From: a virus | DNA length: 64,000 nucleotides | Virus record (IMG/VR): IMGVR_UViG_3300009128_000002 | Reading direction: 5' to 3' (one strand) | Shown: piece by piece, positions 1 through 64,000 of the stretch | How the letters are laid out: each line of letters starts with the position of its first letter | How positions within the stretch are numbered: the stretch's first letter is position 1 | Made by a program: the position numbers and the translations under genes | The notes under the pieces: model-generated | What the model saw: only the letters and a program-made list of their open reading frames with translations | What the model was told of the DNA's origin: nothing | Databases searched by the model: none

Positions 1-3000
1 GTTGATTCTTTAGGTACTGATACTGATATTGTGGTTGTAGAAGCATTTCCTTCTTCAGTACAAACAGACACGGTTGCTATTGTTGACCAATCTGGTATCA
101 TTAAGTTAATGAATGAGAATGATGGTACTAAGACTACCTTTATGGATCTTACTTCATTGCAACATACTATTGGTTTAGGTCCGTTTGCGAACTATGACGA
201 ACGTGGTGTTCTTGGTTTATGTTTCCACCCTCAATTTGATACAAATGGTAAATTTTACGTTTATTACATGACTGAACAAGGTGGTGGTACAGGCGCTTGG
301 GGCTTCCCATTATCGACTACTGTTATATCAGAGTTTGTTACTGATGCAGATAAACTTACTTGTACAGATTTATCTACTGAAAGAAACTTATTTACTATTC
401 CACAACCAGACTTTAATCATAATGGTGGTGAACTAGTATTCGGACCAGACGGTATGTTGTATATCGGACTTGGTGATGGTGGTTCTGCAGGTGATACTTC
501 TTCAATGGAAGGTCATGGTGGACACGGTGTTTATGGTAATGCACAAAACCCTACAAATTTATTAGGTACTATTTTAAGAGTAGATGTTACAGAAGATACT
601 GTTAATAGTATGCCGTACACTATTCCTTCTGATAACCCATTTATCAATTCAATTTATAAAGAAGGTCAACCAGAAGCAACTTCATTTAGACCTGAAATTT
701 ATGCTTATGGATTTAGAAATCCGTGGAGATTCTCATTTGCTCAAGATGGCAAGTTGTGGTGTGCTGATGTTGGACAAGACAAGTTTGAAGAAATCAACAT
801 TGTAGAAGCAGGTGGAAACTACGGTTGGAGAGTAATGGAAGCATACCACGAGTATGAAGAAGACCAAACAATCATCGACCAAATTGCCATTGATTTAGGA
901 CACACAAATACATTTGATTACTTAACAAGTTTAAAAGAACCTATTCACGAATATTCACACGGAACTGGTATATCTATATTGGGTGGATTTGTTTATAAAG
1001 GGTCTATTACAGAATTACAAGGTAAATACATATTTGGTGATTGGTCAACCACTTGGACAGGTACAAGTGGTCATTTATACACATTAAGTGAAAATTTTGA
1101 TGGGAACTCTGCCCACTTTAATGTTCTACCGAATGCAATAAATGGGTCAACACATAGTCATACGGTTGACTTGACAGGAGCACACGTACAGTTTCTTAAA
1201 GATAACCCAGGCAGTCCTGTTGTACAAATACAATCAGATACAGTTCATTCAGAATTCTACCTCCATACATTTACTATTATTTGGAGTTCTGAAAATCAAG
1301 AGTTTGTTTTAATTGGTCAAACTAATCCTGAAGGACATGATGTATTAGAATTTGTAGAGTATGGAACTGATTTAACATATGACAGAACACCACTATCTAT
1401 TTGGGATCCGACTACTGAAATTGTTGATTTAACAACAATGGGCGAGTCTATTCTTACTATGGGTGAGACTAATGATGGTGAAATTATATTTACTACTAGA
1501 ACTGGTATTGATACTTTCCAAGGTTCTGGTGTAGGTAATACATCAATGTATAAAATTACAGATTCTTATAATTCTGAAGATATACCTACTGCAAATAACC
1601 AGATACCTTCAACAGAAACTGCTCATATACACGGTTACGAAGTAACGTATGACGAGGAGAATTTATTCCAGGCAGTTGAAGTTTCAGATATTGAAATGCA
1701 AAACTATGATGCATTCTGGCCAATTTGGTCTTGGAATGATCCTGCATCACATATTCATCCAGTAAACAGTGCTTGGAGTGGTGAAACAGATACACAAACA
1801 TTACTTGGTTCTTCTGCAGGTTGGTATTATAATGAAGACGAAGAACAGTGGATGCCATATGATATTGGTGCAGATACGCCTTGGGCACCACCAGTAGAAG
1901 AGGATACTTCATATACGTACATTGAAACTGCTCCATCTGTTGCTATTTTAGGTGCTAACGAGTATGGTGAAAATACACATATACATTACTTCGACTCGTC
2001 TGTATTAGATACTTATGGTACAAACCAAGGACGTCTATCAACACCATTAACTAGATTGCAGGCAGAAGAACTTGCAAACGGTGTTGTTAATGAAGTTACT
2101 ATTTATTCATCAATTAGTGATAGTGGTTCGCATTTACATTACCACGAGTTTAAGGTTTTATGGAATCCTGCAACACAACAATTCCTTGCACAAGAGGTTG
2201 GTGAGTATAGGGATCTTATGGGGACTGGTGAATGGACTATAATTTTAGATGAACAAAAGAACCACGAACACACATTAACTGTAAATGGTATCACTACTAA
2301 CCTTGGTTGGAATGGTACTCCGTTATTTACAGCACCTGATGTTACACTAGGTCTTGCCCACGATTGGGATAACCTTGAAGGTAATAAACCAGATCATTTA
2401 CATTCATTTAACGGTACAGATCTAGATACTATTGGTGTTAATGCAGGACGTATTTCTGAAGCACTGACAGATGAGCAAACAACAGACTTAATTAATGGTG
2501 ATGTTGAATCGGTTATGTTATATTCTTCAATTGCGAACGGTGATCATTATCATGGTATTAGAGTTACATATGATGATGTTGGTTTAGCATTTATTGCCGA
2601 AGATGTTGAACAGTGGGTATCAGAAGATGGTGCTCAATTTCAATCATTAACACCTAGAACACACGCACATACTACAGAAATATCGAATCAATTATCTATT
2701 AATGGTTTTAACCAAGAACTGAATAGTAACGATTTACCTGTATTTGCTTCGCCTGGTTACCCATACCCTGGCGGTACACACCCTCATTTCCACAACGGAA
2801 CTGTTGTTGGACCATTCGCTTGGAATAATGAAATTGATTATGCCGACGGTTTAAGTGTTCAAAACGCAATGGACTTGATTAATGGTGTTGTAGAAGAAGT
2901 TATTATTTACGATTCTATTGAGGGTGCTCACTTCCACGACTATACAGTTAAGTATGATGATGTTGAAAATAAATTCTATTGTACTAATTCAATAACTTGG

Positions 3001-4164
3001 ATTCGTGGTGGTATTGAAGATATTACACAAGATCCATTAAAATATTACGTATCTGTTGTACTAAACGTATCAGAAGGACTTCATTGGCATAACTTGACTA
3101 TTGAATGGAATCCAAACGACGAAACATTGCCTCAACAAACTGGCGGTGCTGTTTATGTGACTAGAGTTGTAACGACTCCAGAAGTATTAACGTCAGACCC
3201 ACAAACGTCTATTGATACTAGTTCTACCGAGTTGAATCCAATCGTAGAGACTCTTACTGATACACCAAATGTAGGAGACACCACTGAAATTACTAAGTTC
3301 TTAGATAACGTAACTACAACAACTACTGTTACTACAACGGTTGTTACTACTGTTACTACTGAAACTTACTATTCAGATGGTACTATGGAAACTGTTGTTG
3401 GTAACCCACAGACTACTACTGAACAAGATACTTCTTCTACAACAGAACAAGTTGAAGATATGGCAGAACGTCAAACTAGAATTAATGGTATATTACAATC
3501 AAACAATGCCCCTATAATTTGGATTCAAGGAACGTTTATTGACGGTGAAGGTACACATGACCACTTATTATACACAGGTTGTACTTTGGATACGGTTGGT
3601 CCATTCTCAGGTAGAATGTGTGAACCTATTACTGTTGGACAGGCAAATGAGTTGATTAATGCACAAGATGTGAATTATGGAATTATTTTCTACGATTCAC
3701 CAAATGGTGCGGATAGTCACTATCACGGATATACAATTAAGTTTAATCCATACATAGGAACAGATGGTGAGTTTGTAGTTGAACCATTAAACCAATATGA
3801 CCAAATACCAGGCACAGGAACTACTATACATAAGTTCTTATTGACTGGTGGTTTCCATGACCATGACTATTGGTTGAGTGTTGCAGAATACACACAACTT
3901 GTTACTGGATCTAACATAACGACTCAACAAAGGGATACAATTCACGCACATTTATATACACACGACGTTACAATTGGTTATTCTGGTGGTCAATATAATT
4001 TATTAAATCAAACTAATAACCTTGATGGTCATAACTTGATTTCATATGTTGGTTCATTAGCTAGTGGTGGACAATGGTCAATTAGTACACAAGGTTCTGG
4101 TCTTGGTGACCATATTCATACAACTATTGTTGATGAAACAAACGTGTGGCCAACAAGTATTTAA
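1..4164 (+). CDS. Large structural protein in the baseplate gp7 position (5' partial); glucose/sorbosone dehydrogenase-like beta-propeller followed by His-rich (HxH) repeat modules and a Thr-rich stretch
   Basis: Frame 1 is open from base 1, so the true start is probably upstream. GSDH-family motifs: ERGVLGLCFHPQF, HNGGELVFGPDGMLYIGLGDGG, YAYGFRNPWRFSF, DVGQ..EEIN...GGNYGW. Lies immediately upstream of gp8. Confidence 0.7.
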   Translation, partial: VDSLGTDTDIVVVEAFPSSVQTDTVAIVDQSGIIKLMNENDGTKTTFMDLTSLQHTIGLGPFANYDERGVLGLCFHPQFDTNGKFYVYYMTEQGGGTGAWGFPLSTTVISEFVTDADKLTCTDLSTERNLFTIPQPDFNHNGGELVFGPDGMLYIGLGDGGSAGDTSSMEGHGGHGVYGNAQNPTNLLGTILRVDVTEDTVNSMPYTIPSDNPFINSIYKEGQPEATSFRPEIYAYGFRNPWRFSFAQDGKLWCADVGQDKFEEINIVEAGGNYGWRVMEAYHEYEEDQTIIDQIAIDLGHTNTFDYLTSLKEPIHEYSHGTGISILGGFVYKGSITELQGKYIFGDWSTTWTGTSGHLYTLSENFDGNSAHFNVLPNAINGSTHSHTVDLTGAHVQFLKDNPGSPVVQIQSDTVHSEFYLHTFTIIWSSENQEFVLIGQTNPEGHDVLEFVEYGTDLTYDRTPLSIWDPTTEIVDLTTMGESILTMGETNDGEIIFTTRTGIDTFQGSGVGNTSMYKITDSYNSEDIPTANNQIPSTETAHIHGYEVTYDEENLFQAVEVSDIEMQNYDAFWPIWSWNDPASHIHPVNSAWSGETDTQTLLGSSAGWYYNEDEEQWMPYDIGADTPWAPPVEEDTSYTYIETAPSVAILGANEYGENTHIHYFDSSVLDTYGTNQGRLSTPLTRLQAEELANGVVNEVTIYSSISDSGSHLHYHEFKVLWNPATQQFLAQEVGEYRDLMGTGEWTIILDEQKNHEHTLTVNGITTNLGWNGTPLFTAPDVTLGLAHDWDNLEGNKPDHLHSFNGTDLDTIGVNAGRISEALTDEQTTDLINGDVESVMLYSSIANGDHYHGIRVTYDDVGLAFIAEDVEQWVSEDGAQFQSLTPRTHAHTTEISNQLSINGFNQELNSNDLPVFASPGYPYPGGTHPHFHNGTVVGPFAWNNEIDYADGLSVQNAMDLINGVVEEVIIYDSIEGAHFHDYTVKYDDVENKFYCTNSITWIRGGIEDITQDPLKYYVSVVLNVSEGLHWHNLTIEWNPNDETLPQQTGGAVYVTRVVTTPEVLTSDPQTSIDTSSTELNPIVETLTDTPNVGDTTEITKFLDNVTTTTTVTTTVVTTVTTETYYSDGTMETVVGNPQTTTEQDTSSTTEQVEDMAERQTRINGILQSNNAPIIWIQGTFIDGEGTHDHLLYTGCTLDTVGPFSGRMCEPITVGQANELINAQDVNYGIIFYDSPNGADSHYHGYTIKFNPYIGTDGEFVVEPLNQYDQIPGTGTTIHKFLLTGGFHDHDYWLSVAEYTQLVTGSNITTQQRDTIHAHLYTHDVTIGYSGGQYNLLNQTNNLDGHNLISYVGSLASGGQWSISTQGSGLGDHIHTTIVDETNVWPTSI

Positions 4165-4177
4165 TAGGTGGTTTTAT

Positions 4178-4198
4178 TATAAATAAGTCGTATAAATA
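4178..4198 (+). promoter_or_regulatory. Two tandem T4-type late promoters (TATAAATA)
   Basis: TATAAATA at 4178-4185 and 4191-4198 upstream of gp8; gp55 is encoded in the window. Confidence 0.8.
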
Positions 4199-4256
4199 GT
4201 TTCAGTTTTATAAGAAACATTAAATAAATTAAGATTAATTTTTAGGAGTAAAGAAA

Positions 4257-5252
4257 ATGGGTGCTATTGTAACCAGTAAATTCAGAACACAAAACTTGAT
4301 GGTGTTCATTGACCAGTTCAAAACTACTGGTAATGTAGCCACAGATAATTACTTATACCTTGGATTTGGACGTTCAAATGCTTGGGCAGATGATGCTCAA
4401 GGTAATGACGAATCTTCAGGTCAATTCACACTACCCGATCCATTAGATGAAGATGAACATCAGTATTGGTTGGATATTGTTGGTGCAAAGCGTATTCAGA
4501 ATGATGATATTTCGCCTGTACTTCCACGTGTAGACTGGAGTGTTGGCGATACACTTGCGTTTGATGGTGATGTTGCCAATGGTATTACTGGTATTGATGA
4601 GCCTGGTCGTTCTTTCGTATCAAAAACAGGTTCACACTCAACAGTAATGAATTCAAATTACCTTATTTACCAATGTGTTGGTGAGCCTTCTACTGGTAAA
4701 TGTTATATTGGTGGTGTTTATGATAGTGGTACTGCATCTTCTCGTGCTGTTTGTGAAGCAACTACTGGTGGTCTTTGGTTACCTACTGGTGCTTCTGAGG
4801 AACCTACTGGACATAACAATGGTGCAGATATTTCAACTTCAGATGGTTACGTTTGGAAATATCTATACACTTTAGAATTAAATGACATTATTAACTCAAC
4901 TACAAATGACTGGATGCCAGTTATTACAGGTAGTGCAGTGTTACCAGATTCAGACCAATCATTATACGGTGATGTTGATGCAATCTTTACTGCTAAATGC
5001 CACCACGGTCTAATTCACGTTAGATTGGAAACTTCAGATGGTTTCCCAGAAAACGATGACTTCCGTCAAATTGGTTTATTACGTAATCCAGAACTGACAG
5101 GTGGTGGTACACGTGCTCAAGGTTCAGTATATGCAAATGCAGATACCCAAATGGAGACAGACTCAGGTCAGTTAATTTACCTTGAAAATAGACGTGCTAT
5201 TACACGTGCCGCTGACCAGATTGAAGATTTGAAACTTGTAGTTGAATTCTAA
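4257..5252 (+). CDS. gp8: Baseplate wedge protein gp8
   Basis: AIVTSKFR N-terminus, YLGFGRSNAW, DGYVWKYLY, C-terminal IYLENRRAITRAADQIEDLKLVVEF; synteny. Confidence 0.88.
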   Translation: MGAIVTSKFRTQNLMVFIDQFKTTGNVATDNYLYLGFGRSNAWADDAQGNDESSGQFTLPDPLDEDEHQYWLDIVGAKRIQNDDISPVLPRVDWSVGDTLAFDGDVANGITGIDEPGRSFVSKTGSHSTVMNSNYLIYQCVGEPSTGKCYIGGVYDSGTASSRAVCEATTGGLWLPTGASEEPTGHNNGADISTSDGYVWKYLYTLELNDIINSTTNDWMPVITGSAVLPDSDQSLYGDVDAIFTAKCHHGLIHVRLETSDGFPENDDFRQIGLLRNPELTGGGTRAQGSVYANADTQMETDSGQLIYLENRRAITRAADQIEDLKLVVEF

Positions 5253-5269
5253 ATCTGCTAAATAGATAT

Positions 5270-5294
5270 AAGGTGTTCATATAGAGCACCTTTT
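5270..5294 (+). terminator. Putative intrinsic terminator/hairpin after gp8
   Basis: aaggtgttc-atata-gagcacctt followed by a short T run. Confidence 0.5.
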
Positions 5295-5322
5295 AATGAT
5301 TTATTGATAGGAATAGAATAAA

Positions 5323-8300
5323 ATGAGCTACAATTTCAATACAGCACCATATTACGATGATTACGATGCGAATAATAGATTCTTAAAGATTCTATTTAAT
5401 CCAGGCAGAGCAGTTCAGGCCCGTGAATTAACGCAAATTCAATCAATTCTTCAAAATCAAGTTGCATCAGGCGCCAATCATATTTGGAAAGATGGGGCCA
5501 ATGTGTTAGGTGGTGAAGTTTCAATTAACCATAGAGATTGGATACAATTGGCTTCTGCAGATACCTCTTGGTTAAACCGTGTGGTTTATGGAACAACTTC
5601 TAATGCTGTTGCTGTAATTGAGCAATTACATTCTGATGAAACACAACCAATTTATTATTTTAGAACTTTATCTGGTACTTTTGCAGATACAGAAGCACTA
5701 GCAACATATGACACAGTATGTAATGGTGGACAGGATGAGTTTGGTGGGTGTTTAGATAACTCGTGGTATGACAATTCATTAACTGTATTAAACGGTTCTA
5801 TTGTTGCTAAAGGTAAAGCACTTGAAGCCAAGATTGGTAATGGTATTTATTGGATTGATGATAACTTTATTCCTGTATTAGCACAAACTATTTTCTTAGA
5901 TGATAATTCAGCAACACCTACTTGTAAGGTTGGTTTTGATATTGAAGAAACTATTGTTGCTTCTACTACCGATGCAAGTCTTTTAGACCCTGCTTCTGGT
6001 TTTTATAATCAGAATGCTCCAGGCGCTGATAGATATCGCATTACATTAAACCTTGTAAAAGAAACAGATTCATTAGAAGCAAATAAATGGGTTTGGTTGA
6101 TGGATGTTGAAAATGGTGCGATTACTACACAATATGAACGCACTGATTACTCATTACTTGCAAATGAAATTGCTCGTAGAACACACGATGAAAGTGGTAA
6201 TTATACACTAAATCCATTCCCACTGGAATTAAAAAATAACCTAACAGATGATTCATTATACAATATTAAAGTTGAACCATCAAAAGCATATATTAGTGGT
6301 TATGAGCATGAATTATTAGTACCAGTTGAAGTTTCTGCAAATAAATCACGTAGTACAAAAGCAGTAGCAAATGATCACATTACACCAGAATTTGGACCTT
6401 ATTTTGAAGTAGAAAGTGAAAACGATTTTCATGGTGTATTTGATGTATTACATAAAGAGTATGTTATATTTGTAACCAACTCAGACTATACAACTGCAAT
6501 GGCTACACCAGATACTATTGGTGTTGCAAAACGTATTACCCATGTAACAATGGTAGGTACAACATTTAGAATTTATTTAGAAAACGATGAAGGTTTAGAT
6601 GCAATTTCACCTGCTAGATTTATTGTTTCTCAAACAGACCCTTCAGTATATGCAAAATTACATATACCAACAGGTGTTGCAGTACGTAAAGGTGTTAATA
6701 AACCGTGGTTATATGAATTGACAGATGTTGTTTCTTCTGTTACTTCTGGTCAGGTAACATTCTCTACCCAAAAGAACTTCACTGCTCAAATGACTGGTAG
6801 TCGTATTGACGTACCTGCCGGACCAGTAGGTTTACATTTTGAGCGTATATTATATATCTATAATTCAACGTCTGGTAATATTGTACCAAAAGCAGGTACA
6901 ACATCAACCTCAACAGTATTTTGGACTGAGGATTTAAGTGGTAATGATTCTGCTCTTATAACTATTGTGAATTCTAGTGGTGTGGAAGTTACAGATCTAA
7001 ATGGTGATTTCTTACATATTATGTCAGATATGTATCAATCAGATGCAGTATGGAGAAGTATTTCAGAAAATGATACAACTGGTACTTTTACATTATTAAA
7101 TGAAGTATTAACTATACCACATGGTGTACAAAATATTATATCAGTAATTGCACCTGATACAACTGATGTTACTTCTAGTTTTACCTTTGATGATGGTGTT
7201 ACAGATACAACATATAAAGATGGTACATTAACTTGGACTGATACAGTTAATGCATCACAGCCAGGTACATACACAGTAACATTTAAGGCACACACTTTTG
7301 GTGATATTGCAACTGCAACATATTTTACAGTAAATTCTAGAACAACTGCTGGTATTAATTATTCTAATATTGGTGTGTATCAAGGCGACATTAACCAAAA
7401 AGTATATAGACTTTCTGACTGTTTAGATTTTAGAACTTCTGATGAAGATTACTTAACAGGTACATACTTACCATTACCAGAATCTAATATATCTTGCTCA
7501 TATGAATTTTACTTACCACGTAAAGATAGATTGACTATTGACGATGATGGTATTATTAATATTAAAGAAGGTTTCCCATCTGAAGATCCAATATTACCTA
7601 CAGAGTTAGATAATGAGATGACTTTATATGAATTATATGTACCACCATATACATATGATGCAAAAAACATTAATGTAACACACGTTAAAAACAAACGATA
7701 CACAATGCAAGACATTCGTGCTTTGGACGAACGTTTAAATAATTTAGAATATTATACTGCATTAAACTTATTAGAACAAGATACTGCAGCCATGCAGGTA
7801 ACGGATGAGTTAGGTTTTGAGAGATATAAAAATGGTATTTTAGTTGACCCATTCCACGATCATGGTATTGGTGATATCACAAACGACGAATATTATGTTT
7901 CTATTTTCCCAGAAGCAGGTATTTGTACTACCCCATTCACAATGACTGGATTAGATTTTGAATCTGGTACAATGAATGGTATGAAGCAAAACAATTTAAC
8001 ATATACATTAGACTTTAATGTTATTGAGGGTTGGATTTCGCAAAACAATGGTTCACAAGTTATAAACTTAAACCCTTTCGCAAGAAAATCTTGGGTCGGT
8101 TTTGTAACAATTTCACCTTCAACAGATACTTGGTTTGAAGAACTATACGTTCCTGATGTTATTGTTCAAAACGAAAATAACAATTCAGTAACACAACAAC
8201 GAATTGATTATGGCACACAGACACGTTGGAATGCGTGGCAGACAACTTGGAATGGTTGGAGAGATACTGGTGGACGTGAAAACGCATCTGGTTCAGAAGT

Positions 8301-10719
8301 TATTTCTAGTTCTGGTAATGATTGGCAGTGGTCGACTGGTACTTGGAGTACACGTAGAAGTGGTATTACACGTCAAAGACGTATTTGGAGAGAAATACAA
8401 ACAAGAGGTGCATCTTGGGATCAAAGACAAGTACAACAAACTAACCAAGTTAGAACTGGTGAAAGAAGTTGGATAATGACTAACGATATTAGGTCTGAAG
8501 TTAGTGATCTAGTTATTGATACTTCTGCTATTGAGTGGATGCGTTCAAAAGATATTACGATTGAAGCACATAAACTAAAACCAAACACACAAATGCATTT
8601 CAGATTTGATGGTGTTGATGTTGATAATTATGTAGCCCCTAGTGGTGGTGCATATGCAGAACCTGTTGTTACTGACGCATATGGTAAATTAGAAAATGTT
8701 AAATTTACAATTCCATCAGAAGGTGGTGTGGATGGTGTTAGGTTTAGAACTGGTTCTAAAGTTTTAGAAGTTATGGATTCGTTTGATTCTAATATGACTA
8801 CACAAGGTAATGCAGTATTTACATCTGCAGGAACTTTAAAAACAAGAGAGAAAACAATTCTTTCAACATTAGAAAATGTAACAGTTACTGAAAATTTGAC
8901 ACAAAATCAGACTCTATCTGGTGGTACAAGAACAGTTAGACGTGGTGGACAAGTAACCACTACAAGTGAATCACGTACAGTAACAGAGTGGTATGACCCA
9001 GTTTCAGAGTCATTCTTAGTTACAGATTCTGATGGTGGTGTATTTGTAGATTCAATTGATTTATACTTCTGGTCAAAAGATGCAGAAGGCACACCAGTAC
9101 GAGTTGAAATTAGACCTATGGAAAATGGATACCCTACACCTACAGAAATTCCAATGGCATCTGTTATGTTGTATCCTGATGATGTTGTTACATCTAATGA
9201 CGGTAGTGCAAATACTAGATTCCAATTCGCAGACCCAATTTATTTAATGAATAATACAGAGTATTGTTTTGTTGTTATTTCAGATTCATTAAATTATAAC
9301 ATTTTCATATCAGAATTAGGTGAAGTTGATCTTATTACTGGTGATAGAATTAGTTCACAACCATATCTTGGTTCAATGTTCACTTCACAGAATAATACAA
9401 CGTGGACACCAGAACAAAATAAAGATATTAAATTTAGAATTAATAAATGTTCATTTGATACTGGTACTGAAGGTACAATACAAATTAATATGAAGGGATT
9501 TGAAGGAACTAAAAAAGTTACTTCATTTACACCATCTTTCGCACCAATGACATTACAAGGTACTGATGTTACATTAGAAGCAATTATTAATGGTGATACA
9601 AATAACACTATTACTGGTGTGGTTGATAGAGAGGATGTTGTTCTAGAACAACAAGTAACTCTAGATGGCTCACATACTATTGACGCTGGTTACCAATATA
9701 CACCTATTTCGTATATTGCAAAATACACATCAAGTAATAGTAATATTTCACCAGTTATTAATGCAGAAAGAATGAGTACGGTTGTACAAAATAATGTAAT
9801 TTCAGATGATGATGTATTATTAAAGAATCAAAAAGGTATTTATGTTTCTAAGTTTGTACAATTAGCAAATCCTGCTGAAGATTTAATTATGTGGTTATCT
9901 ATTCAAGAAGTACCTAATACTTATGTTAAGGTATTTTACGATACAGGTAAAGTTATTCCACGTTATATTGATATTATACCATATACAAATACAATTACTC
10001 ATGGCGATTTTGATGTTAATGATTTCGAGGAAGAATATAGTTACATATACCCTGCAGGAACGTTTTCACCAGAAAATATTATCACAAACCAAAATGCACC
10101 ACAAAATAATTGGAATGGTGTAATTGGTGCCACTGGTAGTGGTTCTACACACGTTTCAACGGCATATGTAGATGGTGATGATGAACCAACCAACTTAACA
10201 AGAATGCATTTGGTTGATATGTCTAACATGAAAGGAATTAAACAAGGTTGTTTCATTTCTAGATATGATTTAGATGGTGTAACACATGATATAACATCGT
10301 CAGGTGTTGGTACTGATATTTCTAATTATGAAGTGGATGATATTTGGTTTGGTACATGGGATGATGATTTAGATAGAAAGTTCTGGAGAAAGGTTTTATT
10401 ACCTAATGGTACATTTAGTAAAGAACCAGTTCCTATTTTATATATCGATTCAATTGTTGATGCAGACCATGAAGATTATGGTTCAGGACTTGCCGTTATT
10501 GAAGAAGAACCTATCGAGTGGAGAGAAATGAAAGATAGTGGTGTTTCTATTTCTAACAGTACAGTTGTTACTAATATGGAATTTATAGAGCACACATTCA
10601 AACCTTTAAAGAAAGTTGTAGATGAGTTCGATTCATTTAGAATAAAAATTGAATTACATACAACCAATCCTTGTTATTTACCTGCAGTACGTGAATTACG
10701 TGTACTGGCAATGACATAA
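5323..10719 (+). CDS. VrlC-like / DUF4815 large virion structural protein
   Basis: N-terminal FNTAPYYDDYD...ILFNPGRAVQARELTQIQS, NAPGADR, RYTMQDI..LD.R..NLEYYT.L, GSMFTSQN..TWTPEQ; usual position after gp8 in marine T4-like phages. Confidence 0.85.
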   Translation: MSYNFNTAPYYDDYDANNRFLKILFNPGRAVQARELTQIQSILQNQVASGANHIWKDGANVLGGEVSINHRDWIQLASADTSWLNRVVYGTTSNAVAVIEQLHSDETQPIYYFRTLSGTFADTEALATYDTVCNGGQDEFGGCLDNSWYDNSLTVLNGSIVAKGKALEAKIGNGIYWIDDNFIPVLAQTIFLDDNSATPTCKVGFDIEETIVASTTDASLLDPASGFYNQNAPGADRYRITLNLVKETDSLEANKWVWLMDVENGAITTQYERTDYSLLANEIARRTHDESGNYTLNPFPLELKNNLTDDSLYNIKVEPSKAYISGYEHELLVPVEVSANKSRSTKAVANDHITPEFGPYFEVESENDFHGVFDVLHKEYVIFVTNSDYTTAMATPDTIGVAKRITHVTMVGTTFRIYLENDEGLDAISPARFIVSQTDPSVYAKLHIPTGVAVRKGVNKPWLYELTDVVSSVTSGQVTFSTQKNFTAQMTGSRIDVPAGPVGLHFERILYIYNSTSGNIVPKAGTTSTSTVFWTEDLSGNDSALITIVNSSGVEVTDLNGDFLHIMSDMYQSDAVWRSISENDTTGTFTLLNEVLTIPHGVQNIISVIAPDTTDVTSSFTFDDGVTDTTYKDGTLTWTDTVNASQPGTYTVTFKAHTFGDIATATYFTVNSRTTAGINYSNIGVYQGDINQKVYRLSDCLDFRTSDEDYLTGTYLPLPESNISCSYEFYLPRKDRLTIDDDGIINIKEGFPSEDPILPTELDNEMTLYELYVPPYTYDAKNINVTHVKNKRYTMQDIRALDERLNNLEYYTALNLLEQDTAAMQVTDELGFERYKNGILVDPFHDHGIGDITNDEYYVSIFPEAGICTTPFTMTGLDFESGTMNGMKQNNLTYTLDFNVIEGWISQNNGSQVINLNPFARKSWVGFVTISPSTDTWFEELYVPDVIVQNENNNSVTQQRIDYGTQTRWNAWQTTWNGWRDTGGRENASGSEVISSSGNDWQWSTGTWSTRRSGITRQRRIWREIQTRGASWDQRQVQQTNQVRTGERSWIMTNDIRSEVSDLVIDTSAIEWMRSKDITIEAHKLKPNTQMHFRFDGVDVDNYVAPSGGAYAEPVVTDAYGKLENVKFTIPSEGGVDGVRFRTGSKVLEVMDSFDSNMTTQGNAVFTSAGTLKTREKTILSTLENVTVTENLTQNQTLSGGTRTVRRGGQVTTTSESRTVTEWYDPVSESFLVTDSDGGVFVDSIDLYFWSKDAEGTPVRVEIRPMENGYPTPTEIPMASVMLYPDDVVTSNDGSANTRFQFADPIYLMNNTEYCFVVISDSLNYNIFISELGEVDLITGDRISSQPYLGSMFTSQNNTTWTPEQNKDIKFRINKCSFDTGTEGTIQINMKGFEGTKKVTSFTPSFAPMTLQGTDVTLEAIINGDTNNTITGVVDREDVVLEQQVTLDGSHTIDAGYQYTPISYIAKYTSSNSNISPVINAERMSTVVQNNVISDDDVLLKNQKGIYVSKFVQLANPAEDLIMWLSIQEVPNTYVKVFYDTGKVIPRYIDIIPYTNTITHGDFDVNDFEEEYSYIYPAGTFSPENIITNQNAPQNNWNGVIGATGSGSTHVSTAYVDGDDEPTNLTRMHLVDMSNMKGIKQGCFISRYDLDGVTHDITSSGVGTDISNYEVDDIWFGTWDDDLDRKFWRKVLLPNGTFSKEPVPILYIDSIVDADHEDYGSGLAVIEEEPIEWREMKDSGVSISNSTVVTNMEFIEHTFKPLKKVVDEFDSFRIKIELHTTNPCYLPAVRELRVLAMT

Positions 10720-10732
10720 AGGAGAATGTAAT

Positions 10733-10936
10733 ATGAAAGAATTAAGATACAAAAAAGATCCTAACACTGGTGCAGTTGTGTTTATGGATGCAGATGCATA
10801 TTCTGCCCGTAAAAAGGTTTTAAGAAATCAAAAAAACACAATTCAGACACAGAAGGATTCTAAAAAAGTTATAAATAGTTTAAGAAATGAAGTTTCTGAA
10901 CTAAAGAAATTAGTAAGGGATTTATTAGAAAAATAG
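10733..10936 (+). CDS. Small conserved hypothetical protein (C-terminal coiled coil) following VrlC-like gene
   Basis: RBS AAGGAG; KKDPNTGAVV...INSLRNEVSELKKLV pattern; synteny. Confidence 0.7.
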   Translation: MKELRYKKDPNTGAVVFMDADAYSARKKVLRNQKNTIQTQKDSKKVINSLRNEVSELKKLVRDLLEK

Positions 10937-10945
10937 AGGGTTATT

Positions 10946-11149
10946 ATGGCTACTACTGAAACTGGTTTTACACAAATTCCATATGTTAGAAAAGATGACA
11001 CGTTTAAAGAGTGGAGAGAGCGTACTAACCTTATGATTCAGCAACAAAATAACTTCGTTAAGATGCAAGAATTTGATATGCTTGGTGTTAATGACACGTG
11101 GGTTAGAACTTCAATGCAACTGAATTATTCTGGTGAAACAGAAGAATAA
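10946..11149 (+). CDS. Small protein with a fibre N-terminal-type motif (DDTFKEWRERTN)
   Basis: RBS GAGG; DTFxxWRxxTN motif resembles the N-termini of T4-like fibre proteins. Confidence 0.55.
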   Translation: MATTETGFTQIPYVRKDDTFKEWRERTNLMIQQQNNFVKMQEFDMLGVNDTWVRTSMQLNYSGETEE

Positions 11150-11176
11150 TAATTAATATTTAAGGAAAGAACACCA

Positions 11177-14100
11177 ATGGCACATTACACTGGACATACG
11201 TTCACACTGACTGAACTTAATACTATTGAGCAACAAAAATCTGATTTTTTAGATTCTTTGAATATTAAATTATCTTCACCTGACCTTTTGGTTAAGGATT
11301 TAGCACTTATGTTAAAATCTTTAGAGGTGATGGAAAATTTAGAGCACCTTCAAGAATATAAAGATTTCATTATTAATGTTGCACAAAAATCTGCTGAGTT
11401 TGTTAACCCAATTGAATTAATCACTAACGGTGGTTTTGATGTTACATATAACACAACCAACCTAGTTCAAAACTCTTCTTTTGACAATGACGCATTTGAA
11501 GTTGAATTAGTTAAGAACTCTGGTTTTGATGTTCCTGTAGACCTTGCACGTCCTTGGGCGAATGGTATTGCATACTTATTTGATATTTTTACTACTGAAG
11601 GAACTGAAGTTATTCGTGCATATACTGATGGTCAACAGACTGCAGTTGCATGGTTTGAAACTGTTCTTAAACCAAACACTCAATATAAATTCTCATACGA
11701 CCTAACAATTAATAATGTAAATTGGGATTTACCTAACGGTGGTTTCAATATGGTTGATATTCCATCTACAGATAAAATGGTGTTTTCTGAGGCAGGTGGT
11801 GGTCCAGACCCACAACAAATTGTTATTTCAATTATTGAAGACGAGAATTTAGTTCTTCCGACTTGTAATGGTGAAGTGGTAGAATGGGATAACACTGTTG
11901 ACTACAACCTTGCACTTGGTGAAATGGAAAATGCCTGTAAAGCAAACGATGCCGTATGGAACTACGACCCTGTCTCATCTTCATTCTATTGTGATGATGA
12001 TGGTGATGGTTACCCAGGCAATGGTGCAGTTGATCAGGCGGCTTGTTATGCAAATAACGCCGTTTGGGATGAGGGCGAATTAACTAACCCTAATACACAA
12101 CAACACGACATTGTTCCTTATCACGTAGAAGCACGTGAAGGTGATACACTTATCTTTACTAACCCAGTTGGTAACTATTTGGTACACAACGCAGTATCTG
12201 ATGATAACATTTCATTCACTTCACCAGATTTAAACCCAGGCGAAACATGGAATTGGGTTGTTGATGGATACCACGACATTTATTACCATTGTACTTTCCA
12301 CCCTCTTGAAGAAGGTAGAATGACCACAAAAACTAATCATAGATATGTTTACTCTATTGACCACGGATTGAATCCAGGCGATACTGTTAAAATGGCAATT
12401 AACTATGGTTCTATGGTTTCGTTACCATCATTATCTAACTCATACTTTATTAACTTATTATTACCTAATACACTTTCAACTACTGGTGGTGCGCCATATA
12501 CTGCTGTTGAATCATTATACCACGATTTATCTATTGGTAATGTTATTAGTATGCAATCGGGCGATGTAGAAACTAATCCAGAAGCAGGTGTACCAATGAT
12601 TGTTACTTTTGCCGGAGGTGTTGACGCAGAAACCATTTCTGCAACTGCTTCAGCAAATGTTACTGCTGGTGTAGTAAGTGGTTTAGAATTAACTGCAAAC
12701 GGTCAGAATTATACATCTAAACCACTACTTTATATCACTGGTGGTGGTGGTTCTGGTGCTACTGGTACATTAGAATTTGATGGTGGATTGTCGGGTATTG
12801 AATTAAGCGAAGTGGGGGCCGGTTATCAATCAACACCAACAATTCAAATTTCTGCACCAGATGTTGGTCAATTAGGTCCAGATTCTTCATGTACAGATCC
12901 TACATACACAGATCAAACTTCTTGTGAAACTGCATTAGAAACTTGGTATGAAGTTATTAATACTATTCAAGCAGAAGCAAGTTGCACAATTACACCTACA
13001 GGTGAAATTGATACAATTACAGTTACAAATATGGGTTCGGGTTATCACACACCACCAACTATTACTTTCATAGGTGGTTCACCAACAGTAGCCGGCGCTG
13101 CTAATGCTATCATAGATGGTTCTGTATATTCAGTTACATTAACTTCGGGTGGTTCTGGTTACGGTTCTGGTGATGGTTCTGTTGGTGTTGGTGAACGTCG
13201 TTGGGAAGATTATATTATTACTGCTGTTGCAAAAGGTAATGAAAGAGTAGATGTATTCTTTGATGATGTAAATCAAATTGGTCATACTCATACTGCCGAA
13301 ATCACACCTGCAGAATATGTTCAAATTCAAGCAAGTACAGCAACTATGATTGTTACTTCTGAAGATGCAGGTCATACTCATACTGCAACTTTTGATTGGG
13401 ACGCAAGTGCAAATAATGGTGGCGGTGCAATGTTCCTTGTTGGTATGACAGGTTCACATACACACGGTATGGAAAATTATTACGATATTACTGGTGGTAC
13501 TAAAGTAGAATTAGTAAACTTTGGTCACTATCATGAAATATTAATTACTGAAGCCGATGAAGCCACACTAAAAGCCGCTCCTTTACAAAATGTAACACAA
13601 GATATTGATGGTACTTGGAGTGCAACTTCTGGTAATACCATTATTAGAACTTCAGACTTTGGTACTTCAGATCCACAACATTTCCATACAGTAGAATTTG
13701 GTTGTTTAGACCCTGCTACTGATACATATTTAATTATTGAAGTTGACCAACATATCCACGATATGGGTAGAGTTTGGTATCCAGGCAGTAACCAATTCAC
13801 TGTTGGTAAATATGACTTCGCATTGGGTGGTGATGATTTAAACCCATCTGCTATTGCAACACCATTTACTGATATTAATGGTTATGTTAAGAAAGAAAAG
13901 GGTATTGAGTCAGACGCTCATGGATTAATTCCTGGCGATAGAGTACACTTTGAAAACGTATATAACGGAATCCACCACGGTAACACAAACTACTGGGTTG
14001 ATTATGTAATCGATGCAGACCACTTCGCATTAACTGAAGTAGTTATTTACCCACTAGAAAATTCTGCCGGTACTACCCCAACAATCCATAATGTTATTGA

Positions 14101-17100
14101 AGAGTATGAAGTGGTTGCCGATTTGGCATCTTACAGATTCCAAGTTGACCGTGATATTACTAATCATATTGGTTCGCCTTATGTTGAAGGTATAGAAATT
14201 CTTTGGAGTCGTCCTAATACAGTTAAATCAAACAATCATGGTTTATCTGTTGGTGATATTGTACAGTTGCCTTCTGGTGAACAACCATATACACCATCTG
14301 AATTGCCTGGTGCTATGAACGACCATACGGTTGTTGCTTTAGGTGATGGTTATGGTCCGACAGATAATATGGAAATTACAGTAGATACTAACACTACTGT
14401 AACTTGGAACGACCCTACACTTACAACAGTTGAAGGTGCTCAAGACTCGCCTTGGTTATGGTCTTGGTGGGATCATACTGCAGATTCTTACTTCCCTTAT
14501 CAAAGAGCAGGTGCCACTTATGACAACTTCGGTGGTAATGATGGTATTAACGGTGGTTTTGAATTATTCCGTGGTGGTACATATAAGTTTACTAATAATG
14601 CTTGGAATCCATCTGGTCATATTACATTAAACGACCCAGTAACTGGTAACCCAACACCTATGTATATGCACGCCGCTGGTGTTAAAGCAATGCTTGGTGC
14701 TGGGTGGGATAACCTTGTTCAAGCAGGTATGGTACAAAACGATGGAAACAATTGTGTTTCTATGAGAGCAAATCACGGTCTAACAATTACTGCTGGTGAC
14801 CATAATGACTTCGTTAATACTGAAGAAGAGCCAGGAACGTGGGTAGGTTCAGAACCATTCCCTGTTTGTATGGGACTAGGTGGTTGGTGTGAAGAATTAG
14901 ACGTTGATGGTTGGTATTATAATGGTGAAGACGTTAAATCTAACTGTGAAGCACTTAACCCTACTAATGACCCAGGCTTAGCACAATGGAGAGAATCACA
15001 ATTTATTGGTAACTTCTCAAAAGAATTTACTTGGACTATTCCTGAAGATTTCGGTTTGACAGGTTCAGATGGTGCAACTGGATTAGGTCCTTTTGTACCA
15101 CCTGGCGAGGTTAATGGTGCTTACCATATGACACATGATGGTGGTTTATACCGTTTTGATAAATCTGGTATGATTGAAGGTACTAACAGAACGATTAATT
15201 TATATCGTGGTGGTACATACACGTTTAAGATTAACTCTGCTGGACACCCACTTTACGTTACAACAGATGACGGTTCGCATTTCACGCCAGGTGCATACTT
15301 TGGTGAATACTTATTAGGTGTTCAAAACTCACGTGCAGAAGAAGGTGCTGGTGTTCAGACTGAAGGAACTGATATGTGGGGTAATGACGATTCTGGTGTT
15401 CCAAAATACGAAGAGTTAGTATGGACTGTTCCAGAAGTTGCGCCAGATACTATGTACTATCAGTGTGCATGGCACGCTTCAATGATGGGACAATTCAATA
15501 TCCTTGATATGCCTGTTATTAACGCTGGTGATGATATTGTTGTTTACTTCCATCACGGTCAAGACAATATGTACACTCCATTACATATTAAGGATAAGAT
15601 TGTTGTTGATAATGGTACATCTACAGATTACTTCCAAGTACAACCTGCCCCAGAAAATGCGTTCCCAGTAAAAGGAACTCAAGCAGATATTTTAGGTACT
15701 AATAATGCACTTACTGCTACTGGTCCTGGCGCTGTACCAGAAATACAGGCAATGAATATTGAATTAGGTACTGTATCTTATATCGACCCTCTTGCGATGG
15801 TGCCAGGTATTGGTTCTGAGCAATTCCTTGTTACTAATGATATTGGTGGACTTGCTAAAGTTTACTTCAGTGTAGATATTGATCAACGTTCTGATATTAT
15901 TTTAGACAATGTAACATTTAAAGAAGTTGTATGGACTGAAACAGGTTCTTGGCAGATTCAAGGTGGTTCTGCATTTACTAATACTACAGATGCCGCTTAT
16001 ATTGAGCAGATTGTGACTGGTTCTATTTCCGAAGGTGTTACATACGAAGTTAAATACGATATTATTGAATCATTTAAAGACCAATATGGTGCTGAAATTG
16101 GTTCTATTACTGCAGAATTGCGTGGTGACACGATAGTTCAAGGTATTTCTAACACTTTAGTTGGTCATTATTCTGAAACTCTAGTTGCTCCTGCAAATAC
16201 TACTATTCTTAGATTAGTTAATAGTGGTAAAGGTAAGATTGATAACATTTCTATTAAAGAACGTGTTACTGGTCAGAATGCTTGGTCTATGGGTGAAGGT
16301 TGGACATCTGATGGTGCAAAAGCATATTTAGATGGTTCTATTGCTTCTTCTACTGAAGTTTCTCAAACAGTTTCTATTGATACTGGTAAACTATACGAAG
16401 TTAAATACTCACTTGCAGATGTAGATAACGATAATAATGGTATGACTGGACGTATGAGAGTAACATTGGGTACTAACCCAAATCAGTTAATTTCTAATTG
16501 GAACTTCGATATTACAGATACTGATTTAGTTAATTGGACTAATTCAAGTGATACTGTTCAAATTATCGATGGACAACTGATATTTAACTCTGCTTCTAAT
16601 GATACTTCTACTTACACACTATCTAACGCATTAGTTGGTGGTGTTAAATATGAATTAACTATTGATTGTGATTTAATTGAAGATAATATCCTTAACTTCC
16701 AAGTTGGACCTGGCCCTACTGGTACACATCCACACACTTTCCAAATGACTGAGTCGCAGGGTCAATGGTTACAAGAAAGCACAAATAACAGTTTAACATT
16801 CGAGCAAACCGATGGTTATCATGCAGAAACATATACACACGAATTTACAATTAAGTGGTTAAATGTTGGTGGTATTAATCAATATACGATAACAGAACAA
16901 TCAAATCCTGAAGGACACGATGAATTAACGTTGGTTTCTACTACTATTAATACACCTAGTATTGATTTTGTAATCAACGGAAACACAATGGGTACTATTA
17001 ATAAGTCTGGTATTCGCCATATTAACTTTATTGGTGAAATTACTACAGATTTAGTATTAAATATGAACGATTCTGGTGCTATTAATAGTGTTAAATTGGT

Positions 17101-19141
17101 TGAGGAAGATATTCCTGTTATTGATTACGATACTACTGGTTTAAACCAAGAGGGTGAGAAAGTATATCACGTTCGTGCTGGTTCATATGATCAAAAGATT
17201 CACTTTATCGGTGATGTTGATAATAACAACCCAGAGGAAAATAACCCATACTATTCTAATGTTGGTTTTGAAGGTTCTATTGATAATGTTTCAGTACGTG
17301 AAATTATTGAAAATTGGACGTTTGCTTCACAACAAGATGGTGTTGCATATGTTGATCAAAATACTAAACAAATTTATACTTCTGGTACTGGTCCAAACAA
17401 CCGTGGTATTGCACATATCAATTTCGAAATTGAAGCCAATATGAGTTACAAGGTTGCAGTTAAAGTTGACAGACCTACAGATTCTATTCTTAAACTAGGT
17501 CCAACTCCAGATAGTTCGGAGTATGGTTCTTTAGTTATAGAAGATACTGACACTAATGGACTATTCGACGAAGCACGTGACTTTGTATTCAAATCACCTG
17601 TTGCTGGTACTTGTTACTTGACACTTTCTACTACTGGAAATGGTTACACATATTGGGACGATGTTTCAGTTAAGACAATTCCTAACCTTTCATCTGACGA
17701 GTATTTATTACTTGCTCGTTCTATGAATGTTATGGGTGTTCCAATTGGTGGTGAAGAAAGATGGAATTCTAATCATTTAGATATGGAAAACGCAGACTAC
17801 ACTGGACAACCTATTTGTGGTCATAGAACTATGGAATCATTCGGTGAGTCTGTAATTGAAGATTACTACGACGTTAATAGACGTGGTAACGAAATTATGA
17901 ACCCACCTATTTCATTATCTACATTTGATGTTACTACTGGTCACAGAAGTGTTGCTTCTATTGTTCCTTCTTGTACTACTAATTTTGGTACTGAAGAATA
18001 TACAATTAAAGCCGCTTGTGAACAGATTGTTGGTGTTTGGTATCCTACAGACCCTGCTCATTGTAGTAATATAGATTACACAACTCAAATAGATTGTGAA
18101 ACTGTATTTGGTTGGTGGACTGTTGCAACGCCAGGTTCGTGTTCTGACTCGTTATATACATCTGAATATAGTTGTAATGGTGCTGGTACTTGTTCTGACC
18201 CTTCGTACTCGTTTGAATATACTTGTACTGCCTCTGGTACTTGTTCTGACCCAGTATATAATGATAACCAATTAGGTTGTATTGATTCTGGTGGTTCTTG
18301 TTCTGATGGAACTTCTACTACTTCTGGTGAGTGTTACGAGACGAACGGTACTTGTTCCGATGGTGTTAGTACAACTAATACTGAATGTGGAACTGCTGGT
18401 GGTACTTGGACACCAACTAACGTTTGGACTGCTCTAAATACTTGGACTAATGCTGGTAATACTTGGACGTCTGCAGGTAATACGTGGACGCCTGGTGACC
18501 CAGGCTATTGTTCTGATGGTATTCAAACATCTCAAGCAGTTTGTGAAGGACCTAGAGGAACTTGGATTGAAGAAGACTTCGAGCATTGTACTACTGATAT
18601 ACCATTCTTAACGGTTAACAATCAAACAGATTGTGAAGCACCTCGTGGTACATGGGATGTGACTGTTGTTGATGAAATGGGTGGTCAATGGGTAGAGATT
18701 GTTGGTGATGGTATTGATATGGATTACACAGTAATTTTAGGTGGTGTTGAACAAACTAACGTTCAGAACATCAACTTACCATATAAGATTAAGTTTGAGG
18801 TTGCTCCAACTACACCACTTGGTGAACAAGTATTAACTGTTACTAACTCTGACGGTGATACTGCTTCATTTACTGATGCACCATTTACAGTTACTGATCA
18901 ATTGCGTATTATTACGGTAGTTGATATTAATACTATTACTGGTGCTGGTTTTGTTGCAGATACGGTAGTTGAGTTTATTTCATCAGGTACTACTACGGTT
19001 GCTGATACACCTGCCGTTACGGTAGTTGATGCAAATAACATTACAGTTTCACCTACACTTAGTGCAGGAACTTACGATGTTAGAGTAACAAACTTAGACG
19101 GTCAAACGTTTACTGAAGTAACTGCATTAACAATTGTATAA
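11177..19141 (+). CDS. Giant mosaic tail fibre/virion protein (2654 aa): carbohydrate-binding-like repeats, cupredoxin-like domains, HxH modules, Cys/Trp repeats, C-terminal IPT/TIG-like domains
   Basis: LITNGGFD/LVQNSSFD/LVKNSGFD repeats; YYHCTFHP and YYQCAWHASM motifs; GxGY..P spacers; CSD..C...W repeats; YDVRVTNLDGQ Ig-like ends. Confidence 0.7.
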   Translation: MAHYTGHTFTLTELNTIEQQKSDFLDSLNIKLSSPDLLVKDLALMLKSLEVMENLEHLQEYKDFIINVAQKSAEFVNPIELITNGGFDVTYNTTNLVQNSSFDNDAFEVELVKNSGFDVPVDLARPWANGIAYLFDIFTTEGTEVIRAYTDGQQTAVAWFETVLKPNTQYKFSYDLTINNVNWDLPNGGFNMVDIPSTDKMVFSEAGGGPDPQQIVISIIEDENLVLPTCNGEVVEWDNTVDYNLALGEMENACKANDAVWNYDPVSSSFYCDDDGDGYPGNGAVDQAACYANNAVWDEGELTNPNTQQHDIVPYHVEAREGDTLIFTNPVGNYLVHNAVSDDNISFTSPDLNPGETWNWVVDGYHDIYYHCTFHPLEEGRMTTKTNHRYVYSIDHGLNPGDTVKMAINYGSMVSLPSLSNSYFINLLLPNTLSTTGGAPYTAVESLYHDLSIGNVISMQSGDVETNPEAGVPMIVTFAGGVDAETISATASANVTAGVVSGLELTANGQNYTSKPLLYITGGGGSGATGTLEFDGGLSGIELSEVGAGYQSTPTIQISAPDVGQLGPDSSCTDPTYTDQTSCETALETWYEVINTIQAEASCTITPTGEIDTITVTNMGSGYHTPPTITFIGGSPTVAGAANAIIDGSVYSVTLTSGGSGYGSGDGSVGVGERRWEDYIITAVAKGNERVDVFFDDVNQIGHTHTAEITPAEYVQIQASTATMIVTSEDAGHTHTATFDWDASANNGGGAMFLVGMTGSHTHGMENYYDITGGTKVELVNFGHYHEILITEADEATLKAAPLQNVTQDIDGTWSATSGNTIIRTSDFGTSDPQHFHTVEFGCLDPATDTYLIIEVDQHIHDMGRVWYPGSNQFTVGKYDFALGGDDLNPSAIATPFTDINGYVKKEKGIESDAHGLIPGDRVHFENVYNGIHHGNTNYWVDYVIDADHFALTEVVIYPLENSAGTTPTIHNVIEEYEVVADLASYRFQVDRDITNHIGSPYVEGIEILWSRPNTVKSNNHGLSVGDIVQLPSGEQPYTPSELPGAMNDHTVVALGDGYGPTDNMEITVDTNTTVTWNDPTLTTVEGAQDSPWLWSWWDHTADSYFPYQRAGATYDNFGGNDGINGGFELFRGGTYKFTNNAWNPSGHITLNDPVTGNPTPMYMHAAGVKAMLGAGWDNLVQAGMVQNDGNNCVSMRANHGLTITAGDHNDFVNTEEEPGTWVGSEPFPVCMGLGGWCEELDVDGWYYNGEDVKSNCEALNPTNDPGLAQWRESQFIGNFSKEFTWTIPEDFGLTGSDGATGLGPFVPPGEVNGAYHMTHDGGLYRFDKSGMIEGTNRTINLYRGGTYTFKINSAGHPLYVTTDDGSHFTPGAYFGEYLLGVQNSRAEEGAGVQTEGTDMWGNDDSGVPKYEELVWTVPEVAPDTMYYQCAWHASMMGQFNILDMPVINAGDDIVVYFHHGQDNMYTPLHIKDKIVVDNGTSTDYFQVQPAPENAFPVKGTQADILGTNNALTATGPGAVPEIQAMNIELGTVSYIDPLAMVPGIGSEQFLVTNDIGGLAKVYFSVDIDQRSDIILDNVTFKEVVWTETGSWQIQGGSAFTNTTDAAYIEQIVTGSISEGVTYEVKYDIIESFKDQYGAEIGSITAELRGDTIVQGISNTLVGHYSETLVAPANTTILRLVNSGKGKIDNISIKERVTGQNAWSMGEGWTSDGAKAYLDGSIASSTEVSQTVSIDTGKLYEVKYSLADVDNDNNGMTGRMRVTLGTNPNQLISNWNFDITDTDLVNWTNSSDTVQIIDGQLIFNSASNDTSTYTLSNALVGGVKYELTIDCDLIEDNILNFQVGPGPTGTHPHTFQMTESQGQWLQESTNNSLTFEQTDGYHAETYTHEFTIKWLNVGGINQYTITEQSNPEGHDELTLVSTTINTPSIDFVINGNTMGTINKSGIRHINFIGEITTDLVLNMNDSGAINSVKLVEEDIPVIDYDTTGLNQEGEKVYHVRAGSYDQKIHFIGDVDNNNPEENNPYYSNVGFEGSIDNVSVREIIENWTFASQQDGVAYVDQNTKQIYTSGTGPNNRGIAHINFEIEANMSYKVAVKVDRPTDSILKLGPTPDSSEYGSLVIEDTDTNGLFDEARDFVFKSPVAGTCYLTLSTTGNGYTYWDDVSVKTIPNLSSDEYLLLARSMNVMGVPIGGEERWNSNHLDMENADYTGQPICGHRTMESFGESVIEDYYDVNRRGNEIMNPPISLSTFDVTTGHRSVASIVPSCTTNFGTEEYTIKAACEQIVGVWYPTDPAHCSNIDYTTQIDCETVFGWWTVATPGSCSDSLYTSEYSCNGAGTCSDPSYSFEYTCTASGTCSDPVYNDNQLGCIDSGGSCSDGTSTTSGECYETNGTCSDGVSTTNTECGTAGGTWTPTNVWTALNTWTNAGNTWTSAGNTWTPGDPGYCSDGIQTSQAVCEGPRGTWIEEDFEHCTTDIPFLTVNNQTDCEAPRGTWDVTVVDEMGGQWVEIVGDGIDMDYTVILGGVEQTNVQNINLPYKIKFEVAPTTPLGEQVLTVTNSDGDTASFTDAPFTVTDQLRIITVVDINTITGAGFVADTVVEFISSGTTTVADTPAVTVVDANNITVSPTLSAGTYDVRVTNLDGQTFTEVTALTIV

Positions 19142-19147
19142 AATAAT

Positions 19148-19169
19148 TGAGGGTGAGCAATCACCCTCA
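19148..19169 (+). terminator. Perfect 9-bp hairpin with GCAA tetraloop after the giant fibre gene
   Basis: tgagggtga-gcaa-tcaccctca; no clear U-tract, so it may be a stability or processing hairpin instead. Confidence 0.5.
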
Positions 19170-19196
19170 TAAAGAATTAGAAAATAGAATAACTAT

Positions 19197-19222
19197 TATA
19201 AATAGTTGTATTATTATAAATA
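19197..19222 (+). promoter_or_regulatory. Two T4-type late promoters
   Basis: TATAAATA at 19197-19204 and 19215-19222. Confidence 0.8.
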
Positions 19223-19260
19223 TTATTAAATAAGAATTAATTTATTGGAGATAACGAACA

Positions 19261-22200
19261 ATGTCTGTAACACTATCAACCATATCAACGCAAGTTGACC
19301 AATTTAACGATATTCCAGATATCACCTTTACTGGTATTGATATTACAGAGTTCGTTGAAGAAGTAGAAATTTATACTAACACCCCTGCAGTGATGATTCC
19401 AACTAAGTTGAACGCTATGGCGGGCAACATGAAGGCTTGGTTAAATTCAAATGTAACTACCCCATTAGAAAACCAACAAAATACGTTTAAAGATGAAGTT
19501 GTCGTAAGAACAAATACTGCTATGAATGCTGTAGAAACTTACATGAACGATGAAGTTGCTGGTTTTATTAATACTGTATTTGTTCCTTGGGCAAACGATG
19601 CCGGTACTACATTATCAACTGCTTCTAACTTATTAGAAACAAATGTAACTACTCAAATGACGCAGTTACAATCAGACTATACTATCCACGTACAGAATCA
19701 AGATGCAATTATCCAACAGGCAATTGATGATATGATTCTTCAACTTTCACAGTACACTTCTGGTGCTGCCGATTCAGGTTACTCTATCCATCAAACGAAT
19801 TTATTGATGTCAGATCTAACAATGACACGTGAGATTGGGTTTGCAGACTACAAATATACTAAAGATGGTCAAATCGCATTTGCAGAAGAAGGTGCTAATA
19901 AAACCCATCACATTGCTTACGATAAGTCAGGTAATATTATATCTTTTGGTGAGTCTATGCAAATTGACGGTGAACCACGTCCATTTGTTCAGCATCTTAA
20001 ATTGGATAAAGAATTAGGAACTGGTTCTACTTCAGTTGAAAAGGTTAAGGCATATAGTATATTTAAATCAGTTTCAGAGACTGGTATTGAATCTTTTAGA
20101 GCTACTGCTCATGAGACAGACGGTGCGCCAGGTGTTGATCTAACTATTTTGAATAATACATCAATTGCAGATACAGATAACCCAGAATTAATTATTCGTC
20201 GTGGTAACTCTAATGCATTATTATTTGATGGTATTGACGCTGGTGATATGGTTAAAGTTTCTAACCTAGATGGTACTATTTACAACGATGGTATTTCTGG
20301 TCAATATGCAGAGGATTATGAAACAGTTATGTTTACACCACATTCTTCTTACTGTCATGATGGTCTTTCTTCTGTGACAGGTTGGGGTGTTGTTGTATCA
20401 GACGGTGCATCTGGTATCGATTCAGACGGTAGTGATTTTGATGATCCAACCAAATGTGAGAACTATTCAAATGCATCTGTATCATTATTAGACGACTTCA
20501 GTAGAACTTACGAGTATGATATTGTTGGCGAGTCTTATGATACAGACCTTTCTGATGGTCTTACATATAAAGTTTCTATTACAGATGATTCTGGTGTTGT
20601 TGATACTTACGGTTATACTATTGACGCAAATAAAACATTAGGTACTGGTGCAATTTTAAATGCAGTTTATGACGATGGTGTTTCTGATGTAAATATTACT
20701 AATGGTGGTTCTAAATATTCAGAAAACACATTCGCTAGAGCATTTGATTTGGGTGCTGTTGACGTTACAGGTTCTACAGAAACTAAAGCAGAAGCGACAT
20801 TCACGTTAAGAAATGGAATGGTTGATTCTATTAAGGTAGTTGGTGGTGGTGCTGGGTATCAGGGTTTCTGGAACGTTGTTGTACCAGACGGTGGTAACGG
20901 ACACACACATAACTTACAACTTTCACAAGCAGAAATTAATACTATTAAGTCTGGTACTACAGTAGTTTCTACTACAGTAGAGGGTGGTCATTCACACGAT
21001 ATTACAATTTCATGGAATTCATTTACTGAGAATTTTGTATTTGATTCACAAGTTGGTGCCCATGATCACGGTAGTGTTGCAGATTCATATCAAATTAACC
21101 CTTCTATTACAGTTGATTTCAGTGCTGGTCTTGGTGGTAACGCAGTTGCTCATGTATTACTTACAGAAACTAATGAATTAGATAAAGTTGTTGTTACAAA
21201 CGGTGGTTCTGGTTATTTAGTAACAGATATAGTTTCTATTACTGGTGGTAACGAAACTACTTCTGGTGCAATTCAAGTATCATATGCAGACGGTGGTATT
21301 GATTCTATTTCATTAACTAATCAAGGTACTGGTTATACAGATACAACACCTAAGACAGTTTCAGTTGCTATTCAAAATAATGCATTTCAACCTTCAATTA
21401 TTTCTGCTAACGTTGGTGATACTGTTGAATTTACTAACTTAGATATAGGTGCTCATACAGTTACTAATGAAGATGGTGCATTTGATTCTGGTGATATTCC
21501 ACAGAATGCTGTGTTTAGTTACACTATTGTAGATGACACAGAATTAACAAAAGAATATAAAATTACAGATACACAGACTGGTGGTGGTGCAACTCTATGG
21601 GTTCGTGAAAATACAGTATTTGTAGATATGGTAACTTCTACTGGTGGTGGTATGCGTGGTATTGCTACGGTAAATGCTTCTGGTAATATTATTGACATCG
21701 CAGTTGACCGTCCAGGCAAAGGGTATGTTGCCACTGACACAGTTAAACCAATCGACGTTTCTGGTCCTGGCGAGGGTGCATATGCAGATGTAGTAACAAA
21801 CCGTTCTATTGATACAATTACAGTTGACAGTATTGGTTCTGGCTATTCATTAGATACAGAAATTATTATTTTCGACCCAACTGGAACACCAATTTACGAT
21901 GATTTGGGTGTTGAGATTGATCGTGTATATGGTTCTGGTGCGAGTGCAACAGCAACTATTTCTTTAGTTACAATTCCTGCCTTCTGTTCTGATGCATTGG
22001 TTACTGACGAACCTACTTGTACAACGACTGGTAATACTTGGACTGCTGAAGTACCACAAGGTGCTATTACAGAAGTTTCTGTAAACCGTGCAGGTAGTGA
22101 CTATGTAGATATAGAACTTATTATCAATGACCCTCAAGGAACTGGTTCTGGTGCTATATTAAGTACAGGAATCAACAATGTGGTTAGTGATATTAACTTT

Positions 22201-22833
22201 ACTTCACGTGGTGCAGATTATGACGAACCTTTAGTTCTAGTAACAGACCCTTCAGGAACTGTAGGAACAGATTCTACTAATACTGTTGGTGGTGGTTTTG
22301 AAGGAACTGTTGGTCTTAATAATGGTATTGGTGCAGTTACAATCGTTGAAGATTGGCATGATTATATTAACGGACAAACACGTGTTATTGTAGTAGACGC
22401 TCATCCTGAGCCTACTGGTTATGGTGCATCGGGTGTTGCTTCATTAGGTGGTGCTGGTAATGTTTCAAACGTACAAATTGATAATCCAGGCAGTGCATAC
22501 AAAACACCAGTAATTATTGTTGCTGGACCTGTTACATATACAGGTGGTTCTATTAATGCTGCCGATACAGATTATGCATTATTTGGACCAGAAGGTAATA
22601 CTGATGATTCACCATTCTCTGCTAACAATTCTGCAGGTACAAACTTTAAGAACGGTATTTTAGTACAATGGCAATCATACCAAGGTCACTCATTAAATGA
22701 CTCTTGGGAATTTACTACACAATCATGGAAGAAAGGTACACCAGATTCGTTAGTGTATGAATCTTCTAGGTTTAACGGTTCTACAAACAACATGAAAGGT
22801 GTTATTACATTGAAAGATGTTTGGGACGTATAA
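19261..22833 (+). CDS. Large fibre-like virion protein (1190 aa) with N-terminal helical region, GxGY repeats, HxH module and a degenerate cupredoxin-like domain
   Basis: Repeated V.V.N.GSGY motifs typical of marine T4-like structural proteins; follows late promoters. Confidence 0.65.
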   Translation: MSVTLSTISTQVDQFNDIPDITFTGIDITEFVEEVEIYTNTPAVMIPTKLNAMAGNMKAWLNSNVTTPLENQQNTFKDEVVVRTNTAMNAVETYMNDEVAGFINTVFVPWANDAGTTLSTASNLLETNVTTQMTQLQSDYTIHVQNQDAIIQQAIDDMILQLSQYTSGAADSGYSIHQTNLLMSDLTMTREIGFADYKYTKDGQIAFAEEGANKTHHIAYDKSGNIISFGESMQIDGEPRPFVQHLKLDKELGTGSTSVEKVKAYSIFKSVSETGIESFRATAHETDGAPGVDLTILNNTSIADTDNPELIIRRGNSNALLFDGIDAGDMVKVSNLDGTIYNDGISGQYAEDYETVMFTPHSSYCHDGLSSVTGWGVVVSDGASGIDSDGSDFDDPTKCENYSNASVSLLDDFSRTYEYDIVGESYDTDLSDGLTYKVSITDDSGVVDTYGYTIDANKTLGTGAILNAVYDDGVSDVNITNGGSKYSENTFARAFDLGAVDVTGSTETKAEATFTLRNGMVDSIKVVGGGAGYQGFWNVVVPDGGNGHTHNLQLSQAEINTIKSGTTVVSTTVEGGHSHDITISWNSFTENFVFDSQVGAHDHGSVADSYQINPSITVDFSAGLGGNAVAHVLLTETNELDKVVVTNGGSGYLVTDIVSITGGNETTSGAIQVSYADGGIDSISLTNQGTGYTDTTPKTVSVAIQNNAFQPSIISANVGDTVEFTNLDIGAHTVTNEDGAFDSGDIPQNAVFSYTIVDDTELTKEYKITDTQTGGGATLWVRENTVFVDMVTSTGGGMRGIATVNASGNIIDIAVDRPGKGYVATDTVKPIDVSGPGEGAYADVVTNRSIDTITVDSIGSGYSLDTEIIIFDPTGTPIYDDLGVEIDRVYGSGASATATISLVTIPAFCSDALVTDEPTCTTTGNTWTAEVPQGAITEVSVNRAGSDYVDIELIINDPQGTGSGAILSTGINNVVSDINFTSRGADYDEPLVLVTDPSGTVGTDSTNTVGGGFEGTVGLNNGIGAVTIVEDWHDYINGQTRVIVVDAHPEPTGYGASGVASLGGAGNVSNVQIDNPGSAYKTPVIIVAGPVTYTGGSINAADTDYALFGPEGNTDDSPFSANNSAGTNFKNGILVQWQSYQGHSLNDSWEFTTQSWKKGTPDSLVYESSRFNGSTNNMKGVITLKDVWDV

Positions 22834-22838
22834 ACTAT

Positions 22839-22846
22839 TATAAATA
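22839..22846 (+). promoter_or_regulatory. T4-type late promoter
   Basis: TATAAATA upstream of the fibre cassette. Confidence 0.75.
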
Positions 22847-22882
22847 ATTAAAAAATATATTTAAGAAGGACAAAGAAGAACT

Positions 22883-23860
22883 ATGGATATTTTAACACTT
22901 GGTAAAATGAACCAAATGGCAAAAGACTTAGACCAAACGATGGAATTCCTAGCAAATTCTACATTTGAAACTCTAAAGGACATTTGCGATACACAATCAG
23001 ACATCATAACAACTCAAACTGGTCAAGTACAATGTCTTGAAGACACAACTCAAGCAGGTGTTGACGCTTTAGCTGCTGCTGGTGGTGGTAGTATGGGTAT
23101 GAATGAGTTTATGTTATATAACACTAACCATTGGTCTGTTACCAATGGTGGTTGTTGTTTACATTGGACTGTTCCAGAGAACGTTAAAACTATTAAATTT
23201 GAAGTTTTAGGTGGTGGTGGTCCTGGCGGTTCTTCTGGTGGTGACCATGAAGTTACTGTAGGTGGACAAGGTGGTGGATATGCATCCAAAACCATTTATG
23301 CAGAACAAGGTCATTTCGTGCCGGGTTCATCAGCATACACTTTATGTGCCGCTGGTACTTCACAGTGCTCATGTTGTTGCCAATGTTGTATGTCACGTAG
23401 ACAGGGTTGTACTTCATACGCTACTGGGCCAGGTTTAAGTAACTTCTGTGCCGTAGGTGGTTTAGGTGGTTCAACACCATGGGATAAGATGTCAAATTGT
23501 TATGATTGCCATATGGGTCATATTCAATGTTGTGCATCAACATATGATAGTTCTTGGTCTACACAGTCTATTCATACACAGTTTTATGGTGCAGATTACG
23601 GATTTACAGGTACTACAGGATCATATACAAGAGGTTACAACTGTTGTAATGAGGTAAGAGGTTACTCTGGTGGTCCTACAGGCCCATTTGCAGTTTCTGG
23701 AACTGGTTCTGGTGGTCATGCTTGTACACAATGTTCAGGTTGTCGTGGTGGTCATTCTGCCTTCCCTGGCGGTGGCGGTCAAGGTCATGCGACTGCTTCT
23801 GGATCAGGTTGTTGGGGTGGATTTGGCGCTGGTGGTTTAGTTAGAGTCACTTACGCTTAA
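22883..23860 (+). CDS. Cys/Gly-rich short tail fibre/adhesin-like protein, copy A
   Basis: WTVP..V..I.FEVLGGGGPG Gly-rich domain motif, FPGGGG...GAGGLVRVTY C-terminus; followed by an assembly chaperone. Confidence 0.65.
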   Translation: MDILTLGKMNQMAKDLDQTMEFLANSTFETLKDICDTQSDIITTQTGQVQCLEDTTQAGVDALAAAGGGSMGMNEFMLYNTNHWSVTNGGCCLHWTVPENVKTIKFEVLGGGGPGGSSGGDHEVTVGGQGGGYASKTIYAEQGHFVPGSSAYTLCAAGTSQCSCCCQCCMSRRQGCTSYATGPGLSNFCAVGGLGGSTPWDKMSNCYDCHMGHIQCCASTYDSSWSTQSIHTQFYGADYGFTGTTGSYTRGYNCCNEVRGYSGGPTGPFAVSGTGSGGHACTQCSGCRGGHSAFPGGGGQGHATASGSGCWGGFGAGGLVRVTYA

Positions 23861-23874
23861 TAGGAGAAAGAATA

Positions 23875-24612
23875 ATGGAAAAATTAATTACATATAAAAT
23901 TCCAAATGAACGTTATGGTACAGACGATTCAGAAGGTAAAACGTCAACAGTATCATATAACGGACCAGATAAATTAATTTGTTGGGTTATTAATAATGAA
24001 GATGTGACTAGAATTGTAGATGCATTCGCAGAAGATGAATTACCTGATAGACCAACACCAAAAAACTACACTGTGGTTGAAATTGATGCAACAGAATCAG
24101 ATGAAAATGCATTAAGAATTGCACTAATTTATGGTGGTATTCCATCACAAAGACAACTTGAAGTTGATAATGGTGTTGCAGAATTACCAAATCCTGCAAT
24201 TGCAGATCCAATGCATTTAAGGGAAGTTTATTCACTACCTAAAGCAATGGATAATGATTGTATTAATTTAGATACAATGGAATGGAAACCATTAGAATAT
24301 AGAACTGGTGATACTGCAGATAGGGATGATGCTTCAGTAAGAACTATTAGGGATGCATTATTACACCCTACAGATGGTAAAATTGCTGAAGATATGCCAG
24401 AATCTTTAAAACAAGAATGGTTAGACTTTAGACAACAATTAAGAGACTTGCCATCTTTAACTACCAATATCCCTAACAATTTAATAGGTTATCCTACTGC
24501 ACCTGATCAACCAGATGGATTGGATTTAATTGAAGACCTTGTTAGGATTGCAGATAGAACACAGTCAGATCAAGAATCAATTGATCTACAGTTACCAGAT
24601 AACATTACATAA
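23875..24612 (+). CDS. Tail fibre assembly chaperone-like protein, copy A
   Basis: R.IRDALL..TD....EDMP.....EW..FRQQLRDLP chaperone motif. Confidence 0.7.
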   Translation: MEKLITYKIPNERYGTDDSEGKTSTVSYNGPDKLICWVINNEDVTRIVDAFAEDELPDRPTPKNYTVVEIDATESDENALRIALIYGGIPSQRQLEVDNGVAELPNPAIADPMHLREVYSLPKAMDNDCINLDTMEWKPLEYRTGDTADRDDASVRTIRDALLHPTDGKIAEDMPESLKQEWLDFRQQLRDLPSLTTNIPNNLIGYPTAPDQPDGLDLIEDLVRIADRTQSDQESIDLQLPDNIT

Positions 24613-24641
24613 TATAATTTATTTAGAATAAGGAATAACAA

Positions 24642-25622
24642 ATGGATATTTTAACACTTGGTAAAATGAACCAAATGGCGAAAGATGTCGACCAAACGTT
24701 AGAATTTCTAGCGAATACGACTTTTGAAACTTTGCGCGATGTTTGTACAAAACAGGGAGAAATTGAAGCAACTCAAACTGGTCAAGTACAATGTCTTGAA
24801 GACACAACTCAAGCAGGTGTTGACGCTTTAGCTGCTGCTGGTGGTGGTTCAAAACCATATAAAGAATTTATGTTATATAACACTAACCATTGGACTGTTA
24901 CCAATGGTGGTTGTTGTTTACATTGGACTGCACCCGAAGGTATCAAATCAATTAAATTTGAAGTTTTAGGTGGTGGTGGTCCTGGCGGATCAGGTGGTTA
25001 TGACCACGACATTGGTGTTGGTGGTTGGGGTGGTAACTATGCCTCAAAAACACTTGAAGAAGGTGTAGATTTTACTGCTGGTGTATCGGCATACACTTTA
25101 TGTGCCGGTGGTACTTCACAATGTGCCTGTTGTGGACATTGTCAACCTTGTCATACTGGTTGTACTTCATACGCTACTGGGCCAGGTTTAAGTAACTTCT
25201 GTGCTACTGGTGGAGAAGGTGGTTGGACTGCTTGGGATAAGCTAAGTTCTTGTTATGATTGTTCTATTGGTGCTCAATGTACAATCGGTCATGTGGTATC
25301 TGGTGGTTGGGGTCAATGCCAATCTTGTACTCCAGGCTTCTTCGGAGCAGACTATGGATTTACAGGTACGCCAGGAATGATTAATAAAGGATACTCATGT
25401 TGTTCTCACTTATCAACAACACGTGGTGGTCCAACTGGTCCATTCTCTGGCTCAGGTTCGCAAGGTCAGGATACTAACCATTGTACAACCACAGGAAGGG
25501 GTTGTTGTAGGGGTCATGCATATTTCCCTGGCGGTGGTGGTGCCCATGGTGGTTTTTCTGGTGGATCAGGTTGTTGGGGTGGATTTGGCGCTGGTGGTTT
25601 ACTTAAAGTATCATACCAATAG
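24642..25622 (+). CDS. Cys/Gly-rich short tail fibre/adhesin-like protein, copy B
   Basis: Paralog of 22883..23860 with the same MDILTLGKMNQMAKD start. Confidence 0.65.
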   Translation: MDILTLGKMNQMAKDVDQTLEFLANTTFETLRDVCTKQGEIEATQTGQVQCLEDTTQAGVDALAAAGGGSKPYKEFMLYNTNHWTVTNGGCCLHWTAPEGIKSIKFEVLGGGGPGGSGGYDHDIGVGGWGGNYASKTLEEGVDFTAGVSAYTLCAGGTSQCACCGHCQPCHTGCTSYATGPGLSNFCATGGEGGWTAWDKLSSCYDCSIGAQCTIGHVVSGGWGQCQSCTPGFFGADYGFTGTPGMINKGYSCCSHLSTTRGGPTGPFSGSGSQGQDTNHCTTTGRGCCRGHAYFPGGGGAHGGFSGGSGCWGGFGAGGLLKVSYQ

Positions 25623-25641
25623 AATATTAGGAGTATAGAAA

Positions 25642-26412
25642 ATGTCAGAATTAACAAAAACAATTACATATAAAATTCCAAATGAACGTTATGGTACAGA
25701 CGATTCAGAAGGTAAAACGTCAACACATACATACGTTGGTCCTAGCCATTTGATGTTATTCATGGATAAAGAAACACATATGGTTAAGGAAGTACAAGAT
25801 ATGGACAACTTATGTGAACAACCTACACCACTAGATTTTTACGAATTAGTATTAGATTGTGATGAATCTGTTGAAAATTGTATTAGATGTACTTTAATTG
25901 GTCCTGTAGGTTATGATAAACCAAAAGTTTATGAGGTTGCAGTAGGTCCAGAAAATCAAAAAAATAATGTAATCAAAGACCCAACACACATTTCAGAAGT
26001 TTATGATCAAAATTCAGTTGCCGAAGGTTACAACGGAAGTGAGTGGGCAGACTTGACTTATGAAACTGGTCGTTGTGGTGACGATTTCCCTAACAACGAA
26101 TGGGGTAGGGATAATTGGAATATGGAGTTTATTAGAGGTGTTAGAAATGATGATTTAGAGGCATCAGATGCAGCTACATCTGAAGATATGCCAGATAGTA
26201 TAAAACAAAAGTGGATTGATTATAGACAACAATTACGCGATCTTCCAAACGATTGGGACGGTGTACCTGCAGATTTAATTGTTATTCCACAGGCACCAGA
26301 TGAAGCAGATGCTTCAGTATTTGCAGATCCTGATGTAGATGTAATTAATATTAGTGATAGAACTGGCGATGATGATGTAGTGGTCGCTCAATTACCAAAT
26401 AATGTAAATTAA
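25642..26412 (+). CDS. Tail fibre assembly chaperone-like protein, copy B
   Basis: Paralog of 23875..24612; KWIDYRQQLRDLP. Confidence 0.7.
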   Translation: MSELTKTITYKIPNERYGTDDSEGKTSTHTYVGPSHLMLFMDKETHMVKEVQDMDNLCEQPTPLDFYELVLDCDESVENCIRCTLIGPVGYDKPKVYEVAVGPENQKNNVIKDPTHISEVYDQNSVAEGYNGSEWADLTYETGRCGDDFPNNEWGRDNWNMEFIRGVRNDDLEASDAATSEDMPDSIKQKWIDYRQQLRDLPNDWDGVPADLIVIPQAPDEADASVFADPDVDVINISDRTGDDDVVVAQLPNNVN

Positions 26413-26437
26413 TTAAAGTATCAAACACTATAAAAAA

Positions 26438-26463
26438 TTAAACCCCCTTAATTGGGGGTTTTT
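26438..26463 (+). terminator. Intrinsic terminator (identical to the one after gp23)
   Basis: aaaccccc-ttaatt-gggggttttt. Confidence 0.85.
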
Positions 26464-26512
26464 GTGTTTATATATATTAATGAAATTTTATATTATGATA
26501 GGTATATGAACA

Positions 26513-28102
26513 ATGAAAAGTATTAAAAAAGTAGTTATAGTAGGTGGTGGTAGTGCCGGATGGATGACTGCATCTAGTTTAGTGAAAAATTTCCCAGATT
26601 TAGAAATTACAGTAATTGAATCAACAGATATCCCCACCATAGGTGTTGGTGAATCCACCATTAATTCAATTAATATATTTTTAAAAGACTTAGGTCTTAA
26701 AGATTCCGACTGGATGAAGAAGTGTAATGCCGTATATAAAACATCAATAGATTTCACTAATTGGGACGGTAAAGGTACAAGAATACGTTATCCATTTGGT
26801 GAATCTAATTTCTTTGATGATTATATAGCTGCAGATTGGTTTACTAAAAAGGCATTGATAGGTGCAGATAAAGATGAATTTACATCATTTGCACTTGGTT
26901 CTGATCAAATGATTAGAAATAATAAATTAACTAGAGATTTTAAAATACGTGGTTGGAATTTTGATAAAGATACAGCATATCATATGGACGCAGGTCTATT
27001 TGGTGATTATTTGAAAAAATATTACTGTATTCCAAAAGGGGTTACACAAACAATAGATACAGTAATTTCAGTAACCCAAAATGAAGATGGCGATGTGGAT
27101 AAATTAATTCTATCTGGTGGTGATACTGTTACTGCAGATTTGTTTATAGATTGCACTGGGTTTAGATCATTACTACTAGATGGGGTATTAAACGAACCTT
27201 ATATTTCATTTACAGATAAACTTCTTAATGATAAGGCAATTGCAATAAGAATACCTTATGTTAATAAAAACGAAGAACTTGAACATTCAACAAATGCAAC
27301 TACATTAAGTTCTGGTTGGGTATGGAATACCCCACTGTGGGATAGGATAGGCACAGGGTACGTGTATAGTTCTAAGTTTTTAACTGAAGAAGAAGCAGAA
27401 AATGAGTTTAGAGAGTATTTGATTAATGATAGGGATATTAAACATAGTAGAGAGGAAATAGAATCAATTAAAGCAATGCACGTTGATATTAATCCAGGCA
27501 TACGTGAACGAAGTTGGGTTAAAAACGTATGTGCTATTGGTCTATCAAACGGTTTCATAGAACCAATAGAAGCAACTGGTTTAATGTTGACACATAATAG
27601 TATATTTGCACTAATACAAACATTACAAAGACGTAATTGTGGTGTAAATGGTTATGATAAAGAAATTTTTAATAGAAATATTAGAGTTGGAATGCAAAAA
27701 TTCACTTCATTTATAGCAGCCCATTATGCTATGTCAGAACGTGATGATACACCATATTGGAAATATGTAACTGAAGATATAAAATATACTGATGATTCTT
27801 CAGACGAGTGGAAAGGTTTAATAGATTATGTACCTGAAAAGATAACTCTATATTCAGATTGGTCTGGGGAAACACCAAGAAAAAATGGTATGTCTTTTAT
27901 CATGGCAGGATTTGGATATAACCCAATAACTAAAATGGGTATAGAAATGTTTTATGGTGAAGATAATATGAATGTTCCATATTCTAGGTCTAAAGAAATT
28001 GAACAACTAATATCTGAAGAAATAGAATTAAACAAAGATTATATCAATTCATTACCTACACATTATGAATTCCTAAAACGTACAATTTATAGTGGTGTAT
28101 AA
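26513..28102 (+). CDS. Flavin-dependent halogenase (tryptophan halogenase family)
   Basis: GGGSAG FAD motif, TIGVGEST, conserved Lys in NAVYKTSI, FIDCTGF, GWVWNTP (WxWxIP-like), FIEPIEATG. Confidence 0.9.
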   Translation: MKSIKKVVIVGGGSAGWMTASSLVKNFPDLEITVIESTDIPTIGVGESTINSINIFLKDLGLKDSDWMKKCNAVYKTSIDFTNWDGKGTRIRYPFGESNFFDDYIAADWFTKKALIGADKDEFTSFALGSDQMIRNNKLTRDFKIRGWNFDKDTAYHMDAGLFGDYLKKYYCIPKGVTQTIDTVISVTQNEDGDVDKLILSGGDTVTADLFIDCTGFRSLLLDGVLNEPYISFTDKLLNDKAIAIRIPYVNKNEELEHSTNATTLSSGWVWNTPLWDRIGTGYVYSSKFLTEEEAENEFREYLINDRDIKHSREEIESIKAMHVDINPGIRERSWVKNVCAIGLSNGFIEPIEATGLMLTHNSIFALIQTLQRRNCGVNGYDKEIFNRNIRVGMQKFTSFIAAHYAMSERDDTPYWKYVTEDIKYTDDSSDEWKGLIDYVPEKITLYSDWSGETPRKNGMSFIMAGFGYNPITKMGIEMFYGEDNMNVPYSRSKEIEQLISEEIELNKDYINSLPTHYEFLKRTIYSGV

Positions 28103-28118
28103 ATAATTTCACAAAAGG

Positions 28119-28147
28119 TTGACTTTTACATAAAAATAGGGTATAAT
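28119..28147 (+). promoter_or_regulatory. Sigma70-type (early) promoter
   Basis: TTGACT-17 nt-TATAAT; a late TATAAATA also lies at 28098-28105. Confidence 0.8.
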
Positions 28148-28187
28148 AACTCTATTATGATTATATTATTAACAAGTGAGGTGAAAA

Positions 28188-29249
28188 ATGAGCAATCGCT
28201 CTAAAGCGTTTTTTATAAACGGTGGTGCAGGACGTGTTCTGTGTTCAATTCCAGCATTGAATAAATATGCAGAAGAATCTGGTGATGATGATTTTATTAT
28301 TGTTTGTGAAGCAGGTATGGACTTCTATAGGGGACATCCAAATCTACACAAACGTGCTTATGAATCATGGCATAAAGGTTTATTTGAAAACCACCTTAAA
28401 GATAAAGATATAGTATCACCTGAACCATATAGGGTTAATGAATATTTCAATCAGAAGTGCAATTTAGCACAAGCGTTTGATATAATAATTAATGAGTTAG
28501 TCGAACCAAGGGTTTTACCAGATCCAATTATAAAACTAAATAAAAATGAATTAATTCAAGGTCACCAAACAATACAAGAGATGAAGTCATCTATTGGGAA
28601 AAATAAGGTAGTAGTAGTTCAACCATTTGGACGTTCTATTTCAAAAATGGGTGATTTTTTAGTAGACCAATCCAGCCGCTCTTTTGAATTACAAAATATT
28701 ATTAACATTATTGAGAAACTAAGAAAAGAGTATTTAGTTATTGTAATGAGCGAATACCCAATAACAGTATCTACAGATGAGAAAAATATGGTAGCATTCC
28801 CACAAATACCTGATATTAGATTATGGGCATCCATTATTAATTCTGCAGACCATTTCTTAGGGTGCGACTCTGTAGGTCAACATATCGCAAAATCTCTAGG
28901 TAAAACTGCAACGGTAGTAACAGGGTCTACATTCCCAGAAAATATTAGTTACCCAAACTTTGATGGGTTTGATATTGTAGATATTGGTAAAGATAAAAGG
29001 GTTTATTCCCCTATTAGAGTTTCTATAGATGATGAACGTGATCGTGGAAATGATGAAGTAATGATGATGGACGAAGAACAAGAGCAACTTGTAGTTGATT
29101 CTGTAGTTTCGTTTCTAGGTAAAGGTGAAAGGTTTGAAGGTTCTTTTACACCAACAGAAGAGTGTGGTGGTAGTTGTGGGTCTATTCCTGCAGGTAGTAA
29201 TACACCAGAATATAAATTTAATACAAAGAACCTTTTAGGAGAATTATAA
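28188..29249 (+). CDS. Glycosyltransferase, GT9/heptosyltransferase-like (GT-B fold)
   Basis: N-terminal GGAGRV; C-terminal IINSADHFLGCDSVGQHIAKSLGK resembles the GT9 D-S-G-x-x-H-x-A motif; adjacent ADP-heptose genes. Confidence 0.65.
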   Translation: MSNRSKAFFINGGAGRVLCSIPALNKYAEESGDDDFIIVCEAGMDFYRGHPNLHKRAYESWHKGLFENHLKDKDIVSPEPYRVNEYFNQKCNLAQAFDIIINELVEPRVLPDPIIKLNKNELIQGHQTIQEMKSSIGKNKVVVVQPFGRSISKMGDFLVDQSSRSFELQNIINIIEKLRKEYLVIVMSEYPITVSTDEKNMVAFPQIPDIRLWASIINSADHFLGCDSVGQHIAKSLGKTATVVTGSTFPENISYPNFDGFDIVDIGKDKRVYSPIRVSIDDERDRGNDEVMMMDEEQEQLVVDSVVSFLGKGERFEGSFTPTEECGGSCGSIPAGSNTPEYKFNTKNLLGEL

Positions 29250-29250
29250 T

Positions 29251-31032
29251 ATGAGTCAGTGGATTGCAGGTATTGCTAGAGGACATAACGGTGGTGTATG
29301 TCTATTAAAGGATGGAGAGGTTGTTTTTGCTATTGAGGAAGAGCGTTTAAGTAGACAGAAATATGATGGTGGACCATATGCTTCTATGGTTAAGATTTTA
29401 GACTACACAGATAAGTTAGATTATCTTGTAATTTCACATACACAACCAGATGATTCTAGAGTTGATTTTAGTGGTGATAGTGTTTATACTGGTCTAGCAC
29501 GTAAATTACGTTTAATTGATGACCCAGAAAATCAAGTATTAGATTTACACAAATGGCACCATAAGTCACATTCTGCCTGTGCATTTTACCGTTCTGGTTT
29601 TGAAACTGCAGTATCAGTTATTGTAGACGGAGCAGGTACATTCATTCCAATGAATATTAATGGTAATGAAGAAATGACTTGGGAATTAGAAAGTATTATT
29701 AATTGTAAATATCCTGCAGATTTTAAAACGTTATATAAACACCAAGGTGGTAGAGGTCCATGGCAAGGTGCTCATTTACCAGAAGTTTCTAGTGAACGTG
29801 AAGGTGAAGAAGGAACACATGAATTGATTCTTGATGATACTGCAGGTATTGTTAAGTCATATGAAGCAGTTACACAATATTGTGGTTGGTCACCTATTGA
29901 AGCAGGAAAGACAATGGGGTTATTTCCTTACGGTAAACCAAATGATAAATTCCCTAATATCTATACAGATGCAGGTGGTGAGTGGAAAACGGCAGATAGA
30001 AATGTAATTATTCCAACATATCCGAATGGTGCATTAGTTAACTTTGGTAAGTATAAGTATTTAACTTCTAGTGAAGAACAAATATCAGGTGACGTAACAT
30101 TACTACAAAACCGTAGAGATATGGCATATGCAGTACAGACTGAATCTCAACAAATGGTATTAGATTTAATCCGTAAAGCAGTTAAAATGAGTGGAGAGAA
30201 GAACGTTGTTATTTCTGGTGGTTACGGTCTTAACTGTGTAGCAAACTATTGGTACTTAGAACAATTGAAAGATGAGGACATTAACATTTATGTAGAACCT
30301 ATTTCTAATGATGCTGGTACAGCAATGGGAGCCGCCATGTTGGTACACCATTCTATTAATAAAGATAGTAAAGTTAGAGATTTTGCAGAATCGTTATATC
30401 TTGGTCCTGTACAAAAGAATACTACTGAAGAAATTATTGAAATTGCTAAGAAATATGGTGCGACTGGTGTGTTTGATGAACAGTACTCCACTGATGCAGT
30501 TAAGTTAATTCTAAAAGGTAATATTGTTACATTATTCCAAGATAGATGCGAAAATGGTCCTCGTGCTTTAGGTAACCGTTCTATCCTATTCGATCCACGT
30601 ACACTTGATGGTAAAGACTATGTGAATAAAGTTAAACGTAGAGAATACTTTAGACCTTTTGCAGGTTCAATATTACACGAACACGCACATGAGTGGTTTG
30701 ATATGAGAGGTCTTGAAGAGTCACCACATATGATGTATGCTATGAATTGTTCAACTGATGAATATGCAGAACAAATTCCAGCAATCATTCACGTAGATGG
30801 TACTTGTAGAATTCAGACTGTAAAAGAACATCAAAATCCAGTTTACTATGAAATGATTGACCACTTCTACAAAGAAACTGGAGTGCCAATTTTATTCAAT
30901 ACATCTTTCAATCTTGGTGGCGAACCACTTGTTGAAACTATTGATGACGCCATTCGTACACTTGCCAATAGTGATATTGAATATCTCTATATTCCAGATA
31001 ATAATTTAATAATTGAGGTTAAAAATAAATGA
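29251..31032 (+). CDS. Carbamoyltransferase (NodU/CmcH family)
   Basis: EEERLSRQKY, HHKSH, VDGAG, GKTMGL, SGGYGLNCVAN, GPRALGNRS, KRREYFRPFA, HVDGTCRIQTV, NTSFN. Confidence 0.92.
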   Translation: MSQWIAGIARGHNGGVCLLKDGEVVFAIEEERLSRQKYDGGPYASMVKILDYTDKLDYLVISHTQPDDSRVDFSGDSVYTGLARKLRLIDDPENQVLDLHKWHHKSHSACAFYRSGFETAVSVIVDGAGTFIPMNINGNEEMTWELESIINCKYPADFKTLYKHQGGRGPWQGAHLPEVSSEREGEEGTHELILDDTAGIVKSYEAVTQYCGWSPIEAGKTMGLFPYGKPNDKFPNIYTDAGGEWKTADRNVIIPTYPNGALVNFGKYKYLTSSEEQISGDVTLLQNRRDMAYAVQTESQQMVLDLIRKAVKMSGEKNVVISGGYGLNCVANYWYLEQLKDEDINIYVEPISNDAGTAMGAAMLVHHSINKDSKVRDFAESLYLGPVQKNTTEEIIEIAKKYGATGVFDEQYSTDAVKLILKGNIVTLFQDRCENGPRALGNRSILFDPRTLDGKDYVNKVKRREYFRPFAGSILHEHAHEWFDMRGLEESPHMMYAMNCSTDEYAEQIPAIIHVDGTCRIQTVKEHQNPVYYEMIDHFYKETGVPILFNTSFNLGGEPLVETIDDAIRTLANSDIEYLYIPDNNLIIEVKNK

Positions 31033-31895
31033 AAAATATTATAGTAACAGGTGGAGCAGGGTTTATTGGTAGTAGGGTTATTAAAAAACTCAATGATAGT
31101 GGGGTGACTAACATTATTTTAGTTGATGACCTAACAGACGGAACTAAAATTAATAATATTAAAGATCTTCAGATTAGTGATTATATTGATAAAGAAAATT
31201 TTATTGAAATTTTATCAATATTAGCAGAAAACGACATGGTTTCAGAAATATACCATTTTGGTGCTGAGTCATCAACAACTTGCAATGATGGTAAATACTT
31301 AATGTCTAACAACTATCAATTTACTTGCAATATAATGAATATATGTGCTAAACATAAAATTAATTTATTATATGCATCATCGGCATCTGTTTATGGAAGT
31401 GAAGAAGAATATTTCCATGATGAAAAAGACAACTACCAACCAAACAATATGTACGGTTTTTCAAAACTACAGGCAGATAAATATGCAAGACCTTTAATGA
31501 AGAAATGTAAAATGATTGGTCTTAGGTATTTTAATGTTTATTCTGATGGTGAATTCGAAACACATAAAGTTGGTATGAAATCACCAACTGCTTGGATGAA
31601 AGAACAATATGTGTCTACTGGTAAAATTAAATTATTCAAGGGTTCTGATGATTATAAACGTGATTTTATTCATATAGACGAAGCAGTTGATAAAACAATA
31701 CATTTAATGGAAATATGTAAAAGTGGTGTATATAATATTGGTACTGGCGAAGCAAGATCTTTCCTTCAATTAGCAAAAGATGAAATTGGCGTCAGTGATA
31801 GTGATATTGAATATATTAATATGCCAGATGAACTGCAACAACACTATCAAAAATACACCAAGGCAAATATGTCGTCATATGAACAAATCATATGA
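31029..31895 (+). CDS. hldD: ADP-L-glycero-D-manno-heptose 6-epimerase
   Basis: IIVTGGAGFIGS, VDDLTDGTK, YASSASVYG, YGFSK, GLRYFNVY, RDFIH, YQKYTKA. Confidence 0.88.
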   Translation: MKNIIVTGGAGFIGSRVIKKLNDSGVTNIILVDDLTDGTKINNIKDLQISDYIDKENFIEILSILAENDMVSEIYHFGAESSTTCNDGKYLMSNNYQFTCNIMNICAKHKINLLYASSASVYGSEEEYFHDEKDNYQPNNMYGFSKLQADKYARPLMKKCKMIGLRYFNVYSDGEFETHKVGMKSPTAWMKEQYVSTGKIKLFKGSDDYKRDFIHIDEAVDKTIHLMEICKSGVYNIGTGEARSFLQLAKDEIGVSDSDIEYINMPDELQQHYQKYTKANMSSYEQII

Positions 31896-32247
31896 CCTGA
31901 CTATCGCCAGGTCTAATACGATAGTTATCGGATGATTCGTCTTTACTAGATGATTCCATAACTATCGTATTATCTTCTAAACAAGTTACTTGATGTGGTT
32001 TCATAGGTGGAATAGTTATTACATAACCTTTTTCCATTATAGTTACGTGTGTTGAAGAATCTGACATATCCATAAATTCAATCTGTATTTTCCCTTCCAT
32101 AATGACCCACGTTTCGGTTTTATTTTTATGGAAATGCATTGATGATTTATGACCTTTCTTGTAGAAGTGCAGTTCCTTCATACAATATTGCTCATTACTT
32201 TCATGTATCAGTTCGTGTCCCCAACCCTTTTGAATTCTAGTCGACAT
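31888..32247 (-). CDS. Cupin-domain protein (sugar-phosphate isomerase-like)
   Basis: KGWGHE, SMHFHKNKTETW, IPPMKPH, DNYRIRPGDSQ. Confidence 0.75.
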   Translation of the reverse strand: MSTRIQKGWGHELIHESNEQYCMKELHFYKKGHKSSMHFHKNKTETWVIMEGKIQIEFMDMSDSSTHVTIMEKGYVITIPPMKPHQVTCLEDNTIVMESSSKDESSDNYRIRPGDSQVI

Positions 32248-33484
32248 CTTTAATCCTCTTAATCACATTTGTTGTACTCTTTCCTTCTAACGTTGGAAAT
32301 ATAACAACTTCATCTACAATATCAGCACCTACAACAGTTTCAACTGTGTAGTCACCACCTTTCACTATCACGTTTGGTTTGATTTTTTTAATCAACTCAA
32401 TTGGTGTGTCGTCATCAAAAATAACAACTTCATCGACACCATCAATTGCTTCTAAAATAAGTTTTCTATCTTCCTCATTGTTAATAGGGTTTCGTTTAAT
32501 ACGCTCTACCGACTTATCACTGTTAATACCAACAATTAACCTATCTCCCAATTTAGCAGATTCCTTTAATAAGGCAATATGACCACTATGTATAATGTCG
32601 AAACAACCGTTAGTAAACACAACCTTTTCAATAACATCTTCATATTTCGGAACAGCAGTACCAACTTTACCTACTACTACACCAGCCGCTTTGGTTGCCT
32701 TTCTCATAGCAGTTTCAACACCTTCGTGTAAGAAAGAAGCAAACGTTGCTATAACAGTATCACCTGCTCCTGTAACATCATATACTTCTTTTGCTTCAGA
32801 GTTTAATTTAATATGATTATCCTTATCTACCCATACCATTCCCTCAGCACCAAGGGTAACCAATATACCCTTTAAGTCTAAAAGAAAAACCACATCACGT
32901 GCTAATTCTATACTAAATTCACCATACACTTCTTCAAACTCTTTCTTATTTGGTGTTAAGCAATAAGCACCTTTGTATTTTATCCAATCAGTACCTTTAG
33001 GGTCAATAATAACTGGACAAGAAAAATCCATTAAATAGTCTAAATACTCACCACATATAGTACCTTTATTATAGTCAGAAACGATAATAACATCAGGTTG
33101 ATAATCTATTGTGTTATTTTGTGGATATTCCACATTACCGTGATCAATACGTACTAATTGGTTTTTGTCCGACATAATTCTAATTTTAGTAATAGTCTTA
33201 TTTTCATAAGAATATCTAAAGTTATATTTAACGTCATTTTCTGTTAATTTATGTGTTAGGATCATAGAGCCTTTATCATACCCCACACACCCATATAACC
33301 TTGTATCGGGGGTAAATACCTTTGTGGCAAGTGCAACGTTGGCTGCACCACCAAGTCTATGAGAAACCGATATATCGTCCACTACTGGAACAGGTGCTTC
33401 TGGTGATATCCGTGTGCAACTGCCATTCCAGTATTCGTCCACCATTACATCACCAATAACTATAATTTTCTTTTCATTCATCAC
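32237..33484 (-). CDS. hldE: Bifunctional heptose-7-phosphate kinase / heptose-1-phosphate adenylyltransferase
   Basis: RISPEAPVPV, GGAANVA, SDYNKG, DPKG, DVTGAGDT (PfkB kinase); FTNGCFDIIHSGH, KGGDY, GKSTT (nucleotidyltransferase). Confidence 0.93.
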   Translation of the reverse strand: MMNEKKIIVIGDVMVDEYWNGSCTRISPEAPVPVVDDISVSHRLGGAANVALATKVFTPDTRLYGCVGYDKGSMILTHKLTENDVKYNFRYSYENKTITKIRIMSDKNQLVRIDHGNVEYPQNNTIDYQPDVIIVSDYNKGTICGEYLDYLMDFSCPVIIDPKGTDWIKYKGAYCLTPNKKEFEEVYGEFSIELARDVVFLLDLKGILVTLGAEGMVWVDKDNHIKLNSEAKEVYDVTGAGDTVIATFASFLHEGVETAMRKATKAAGVVVGKVGTAVPKYEDVIEKVVFTNGCFDIIHSGHIALLKESAKLGDRLIVGINSDKSVERIKRNPINNEEDRKLILEAIDGVDEVVIFDDDTPIELIKKIKPNVIVKGGDYTVETVVGADIVDEVVIFPTLEGKSTTNVIKRIKDVD

Positions 33485-33499
33485 TAACTATCCATTTTA

Positions 33500-33507
33500 T
33501 ATAAATA
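33500..33507 (+). promoter_or_regulatory. T4-type late promoter
   Basis: TATAAATA upstream of the 33555 ORF. Confidence 0.7.
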
Positions 33508-33554
33508 TACCAATTACGTTAATATGTATAACGACAATATAACAAGGAAACCCT

Positions 33555-33809
33555 ATGGAAGATAAAGAAATTAGGGACTCGATTGATATTATGAAAGAAC
33601 GAATTACTAGACTTGAGGAGCAAATGAAAACTGTCTATAATAAGACAGAGGTCATTGAGGGTAAGGTAGATAAGTTACTTGAGCAGAGTTCATCACAAAA
33701 TGTCGATATCGCAACCAATCAAATACAGATTGGTAATGGTGAACGATTCTTTTGGTTAGTGGCATCTGCTGTTATTGGTTTAGTAATATATTGGATAAAG
33801 GGTGGATGA
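33555..33809 (+). CDS. Small coiled-coil protein with C-terminal TM helix (XhlA/holin-like architecture)
   Basis: ERITRLEEQ coiled coil, then FFWLVASAVIGLVIYWI. Confidence 0.55.
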   Translation: MEDKEIRDSIDIMKERITRLEEQMKTVYNKTEVIEGKVDKLLEQSSSQNVDIATNQIQIGNGERFFWLVASAVIGLVIYWIKGG

Positions 33810-34167
33810 TGGTATGATTAGTTTTTTATTTGATTTAGAGATGCTTTTGGCAATACTAGGTGCTACACTTGGTATTGGTGGATTTTTATTTGCTCTAAAA
33901 CATCGAAAGTTTTATTCAGTTTATGCTCGTTCGTCAATACTACTAGGTGGTATTAGTTCGACACTTCATTCATACAATTTCGAGTTCATCAGACAAATAT
34001 TAGAACCGACAGATTTTGCTATTGCTTGTGTATTGATACAAGGTATGTTTAGTTTGTCTATTCTTGCATTCACATATACTATTTTACGTTTTAAGTGGAA
34101 GTGGCAAGTTGATGTAGAATCGCATTGCGACTATCAACATTGTAATCTAAAAAGGACTAATAAATAG
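33802..34167 (+). CDS. Small membrane protein, about 3 TM segments (start may be ATG 33814)
   Basis: Three hydrophobic stretches; overlaps the previous gene. Confidence 0.55.
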   Translation: MDDGMISFLFDLEMLLAILGATLGIGGFLFALKHRKFYSVYARSSILLGGISSTLHSYNFEFIRQILEPTDFAIACVLIQGMFSLSILAFTYTILRFKWKWQVDVESHCDYQHCNLKRTNK

Positions 34168-34186
34168 TTAATATAAGAGAAGAATT

Positions 34187-35065
34187 ATGGCAAAGTTACA
34201 ATCAGCAACAGAATTAAAAGAATACGCATATCGTAGATTGGGTTATCCAAAGGTAGAAATACAAGTGGACGACACTCAAGCATATGACCGTATTGACGAT
34301 GCTATTCAATTATTCGTTGAACGACATTTCGATGGTGTTGAAGAAAAGTTTATTACAATTAGGTTTGTTGCTACAGATGAAGCAAACCAATACTTAACAT
34401 TAGATGATGGTATTGTTGCAGTTACACGTATTTATGAGCCTGGTGCATATTCTTCTGAAGCGATGAATGATGTTCGTTATAGAATTATGATGGATCAGAT
34501 GTTTGATATGACTAAAGTCAATATGCAATATTTTGAAATGACTATGCAACATTTAGATCTTATTTCTGATTACTTCAACCCAGACCGTACATTCACTTAC
34601 AATAAAGCAAATAATCGTTTATACTCTCATTCTGGAACTATTCTAGGTCCATCATGTAATGTTAAAGGTGTTTGTTCAGATACTTCTTACACAGACGAAA
34701 CTGCTTGTACAGGTGCTTCTGAAACTTGGACAGCATACGACACAGAATCTAAATGTACTACTGCTGGAAGCAAATGGTACAATGGTAGTAGAATTATTGT
34801 TAGGGCATTTGTTGCAGTTGAACCAGATGAATCTACATCATACGCACTTGACGTATATAACGACGAATGGATTAAAAAATATGTGACTGCATTACTTAAA
34901 AAGCAATGGGGTTCTAATATGAAGCAATTTGATGGTATGCCATTGCCTGGTGGAATTGTTGTAAATGGTCAACAGTTATTTGATGAAGCAAATGAAGAAA
35001 TTCAAAGATTAGAAGAAGAATTCTCATTGAATTACGAAATACCAACTAACTTTCTTGTAGGTTAA
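34187..35065 (+). CDS. gp13: Neck protein gp13 (with a Cys-rich insertion)
   Basis: LKEYAYRRLGYP, RHFDG, WIKKYVTALLKKQWGSNMKQFDG..LPGG. Confidence 0.92.
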   Translation: MAKLQSATELKEYAYRRLGYPKVEIQVDDTQAYDRIDDAIQLFVERHFDGVEEKFITIRFVATDEANQYLTLDDGIVAVTRIYEPGAYSSEAMNDVRYRIMMDQMFDMTKVNMQYFEMTMQHLDLISDYFNPDRTFTYNKANNRLYSHSGTILGPSCNVKGVCSDTSYTDETACTGASETWTAYDTESKCTTAGSKWYNGSRIIVRAFVAVEPDESTSYALDVYNDEWIKKYVTALLKKQWGSNMKQFDGMPLPGGIVVNGQQLFDEANEEIQRLEEEFSLNYEIPTNFLVG

Positions 35066-35069
35066 TATA

Positions 35070-35681
35070 ATGGGTATGTTCGACAATATGTCAAAATCAC
35101 CAATGATTAAATCAATGGTGGAAGAAATAGTACAAGTTATTGGGTTTGAAGCCAAGTACCTACCACGTAAGTACAAAAACTTAGATCCTATTTTTGGTGA
35201 GGATCCAACTTCACATTTTGATACTGTATGGACATTAAATATTCTTGTAGATGAATACCAAGATTATGGTGATATTGGTGACTTCTATTCAAAGTTTGGA
35301 GTACAAGTAACCGATGAAATGAAGGTATCTTTCACAAAGAAAGAGTTTGCAGAAGAAACAGTTTCTACAGATGATGATACACCAATTGCAGGTGATTTAT
35401 TATATTTTGGTGACCTAGAAGCATTATTTGAAGTAACGTTTGTTGGTAACGATTCTTCTTTTTACCCAACTCCCGATGGTCCACAACACGTTTGGCAAGT
35501 TAATCTTAAACCTTGGGAATATGACCACGAAAGTATTGATGTTACAGATACAGAAATTGAAGGTCTTGAAGCAGATATTCAAACTTCATTAAATAATGAA
35601 CTTAATACCCCTGATTGGGATTTAGAAGATGACGACGTTCTTAATTTTGAAGAAATGAACCCATTTGGAACAATAGGATAA
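35070..35681 (+). CDS. gp14: Neck protein gp14
   Basis: YLPR, FGED, SKFG, P.AGDLLY, LFEVTFV, NPFG; synteny. Confidence 0.88.
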   Translation: MGMFDNMSKSPMIKSMVEEIVQVIGFEAKYLPRKYKNLDPIFGEDPTSHFDTVWTLNILVDEYQDYGDIGDFYSKFGVQVTDEMKVSFTKKEFAEETVSTDDDTPIAGDLLYFGDLEALFEVTFVGNDSSFYPTPDGPQHVWQVNLKPWEYDHESIDVTDTEIEGLEADIQTSLNNELNTPDWDLEDDDVLNFEEMNPFGTIG

Positions 35682-35685
35682 TATT

Positions 35686-36501
35686 ATGTTTGGTACTACT
35701 TTTTATCACGGTTCTACTCGTAAACTTATTGTTGCTTTTGCTTCAGTATTTAATAATATTCACGTCCAAAGAAAAGAATCAGATGGTACTTTAATTAAAG
35801 ATATTAAAGTTCCTATTGCATATGAATCACAAAAGAAATATCTTGCTAGATTAATTAAAGATACCAAAAAGAATCGTCAAGTTCCACGTATGGGATTTAT
35901 TATGAATGGTGTTGAAATTGATTTAACACGTGCCGGTAATCAAATGAATGAATATCGTTATGACCATGAAGATTCAGATAAAGCATACAAACACTTTTCT
36001 CCTATCCCATATAATTTTAACTTTACGTTAGATATTTACGTAGATTATATGGACGATGGTTTACAAATAATTGAACAAATATTACCTTATTTTCAACCAG
36101 ATTTTAATGTTGTTATTGAAGAAGTACCACAACTTAATGTAGAACGTGATGTTCCTATTGTACTTAGTGGTGTTACTATGACTGATGAATTTGAAGGTGA
36201 TTTCGGTGAACATCGTATTGTAAATTGGACATTAGATTTTGTAATGAAGGGTAATATGTATCCACCTATTACAGATGGTAAAATTATTAAAGAAATCATT
36301 GCAAACTACAAACTTGCAGGTGATGATGGTGATTTTGATTTGACAAATGCACCAATTATGGAACAAGTTAAAGAATCAGTTGATCCATTAACTGCTGGTG
36401 TAAATGACGTCTGGACAACTAAAGTTGAAGTTGGTCATCCAGATAACCCAGACGATTCTACAGATACAGACACAGTGACCGAAGTTAATTGGCCTGTTTA
36501 A
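35686..36501 (+). CDS. gp15: Tail sheath stabiliser / tail terminator gp15
   Basis: MFGTTFYH..RK, VPIAY, PRMGF, QIIEQILPYFQP. Confidence 0.92.
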   Translation: MFGTTFYHGSTRKLIVAFASVFNNIHVQRKESDGTLIKDIKVPIAYESQKKYLARLIKDTKKNRQVPRMGFIMNGVEIDLTRAGNQMNEYRYDHEDSDKAYKHFSPIPYNFNFTLDIYVDYMDDGLQIIEQILPYFQPDFNVVIEEVPQLNVERDVPIVLSGVTMTDEFEGDFGEHRIVNWTLDFVMKGNMYPPITDGKIIKEIIANYKLAGDDGDFDLTNAPIMEQVKESVDPLTAGVNDVWTTKVEVGHPDNPDDSTDTDTVTEVNWPV

Positions 36502-36516
36502 TTATGGAATTATATT

Positions 36517-36996
36517 ATGACAAAGAAAACCATTGCAGAAAAACTTGATGAGGAGTTAGGTTTAGCAGATGATATTATTGCTGAATTTGAACACCCAGAA
36601 ACCGTAGAAGTAACCGAAGTTGAAGTTTTAAGTTCAGGTAAGGAACGTGGTATTGCACCTAGAGTTGAAGTTAAGTCTAATGCAGATACAGGTGATTTGA
36701 ATGTCGATTATGAATATGCTAGAGATAATTTATACAATTTAGTCGAACGTGGAAACGAAGCACTAGAAGGTATTGTTAAGTTAGCAAAAGAAATGGAACA
36801 TCCAAGAGCATACGAAGTTGCTGGTGGATTAATAAAGACAGTAACAGATTCAACTATGGAGTTGATGAAAATACAGAAAGAATTACAGATTATGAAAGGG
36901 GAAAAACCAAGCGGTAATACGACCACTCATAATAATCTATATGTTGGTTCGACTGCCGATTTACAAGCAATGTTAAAGGGCAAAGATATAAAATGA
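36517..36996 (+). CDS. gp16: Terminase small subunit gp16
   Basis: DYEYARDNL, HPRAYEV, NNLYVGSTADLQ. Confidence 0.9.
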   Translation: MTKKTIAEKLDEELGLADDIIAEFEHPETVEVTEVEVLSSGKERGIAPRVEVKSNADTGDLNVDYEYARDNLYNLVERGNEALEGIVKLAKEMEHPRAYEVAGGLIKTVTDSTMELMKIQKELQIMKGEKPSGNTTTHNNLYVGSTADLQAMLKGKDIK

Positions 36997-37316
36997 CAAA
37001 TTTAAACCAACAAATTAAAAACGAAGTATTATATAAACATAGACGAGAAACACGATTACAATCATTAGGTATGGTTGTTGGTATCGCAGGTACAATGTTC
37101 ATTGCTATGAATATTATGGACGTTATAAAAGAAGTCAAAACATTACACGACAATCAAGATAAGATATTATCATTTGTACAAGAAAGAAAAGAAATGCCAG
37201 AAAAAGTGAGGAACTTTGCTAGACAAGAAATATTGAAACACGAAGCAGGTGATATGTCAAGATGGAAGAAAGTAAATAAAAGATTAGATGTATTAGAGGA
37301 TAAATATAATGAATGA
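36993..37316 (+). CDS. Hypothetical single-TM protein
   Basis: Overlaps gp16 stop; hydrophobic LGMVVGIAGTMFIAM. Confidence 0.6.
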   Translation: MTNLNQQIKNEVLYKHRRETRLQSLGMVVGIAGTMFIAMNIMDVIKEVKTLHDNQDKILSFVQERKEMPEKVRNFARQEILKHEAGDMSRWKKVNKRLDVLEDKYNE

Positions 37317-37506
37317 AAACCAAAAAGCAAAATTTATTAGTCAATGCGTCGCAATGTCCCCTTGTCCAAACCCAAATAACCACAAAATGAATAATGATTT
37401 TACTGGTTGTGAAATATGCAAACTATCTATTGAAGAATTACAAAAATGGGAGTCATATACTGACGAAGAACGTGAAGTTATTTGTAATGATATTTTAGAT
37501 AGGTAA
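37309..37506 (+). CDS. Small Cys-containing protein, DUF1289-like
   Basis: SPC...CEIC..S.EE...W..Y..EER pattern. Confidence 0.5.
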   Translation: MNENQKAKFISQCVAMSPCPNPNNHKMNNDFTGCEICKLSIEELQKWESYTDEEREVICNDILDR

Positions 37507-37530
37507 CTAAAATAAAGGTTAATTTATATT

Positions 37531-39120
37531 ATGGCAAAGACAATATATCTCGGTAATCCAAACCTTAAACGTCAAAACGTCGATATTGACTACACCGAAG
37601 AACAAATCAAAGAATATGTGAAGTGTAGGGACGACCCTATTTACTTTGTAAAGAACTACATTCATATTGTAAACCTTGATAAAGGTTTGATGAAATTTGA
37701 ATTGTATCCGTTCCAAGAAAAACTTATTAATACACTTTACGAATCACGTTTCACAATTGTTAAGTGTCCACGTCAGTCGGGTAAATCGCAAACATCACTT
37801 GCGTTTATGCTTCATTATGTTCTTTTCAATGACCAAAAGAATATTGCTATTCTTGCAAATAAATCAGCAACGTCACGTGAATTGCTTGGACGCCTTCAAA
37901 TGGCATATGAAAAATTGCCGATGTGGTTACAGCAAGGTGTGATGGAATGGAACAAAGGTTCTATTGAACTTGAAAACGGTTCTAGAATTATGGCCGGTTC
38001 TACATCATCCAGTTCAATTCGTGGTTATTCATTTAACTTGATTTTCCTTGATGAGTTTGCGTTCGTACAACAAAGTATGGCAGAAGATTTCTTCCGTTCA
38101 GTATATCCTACAATTTCTTCAGGTAAAGATTCTAAAGTAATCATTGTATCAACACCTAATGGTATGAACCATTTCTATAAAATGTGGATGGACGCTGTTG
38201 AAAAAAGAAACACATACAAAGCATTTGAAATTAATTACTGGGACGTTCCTGGCCGTGATGATAAATGGAGGGAAGAAACAATTCAAAACACGTCTGAAGA
38301 ACAATTTAAACAAGAATTTGAATGTGAATTCTTAGGTTCTGCAGGTACGTTAATTGCTCCTGCTAAATTACATTCTTTGGTGATGAAAGATCCTATCTAT
38401 ACGAAAGATGAATTAAAAGTTTATGAAGAAACTGTTGAAGGTAACTCTTATGTAATTGCTATTGATGTTGCTGAAGGTAGGGGTCAAGACTATTCAACAA
38501 TGAATATTATTGATGTTTCTAAATTACCATTTAAACAAGTTGCCACTTATAGGTCAAACGAAATTTCACCATTATTATTTCCACATTATATTATGACTAC
38601 TGCAGAGGCTTATAATAATGCTACTGTTATTATTGAATCAAATGGTCCTGGCGCTGAAGTTGCCAATATTCTTCATTATGATTTAGAATATGATAATACT
38701 ATTAATGAATCTGGTGTTCATAATAAACTTGGTCGTAAAATGACAAGTAGGGTTAAAGCAATTGGTTGTTCTAATTTGAAGGATTTAATCGAGCAAGATA
38801 AATTGATTATTAATGATATGAGTACAATTTCAGAATTATCAATGTTTATTGTTAAAGGAAAGTCTTGGGCCGCAGAAGGTAATGGACACGATGATATGGT
38901 AATGGGTCTTGTTATGTTTGGGTGGTTATCTACTCAACCAGAATTCAAAGAATTGACTGATATGGAACTACGTGTTCGTTTATATCAAACTAAAATTAAT
39001 CAAATCGAACAAGATTTAGCACCATTTGGTTTTATAGATGACGGAGGTACTGAAGAAGTTCTTGTAGAGGGGGGTGAGGTATGGACAACACAAGAAGAGT
39101 TTGGTAACATATTGTTTTAA
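37531..39120 (+). CDS. gp17: Terminase large subunit gp17
   Basis: YLGNPNLK, PRQSGKS Walker A, LDEFAF Walker B, STPNG, DVAEG, HDDMVM. Confidence 0.97.
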   Translation: MAKTIYLGNPNLKRQNVDIDYTEEQIKEYVKCRDDPIYFVKNYIHIVNLDKGLMKFELYPFQEKLINTLYESRFTIVKCPRQSGKSQTSLAFMLHYVLFNDQKNIAILANKSATSRELLGRLQMAYEKLPMWLQQGVMEWNKGSIELENGSRIMAGSTSSSSIRGYSFNLIFLDEFAFVQQSMAEDFFRSVYPTISSGKDSKVIIVSTPNGMNHFYKMWMDAVEKRNTYKAFEINYWDVPGRDDKWREETIQNTSEEQFKQEFECEFLGSAGTLIAPAKLHSLVMKDPIYTKDELKVYEETVEGNSYVIAIDVAEGRGQDYSTMNIIDVSKLPFKQVATYRSNEISPLLFPHYIMTTAEAYNNATVIIESNGPGAEVANILHYDLEYDNTINESGVHNKLGRKMTSRVKAIGCSNLKDLIEQDKLIINDMSTISELSMFIVKGKSWAAEGNGHDDMVMGLVMFGWLSTQPEFKELTDMELRVRLYQTKINQIEQDLAPFGFIDDGGTEEVLVEGGEVWTTQEEFGNILF

Positions 39121-39132
39121 AAACTCCTATTT

Positions 39133-39140
39133 TATAAATA
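39133..39140 (+). promoter_or_regulatory. T4-type late promoter
   Basis: TATAAATA upstream of gp18. Confidence 0.8.
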
Positions 39141-39199
39141 ATAGTATCGAAATAATAATGTTTCGACAAATTTATTTTATTTAATATAGGAGAATGACA

Positions 39200-40807
39200 A
39201 TGGGATTTCAATTAAGTCCAGGCGTTCAAACGAAAGAAATCGATTTGAGTACGTCTATCCCTGCAGTTGCTACTAGCCTTGGTGCTACAGTTGGTCGTTT
39301 CACTTGGGGCCCTTGCTTTGATGCAACTTTAGTGGTTTCAGAGAGCAATCTAATTAGTACCTTTGGTAAACCAGATGCAACTTCATACCCAGCGTTTTTA
39401 ACTTCTGCGGCTTTCTTATCTTATGCAAATTCACTACAAGTTGTACGTGTAGTTGATGCTACTGCTACAAATGCTAACGCATCTGGAACAGGTGTTTTGA
39501 TTAAGAATTCTGAAGATTTTGAAACACAAATGGATTCAGGTACATTAACAGAAGATTTTTATGCACGTTACCCAGGCGAATATGGTAACTCAATTACAGT
39601 TGAAACATCAGACGAAACTGGTTATGCCACTTGGTCATATGCTGGTGCATTTGATGTATCACCTAGTTCATCAAATGATGAAATGGCAATTGCTGTTTTA
39701 GTTGATGGTGAAGTTGCAGAAGCACATATCGTTTCTTTAACTGATGGTAATGTGAATGCAGACGGAAATAATATTTTCGTTGAAAAGGTTATTAACGATA
39801 CATCAAAGTTAATTTTAGCAGTTAGTAGCAACATCACTAATGGTGTAAATAGTGTTGTTTTTGCTGATGGTGTTGATACTGGTGTTGGTGAAGACGACTA
39901 CAAATTAGGTTGGGACGAGTTATCTAATGCTGATGATATAAACGTTTCTATCTTAATTGCTGGTGGTGTTTCTAATGAACCTAAAGCAGTATGTTATGCT
40001 GTTGAAAAGTATATGGTTGAACAAGTTGCAGAACAACGTAAAGATTGTATGGCGATGCTTTCGCCTGCTAAAGAAGACGTAGTAAATGTTGGTGGAGCAT
40101 CTAATGCTGTTGCAAACGTTATTGCTTCACGTAAAGATACATCGTTTAACGTTGCTTCATCTTACGGTTCTTTAGACGCAAACTACAAGTACACATATGA
40201 CAAGTATAATGATACTTATCGTTGGATTGGCTTTAGTGGTGATACTGCAGGTCTACTTGCATACACTGATGCAAATCGTGACGCTTGGTGGTCACCTGCT
40301 GGTCTAAACCGTGGTCAAATTAAAGGTGTAGTTAAGTTGGCATACAACCCATCTACTGCTCATCGTGACCAATTGTATATGCTTCCGAATGGTATTAACC
40401 CAATTGTTTCTTTCCCAGGCCAAGGTACTGTACTTTGGGGTGATAGAACTTTACTTACAAAACCTTCTGCATTTGATAGAATCAATGTTCGTAGATTGTT
40501 TATTGTACTTGAGAAAGCAATTGCAATTTCTGCTAAGTATTTCTTGTTTGAGTTTAATAACAAGTACACTCGTAGAAACTTCGTAAATATGGTAAACCCA
40601 TTCCTTGCAGGAATTAAGGGTAAACAAGGTATGTACGACTTTTATGTTCAATGTGACGAAACTAACAACACTCCTGAAGTTATCGATGGTAACCAGTTTG
40701 TTGCAAGTATGTTCATTAAACCATCAAAATCAATTAACTACATTACGTTGAATTTTGTTGCAACTAAAACTGGCGTTGACTTCTCTGAAGTTATCGGTCA
40801 GGTATAA
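39200..40807 (+). CDS. gp18: Tail sheath protein gp18
   Basis: LSPGVQTKEID, WWSPAG.NRG, FDRINVRRLF, SINYITLNF; RBS spacing favours ATG 39200. Confidence 0.97.
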   Translation: MGFQLSPGVQTKEIDLSTSIPAVATSLGATVGRFTWGPCFDATLVVSESNLISTFGKPDATSYPAFLTSAAFLSYANSLQVVRVVDATATNANASGTGVLIKNSEDFETQMDSGTLTEDFYARYPGEYGNSITVETSDETGYATWSYAGAFDVSPSSSNDEMAIAVLVDGEVAEAHIVSLTDGNVNADGNNIFVEKVINDTSKLILAVSSNITNGVNSVVFADGVDTGVGEDDYKLGWDELSNADDINVSILIAGGVSNEPKAVCYAVEKYMVEQVAEQRKDCMAMLSPAKEDVVNVGGASNAVANVIASRKDTSFNVASSYGSLDANYKYTYDKYNDTYRWIGFSGDTAGLLAYTDANRDAWWSPAGLNRGQIKGVVKLAYNPSTAHRDQLYMLPNGINPIVSFPGQGTVLWGDRTLLTKPSAFDRINVRRLFIVLEKAIAISAKYFLFEFNNKYTRRNFVNMVNPFLAGIKGKQGMYDFYVQCDETNNTPEVIDGNQFVASMFIKPSKSINYITLNFVATKTGVDFSEVIGQV

Positions 40808-40822
40808 TATAGGAGAATTGAA

Positions 40823-41335
40823 ATGAATTACGATAACTTTAGTTCACAACTCCAAAGTGGTTCTTCTAACTATGCACGCCCTAATCTGTTTGAAGTATCT
40901 ATTGGGTTAGCAGGTCAGGATCAAACGTTTGTATGTAAAGCCGCTTCTTTACCAGCAACTTCTGTTGGTATTGTTGAAGTTCCATATCAGAACCGTAAAT
41001 TAAAAGTTCCTGGCGACAGAACGTTCCAAGACTGGACTGTTACTATTATCAACGACGAGAGAATGTCAATCAGACACCAGTTATTAGAGTGGCAATCAGA
41101 GATCCAAGGTTTCCATTCTTTTGGTAGTGATGGCAACACACCTGATGATCATCATAGGACTTTAACAGTTACACCTAAAGATAGAGCATTAGGTGACTTG
41201 CTAGATTCAGAAGTTGACCTTTACGGTTGGCCTTCAGAGATTGGTGCTATTGACCTTTCTTGGGAAACTACTGATGCTGTTCAAGAGTACACTGTTACTT
41301 TCTCTATTACTCACGATAATAGTGGTAACAACTAA
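40823..41335 (+). CDS. gp19: Tail tube protein gp19
   Basis: ARPNLFEV, KAASLP, GDRTF.DWTVT..ND. Confidence 0.93.
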   Translation: MNYDNFSSQLQSGSSNYARPNLFEVSIGLAGQDQTFVCKAASLPATSVGIVEVPYQNRKLKVPGDRTFQDWTVTIINDERMSIRHQLLEWQSEIQGFHSFGSDGNTPDDHHRTLTVTPKDRALGDLLDSEVDLYGWPSEIGAIDLSWETTDAVQEYTVTFSITHDNSGNN

Positions 41336-41347
41336 TCTATAAACTGT

Positions 41348-41355
41348 TATAAATA
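41348..41355 (+). promoter_or_regulatory. T4-type late promoter
   Basis: TATAAATA upstream of gp20. Confidence 0.8.
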
Positions 41356-41386
41356 TTATTACAATATTATACAGTTAAGGTAAGTT

Positions 41387-42886
41387 ATGGAATTATTTGG
41401 TTATAAGATCGAAAAACAGTTAGGTTCGGCGGTAATTGAAAAGGGGACAAACTCTTTTGTACCGCCGGATTTAAATGACGGTTCCACTGTTATCAACGGA
41501 GGAGGTATTAATGCCTTCTCCACTAATTTTGATATATCTTTCAAAAACCAGAAAGATTTAATTGGACAATACAGAAATACTGCACAAAACCCAGAAGCAG
41601 AACTTGCTATTGATGATGTGGTTAATGAAGCAGTTGTATTAGATCCATATAAAGACGCAGTACAAATACATTTAGAAAAATTAGATGTATCTGAAAATAT
41701 TAAAACGACTATTGCAGAAGAATTTGCAACTATTTGTAAAAAGTTAGAATTCAATAATGCAGGCCCTGATATTTTTAAGCGTTGGTACGTTGATGGTGCA
41801 ATTCACTATCACATTATTTTTGACAATGAAAATGTCAAAAAAGGTATTAAAGAGTTGAGATATATTGATGCTCTAGATATCAAAAAAGTTAAAGAAGTTA
41901 CAAAAGATAAAGATAAAAACGGTATAGAAATAATTAAAGATGTAGAAGAATACTGGTTATACACCACAACAGGTGTAGGAGGTCTTCAAACACTTAAAGT
42001 TGCAGATGAAACTATTGCCGTTGCAGATAGTGGTTTATTTGACAGCGATAAAGAAGTTACATTGTCTTATTTACATAAAGCAATGAAACCTATTAATCAA
42101 CTTCGTATGTTAGAAGATGCGATGGTGATTTACAGAATTACACGTGCTCCAGAGCGTCGTGTGTTTTATATTGATGTTGGTAATCTACCTAAAACAAAGG
42201 CAGAGCAATATCTAAGAAACATTATGAACAAGTTCAAAAACAAAATGGTTTATGATGCTAGTTCAGGTAAAGTCAAAGACGGTAAAGATACTATGTCAAT
42301 GATGGAAGATTTCTGGTTACCACGTAAAGAAGGTGGTAGAGGGACAGAAGTTACTACATTGCCTGGTGGACAAAATTTAGGTGATATGGAAGATGTAATG
42401 TATTTTCAAAAGAAAGTATATCAATCACTTCATGTACCTCCATCACGTATGGAACAAGAACAAACTTGGGGCTTCAGTCGTGGTGGTGAAATTAGTAGAG
42501 ATGAAATTAAGTTTACAAAGTTTGTTACTAAACTAAGAAAACGTTTTTCGGATTTATTTTATACTTTATTGAGAACACAACTTATTGCCAAAGGTATTAT
42601 AAGTAATGGTGAGTGGAATTCGTATAAAGAAAATATTGATTTTATTTTTGCAGATGATGGTTACTTTAGTGAAATAAAGAAACTTGAAATGATGAATACT
42701 AGACTAGAAATGCTTGATACAATTACTAATGGTGAAATGATTGGTCGTTATTATTCTATAGAATGGGTTCGTAAAAACATTCTTATGCAGACTGATGAAG
42801 AAATTAGTGCCATGGATAAATTGATGGCTAAAGAAAAAGAAAATACACCAACAGACGACGATGGTGATGCAGACGATACATATTAG
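41387..42886 (+). CDS. gp20: Portal protein gp20
   Basis: YRITRAPERRVFYIDVGNLPK, EDFWLPRKEGGRGTEVTTLPGG. Confidence 0.98.
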   Translation: MELFGYKIEKQLGSAVIEKGTNSFVPPDLNDGSTVINGGGINAFSTNFDISFKNQKDLIGQYRNTAQNPEAELAIDDVVNEAVVLDPYKDAVQIHLEKLDVSENIKTTIAEEFATICKKLEFNNAGPDIFKRWYVDGAIHYHIIFDNENVKKGIKELRYIDALDIKKVKEVTKDKDKNGIEIIKDVEEYWLYTTTGVGGLQTLKVADETIAVADSGLFDSDKEVTLSYLHKAMKPINQLRMLEDAMVIYRITRAPERRVFYIDVGNLPKTKAEQYLRNIMNKFKNKMVYDASSGKVKDGKDTMSMMEDFWLPRKEGGRGTEVTTLPGGQNLGDMEDVMYFQKKVYQSLHVPPSRMEQEQTWGFSRGGEISRDEIKFTKFVTKLRKRFSDLFYTLLRTQLIAKGIISNGEWNSYKENIDFIFADDGYFSEIKKLEMMNTRLEMLDTITNGEMIGRYYSIEWVRKNILMQTDEEISAMDKLMAKEKENTPTDDDGDADDTY

Positions 42887-42894
42887 GAGAAATT

Positions 42895-43206
42895 ATGAAT
42901 AATTTAGAAAAAATGATCAAATATGCAAGATCTAAAAAAGCGAATGATTTTAAAAGTGCATTTAATAGTGAATTGGCATCACGTGTTGCAGACAAATTAG
43001 ACACAATGAAACGTTCTATTGCAACTACTTTGTTTGCGAAAGAAGACGTTGAAGAAGTTACTGAAGAAGAACGTGATAAATGTAAACACTTAAAAGCAAT
43101 TTACGATAAGAATAAAGAAGACGTTGCTGATGGCGAAATGGCAAGTAACGATCCTGATTTAGCACGTTCTCGTGAAAGATATAAAAAATGTAGACGTTCA
43201 ATGTAA
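42895..43206 (+). CDS. Small prohead core protein candidate (gp67 position)
   Basis: Between gp20 and gp21; RBS AGGAG. Confidence 0.5.
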   Translation: MNNLEKMIKYARSKKANDFKSAFNSELASRVADKLDTMKRSIATTLFAKEDVEEVTEEERDKCKHLKAIYDKNKEDVADGEMASNDPDLARSRERYKKCRRSM

Positions 43207-43218
43207 ACTGGAGTTAGT

Positions 43219-43692
43219 ATGAAATCATTCAATACTTTAAGGGAAGAAACTACACAGGAAACATATTTTGCATTTTCTGAAGATGAATGGAATTCTCTTT
43301 CCGAAGAAGAAAAAGACGAATACCTTGATATTGAAGAAGATATTGAAGGTGAATTTGAAGCAGAAAATGGTGACGCCATTTGGGTTATAGGGGGTGAAGA
43401 ATACGTTTTAGTATCTGACGAAGATATTGAAGAAGCACGTGGTTTCAATGGACGCTCTAAAAGACAAGTACACAAAACACAGTTGAAAAAACGTCGTAAC
43501 AGAGGTCGTAACCGTAGAGAAAAAATGAAGATGAAGATTAAAAGAAGAAAATCTTCATTTAAAGTAAAACGCAAAAGACTTGAGAAAAAACGTCACAGAA
43601 AGTTTGGTGGTGGTGATATGTCAGGTAAAAGTGGAAAAATGGGTGCCGCCAGAAAACGTCGTGGTGGTCGATCTATTTCATATAAAGGATAA
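43219..43692 (+). CDS. Prohead core/internal protein candidate (gp68 position); acidic N-half, very basic C-half
   Basis: Synteny; MKSF..LREE start; K/R-rich tail. Confidence 0.55.
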   Translation: MKSFNTLREETTQETYFAFSEDEWNSLSEEEKDEYLDIEEDIEGEFEAENGDAIWVIGGEEYVLVSDEDIEEARGFNGRSKRQVHKTQLKKRRNRGRNRREKMKMKIKRRKSSFKVKRKRLEKKRHRKFGGGDMSGKSGKMGAARKRRGGRSISYKG

Positions 43693-43697
43693 CAATT

Positions 43698-44339
43698 ATG
43701 AGACTAATATCTGAAATTAATGAGCAAGTAAATTACCTAACAGAAGGTAAAGGAAAAGACTTATACATAGAAGGTGTGTTTTTACAAGCAGATTTGAAGA
43801 ATCGTAACGGACGTGTTTATCCTGGCTCTATTATGGAAAAGGAAGTTAAACGTTACACAGAAACATACATTGACAAGAAACGTGCTTTTGGTGAGTTAGG
43901 ACATCCTGATGGACCTACTATTAATCTTGACCGTGTATCACATATGATTACAGAACTAAAGAAAGATGGTTCAAATTATATTGGTAAGGCAAAGATTACA
44001 GATACACCACACGGAAATATTGTTAAGAATCTTATTAATGAAGGTGCCCAACTTGGTGTTTCGTCAAGAGGTATGGGAACACTGAAAGCAAATAAGAAAG
44101 GAATTCAGGAAGTACAAGGTGACTTTTATCTTGCTACTGCCGCTGACATTGTAGCAGATCCATCTGCACCAGATGCCTTTGTAAATGGTATTATGGAAGG
44201 TAAAGAATGGGTTTGGGATAATGGTATTATTAAAGAACAAGAAATTGCAGAGATGAAAAAAGAAGTTGAAAAAACTAGCAAAAACCGTTTAACGGCGTTA
44301 GAAGCACGTATTTTCAATGAATTTATCAATAAACTGTAA
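43698..44339 (+). CDS. gp21: Prohead protease gp21
   Basis: NRNGRVYP, GELGHP, GVSSRG.G, DIVADPSAP.AFV. Confidence 0.96.
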   Translation: MRLISEINEQVNYLTEGKGKDLYIEGVFLQADLKNRNGRVYPGSIMEKEVKRYTETYIDKKRAFGELGHPDGPTINLDRVSHMITELKKDGSNYIGKAKITDTPHGNIVKNLINEGAQLGVSSRGMGTLKANKKGIQEVQGDFYLATAADIVADPSAPDAFVNGIMEGKEWVWDNGIIKEQEIAEMKKEVEKTSKNRLTALEARIFNEFINKL

Positions 44340-44369
44340 TAATTTGTTGTTTGTTAAAGTAATAAGTTT

Positions 44370-44377
44370 TATAAATA
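44370..44377 (+). promoter_or_regulatory. T4-type late promoter
   Basis: TATAAATA upstream of gp22. Confidence 0.8.
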
Positions 44378-44438
44378 ATAGTAATTAGAAATAAAACTAA
44401 TTGAAGATTATAATCAAAAATAATTAGGAGAACCTAAG

Positions 44439-45536
44439 ATGAAGTTAAAAACAGAAACTGGCGAAATGTTAGTTTTAGATGAAGCACAGGAATTTTATAT
44501 TTCTGAAGATGCTACATCTGATACTTCAATTGAGGCGTCTGAAGTTGATGCATTATTAGAATCTGGCGATTTAGAAATTGTTGCTGAAGATACTGATGAT
44601 GTAACAGAAGGTGCTGCTGAACCTAAAGCGAAAAATGTAACTAAAAAGAAAAAGGTAATTCCTGGCTCTGGTGAAGTTATGGAAGATGACGACGAAGATG
44701 AAGACAAAGACGACATCGACGAAGACGCTGATGATGCAGACGAAGACGACGAAGTTGAAGAAGACAAAAAAGTTGCTAAAGAAGAAGTGGAATTAGAAGT
44801 TGACGTTCAAGAAGATATGGACGCATTATTCGACGGTCAAGAATTGACTGAAGACTTTAAAGCACGTACAACTTTAGTATTTGAAACTGCTGTTAAGGCA
44901 AAAGTTAAAGAAAACCTATCTGCTATCGAAGAAAAAATGGAAGCAGAATTAACTGAAAAAACAGACGCACTTTTAGAAGATGTGACTGCTAAGTTAGACG
45001 GTTACTTGGACTACATGGTAAACGAGTGGGTTGAAGAAAATAAACTTGCTGTTGAAAATGGTCTTAAAAATGAAATCTTAGAAGGTTTCGTTGGTGGTCT
45101 ACAAACATTATTCGCAGAAAATTACATTGAAGTTCCAGAGGACAAACATAACATCCTTGACGAACAAGCAAATGAAATTGCTAGTCTTAAAGAAGAGTTA
45201 GATGCTGAAATGAATAAAAACATTGAAGCACGTAAGTCTTTAGATGAAGCAACTGCTAAAGAAATTTTTGGTACAGTTTCTGAAGATTTGACTATGACAC
45301 AAGTAGAGAAGTTAAATTCTCTTGCTGAAGGTGTTGTATTTGAAGACGCTGAATCTTATACTGAAAAGTTAGAAACTTTGAAGGAAACTTACTTTCCTTC
45401 TGAAGAAAAGAAAGAAGAAGTAATTGCTGAAGGTAACACAGAAGTAAACACTAATGACGGAGAGATGAGCGATTCTATGAAACGCATCGTTGATTCGCTT
45501 TCATCAACAACCACGAAAAGCATCTTAGGTGCTTAA
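44439..45536 (+). CDS. gp22: Prohead scaffold protein gp22
   Basis: Acidic coiled coil; LTEDFK, FETAV, YLDY...EW..EN; between gp21 and gp23. Confidence 0.92.
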   Translation: MKLKTETGEMLVLDEAQEFYISEDATSDTSIEASEVDALLESGDLEIVAEDTDDVTEGAAEPKAKNVTKKKKVIPGSGEVMEDDDEDEDKDDIDEDADDADEDDEVEEDKKVAKEEVELEVDVQEDMDALFDGQELTEDFKARTTLVFETAVKAKVKENLSAIEEKMEAELTEKTDALLEDVTAKLDGYLDYMVNEWVEENKLAVENGLKNEILEGFVGGLQTLFAENYIEVPEDKHNILDEQANEIASLKEELDAEMNKNIEARKSLDEATAKEIFGTVSEDLTMTQVEKLNSLAEGVVFEDAESYTEKLETLKETYFPSEEKKEEVIAEGNTEVNTNDGEMSDSMKRIVDSLSSTTTKSILGA

Positions 45537-45567
45537 CATTTATAGTTAATATTAAGGAGAAAACAAA

Positions 45568-46761
45568 ATGTTTTTATCAGAAGAAATTAAAGATAAGTGG
45601 GAGCCGGTTATGGAGCACGCAGATGTACCTGCAATTAAAGATGCTACAAAACGAGCTATTACACTTCGTCTTTTAGAAAATCAACAGACAGCTTTAGATG
45701 AAGCTAATGTTACAGGTGCTAATGTAGATAACTGGGATCCAGTTCTTATTTCATTAGTTCGTCGTACTATGCCTAAACTTATGGCATATGACACAATTGG
45801 TGTACAACCAATGAGTGGTCCAACTGGTCTTATCTTTGCAATGAAATCTCATTACACTGGTAACGCCGCTACTGGTGCTGAAGCTCTTACTACTACTGCA
45901 GGTGCTCCAGATACAGATTTTGCTGGTGACGATGGTACTGCTGACGCAATGACTACTGCACAAGGTGAGAATCTTGGTGGTTTTGATGGTGGTGCAACTA
46001 CTTACAATGAGATGTCATTCTCAATTGAAAAGTCAAGTGTTACTGCTAAAACTAAGGCACTTAAAGCCAAGTACTCTTTAGAACTTGCACAAGACCTTAA
46101 AGCAATTCATGGTTTAGACGCTGAGTCTGAATTAAGTAACATTCTTTCAGGTGAAATTCTTGCTGAAATCAACCGTGAGATTATCAATACTATTAGTTCA
46201 CAAGCTACTGCTGGTGCTACTGCTGGTACTACTACTGCTGGTACTTTCGACGTTGCTGATGCAGTTGATAACCGTGGTGCTCGTTGGGGTGGTGAACGTT
46301 ATAAGTCACTACTTGTACAGATTAACAAGGAAGCAAACTTAATTGCTAAGAACACTGGTCGTGGTCGTGGTAACTGGTTAATCGTATCTCCAGATGTTGC
46401 ATCTGCTCTAGATATGACTTCTTCACTTGCTGAACCTAATATGTCACTTGACAACGGTTCACAACCTGACGTTACTGACAACGTGTTTGCTGGTACATTA
46501 GGTGGTAAGTTTAAGGTATTTGTTGACCAATTTGCTTCTAGTGATTCAGTAATCGTTGGTTTTAAAGGTTCAAATATGTATGATGCTGGTATGTTCTACT
46601 GCCCATACGTTCCATTACAGTTGATGAAATCAATTGGTGAAGAGGACTTCCAACCACGTCTTGGTTTCAAGACTCGTTACGGAATTACTATGAATCCATT
46701 TGCTTCTGGTGCTGCTGGTGCAAACCCTTACTTCCGTAAGTTTACTGTTACTAACCTGTAA
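45568..46761 (+). CDS. gp23: Major capsid protein gp23
   Basis: GVQPMSGPTGLIFA, ELAQDLKAIHGLDAE.EL, FYCPYVPL, FQPRLGFKTRYG. Confidence 0.98.
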   Translation: MFLSEEIKDKWEPVMEHADVPAIKDATKRAITLRLLENQQTALDEANVTGANVDNWDPVLISLVRRTMPKLMAYDTIGVQPMSGPTGLIFAMKSHYTGNAATGAEALTTTAGAPDTDFAGDDGTADAMTTAQGENLGGFDGGATTYNEMSFSIEKSSVTAKTKALKAKYSLELAQDLKAIHGLDAESELSNILSGEILAEINREIINTISSQATAGATAGTTTAGTFDVADAVDNRGARWGGERYKSLLVQINKEANLIAKNTGRGRGNWLIVSPDVASALDMTSSLAEPNMSLDNGSQPDVTDNVFAGTLGGKFKVFVDQFASSDSVIVGFKGSNMYDAGMFYCPYVPLQLMKSIGEEDFQPRLGFKTRYGITMNPFASGAAGANPYFRKFTVTNL

Positions 46762-46793
46762 TAGTTAAAAAGTTCCCCTACCTTGGGAAACCG

Positions 46794-46820
46794 TTAAACC
46801 CCCTTAATTGGGGGTTTTTT
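46794..46820 (+). terminator. Intrinsic terminator after gp23
   Basis: aaaccccc-ttaatt-gggggtttttt. Confidence 0.88.
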
Positions 46821-46839
46821 ATTCAATGAAATAAAACAT

Positions 46840-46847
46840 TATAAATA
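46840..46847 (+). promoter_or_regulatory. T4-type late promoter of gp3
   Basis: TATAAATA 5 nt before the ATG. Confidence 0.75.
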
Positions 46848-46852
46848 ATGGT

Positions 46853-47344
46853 ATGAGTGAAAGATTATCCCCACAAAAAATTAACTTTGCTAAATCAACT
46901 AATTACAAATTAGTTATTAATGCAATTCCAGGCACTACTTTTTGGTTGACTACTGCAAATATTCCAACAATATCGGCAAACGAAGTACCAATCCCAAATC
47001 CAATACATGGTCATACATACCAACCAACAACTACAACGATTTATGCACCATTAATGTGTACATTCTTAGTTGATGAAGATTTTAGTAATTATATGGAACT
47101 GTTAAACTGGATAAATATGACTAATCACCCAGACACTTCAAAAAGGGTAGACTCAAAAGTAGATATAAGAACTACAGGTAGTTTGCATATTTTATCTAAC
47201 AATAAAAATACATCAGATACTGTATTTACATTTCATAATATATTTCCTACTATTCTAGGCGAGATCCAATTTAACAACGATCAGGCAGAAGAGGTAATAA
47301 CAGACATAACACTACAATTCGATTATATGACAGTTGATACCTAA
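46853..47344 (+). CDS. gp3: Tail completion / tube terminator gp3
   Basis: ANIP.I, FLVDEDFSNY.E...W, F.NIFPT.LG; position after gp23. Confidence 0.8.
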   Translation: MSERLSPQKINFAKSTNYKLVINAIPGTTFWLTTANIPTISANEVPIPNPIHGHTYQPTTTTIYAPLMCTFLVDEDFSNYMELLNWINMTNHPDTSKRVDSKVDIRTTGSLHILSNNKNTSDTVFTFHNIFPTILGEIQFNNDQAEEVITDITLQFDYMTVDT

Positions 47345-47347
47345 AAT

Positions 47348-47376
47348 TTGACTTTTTTAATATATTATGGTATAAT
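47348..47376 (+). promoter_or_regulatory. Sigma70-type promoter of uvsY
   Basis: TTGACT-17 nt-TATAAT with extended -10 TG. Confidence 0.8.
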
Positions 47377-47382
47377 AGGTAT

Positions 47383-47793
47383 ATGAACTTAGAAGAACTT
47401 GAAAAACAGGTCGATAAAGACCTATACATAAATGAAACTGTACTTGCTAAAGAGTCATTAGCAACCCCAAATAAACATAATAAATACTTAAAATTACTTT
47501 TAAGGGAACGTTTGAAATTAAAGAAATTAAAAACCGACCTATATAGAGTATCATTGGGTAGAACTAACTATTATAATGGAAACGATCCAGATCCATATGA
47601 GTATGTACTTAAAGATAGGGAAGTTAAAGAATATGTAAAAGTAGACCCAATGGTTGTTGAAGCAGAAGCACGTGTTGTTATGCAAGAAGAAATGGTTAAG
47701 TATTTAGAAGAGATTTGTAAAATGTTTTCTGTTCGTGGTTTTGCAATTAAGAATGCGATAGATTTTATGAAATTTACACAAGGTGAAGTATAG
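47383..47793 (+). CDS. uvsY: Recombination mediator UvsY
   Basis: ESL.TP..H.KYL, YY.G, RGFAIKNAIDFMKF..G. Confidence 0.88.
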   Translation: MNLEELEKQVDKDLYINETVLAKESLATPNKHNKYLKLLLRERLKLKKLKTDLYRVSLGRTNYYNGNDPDPYEYVLKDREVKEYVKVDPMVVEAEARVVMQEEMVKYLEEICKMFSVRGFAIKNAIDFMKFTQGEV

Positions 47794-47799
47794 TATATA

Positions 47800-49278
47800 A
47801 TGAGTGATATAGTAGTACACATCAAAGATGATGTATTTTTAAATGTAGAATGTGAGTCAGGTATTGGACATGAATTATCCGATTTCTTTACATTTGAAGT
47901 ACCTGGCTATAAATTTATGCCAGCATATCGTGCTAGAGCATGGGACGGTAAAATACGTTTGTTCAATGTATTTGGTGGTGAGGTTTATGTAGGTCTTTTA
48001 CCCTATATTATTGAGTTTGCAAAACGACGTGAATATACACTAGAATACCCTAAAAAACACATTATTCAAACCCTTAAATCCACTGAGGACTTCGTTAAGG
48101 GGTTAAATCCCCACGTTAATTCGTCCCCTATATTACCATACGAGTATCAAATAAAAGCCATTAATCACGCAATTAACAACGATAGGGCACTTTTACTATC
48201 ACCAACTTCATCTGGTAAGTCGTTTATGATATATGGGTTAACACAATATTACCGTAAAGAACAAGACCGTAAAATTCTTATTATTGTACCTACAACATCA
48301 CTTGTTGAACAACTATACAAAGACTTTGCTGATTATGCTTCTGAACTAGACCCTACGTTTTCTGACGACAACGTTCATAGAATCTATTCAGGCAAAGAAA
48401 AAGAAACTGATAAACAAATCGTAATCACAACGTGGCAATCTATTTACAAATTAAAGAAACCATTCTTTGAACAATTTGGTTGTGTTATTGGTGATGAAGC
48501 ACATAACTTCAAAGCAAAATCATTAACGTCTATTTTAACTAAGATGACAGATTGTAAATATAAGTTTGGTTTTACTGGTACACTTGATGGTACAACTACG
48601 CATAAATTAGTGCTTGAGGGATTGTTTGGTGCTGTTAAAAAAGTTATCACAACGAAACAATTAATGGACGATGAAACAATTACAAAATTACATATTGAAG
48701 CAATCATGTTGAAATATAAAGATGATGAACGCAAATTTGTAAAACAATTAACATACCAAGAAGAAATTGATTGGTTGATTGACCACCCTAAACGAAATAA
48801 ATTTATTTGTGACTTGTCTTTGAGTAGAACTAAAAACACATTAGTGTTATTTCAATTCGTAGAAAAGCACGGAAAGAAGTTATATGAATATCTTAAAAAG
48901 AAAGAACCAGAACGACCAATATTTTTCGTATCGGGAAACGTTGGAGTCGATGTTCGTGAGGAAATACGAGCAATCACCGAGAGTAGTACAAATGCTATTA
49001 TCGTCGCTTCATATGGGACTTATTCTACTGGTATCAATATTCGCAATCTTCATAACATTATTTTTGCTCATCCTAGTAAATCCCGTATTAGGAATTTACA
49101 ATCGGTTGGTAGAGGTTTACGAAAATCTGAAGGAAAGGAAGTAGCAACGTTATTTGATTTGAGTGACGATTTGTCTTGGAAGAAACACAAAAACTTTTCA
49201 TTGAAACATTTCATTGAAAGGGTAAAAATTTATAACACAGAAAAATTTGATTACAAACTAAGGAGCATTAAATTATGA
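47800..49278 (+). CDS. uvsW: SF2 helicase UvsW
   Basis: WDGKIRLF, PTSSGKS, DEAH, FTGT, QSVGRGLR. Confidence 0.96.
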   Translation: MSDIVVHIKDDVFLNVECESGIGHELSDFFTFEVPGYKFMPAYRARAWDGKIRLFNVFGGEVYVGLLPYIIEFAKRREYTLEYPKKHIIQTLKSTEDFVKGLNPHVNSSPILPYEYQIKAINHAINNDRALLLSPTSSGKSFMIYGLTQYYRKEQDRKILIIVPTTSLVEQLYKDFADYASELDPTFSDDNVHRIYSGKEKETDKQIVITTWQSIYKLKKPFFEQFGCVIGDEAHNFKAKSLTSILTKMTDCKYKFGFTGTLDGTTTHKLVLEGLFGAVKKVITTKQLMDDETITKLHIEAIMLKYKDDERKFVKQLTYQEEIDWLIDHPKRNKFICDLSLSRTKNTLVLFQFVEKHGKKLYEYLKKKEPERPIFFVSGNVGVDVREEIRAITESSTNAIIVASYGTYSTGINIRNLHNIIFAHPSKSRIRNLQSVGRGLRKSEGKEVATLFDLSDDLSWKKHKNFSLKHFIERVKIYNTEKFDYKLRSIKL

Positions 49279-49577
49279 ATATATCAGTAGTACATATGAA
49301 ACATACAGGCACAGAAGTTATTTGTGACCTAATTGAAATGAATGAAGAAAATATGGCAATCACTATCAAAGACCCACAGACGATTGGTGTAGTATCCCAC
49401 GATGACCAGGGCGCACAATTAGGATTTACACCATTTTTAATGAGTTGTAAGGACAATATTATACATTTAGCACTTCAAGACATTTTATTCATTGCAGAAG
49501 CAAACCCACAAATCGCAGAACAATATCAAAGTATGTTTTCTCCAATTGATCTACCAAGTCAGAAAATAATCACATAA
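49275..49577 (+). CDS. Conserved hypothetical protein (Sm-like fold candidate)
   Basis: K.TG.EVIC.L N-terminus; usual position downstream of uvsW. Confidence 0.65.
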   Translation: MNISVVHMKHTGTEVICDLIEMNEENMAITIKDPQTIGVVSHDDQGAQLGFTPFLMSCKDNIIHLALQDILFIAEANPQIAEQYQSMFSPIDLPSQKIIT

Positions 49578-49582
49578 ATCGC

Positions 49583-49636
49583 TTGACTTTTGTATAAGTA
49601 TAGTGTATAATATATTGAAAATTACACATATAAATA
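49583..49636 (+). promoter_or_regulatory. Sigma70 promoter plus late promoter firing into a non-coding interval
   Basis: TTGACT(49583)-17 nt-TATAAT(49606) with TG extension; TATAAATA at 49629-49636; no annotated + strand ORF before 50203. Confidence 0.8.
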
Positions 49637-49640
49637 CAAA

Positions 49641-49880
49641 TTCTGCCTAGAACGTGAAAACTAGGATAGTAGCGAAAGTGAAGTGAGCAGACTATAATAT
49701 CTTAAACGTAATTAGATTGAGGTCTGTAATTTGATGCCAACGTGTAATGGCTAAATAATTAAAATAATCGTGTCAGGACTCTCACCACATAATGGTATCA
49801 TATAGTCCAGTAGAGATGGGTGAATTGACATTCAGTGGCAAATAGGAATCCGTAACCTATCTCTAGGGATTATAGTGTGT
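49641..49880 (+). ncRNA. Candidate structured non-coding RNA (family not recognised)
   Basis: Stems cctag/ctagg, actataat/attatagt (49691/49869), tagagatggg/cctatctcta (49811/49856), ggact/agtcc, gcca/tggc, tgaat/attca; directly downstream of two promoters. Confidence 0.45.
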
Positions 49881-49900
49881 ATAGAAGTTAACTTCAAGAT

Positions 49901-50131
49901 ACTAGAAGAAAATATAGATTAAGAAAATGAAGACGGTCTTGCGAAGCAAGACCCGAAAACACGTAACGAAGTGAAGTGTTTTCGATTGGTGTAGTCGATG
50001 TAATTTTAAACTACATTAAGCTACTCCAGTGACCTGAAGTGTATCAAATGGTTCTTCAATCTACATATGGACACTTCGTGCCCATATGTGGGTTACTTCG
50101 TAACCCTGTCTTCATTTTATTTAATTCTAGT
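49901..50131. other. Symmetric multi-hairpin DNA element (candidate replication origin / ssDNA signal)
   Basis: Closing inverted repeat aaaatgaagac/gtcttcatttt enclosing two c-GAA-g hairpins, a central AT-loop stem and two c-TTC-g hairpins. Confidence 0.5.
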
Positions 50132-50138
50132 TACTTGC

Positions 50139-50167
50139 TAGACATATAGTCATTTCTATGTTATAAT
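50139..50167 (+). promoter_or_regulatory. Sigma70-type promoter of gp55
   Basis: TAGACA-17 nt-TATAAT with TG extension. Confidence 0.7.
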
Positions 50168-50202
50168 TAATCTATTAAAACTACATTAATAAAGGATATA
50201 CA

Positions 50203-50814
50203 GTGTCAAAAGAAATTAAAACACCAGTCGATAAGGATAATAAAAATCATTACATTAATAATAAGGATTTCTTAGCGGCTTTAATCGAATATCAAGCAGA
50301 TATTAAAGATAAAGAAGAAAGAGGTTTACCAAAACCTTATGTAACTGATTATATTGCTAGGTGTTTTCTTCAAATTGCTCAACGTCTTTCTTTTAGACCT
50401 AATTTTATTAACTACACTTATAAAGATGATATGATTAGTGATGGGTTAGAAAATTGTTTAGCATATATGCATAATTTCAATCCAGAAAAATCTGATAATC
50501 CTTTTGCATATTTTACACAAATTATTTACTATGCATTCCTTAGAAGAATTCAAAAAGAGAAAAAACAACAGTATGTGAAGTACAAGTATTTTGATACTGC
50601 AGGTGGTTTTGAGCAAATGGACGAATTACAAGAACACGACAAAGAATCATTTGACTTTATTAATGATAAAGGGTCTGTAGATTTTCATATTCACATTAAA
50701 GAATTTATTGACGATATGGAAAAGAAAGAAGCAGAGAAAAAAGCAAAAAGGGAAGCGAAGATTAAAGAAAAAGAAATGAAGCAAAATAATTTATCATTCT
50801 TTATGGGTGTGTAA
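50203..50814 (+). CDS. gp55: Late-transcription sigma factor gp55
   Basis: HYINNKDF, RPNFINYTY.DDMISDG.ENC, NPFAYFTQI.YYAFLRRI.KEKKQ; GTG start. Confidence 0.96.
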   Translation: MSKEIKTPVDKDNKNHYINNKDFLAALIEYQADIKDKEERGLPKPYVTDYIARCFLQIAQRLSFRPNFINYTYKDDMISDGLENCLAYMHNFNPEKSDNPFAYFTQIIYYAFLRRIQKEKKQQYVKYKYFDTAGGFEQMDELQEHDKESFDFINDKGSVDFHIHIKEFIDDMEKKEAEKKAKREAKIKEKEMKQNNLSFFMGV

Positions 50815-51861
50815 ATGAAAGTTGCTGTAATCACTGATACGCATTTCGGTGCAAGGTCTGACAGTAAAGCATTTTCTGACTATTTTTATAAGTTTTGGAC
50901 TAATACTTTCTTTCCATACTTAATTGAGAATGACATCAAAACAATCATTCATTGTGGTGATTTGATGGACAGACGTAAGTACGTAAATTTTGACACTCTT
51001 AACCGTATGCGTAAAGAGTTTATTAAACCAATGATTGACAATGGTATCACTATGCATACTATTGTTGGTAACCACGACACATATTATAAAAATACTGTTG
51101 AAGTTAATTCTGTAGAGCAGTTATTTGATATTGGTGATGATAAATTAAATCCTATTGTTGCATATTCAGAACCAAAAACATTAGAATTACCAGATGGTTT
51201 TAAGGTTGATATGATACCTTGGATTAATAATGATAATGAAGAAAAAGTTCTTGAATTTGTTAAAAATACTAATTCAACAATTGCTTGGGGACATTTTGAT
51301 TTAAGTGGTTTTGAAATGCACAAAGGTGTAAATTCAATGTATCACTCACGTTCCCCTAAATTCCTTAAAGGATATGATACAGTTTATTCTGGTCATTTTC
51401 ACACAAAATCTGATGACGGTCATGTATTTTATCTAGGTAACACATACGAAATTAATTGGAGTGATTATAACGACAATCGTGGTTTTCATATTTTTGATAC
51501 TGAAACGTTAGAATGTGACCAAATTGTAAATCCTTATAAATTACACGTCAAAGTTAATTATGATGAAGAAAAGAAAGACGAGCAATTAAATGATGATTAT
51601 GAAGGACAAATTGTAAAATTAATTGTAACAAGTAAAGGGGATTTTGCACATTTTAATTTATTAGTTGAAAAGATTGAACGTGAATCTGAAACATTAACAA
51701 TAGTTGAAGACCACGGTTTATTATCAACAGAACAAGTTGAGTTTGATACTGAAGATACTATTACTACATTGAACAAATATGTTGAGGGTATGAATATTGA
51801 TAATGAAGAACAAGTTAAGAAAATATTAAATGAAATATATGTAGAGGCAATTGCACTATGA
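50815..51861 (+). CDS. gp47: Recombination endonuclease subunit gp47 (Mre11/SbcD-like)
   Basis: DTHFG, GDLMD, GNHD, SGHFH. Confidence 0.95.
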   Translation: MKVAVITDTHFGARSDSKAFSDYFYKFWTNTFFPYLIENDIKTIIHCGDLMDRRKYVNFDTLNRMRKEFIKPMIDNGITMHTIVGNHDTYYKNTVEVNSVEQLFDIGDDKLNPIVAYSEPKTLELPDGFKVDMIPWINNDNEEKVLEFVKNTNSTIAWGHFDLSGFEMHKGVNSMYHSRSPKFLKGYDTVYSGHFHTKSDDGHVFYLGNTYEINWSDYNDNRGFHIFDTETLECDQIVNPYKLHVKVNYDEEKKDEQLNDDYEGQIVKLIVTSKGDFAHFNLLVEKIERESETLTIVEDHGLLSTEQVEFDTEDTITTLNKYVEGMNIDNEEQVKKILNEIYVEAIAL

Positions 51862-53531
51862 TACATTTTACTAATGTTAAGTGGAAGAATTTTCTTTCAA
51901 CAGGTAATAAGTTTTCTGAAATAATTTTAGATGATACTAAAACTACATTAATGATTGGTACTAATGGTGCAGGTAAATCTACTATGATGGATGCAATTAG
52001 TTTTGGTTTGTTTGGTAAACCATTTAGAAAAATTAAACTAGGTCAGTTGGTTAATTCTATTAATAGAAAAAACTGTATGGTTGAGTTGGACTTTAAGACA
52101 GGTGGTAAAGAATATAAAATTAAACGTGGTCTAAAACCTGCAAAGTTCGAAATATACGTAGATGGTGTTATGCAAGACCAAGATGCGGCCGCTAAAGACA
52201 GTCAAGAATTCCTTGAAAGATATGTATTAAAGATGAATGAAAAATCATTCAGACAAATTGTTGTATTGGGTAGTGGTTCATTTGTTCCTTTTATGAGATT
52301 AAAGGCTGGTGAAAGACGTTCTATTATTGAAGAATTGTTAGATATTCAAATCTTTGGTGTTATGAATGATTTGGTTAAAGAACGTGTTTCAGAAAATAAA
52401 AACGATTTAAAAGACATTACACATAAAATAGAATTATTACACCAACATATTGAGTTGCAAGAGGAACATTTACATAAGTTAAATGAAGATAAGCATATTT
52501 TAATTGATAAGAAAAAGGTGTTTATTGATACGTGTAATGAAGATATTGTTAAATTGGAAAATGAAATAACTGAGTTAAAGGTTGCAACAAGTAATTTTGA
52601 AAAGGTTAAACGTGATAAGAATTCATTTAATAATTTTCAAACCACATTTAATAATAAAATAGAAACAATTAATAAACAACTTAGACTTATTATTACAAAC
52701 TCATCTTGTCCTGCTTGTGGTCAGGAAATTGATAAAAACCATATGGATGAAATGGGTGAAAGTTTAACTACTAAACGTGAGGGTATTGAAAAGGGGTTAG
52801 AAGAAGTTACTGCAAAGTTAACAGAAACCACAAAAACATTAGATCAAATACAGACGGATTTACAAAGTATTGTTAATAAACAAAACCAAATAACAAATCT
52901 TAATGATACTTGTACACGTGTAAATAATGAAATTTCTGAAACATTAAATGAAGTTGTTGAGGTGGTTGATAATAAAGACCTACAGGAAAAGAAAGTTGAA
53001 ATAGATCAACACCACGATACAAAATATGAATTGCAAGAGGAAAAACACGATTTAAATACTGTGCAAGAATTATTGAAGGATAGTGGTATTAAAACTGTTG
53101 TTATTAAAAACTATTTACCACTAATTAATCAATTAATTAATAAGTACCTATCTTCGCTTAATTTTTATATTAACTTTAATCTTGATGAAAATTTCAATGA
53201 AACTATTAAATCACGTGGACGTGATGAATTTGCATATGGTTCATTTTCTGAAGGTGAAAAGTTAAGAATTGACCTTGCATTGTTATTTACTTGGAGGGAA
53301 ATTGCCAAGTTGAAATCTTCAGTATCTACAAACCTTTTAATACTTGATGAAATTTTCGATAGTTCTTTAGATAACACTGGTATTGAAGATTTTCTTGGTA
53401 TCTTAAATGCACTTGGTAGCGAGGTTAATGCATTTGTTATATCACACAAAGGACAACAGATTATAGACAAGTTTGGTAGGGTGATAAAAATAACAAAAGA
53501 CAAGAATTTTAGTAAAATTTCTGATAATTAA
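51858..53531 (+). CDS. gp46: Recombination ATPase subunit gp46 (Rad50/SbcC-like)
   Basis: GTNGAGKS, CPAC zinc hook, FSEGEK, LDEIFD. Confidence 0.96.
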   Translation: MIHFTNVKWKNFLSTGNKFSEIILDDTKTTLMIGTNGAGKSTMMDAISFGLFGKPFRKIKLGQLVNSINRKNCMVELDFKTGGKEYKIKRGLKPAKFEIYVDGVMQDQDAAAKDSQEFLERYVLKMNEKSFRQIVVLGSGSFVPFMRLKAGERRSIIEELLDIQIFGVMNDLVKERVSENKNDLKDITHKIELLHQHIELQEEHLHKLNEDKHILIDKKKVFIDTCNEDIVKLENEITELKVATSNFEKVKRDKNSFNNFQTTFNNKIETINKQLRLIITNSSCPACGQEIDKNHMDEMGESLTTKREGIEKGLEEVTAKLTETTKTLDQIQTDLQSIVNKQNQITNLNDTCTRVNNEISETLNEVVEVVDNKDLQEKKVEIDQHHDTKYELQEEKHDLNTVQELLKDSGIKTVVIKNYLPLINQLINKYLSSLNFYINFNLDENFNETIKSRGRDEFAYGSFSEGEKLRIDLALLFTWREIAKLKSSVSTNLLILDEIFDSSLDNTGIEDFLGILNALGSEVNAFVISHKGQQIIDKFGRVIKITKDKNFSKISDN

Positions 53532-53598
53532 TTCACACTTTTCATATATTTCTTTAATAATCAATAACTTACATTAGAAATTAAATTCTAAAAAACCC

Positions 53599-53642
53599 TC
53601 GACAAGGGGGCGAATTAGTGTATAATGATCAGTGTTGGTTCG
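53599..53642 (+). promoter_or_regulatory. Sigma70-type promoter with a conserved 25-nt -10/leader block, copy 1
   Basis: TCGACA-16 nt-TATAAT; gtgtataatgatcagtgttggttcg at 53618-53642. Confidence 0.7.
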
Positions 53643-53657
53643 GATTAAAGGAGAAAT

Positions 53658-55901
53658 ATGACAAATAAAGTAAATATTGAAGCGAAAAACACTCTTGCTC
53701 GTCTAATGGCGACAGAGAACATTACGGTTCAACACAAAAAGGTACAAACTGCCTCTTTTGATGTTAAGAACCGTGTCTTGAATCTTCCAATTTGGGAAGA
53801 TATGTCAAACGTATTATATGAAGGGTTGATTGGACACGAAGTTGGTCACGCTCTTTACACACCATTTGAAGAATGGAAAGAATTCGTTAAAGAAAACCCA
53901 AACCTTAAAGATTATGCTAACGTCATTGAGGACGCTCGAATTGAACGTCTTATGAAAGTGAAATATGCAGGTATGAATAAAACATTCTTTGGGATGTATG
54001 ATGAATTAAATATGAAGGATTTCTTTGGACTCCGTGGACGTGATATGGATGAATTTGGTATCCTTGATCGTATTAACCTACGTTTTAAGTTGGGTTCACG
54101 TGCCGAAGTTACTTTTACTGAGGAAGAAGCCCGTATTGTTGATAAAGTTGCTTCTACTAAAACCTTCCAAGATGTGTTGGATTTAACACTTGAACTTGCT
54201 GAATATGCCAAAAATGAGGAACTAAACACTGACTTTGATAATATGGAGTTTTCTGACAGTGATGAAGACTTTGACATTGATGATTTTGAGGAAAGTGATG
54301 GTGGTTCTAATGCTTCTCCACGTCCTTCACCTAAAGATAATAATGAAGATGGTGAAGGTGGTGCCGGTGATGAAGAAGATGAAGACGGTGAAGATGGTGA
54401 AGATGGTAAAAGTGGTTCAGGTAATGACAGTGATGAAGACGGTGAAGATGGTAATGGTGATGGTAGTGGAAAAACTGACCAACCACCTGCTTCAGAAACA
54501 CAAAAAAACTTTGATGACCGTTTGGGTGAAATGAATGATGAAAATGCTTCAAACCCAATCTATGTTGATTTGCCTAACATTGATTTAAAAAACACTGTTA
54601 TTGGTTATAAAAATGTTGGGAGTGTTTTGAATGAGTTTTATGGACGTTCAGTTAATTATGACTATTGGGGTGACAACGGTGAAATCTTTAAAAAGAAAAC
54701 CGACGATCAAATTGTTGCTTGGAAAAAGGATACTTTGCCTGTTGTAAATTATATGGTTAAAGAATTTGAAATGAAACAGGCCGCTACTGCCCATCGTCGC
54801 ACTTCTGTTGGTAAGACTGGTGTTCTTGATACTAACAAAATGCACGCCTACAAATATGAAGAGGATATTTTCAAAAGGGTTGCTACTGTAAAAGATGGTA
54901 GAAACCACGCTTTGGTTATGTACGTTGATTGGTCGGGTTCAATGGCAGACAAAATATTAGGTACTGTAAAACAAACAATTACCTTGGCGATGTTTGCACG
55001 AAAAGTTGGTATTCCGTTCCGTGTTTATGCTTTCACTAACTCTAGTGGTATTGGTGATTATAAGCCAAATAAAACACGTTTTTACCAAACTGAAGACAAC
55101 GGTAATTTTGCTTTTGATCACCTAGAGTTGGGACGTATGACTTTGGTTGAGTTTTTCAATGAAAAGATGAATGCACGTGAGTTTAATGATGGAATTATTA
55201 ACTTCTATAAACTTGGTCTTTCTGTTAGTTATTCAAGATATGATTCAATTCAAACACCTATTGGTTTTGGACTTGCTTCGACACCATTAAACGAGTGTAT
55301 TATTGCTTCATATGAACAAGTTGAAAATTTCAAACGTGAATGTGGAAAAGAAAAGGTTAATGTTATTTTCCTAACTGATGGTGATTCTGATGGAAATGAT
55401 AGATACTACAGTGTTGATGAAACGTGTACTAAATATCCAACTAGATGGGGTGAAGGAAGATCACACCTTGCAATCCGTGACCCAAAAACAAAGAAAATTG
55501 TTTCTGCTGTTACTGATGAATATAATAGGAATGGTATGACACAATCGTTACTAACTGCATTGGGTGAACGTTGTAAGGTTAATGTGATTGGTTTCTTTTT
55601 GACTGATAAACGTACTATTAAATATGCAATTGAGCGTAATTTTAAATGGGAAGAGGGTGCCGTTGTTAAGAAAAAACTAACCAAAAATGGTTATGTTTCT
55701 ATGGCTTCTGAAGGTTATGATAAATACTTTATGGTTAATGATAGAGTTATGGATAAAGAAGTTGAAATGCCTGATGAAGTTGCTCGTAAAGATGATGGTT
55801 CTGTTAATAAAGGAAAATTGAGAACTGCATTTAAAAAGTTTTCAAAAGGACGTAAGGTTAACAAGATGTTGTTGAATGAATTTGTTCAAATGGTTGCCTA
55901 A
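53658..55901 (+). CDS. CobT-like protein: N-terminal HExxH metallopeptidase-like domain, acidic linker, vWA domain
   Basis: GHEVGHALYT, NVIEDARIE, DWSGSM MIDAS, LTDG. Confidence 0.85.
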   Translation: MTNKVNIEAKNTLARLMATENITVQHKKVQTASFDVKNRVLNLPIWEDMSNVLYEGLIGHEVGHALYTPFEEWKEFVKENPNLKDYANVIEDARIERLMKVKYAGMNKTFFGMYDELNMKDFFGLRGRDMDEFGILDRINLRFKLGSRAEVTFTEEEARIVDKVASTKTFQDVLDLTLELAEYAKNEELNTDFDNMEFSDSDEDFDIDDFEESDGGSNASPRPSPKDNNEDGEGGAGDEEDEDGEDGEDGKSGSGNDSDEDGEDGNGDGSGKTDQPPASETQKNFDDRLGEMNDENASNPIYVDLPNIDLKNTVIGYKNVGSVLNEFYGRSVNYDYWGDNGEIFKKKTDDQIVAWKKDTLPVVNYMVKEFEMKQAATAHRRTSVGKTGVLDTNKMHAYKYEEDIFKRVATVKDGRNHALVMYVDWSGSMADKILGTVKQTITLAMFARKVGIPFRVYAFTNSSGIGDYKPNKTRFYQTEDNGNFAFDHLELGRMTLVEFFNEKMNAREFNDGIINFYKLGLSVSYSRYDSIQTPIGFGLASTPLNECIIASYEQVENFKRECGKEKVNVIFLTDGDSDGNDRYYSVDETCTKYPTRWGEGRSHLAIRDPKTKKIVSAVTDEYNRNGMTQSLLTALGERCKVNVIGFFLTDKRTIKYAIERNFKWEEGAVVKKKLTKNGYVSMASEGYDKYFMVNDRVMDKEVEMPDEVARKDDGSVNKGKLRTAFKKFSKGRKVNKMLLNEFVQMVA

Positions 55902-55941
55902 TAACCATTTGAATAATGTGGAAATAAATGTGAAAAAATGC

Positions 55942-55985
55942 TGGACATGATACTAAATTCGTGTATAATGATCAGTGTTGGTTCG
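55942..55985 (+). promoter_or_regulatory. Sigma70-type promoter with a conserved 25-nt -10/leader block, copy 2
   Basis: TGGACA-16 nt-TATAAT; identical 25-mer at 55961-55985. Confidence 0.7.
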
Positions 55986-56022
55986 AGGAAGTTCCAACTA
56001 ATTAAATAAAAAAGGAGTAAAT

Positions 56023-57213
56023 ATGAGTAAAATTGTTAATATTAATGACTTTGGTGCCGCTGCTGAAGAGTTGTTCGGTACTACTGAGATTACGAAAGGA
56101 CAAGCCAAGGTTATTAAATCGACCTATGATGTTTGTGTTCCACAAGTAGTTTTTGATGGTTCAACTAACCGTGTTGCCCGTGGTGTTTATAAAATTCCAA
56201 CCACTGGTGCTGGTATTGCCCCACCTAAAGTTGTTCAAGAGGTTGCAAAGACTGTTGTTAATGAAACCGTTGCTGAGAAAAAAGTTGGTACGACTGGTGC
56301 GATGGAACTTGATGCGTCAATTAGTTTTATCCCTAAAGTTGATAAGACATATGTTTCTTGGGGTAATGCGAATGACATTAAGAAAATTATTAAATCTAAA
56401 TTGTTTTTTCCTGTTTACCTGACTGGTATGTCTGGAAACGGTAAAACGTTTGGAATTGAACAAACTTGTGCGTCACTTGGACGTGAAATGATTCGAGTGA
56501 ACTTTACTGCTGAAACGGATGAAGATGATTTGTTTGGTGGTTTCCGACTTGTGAATGGTGAAACTGTGTTCCAATACGGGCCAGTTGTTGAAGCAATGAA
56601 ACGTGGTGCTGTTCTTTTGCTTGACGAAATTGACCTTGCGTCTTCTAAAGTTATGGCACTTCAATCAGTCCTTGAAGGAAAGGGTTATTTTATTAAGAAA
56701 CGTGGTGAGTGGGTTGAGCCCGCTGATGGTTTCACGGTGATTGCTACTGCGAATACTAAAGGTAAAGGTTCTGATGATGGACGTTTTGTTGGTACTAACG
56801 TTCTGAATGAAGCATTCCTTGACCGTTTTTCAATTACTTTATACCAGGCATACCCTTCCGAAGCAATTGAGAAAAAGATTCTTACCAAAGCCGCTGAAGG
56901 ATTTGGGTTGCGTTCTGCCGAAGTTGATGCGTTTATTCCGAACCTTACAATGTGGGGCGACATTATTCGTAAGACTTTTGAAGACGGTGGTGTTGATGAA
57001 ATTATTTCAACTCGCCGACTGGTTGATATTCTAAAGTCTTATTCAATCTTCGGAAATAAAGAAAAAGCAATTAAGATGTCTATTGAACGTTTTGATGACG
57101 AAACTAAAGAATCATTCCTTTCTCTTTATGAAAAGATTGATGCTGGTGTTGGTACGAGTGAGTATGGTACTGAAACTACGTTTGAGGATGTTGAAGATTA
57201 CAAAACTGCTTAA
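56023..57213 (+). CDS. CobS-like MoxR AAA+ ATPase
   Basis: GMSGNGKT, LLLDEID, TANTKGKGS.DGRF, NEAFLDRF, ISTRRL. Confidence 0.9.
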   Translation: MSKIVNINDFGAAAEELFGTTEITKGQAKVIKSTYDVCVPQVVFDGSTNRVARGVYKIPTTGAGIAPPKVVQEVAKTVVNETVAEKKVGTTGAMELDASISFIPKVDKTYVSWGNANDIKKIIKSKLFFPVYLTGMSGNGKTFGIEQTCASLGREMIRVNFTAETDEDDLFGGFRLVNGETVFQYGPVVEAMKRGAVLLLDEIDLASSKVMALQSVLEGKGYFIKKRGEWVEPADGFTVIATANTKGKGSDDGRFVGTNVLNEAFLDRFSITLYQAYPSEAIEKKILTKAAEGFGLRSAEVDAFIPNLTMWGDIIRKTFEDGGVDEIISTRRLVDILKSYSIFGNKEKAIKMSIERFDDETKESFLSLYEKIDAGVGTSEYGTETTFEDVEDYKTA

Positions 57214-57231
57214 ATAATAAACACTAAATAA

Positions 57232-57255
57232 AACACCTCGATAATTCGGGGTGTT
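57232..57255 (+). terminator. Hairpin/terminator after the CobS-like gene
   Basis: aacacctcga-taat-tcggggtgtt. Confidence 0.55.
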
Positions 57256-57282
57256 GTTACAATTAAAATATAGGAGAAAAAT

Positions 57283-57645
57283 ATGAGTTGTGATATGGAA
57301 TATGATGAGTTGCACGATGCATACCATCAATTATTGGAAAGAGAATCATTTAATTTTAAATATGGTGAAGGTAGGGTGCTAGACGACGTAGACGATTACA
57401 TCAGAGGGACATATACATCACACTATACAAACGAAGACAACGACGTTCAGACGTTGGATGTGTTTGAATCGAGGGGAACACTAGGTACTACCTCTGTTGA
57501 TAATGCAATTAAATACCTAATGAGGTATGGGAAAAAGAAGGGTAAAAATAAAATGGATTTGATTAAATCCATTCATTACCTTATTCTTGCTACTGCATTT
57601 GATGAGAAAAATGGTGAGTTTGATTCGGATACAATTTTTGAGTAA
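57283..57645 (+). CDS. DUF3310-like (T7 gp1.7-like nucleotide kinase family) protein
   Basis: YI..TY..HY, NAIKYL.RYGKK.G, DL.K.IHY. Confidence 0.65.
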   Translation: MSCDMEYDELHDAYHQLLERESFNFKYGEGRVLDDVDDYIRGTYTSHYTNEDNDVQTLDVFESRGTLGTTSVDNAIKYLMRYGKKKGKNKMDLIKSIHYLILATAFDEKNGEFDSDTIFE

Positions 57646-57647
57646 AC

Positions 57648-57676
57648 TTGCAATTGGGTATTTTGTGTGTTATAAT
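57648..57676 (+). promoter_or_regulatory. Sigma70-type promoter of gp45
   Basis: TTGCAA-17 nt-TATAAT with TG extension. Confidence 0.7.
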
Positions 57677-57707
57677 ATACCTAACAATTATTATAAAGGA
57701 AATATAA

Positions 57708-58367
57708 ATGAAATTAAGTGAAAATACAATTGGGGTTCTAAAGAACTTCGCTACCATTAACCAATCAATTCTAATTAAGGATGGTTCTACTATTGATACA
57801 ATGAGCGTTCAAAAGAACGTCCTTGCACAAAGTAAAGTTGAGGAAGACTTTCCTAATGAATTTGGTATTTATGATTTAAACGAATTCCTTGCTACATTAT
57901 CATTGTTTGAAGCACCCGAATTGGAATTTGGTGATAATTCGGTTACAATTACCGATGGTAAATCTACAACCTCTTATTGGTATGCAGATAAATCAATTAT
58001 TGTATATCCAGAAAAGGAAATTACAATGCCTGCTACTGAAATTAAATTCACACTGACTGAAAGTAATTTGTCCAAACTACAACGTGCAACTGGTACTTTA
58101 GGTTTGAGTGATTTGTGTATTAAGAATGTTGATGATAAGATTGTTGCAGAAGTACAGGATAAACGTAATAGTACATCTAATACATATTCAATTGAAGTTG
58201 GTGATTATGATGGTGCTGAAAATTTCAACTTTTATTTCCTAACAGAACGTATGAAGATGTTACCGAATGATTATGAGGTTGAAATTTCATCTAAGAACAT
58301 TTCTAAGTTTACTTGTGGTGATTTAGTTTATTGGGTTGCATTGGAGAGTGATTCTACATATGGATAA
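57708..58367 (+). CDS. gp45: DNA polymerase sliding clamp gp45
   Basis: MKLSENT..VLKNFATINQSI, FGIYDLNEFL, YWVALE. Confidence 0.95.
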   Translation: MKLSENTIGVLKNFATINQSILIKDGSTIDTMSVQKNVLAQSKVEEDFPNEFGIYDLNEFLATLSLFEAPELEFGDNSVTITDGKSTTSYWYADKSIIVYPEKEITMPATEIKFTLTESNLSKLQRATGTLGLSDLCIKNVDDKIVAEVQDKRNSTSNTYSIEVGDYDGAENFNFYFLTERMKMLPNDYEVEISSKNISKFTCGDLVYWVALESDSTYG

Positions 58368-59307
58368 ACAAGATGAATTCTTATGGGTGGAGAAATATCG
58401 CCCACAAAAAATTGATGATTGTATATTACCAGATGATATAAAATCAACGTTCAAGGAATTTGTTGAAAATGGTGACATGCCTAATTTGTTATTATCTGGT
58501 ACTGCAGGAACAGGTAAAACTACTGTTGCTAAGGCACTATGTAACGAATTAGGATATACGTCACTTGTTGTTAATGGTTCACTTGATCGTAACCTCGATA
58601 CATTAAGAAACGAGATTGCATCATTTGCCAGTACGGTATCGTTTGATGGTGGTAAAAAGTGCATCATACTTGATGAAGCAGACTATCTAAATCCAAACTC
58701 ATTCCAACCTGCTCTACGTGGGTTTATTGAGCAATTTAGTAAAAACGTCCGTTTCATTTTAACGTGTAACTTCAAAGATAAAATCATTGAACCAATTCAT
58801 TCTAGAACTACATTCATTGATTTCCGTAGCACTAAAAAAGAAATGCCTGAAATGATGGGTAGTTTAATGAAACGAATTCTTTCTATTTTAGAAGAAGAAA
58901 ATGTTGAAGTTTCTAGTCCTAAAGTGGTTGCCGAGGTAATTAAAAAACATTACCCAGATATACGTAGAATTTTAAATGAACTTCAACGTTATTCTGCAGG
59001 TGGTATTATTGATGAAGGTATTCTTGCTAACGTTGGTGAAACTAATGTAAAACGGTTGATGAAGAACCTTAAAGAAAAGGATTTTGGATCAATGCGACAG
59101 TGGGTAGTGGAAAATATCGATACAGACCCTGTCCGTATTTTTAGAACCATTTATGATAATATGTATGATTATTTAGAACCATCATCAATACCTCAAGTTG
59201 TATTGTTAATTGGTGAGTATCAATATAAACAGGCGTTTGTCGCAGATAGGGAAATTAATTTAGTTGCCTTTTTAACAGAAGTAATGGTAGAAGCGGAGTG
59301 GAAATAA
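58360..59307 (+). CDS. gp44: Clamp loader large subunit gp44
   Basis: LWVEKYRP, GTAGTGKTT, ILDEAD, PIHSR; ATG at 58360. Confidence 0.96.
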   Translation: MDKQDEFLWVEKYRPQKIDDCILPDDIKSTFKEFVENGDMPNLLLSGTAGTGKTTVAKALCNELGYTSLVVNGSLDRNLDTLRNEIASFASTVSFDGGKKCIILDEADYLNPNSFQPALRGFIEQFSKNVRFILTCNFKDKIIEPIHSRTTFIDFRSTKKEMPEMMGSLMKRILSILEEENVEVSSPKVVAEVIKKHYPDIRRILNELQRYSAGGIIDEGILANVGETNVKRLMKNLKEKDFGSMRQWVVENIDTDPVRIFRTIYDNMYDYLEPSSIPQVVLLIGEYQYKQAFVADREINLVAFLTEVMVEAEWK

Positions 59308-59603
59308 TGAGCAATAAAAATATGCATATTGATAAATGGTTTAATGATAGGGGTATTACTGAAAATGGTAAACCTATGACACAAGCAATTAAAACATTGG
59401 AAGAACTTACAGAACTATTTGATGCTTTGAATAAAGATAATAAACACGAAGTGATGGATGCAATTGGTGATATTTACGTAACATTAAGGGGTGTTTGTTT
59501 AACTTATGGTGTTCGTATGGATGATTGCATTGACCAAGCATATAATGAAATCAAAGATCGTAAGGGGTATTTAACACCAGAAGGTATGTTTGTTAAGGAG
59601 TAA
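59307..59603 (+). CDS. MazG-like nucleotide pyrophosphohydrolase
   Basis: KTLEELTEL, DAIGD..VTL, AYNEIKDRKG. Confidence 0.85.
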   Translation: MSNKNMHIDKWFNDRGITENGKPMTQAIKTLEELTELFDALNKDNKHEVMDAIGDIYVTLRGVCLTYGVRMDDCIDQAYNEIKDRKGYLTPEGMFVKE

Positions 59604-59605
59604 AT

Positions 59606-59923
59606 ATGAAAACTAAACTAAAAGTCGTAACAGAAAAGGCGGCACTTAATATTGTGAAAGAAAAGGATGATGTTGTTATTGTTCATTCTAAAGATGGTTG
59701 TCCAGTTTGTGAATATTTCATTCCAGAAGTATTAGAACCACTTTTTGAGGATTATCCTAATGTAACTGTAAGAATGGTAAAAGAGCAATTGACATTCCCT
59801 GCACCATCACATCCAGTCACTTATTTCTTTAAGAATGGTAAATGTATTATGCACCCTAGTGGTTCTGCACCCGATAATGCAGTTCGTGAAATGATGGATA
59901 AGTTATATGGCAAATCTGTTTAA
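59606..59923 (+). CDS. Thioredoxin-like protein
   Basis: CPVC motif; P....FKNG. Confidence 0.75.
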   Translation: MKTKLKVVTEKAALNIVKEKDDVVIVHSKDGCPVCEYFIPEVLEPLFEDYPNVTVRMVKEQLTFPAPSHPVTYFFKNGKCIMHPSGSAPDNAVREMMDKLYGKSV

Positions 59924-60326
59924 AGATATAATACCTGATTTAAATTATGGTCATAAAAACCTAATTAGAACAGGGGATATGGATGAAAAAGATTATACTA
60001 AGAATACGTTTTTAATAAACCGTTCTTTAAGTATGTCGCCTGATACTATTTTATATACAAATGAAATGAATCATTACTATGACCTTGATAGTGTGCTTCA
60101 ATATGATTATCTTATAAATACTATAAGAAAGAAGAAGAGGTATAATAAGTGGGCAAAAAACACTAAAAAAACCTCTAATCTTGAACTTATACAAGAGTAT
60201 TATAATTATAATGAGCAACGGGCAGTTGAGGTTTTACCATTATTGTCTGAAGATCATTTTGACTTTATAAGAAGCAAAATGAACAAGGGTGGTAATGATG
60301 AATTATCAAGAGGAAAACACAAGTGA
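59907..60326 (+). CDS. gp62: Clamp loader small subunit gp62
   Basis: FLINRSLS, NEMN, QYDYL.N..RK.KR..KW, KGG. Confidence 0.9.
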   Translation: MANLFKDIIPDLNYGHKNLIRTGDMDEKDYTKNTFLINRSLSMSPDTILYTNEMNHYYDLDSVLQYDYLINTIRKKKRYNKWAKNTKKTSNLELIQEYYNYNEQRAVEVLPLLSEDHFDFIRSKMNKGGNDELSRGKHK

Positions 60327-60723
60327 TGTATATGATTGGTCACTTGATAAAATGTTGGAAGTGTCATTTGAACATGATGATGACTTTCTTAAAATAAAAG
60401 AAACATTAACACGTATTGGTGTTGCATCTAATAAAAATAAGGTGTTATTTCAGACTGCACATATTCTACATAAACGTGGCAGATATTATATAGTACATTT
60501 TAAAGAGTTGTTTGCTTTAGATGGAAAAACTTCTTCTATTGAAAGTGTTGATATTGAAAGAAGAAATTCTATTGTGAAATTGCTTGTTGAGTGGAATTTA
60601 TTGACTGTTGTTAACGAAGAACAATTAGAACCAATGGGACACGTTGGACAGTTTAAAGTGATATCGTTTAAAGATAAACGAAATTGGGAGTTGGTGCCCA
60701 AATATACTATTGGTACAAGATAA
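60295..60723 (+). CDS. regA: Translational repressor RegA
   Basis: DDFLKIKETLTRIGVAS, HILHKRGRYYIVHFKELFALDG, W.LVPKY.IG; exact start uncertain. Confidence 0.95.
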   Translation: MMNYQEENTSDVYDWSLDKMLEVSFEHDDDFLKIKETLTRIGVASNKNKVLFQTAHILHKRGRYYIVHFKELFALDGKTSSIESVDIERRNSIVKLLVEWNLLTVVNEEQLEPMGHVGQFKVISFKDKRNWELVPKYTIGTR

Positions 60724-60932
60724 TGAAATACAAACGTTTTTATGATAATTTACAATTTACATCTAAAGACGCCACCCTATCTGATATAATCCTCGCCCTA
60801 CTTGTACTTATGGTATTGACTGTTGTGGCATTCCCACTTATTATAGTATTTGCAGGGTTTGTTTTCCTAACTGCTATATACATTATTATTAGTTGTTTAT
60901 TTAGAAGTGTAAATGATAGAAGATATAAATAA
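60723..60932 (+). CDS. Small membrane protein
   Basis: ATG overlaps regA stop; long hydrophobic segment. Confidence 0.5.
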   Translation: MKYKRFYDNLQFTSKDATLSDIILALLVLMVLTVVAFPLIIVFAGFVFLTAIYIIISCLFRSVNDRRYK

Positions 60933-60963
60933 TAGTATTGTTTAATTTAATAAGGAGTGGTGT

Positions 60964-61377
60964 ATGGTTTGTACTTCTGCCACGTGTACTTGGATAACAA
61001 CTATTTCACAATTAGCAGTAGCAGTAGTTTTTGTGTATGCTGGATTAGTTGTAAATAGTCATATGGAATCATGGACAGAATCCTTCAAGCAAGGACAAGA
61101 AGATTTACATTCTATTAGAGAAAATATGAATACAATTGCTTATTCAATGGAGTCTATTAACCAAGATATGGACGCAATGAATAATACAACAAACAAAATG
61201 AAAACACATATGGGAAGTATGGATTCTTCTGGTATTACTATGAGTAAAGATATGAAAGATTTAAGAAACGACATTGTTATTATGAACGAACAGATATGGA
61301 GAATGAATGGTTCTGTAGGTAATATGTCGGATAAATTCAGCCCTGCTGGGATGATGAGAAGTTTTATGCCCTTTTAG
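60964..61377 (+). CDS. Met-rich membrane-anchored coiled-coil protein
   Basis: Late promoter at 60924-60931, RBS AAGGAG, N-terminal TM, Met heptads. Confidence 0.7.
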   Translation: MVCTSATCTWITTISQLAVAVVFVYAGLVVNSHMESWTESFKQGQEDLHSIRENMNTIAYSMESINQDMDAMNNTTNKMKTHMGSMDSSGITMSKDMKDLRNDIVIMNEQIWRMNGSVGNMSDKFSPAGMMRSFMPF

Positions 61378-61386
61378 GAGAAATAT

Positions 61387-62097
61387 ATGGCAGATTCAGA
61401 AAATGGACAATTTGATATAGATGATGATTTTGAATGGGGGTTCTCGTTTTCGGATAATGATGACGGTGATACAGATGTCGTCGCACAAAAAACGTCAGAG
61501 GCAGTAAGTGCCGATTTAGGTCCAATTACGGCAAAATTAGATGCTATTCTTGCTTTAATACCAACAGATGGTATTGAGAATTCAGAAACAGTAGATGTTG
61601 ATTTGAGTGGTCTTGATAATAAACTAGACCAAATTTTAGCATTAGAAAAAGTTGATGCTTTGACTGCTGGTGATATGCCAGATTTAACACCATTGGAAGA
61701 AAAGGTTGATGAGTTACTATCAAGGGAAACAACCGTTAATGCACCAAGTGTTGATATTGATTTGTCAGAAATCACAGATAAACTTGAAACTATTGAAACA
61801 CAAGTAGGAGAAGTTCGTGAGTTGGATTTTGACGGAAGTGGTAGCGTTGATTTTGGTGACGTTAATAACAATCTTGCTGATTTGTTGGCAAGACAAGAAC
61901 AAGTTGAAGAAGACCTTGAAGCAAAGAAACAAGAGTTTGAAGATTTTAAGGCAAATAAACTTAAAGCATTGGAAAAATTAATCATTCCATTGTTGAAGAA
62001 CTTGAAGAGTAATCCAGACAAAGCATATATTCATTGGCCAAATCGTTCTGGTGTATTAGATGCTCAAATTGCTAAGATTTTAGGAATTACTAGGTAA
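61387..62097 (+). CDS. Acidic coiled-coil protein with conserved C-terminus (IPLLKNLKSNPDKAYIHWPNR) and internal repeats
   Basis: RBS AGGAG; repeated DL..I..KLD.I units. Confidence 0.7.
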   Translation: MADSENGQFDIDDDFEWGFSFSDNDDGDTDVVAQKTSEAVSADLGPITAKLDAILALIPTDGIENSETVDVDLSGLDNKLDQILALEKVDALTAGDMPDLTPLEEKVDELLSRETTVNAPSVDIDLSEITDKLETIETQVGEVRELDFDGSGSVDFGDVNNNLADLLARQEQVEEDLEAKKQEFEDFKANKLKALEKLIIPLLKNLKSNPDKAYIHWPNRSGVLDAQIAKILGITR

Positions 62098-62519
62098 TGT
62101 TTGAGTATAATGCGAAAGTCAAGCGTGTTGTTGATGGTGATACTTTGGACGCTTATATCGACCTCGGTTTTGATGTATGGATACAAAAACGAATTAGACT
62201 CATGGGTATTGATACCCCAGAGTCGAGGACTAGGGACAAGGTAGAAAAACGTTATGGTAAAGGTGCTAAACATAGACTTGTTGAAATACTAGAATACAAC
62301 GATAATAAGTTTACTATTAAATCACACGGCACAGGTAAGTTTGGACGAGTTCTTGGTGAAATGTTAATTGGTGATTTGAACATCAATGAACAAATGATTA
62401 AAGAAGGACACGCAGTGGCATACTTTGGTGGTTCAAAACAAGAAGTCAAAGATGCTCTTATGGAAGCACGTGATCTATCAACTGAATATGTTTTCAAACA
62501 TATACCCGAAATAAAATAA
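62097..62519 (+). CDS. Thermonuclease (SNase-like) family nuclease
   Basis: RVVDGDT, RIRLMGIDTPE, GKFGRVLG. Confidence 0.88.
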   Translation: MFEYNAKVKRVVDGDTLDAYIDLGFDVWIQKRIRLMGIDTPESRTRDKVEKRYGKGAKHRLVEILEYNDNKFTIKSHGTGKFGRVLGEMLIGDLNINEQMIKEGHAVAYFGGSKQEVKDALMEARDLSTEYVFKHIPEIK

Positions 62520-62532
62520 ATCAAATAAAAAC

Positions 62533-62561
62533 TTGACTATTCATTTTTGTTATGGTATAAT
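62533..62561 (+). promoter_or_regulatory. Sigma70-type promoter
   Basis: TTGACT-17 nt-TATAAT with TG extension. Confidence 0.8.
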
Positions 62562-62591
62562 ATACATTAAATACCACAATAAAGGAAGAAT

Positions 62592-63191
62592 ATGAAAGAT
62601 ACGGTTGTATTAGATTTAGAAACCCTTGGTAGTTTAAATAATTCTGTAATTTTATCTGTTGGTATGGTCGCTGTAGATTCTGCTGAGGATTATGAGTTTG
62701 CAGATTTAATAAAACACGGTTTTTATGCAAAACTTGATGTTGCTAGTCAAGTAAAAGATGGACGCAAAATATACAAAGATACTTTGGATTGGTGGGAAAA
62801 ACAAGGCCCCGACGCTCAACGAATTCTAAAACCACTTAAAACTGATATGCATTGGAGTAAGTTAATGCCTGCAATGTTTAATTGGTTTAAAAAAGAGGGT
62901 ATCGATTTCGATAAAGCAAAATTCTATTCTAGAGGAAGTCATTTTGACTTTGCTTTATTACACGACTTATTCCGTATTACTGGTGATGCAGGTGCAATGG
63001 AAATACCGTGGAGGTATTGGAATATACACGACTCAAAAACAGTGGTAGAAACACTTTTAGGACATGATGTTGATGTAAATCCTAAAGGGTTTATTCACCA
63101 CGATTGCCTACACGATGCTGCCCGTGAATATCTTAAAATGGAATTAGCAATTTACCAATTTCAACAAACACTTGAGGATAAGAATGATTGA
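62592..63191 (+). CDS. dexA: DEDDh 3'-5' exonuclease, DexA-like
   Basis: DLETL, TLDWW.KQ, RGSHFD, HDCLHDA. Confidence 0.75.
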   Translation: MKDTVVLDLETLGSLNNSVILSVGMVAVDSAEDYEFADLIKHGFYAKLDVASQVKDGRKIYKDTLDWWEKQGPDAQRILKPLKTDMHWSKLMPAMFNWFKKEGIDFDKAKFYSRGSHFDFALLHDLFRITGDAGAMEIPWRYWNIHDSKTVVETLLGHDVDVNPKGFIHHDCLHDAAREYLKMELAIYQFQQTLEDKND

Positions 63192-63477
63192 TTTAGATGA
63201 GAATTTTGATGATTATGAAGATGCAAGGTTTTATGATGTTTCTTTATGTTTTGACTGGTTAGATTTAGATAACTGTGTTACCTTTGAAATGGTTTCAGAT
63301 GGCCCTGTTGAAGATAAAATTTCATTAGTGGAATCTATACTTGAGGGTTATGGGGGCATCGCAGAGATGGATGATGGTACTATAATTAATCTTAAAAGGT
63401 TTTTAAATGCATATGTTATTGAAAGAGAAGAAGGTAAAAATACAAAGGTCAAGACAAAATTTAATATAGTACATTAA
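63184..63477 (+). CDS. Hypothetical acidic protein
   Basis: RBS GAGGA and ATG at 63184. Confidence 0.55.
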   Translation: MIDLDENFDDYEDARFYDVSLCFDWLDLDNCVTFEMVSDGPVEDKISLVESILEGYGGIAEMDDGTIINLKRFLNAYVIEREEGKNTKVKTKFNIVH

Positions 63478-63478
63478 T

Positions 63479-64000
63479 ATGAATGATTTGAAATTGAAAG
63501 ACTTTGTTAAGATATACGATAATGTCGTACCACTGAATTTATGTGACACAATAATAAAAGAATTTAAAAATCAATCAGAACACCATATTATGAGTAAAGT
63601 TGGTGACAGTGAAGAATTTAATGATTACCGACAAGCAATAGAAATGAATTGTTCTGTTGTCGCTGATAATGATGATAAATGGAAAATGATTCTGCACTCA
63701 TTAAATAGTATGGTTATGGGGTATTTGCGAAGATACAAATACGATATGAGTTTATTGGGTGTTCCTGATATTTCTATTCCAGACAGTAATATTTTTGAAG
63801 AATGGAGAATGCACCAATACGACAAAGAAAAGCATTTTTATAAAAAACACGTAGATTCACACGATAGTAATTCTTCTAATAGAATGTTGGCATTTTTATT
63901 CTATCCTAACACAGTGGAAGAAGGTGGTGAAACTGCCTTTACAGACCACCTTGAAGGAATAGAATGTAAACCAGTTGCAGGTAGATTATTAATATTTCCT
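63479..64000 (+). CDS. 2OG-Fe(II) oxygenase (prolyl hydroxylase-like), 3' partial
   Basis: Not in the ORF track; translates MNDLKLKDFVKIYDNVVP...KKHVD...RMLAFLFYPNTVEEGGETAF...PVAGRLLIFP (HxD and GGET motifs). Confidence 0.85.
   Translation, partial: MNDLKLKDFVKIYDNVVPLNLCDTIIKEFKNQSEHHIMSKVGDSEEFNDYRQAIEMNCSVVADNDDKWKMILHSLNSMVMGYLRRYKYDMSLLGVPDISIPDSNIFEEWRMHQYDKEKHFYKKHVDSHDSNSSNRMLAFLFYPNTVEEGGETAFTDHLEGIECKPVAGRLLIFP

Follow-up and report, generated by a model that had tools for sequence, protein, structure and literature searches.

We identified a conserved, single-copy cluster of DNA mini-hairpins in the non-coding gap between uvsW and gp55 of a T4-like phage, in which hairpins with C-GNA-G triloops are read on the plus strand at the left and on the minus strand at the right (49901–50131 of the window, by which we mean the whole stretch of 64,000 nt that was analysed). 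For such a strand-polar cluster, a signal in single-stranded DNA (a replication start site, for example) is a better fit than an RNA element of the ordinary kind. A role as replication origin is the best single explanation we can offer, put forward as a candidate only and with somewhat less than an even chance of being correct. An initial annotation, made from the letters of the window, had described the hairpins and interpreted them as a bidirectional origin; its observation is confirmed here and extended to a conserved family feature, and its interpretation is partly supported.

The window comes from a 90-kb IMG/VR record that is about 50% complete. Locally, the genes are arranged in the order gp23, a tail-tube/gp3-like gene, uvsY, uvsW (47800–49278), a 100-aa ORF (49275–49577, plus strand), a non-coding gap of 625 nt, gp55 (50203–50814), gp47, and gp46. 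Cultured relatives, namely Pelagibacter phage HTVC008M and cyanophages, are distant (protein identity at most 56% for gp55 and at most about 50% for gp23). The hairpin cluster is absent from HTVC008M and S-PM2, and the intergenic region has no blastn match among cultured phages. The product of the 100-aa ORF is predicted to have an Sm/LSm-like fold: its AlphaFold model (pLDDT 63.5) is most similar to PDB 3BY7 (E-value 1e-4), a marine-metagenome protein described as 'Sm/LSm-like', with LSm proteins next, and the ORF has a weak Pfam Sm_like match. The same ORF family also follows uvsW in S-PM2 and HTVC008M, both of which are without the structured RNA and hairpins described below. The gap opens with a sigma70-type promoter on the plus strand (TTGACT-17-TATAAT, 49583–49611, 11 of 12 matches), and 3' of it lies TATAAATA, the T4 late-promoter consensus (49629–49636, plus strand); both are kept in the alignment of the closest relatives. 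At its other end, gp55 is preceded by the promoter TAGACA-17-TATAAT (50139–50167, plus strand). All relatives have a promoter with 10–12 of 12 matches at this place, ending 53–120 nt past the last right hairpin and before gp55.

All stems that had been annotated are present in the sequence at their coordinates. An A-rich spacer (49866–49934, GC 0.27–0.28), which carries the left arms of two outer inverted repeats, leads into hairpin H1 (49935–49953, plus strand), with a perfect 8-bp stem and a C-GAA-G triloop that includes the motif GCGAAGC. H2 (49954–49984, plus strand) abuts H1, is capped by the same triloop, and has A·G and G·A mismatches on the plus strand. The variable centre (49985–50062) contains a local stem at about 49987–50028 and the motif TTAAACTACATT at 50006–50017. 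H4 (50063–50089) and H5 (50090–50106, a perfect 7-bp stem) follow on the right; both have a TTC loop on the plus strand that reads C-GAA-G on the minus strand, and the A50071/C50081 mismatch of H4 becomes a G-T pair there. DNA folding of 49901–50131 yielded a minimum-free-energy structure of five stems closed by the outer repeat, with z-scores of −8.6 (plus strand) and −7.9 (minus strand) and none of 200 shuffles folding as well; RNA folds over 546 nt of the gap gave z-scores of −6.3 and −6.5. No other C-GAA-G hairpin with at least 7 pairs exists in the 64 kb.

The outer inverted repeats pair aaaatgaagac (49924–49934) with gtcttcatttt (50108–50118) and actagaa (49901–49907) with ttctagt (50125–50131), so that both right arms lie within 50108–50131. 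As a bracket around the stems, the 11-bp repeat stands in the window, where it exceeds shuffles (p = 0.005), yet it is specific to this genome and is not conserved in relatives. Neither long-range pairing across the cluster, left half with right half, nor conservation of a closing helix could be upheld: the arms are complementary in some lineages only, and the outer repeat is window-specific. Reading through the loci by eye, rather than by formal count, gave no sign of loop-loop covariation between the two halves. Two short sequences are overrepresented in the window. TWAAACTACAYT occurs three times (0.22 expected), at 50006–50017 in the centre, at 50176–50187 in the gp55 leader, and at 51938–51949 in early gp46 (plus strand), and its centre copy is conserved in the groups of L010, L029, L032, and L051. 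RCGAAGY, a heptamer, is found 30 times where 10.7 are expected (0 of 100 shuffles), for the most part within genes and without hairpins.

A gp55-based scan of IMG/VR yielded 80 loci, and in about 58 related loci a hairpin of the same kind lies between the gp55 promoter and the conserved RNA gene. In blastn, alignment extends over just the left 290 nt of the gap; the cluster region is not alignable, and its design is nevertheless the same. In the family hairpin, an outer stem is followed by a tandem G·A/A·G mismatch (context Y-GA-R) and then by an inner stem, with a C-GNA-G triloop at the tip. A strict descriptor (outer stem of at least 3 pairs, tandem GA opposite GA, inner stem of 2–8 pairs, C-GNA-G triloop) gave about 105 matches in 442 kb of relatives' loci, all of them 93–610 nt upstream of gp55 and with plus-strand matches invariably upstream of minus-strand matches, and no match in 50 shuffles of the phage's own 90-kb genome; because the sequences are phylogenetically related, these and the following counts overstate the number of independent events. 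In a looser scan, in which the type of mismatch was not a selection criterion, 28 distinct C-GNA-G hairpins at relative positions 0.15–0.51 had 66 G·A/A·G against 4 C·T mismatches, and 16 C-TNC-G hairpins at relative positions 0.41–0.69 had 0 against 25. In all 22 loci that have both kinds, the GNA hairpins are without exception located to the left of the TNC hairpins, so the polarity noticed in the window, with GAA on the plus strand at the left and on the minus strand at the right, is conserved. The loop, too, is conserved in many diverged relatives: all 38 family hairpins have C-G as their closing pair, and the reading strand has solely GAA, GTA, GCA, or GGA, with variation limited to the middle base. 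The G·A steps are framed as Y-GA-R in 74 of 76 cases; the stems show free covariation.

The right hairpins obey the same rule on the other strand. Their inner stems covary and their minus-strand loops are GAA, GTA, or GGA. In the largest group the right hairpin is unlike the left ones of the same genome in sequence, and the rule is kept despite the stem changes; one example there reads ctcGA-ggacc-GTA-ggtcc-GAgag on the minus strand. Since the stems of the right arm covary and its loops change only in the middle base, this arm is selected in its minus-strand reading and is more than a copy of the left arm. The counterpart of H1 in relatives is a plus-strand GA/GNA hairpin. The window's own copy keeps the triloops and lacks the tandem G·A, and is thus a degenerate variant. 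The core 11-mer is confined to the cluster locus in contigs of 50–124 kb. The centre is 21–157 nt long in relatives, with recent perfect tandem duplications in several lineages. In L059, a more distant relative, the cluster (660–780) has a GCA loop and a perfect 59-nt central repeat in two copies, and the 370 nt upstream (217–590) are a different, GC-richer non-coding stretch; the cluster of L060 likewise follows different upstream sequence. L009, L040, and L041 have kept the two left hairpins (about 650 nt upstream of gp55), and about 400 nt of unrelated sequence replace the right half.

The 240 nt to the left of the cluster are, judging from profile matches and covariation, a genuine structured RNA on the plus strand. 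This RNA of about 230–240 nt (49640–49865, in wider limits 49634–49870) sits behind the early-type promoter and the TATAAATA promoter and starts 350 nt upstream of the cluster, which it adjoins as a neighbour and not as a part. Its profile matches L002–L058 and L077 with E-values from 1e-24 to 1e-67, in one copy per genome. Compensatory changes are found at 31 of 41 predicted pairs, and G·U exceeds A·C by 76 to 2, with wobble pairs making up 7.2% of all pairs. It has an AGUA/GAA (sarcin-ricin-like) internal loop and is capped by GAAA or variable loops. Rfam scans of the region with gathering and E-value thresholds matched no family, the only hit being a chance miRNA match (E = 9), and an Rfam scan of L059 returned nothing. 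As no terminator lies between the RNA gene and the cluster, a plus-strand transcript very probably crosses the hairpins.

The substitution pattern of the cluster differs from that of this neighbour. The cluster stems contain 3 G·T against 12 A·C, and wobble pairs account for 0.7% of pairs compared with 7.2% in the adjacent RNA (Fisher p = 6e-9), wobble pairs being too few within the cluster for assigning a strand by G·T versus A·C. The initial annotation had named, as evidence against its own reading, a stable plus-strand RNA whose covariation favours one strand; the signature of such an RNA is found in the neighbouring 240 nt and is absent from the cluster. A minus-strand reading as RNA would need its own promoter, and no antisense sigma70 promoter is conserved in the cluster-bearing clade (9 of 12 matches only, at inconsistent places, or none), which counts against an RNA reading. 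By nearest-neighbour energies, the GNA strand is the preferred one in all 38 hairpins when RNA parameters are used and in 32 of the 38 when DNA parameters are used, a preference that is partly circular because the hairpins were picked by motif; the left hairpins of the plus strand would fold well as RNA too. When closed by C-G, GNA triloops are documented to be far less stable in RNA than in DNA, and single-stranded DNA initiation signals contain them (PMC13037366, PMC8567376), as the annotation had noted for triloops of the d(GCGAAGC) type. Mini-hairpins of the GCGNAGC type melt at about 76 °C as DNA and far lower as RNA, bind single-strand-binding protein poorly, and occur in G4 oric, RSF1010 ssiA (CCGAAGG), and N4 promoters (PMC13037366). 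From the conserved polarity, the lack of an RNA signature, and the DNA-stable triloops, we interpret the hairpins as signals that act in single-stranded DNA, on each of the two strands.

These data bear directly on the alternative that survives best, according to which the cluster is the 3' domain of the plus-strand non-coding RNA, or an RNA insulator or terminator before gp55, perhaps with binding sites for the Sm-like protein. We regard it as rather unlikely. Its attraction lies in the setting, with a strong promoter and a real structured RNA directly upstream and no terminator before the cluster, an A-rich spacer, an adjacent Sm-like gene, and co-occurrence of RNA and cluster in one clade. 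H5 together with a T-rich tract has a terminator-like score on the plus strand, and the RNA fold of the gap has a z-score of −6.3. Read on the plus strand, however, the right hairpins conserve tandem C·U/U·C mismatches and loops of the form UNC, exactly complementary to the left motif, and a single RNA would hardly account for such a pattern. The G·U enrichment of a true RNA is missing from the cluster, C-G-closed triloops are stable loops of the DNA type (PMC13037366), and a closing helix is not conserved. Moreover, the clusters of L059 and L060 follow different upstream sequence, most relatives have no U-tract past the last hairpin, and the Sm-like gene is also present in phages without the element.

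For the replication origin, which we prefer, our proposal is a single-copy, conserved element that would work as DNA, in the form of single-stranded hairpins on both strands. Two abutting mini-hairpins would fold on the plus strand at the left and one or two on the minus strand at the right, each capped by a C-GNA-G triloop, beneath which most relatives have a sheared tandem G·A step. They may act as a pair of strand-specific initiation signals for the loading of primase and/or helicase at a phage origin, in the manner of ssiA/ssiB of RSF1010 oriV or of the hairpins of the G4 complementary-strand origin. Stable hairpins of this kind would stay clear of single-strand-binding protein, marking the site of primosome assembly, and transcription from the upstream promoter would help to open the region. 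Priming 3' of each hairpin could direct synthesis outward both ways; by a second route, two 5'–3' helicases loaded on opposite strands could pass each other. To judge from the geometry of the hairpins, both routes would suit a bidirectional origin. The fuller version of this proposal is a new kind of T4-like origin, in which a promoter-driven structured RNA is joined to a two-fold symmetric pair of single-stranded DNA mini-hairpins that loads the primosome on both strands and starts both forks at once. We consider this version possible though doubtful. If it is true, an origin with two-strand loading would differ from the one-direction, two-step R-loop origins of T4.

The position of the element among genes of replication and recombination (uvsY, uvsW, gp47, gp46) counts for an origin. 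GC skew shows no inflection at the cluster and is positive throughout the site, and the centre, whose length falls to 21 nt in some relatives, is not A+T-rich in this genome (GC 0.32–0.37, 28th–57th percentile). Conserved iterons were not found, the central repeats being lineage-specific recent duplications, and a search of the 90-kb record (about 50% complete) for primase genes of the AEP, Prim-Pol, or Toprim type found none. Also counted against an origin are the plus-strand transcript that very probably runs through the cluster, the Sm-like gene next door, the left-only loci L009, L040, and L041, and the window's own copy without tandem G·A.

The hairpins could instead be a structure-specific DNA target other than an origin, either a cruciform or hairpin site whose cleavage or binding would seed recombination-dependent replication (gp46/gp47, endonuclease VII) or a recombination or packaging signal. 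The cluster is single-copy, palindromic, and located beside uvsY, uvsW, gp47, and gp46. Its hypervariable centre with fresh tandem duplications, and the homogenisation of one arm to the other in L015 and L055, suggest frequent strand exchange or slippage. A simple cruciform target requires neither strand polarity nor conserved G·A steps, though, and no site is known to be required for T4-type packaging. We think such a target improbable.

Slightly more improbable still is that each of two convergent transcripts, one sense and one antisense, contains GNA hairpins that act as RNA, be it as protective 3' structures, as processing sites, or for antisense control of uvsW and the Sm-like gene. This idea draws on relatives without the element, in which an antisense promoter stands back to back with the gp55 promoter (12 of 12 matches in HTVC008M, 11 of 12 in S-PM2, and 11–12 of 12 in L061–L078), and on a weak candidate in the window (ATGACT-18-TAGAAT, 50153–50124). 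In the cluster-bearing clade, no antisense promoter is conserved and several loci have none with at least 9 of 12 matches; antisense promoter and hairpins occur together in 0 of the 160 loci scanned. The antisense promoter found outside this clade is a near-perfect one of the sigma70 type, directed into the Sm-like gene and uvsW in HTVC008M, in S-PM2, and in many uncultured relatives. It is located upstream of gp55 in L061–L078, and on the minus strand at 3849–3877 in L082 and at 3900–3928 in L083. That phages without the element have a strong antisense promoter in the gap suggests that some non-coding transcription device is generally located between uvsW and gp55; such a device fits either transcription-activated initiation or antisense control. 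Finally, it is very unlikely that the cluster is functionless, its palindromes made and renewed by template switching near a promoter, as in PeSLs, and its mirror image a by-product of inverted duplication: the right hairpins do lie upstream of an early promoter as PeSLs do (PMC4122927) and the arms are identical in some lineages, but PeSLs are multi-copy, the cluster is single-copy and syntenic, and its motif features outlast complete turnover of the stems, even where the arms differ.

The origins of T4 itself have no motif in common. For a large group of uncultured marine T4-like phages, a hairpin signal that is conserved and strand-polar would provide a sequence-defined and testable origin candidate. 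Whatever its function, the cluster would also exemplify, in nature, selection for DNA-type mini-hairpins with sheared G·A on both strands of a double-stranded DNA genome, and the hairpin motif can be searched for in other genomes.

Among known systems, a retron msr-msd was rejected, as the 90-kb record has no RVT_1 match and the neighbours are uvsW, the Sm-like gene, and gp55. A search for a T7-like virion RNA polymerase, as used at N4-type hairpin promoters (PF00940), gave no match in the record, and none in the control genomes either. ColE1-type origins have a structured pre-primer RNA II and primosome assembly hairpins on both strands. The gap resembles them in its long, structured, promoter-driven RNA followed by what we propose to be single-stranded DNA hairpin signals, a likeness of plan that involves no sequence relation. 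T4 oriF and oriG, which are R-loop origins, require about 100 bp in which an A+T-rich DUE directly follows a middle promoter, and they have neither a shared motif nor hairpins (PMC3016281). The strong upstream promoter, the non-coding setting, the nearby uvsY and uvsW, and the phage family are common to oriF/oriG and the gap (PMC3016281), whereas here the promoter (49583–49611) is followed not by an A+T-rich unwinding element but by the folded 240-nt RNA, which lies between it and a cluster whose centre is not A+T-rich. With PeSLs the cluster shares a stem-loop just upstream of a sigma70-type early promoter (PMC4122927). The PeSLs of T4-type phages occur in many copies per genome and in hyperplastic regions, without a mirrored partner or a G·A/GNA rule; the cluster is found at one locus per 50–124 kb contig, and the window has no other such hairpin.

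Very stable, G·A-closed single-stranded DNA loops that bind single-strand-binding protein poorly and mark a primase start would connect the cluster with the G4 origin and with GCGNAGC/GCGNNAGC mini-hairpins (PMC13037366). H1 has the exact GCGAAGC, and the family fits the GCGNAGC form in part, the second pair being A-T in many members. Most cluster loops are ACGAAGT or GCGAAGC inside longer stems, unlike the G4 mini-hairpins, and G4 is a single-stranded DNA phage with its signal on one strand and in one orientation. The nearest known design is the ssiA/ssiB pair of RSF1010 oriV, inverted repeats on complementary strands that become accessible when the duplex is unwound and that direct priming at a place 3' of the hairpin (PMC8567376, PMC6925257). 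The phage hairpins differ from it in coming as abutting pairs, mostly with tandem G·A, and in belonging to a T4-like phage replicon; a RepB'-type primase, RepC, and conserved iterons were not found in this record (about 50% complete). The two systems agree in being single-copy, in having a C-GAA-G mini-hairpin, and in placing hairpins as inverted repeats on the two complementary strands (PMC8567376, PMC13037366, PMC6925257), a likeness drawn from published descriptions of that placement. The complementary-strand arrangement holds in 22 of 22 loci, with plus-strand motifs left of minus-strand motifs, and the working form proposed for the cluster, single-stranded DNA exposed once the origin opens, is that of the RSF1010 signals.
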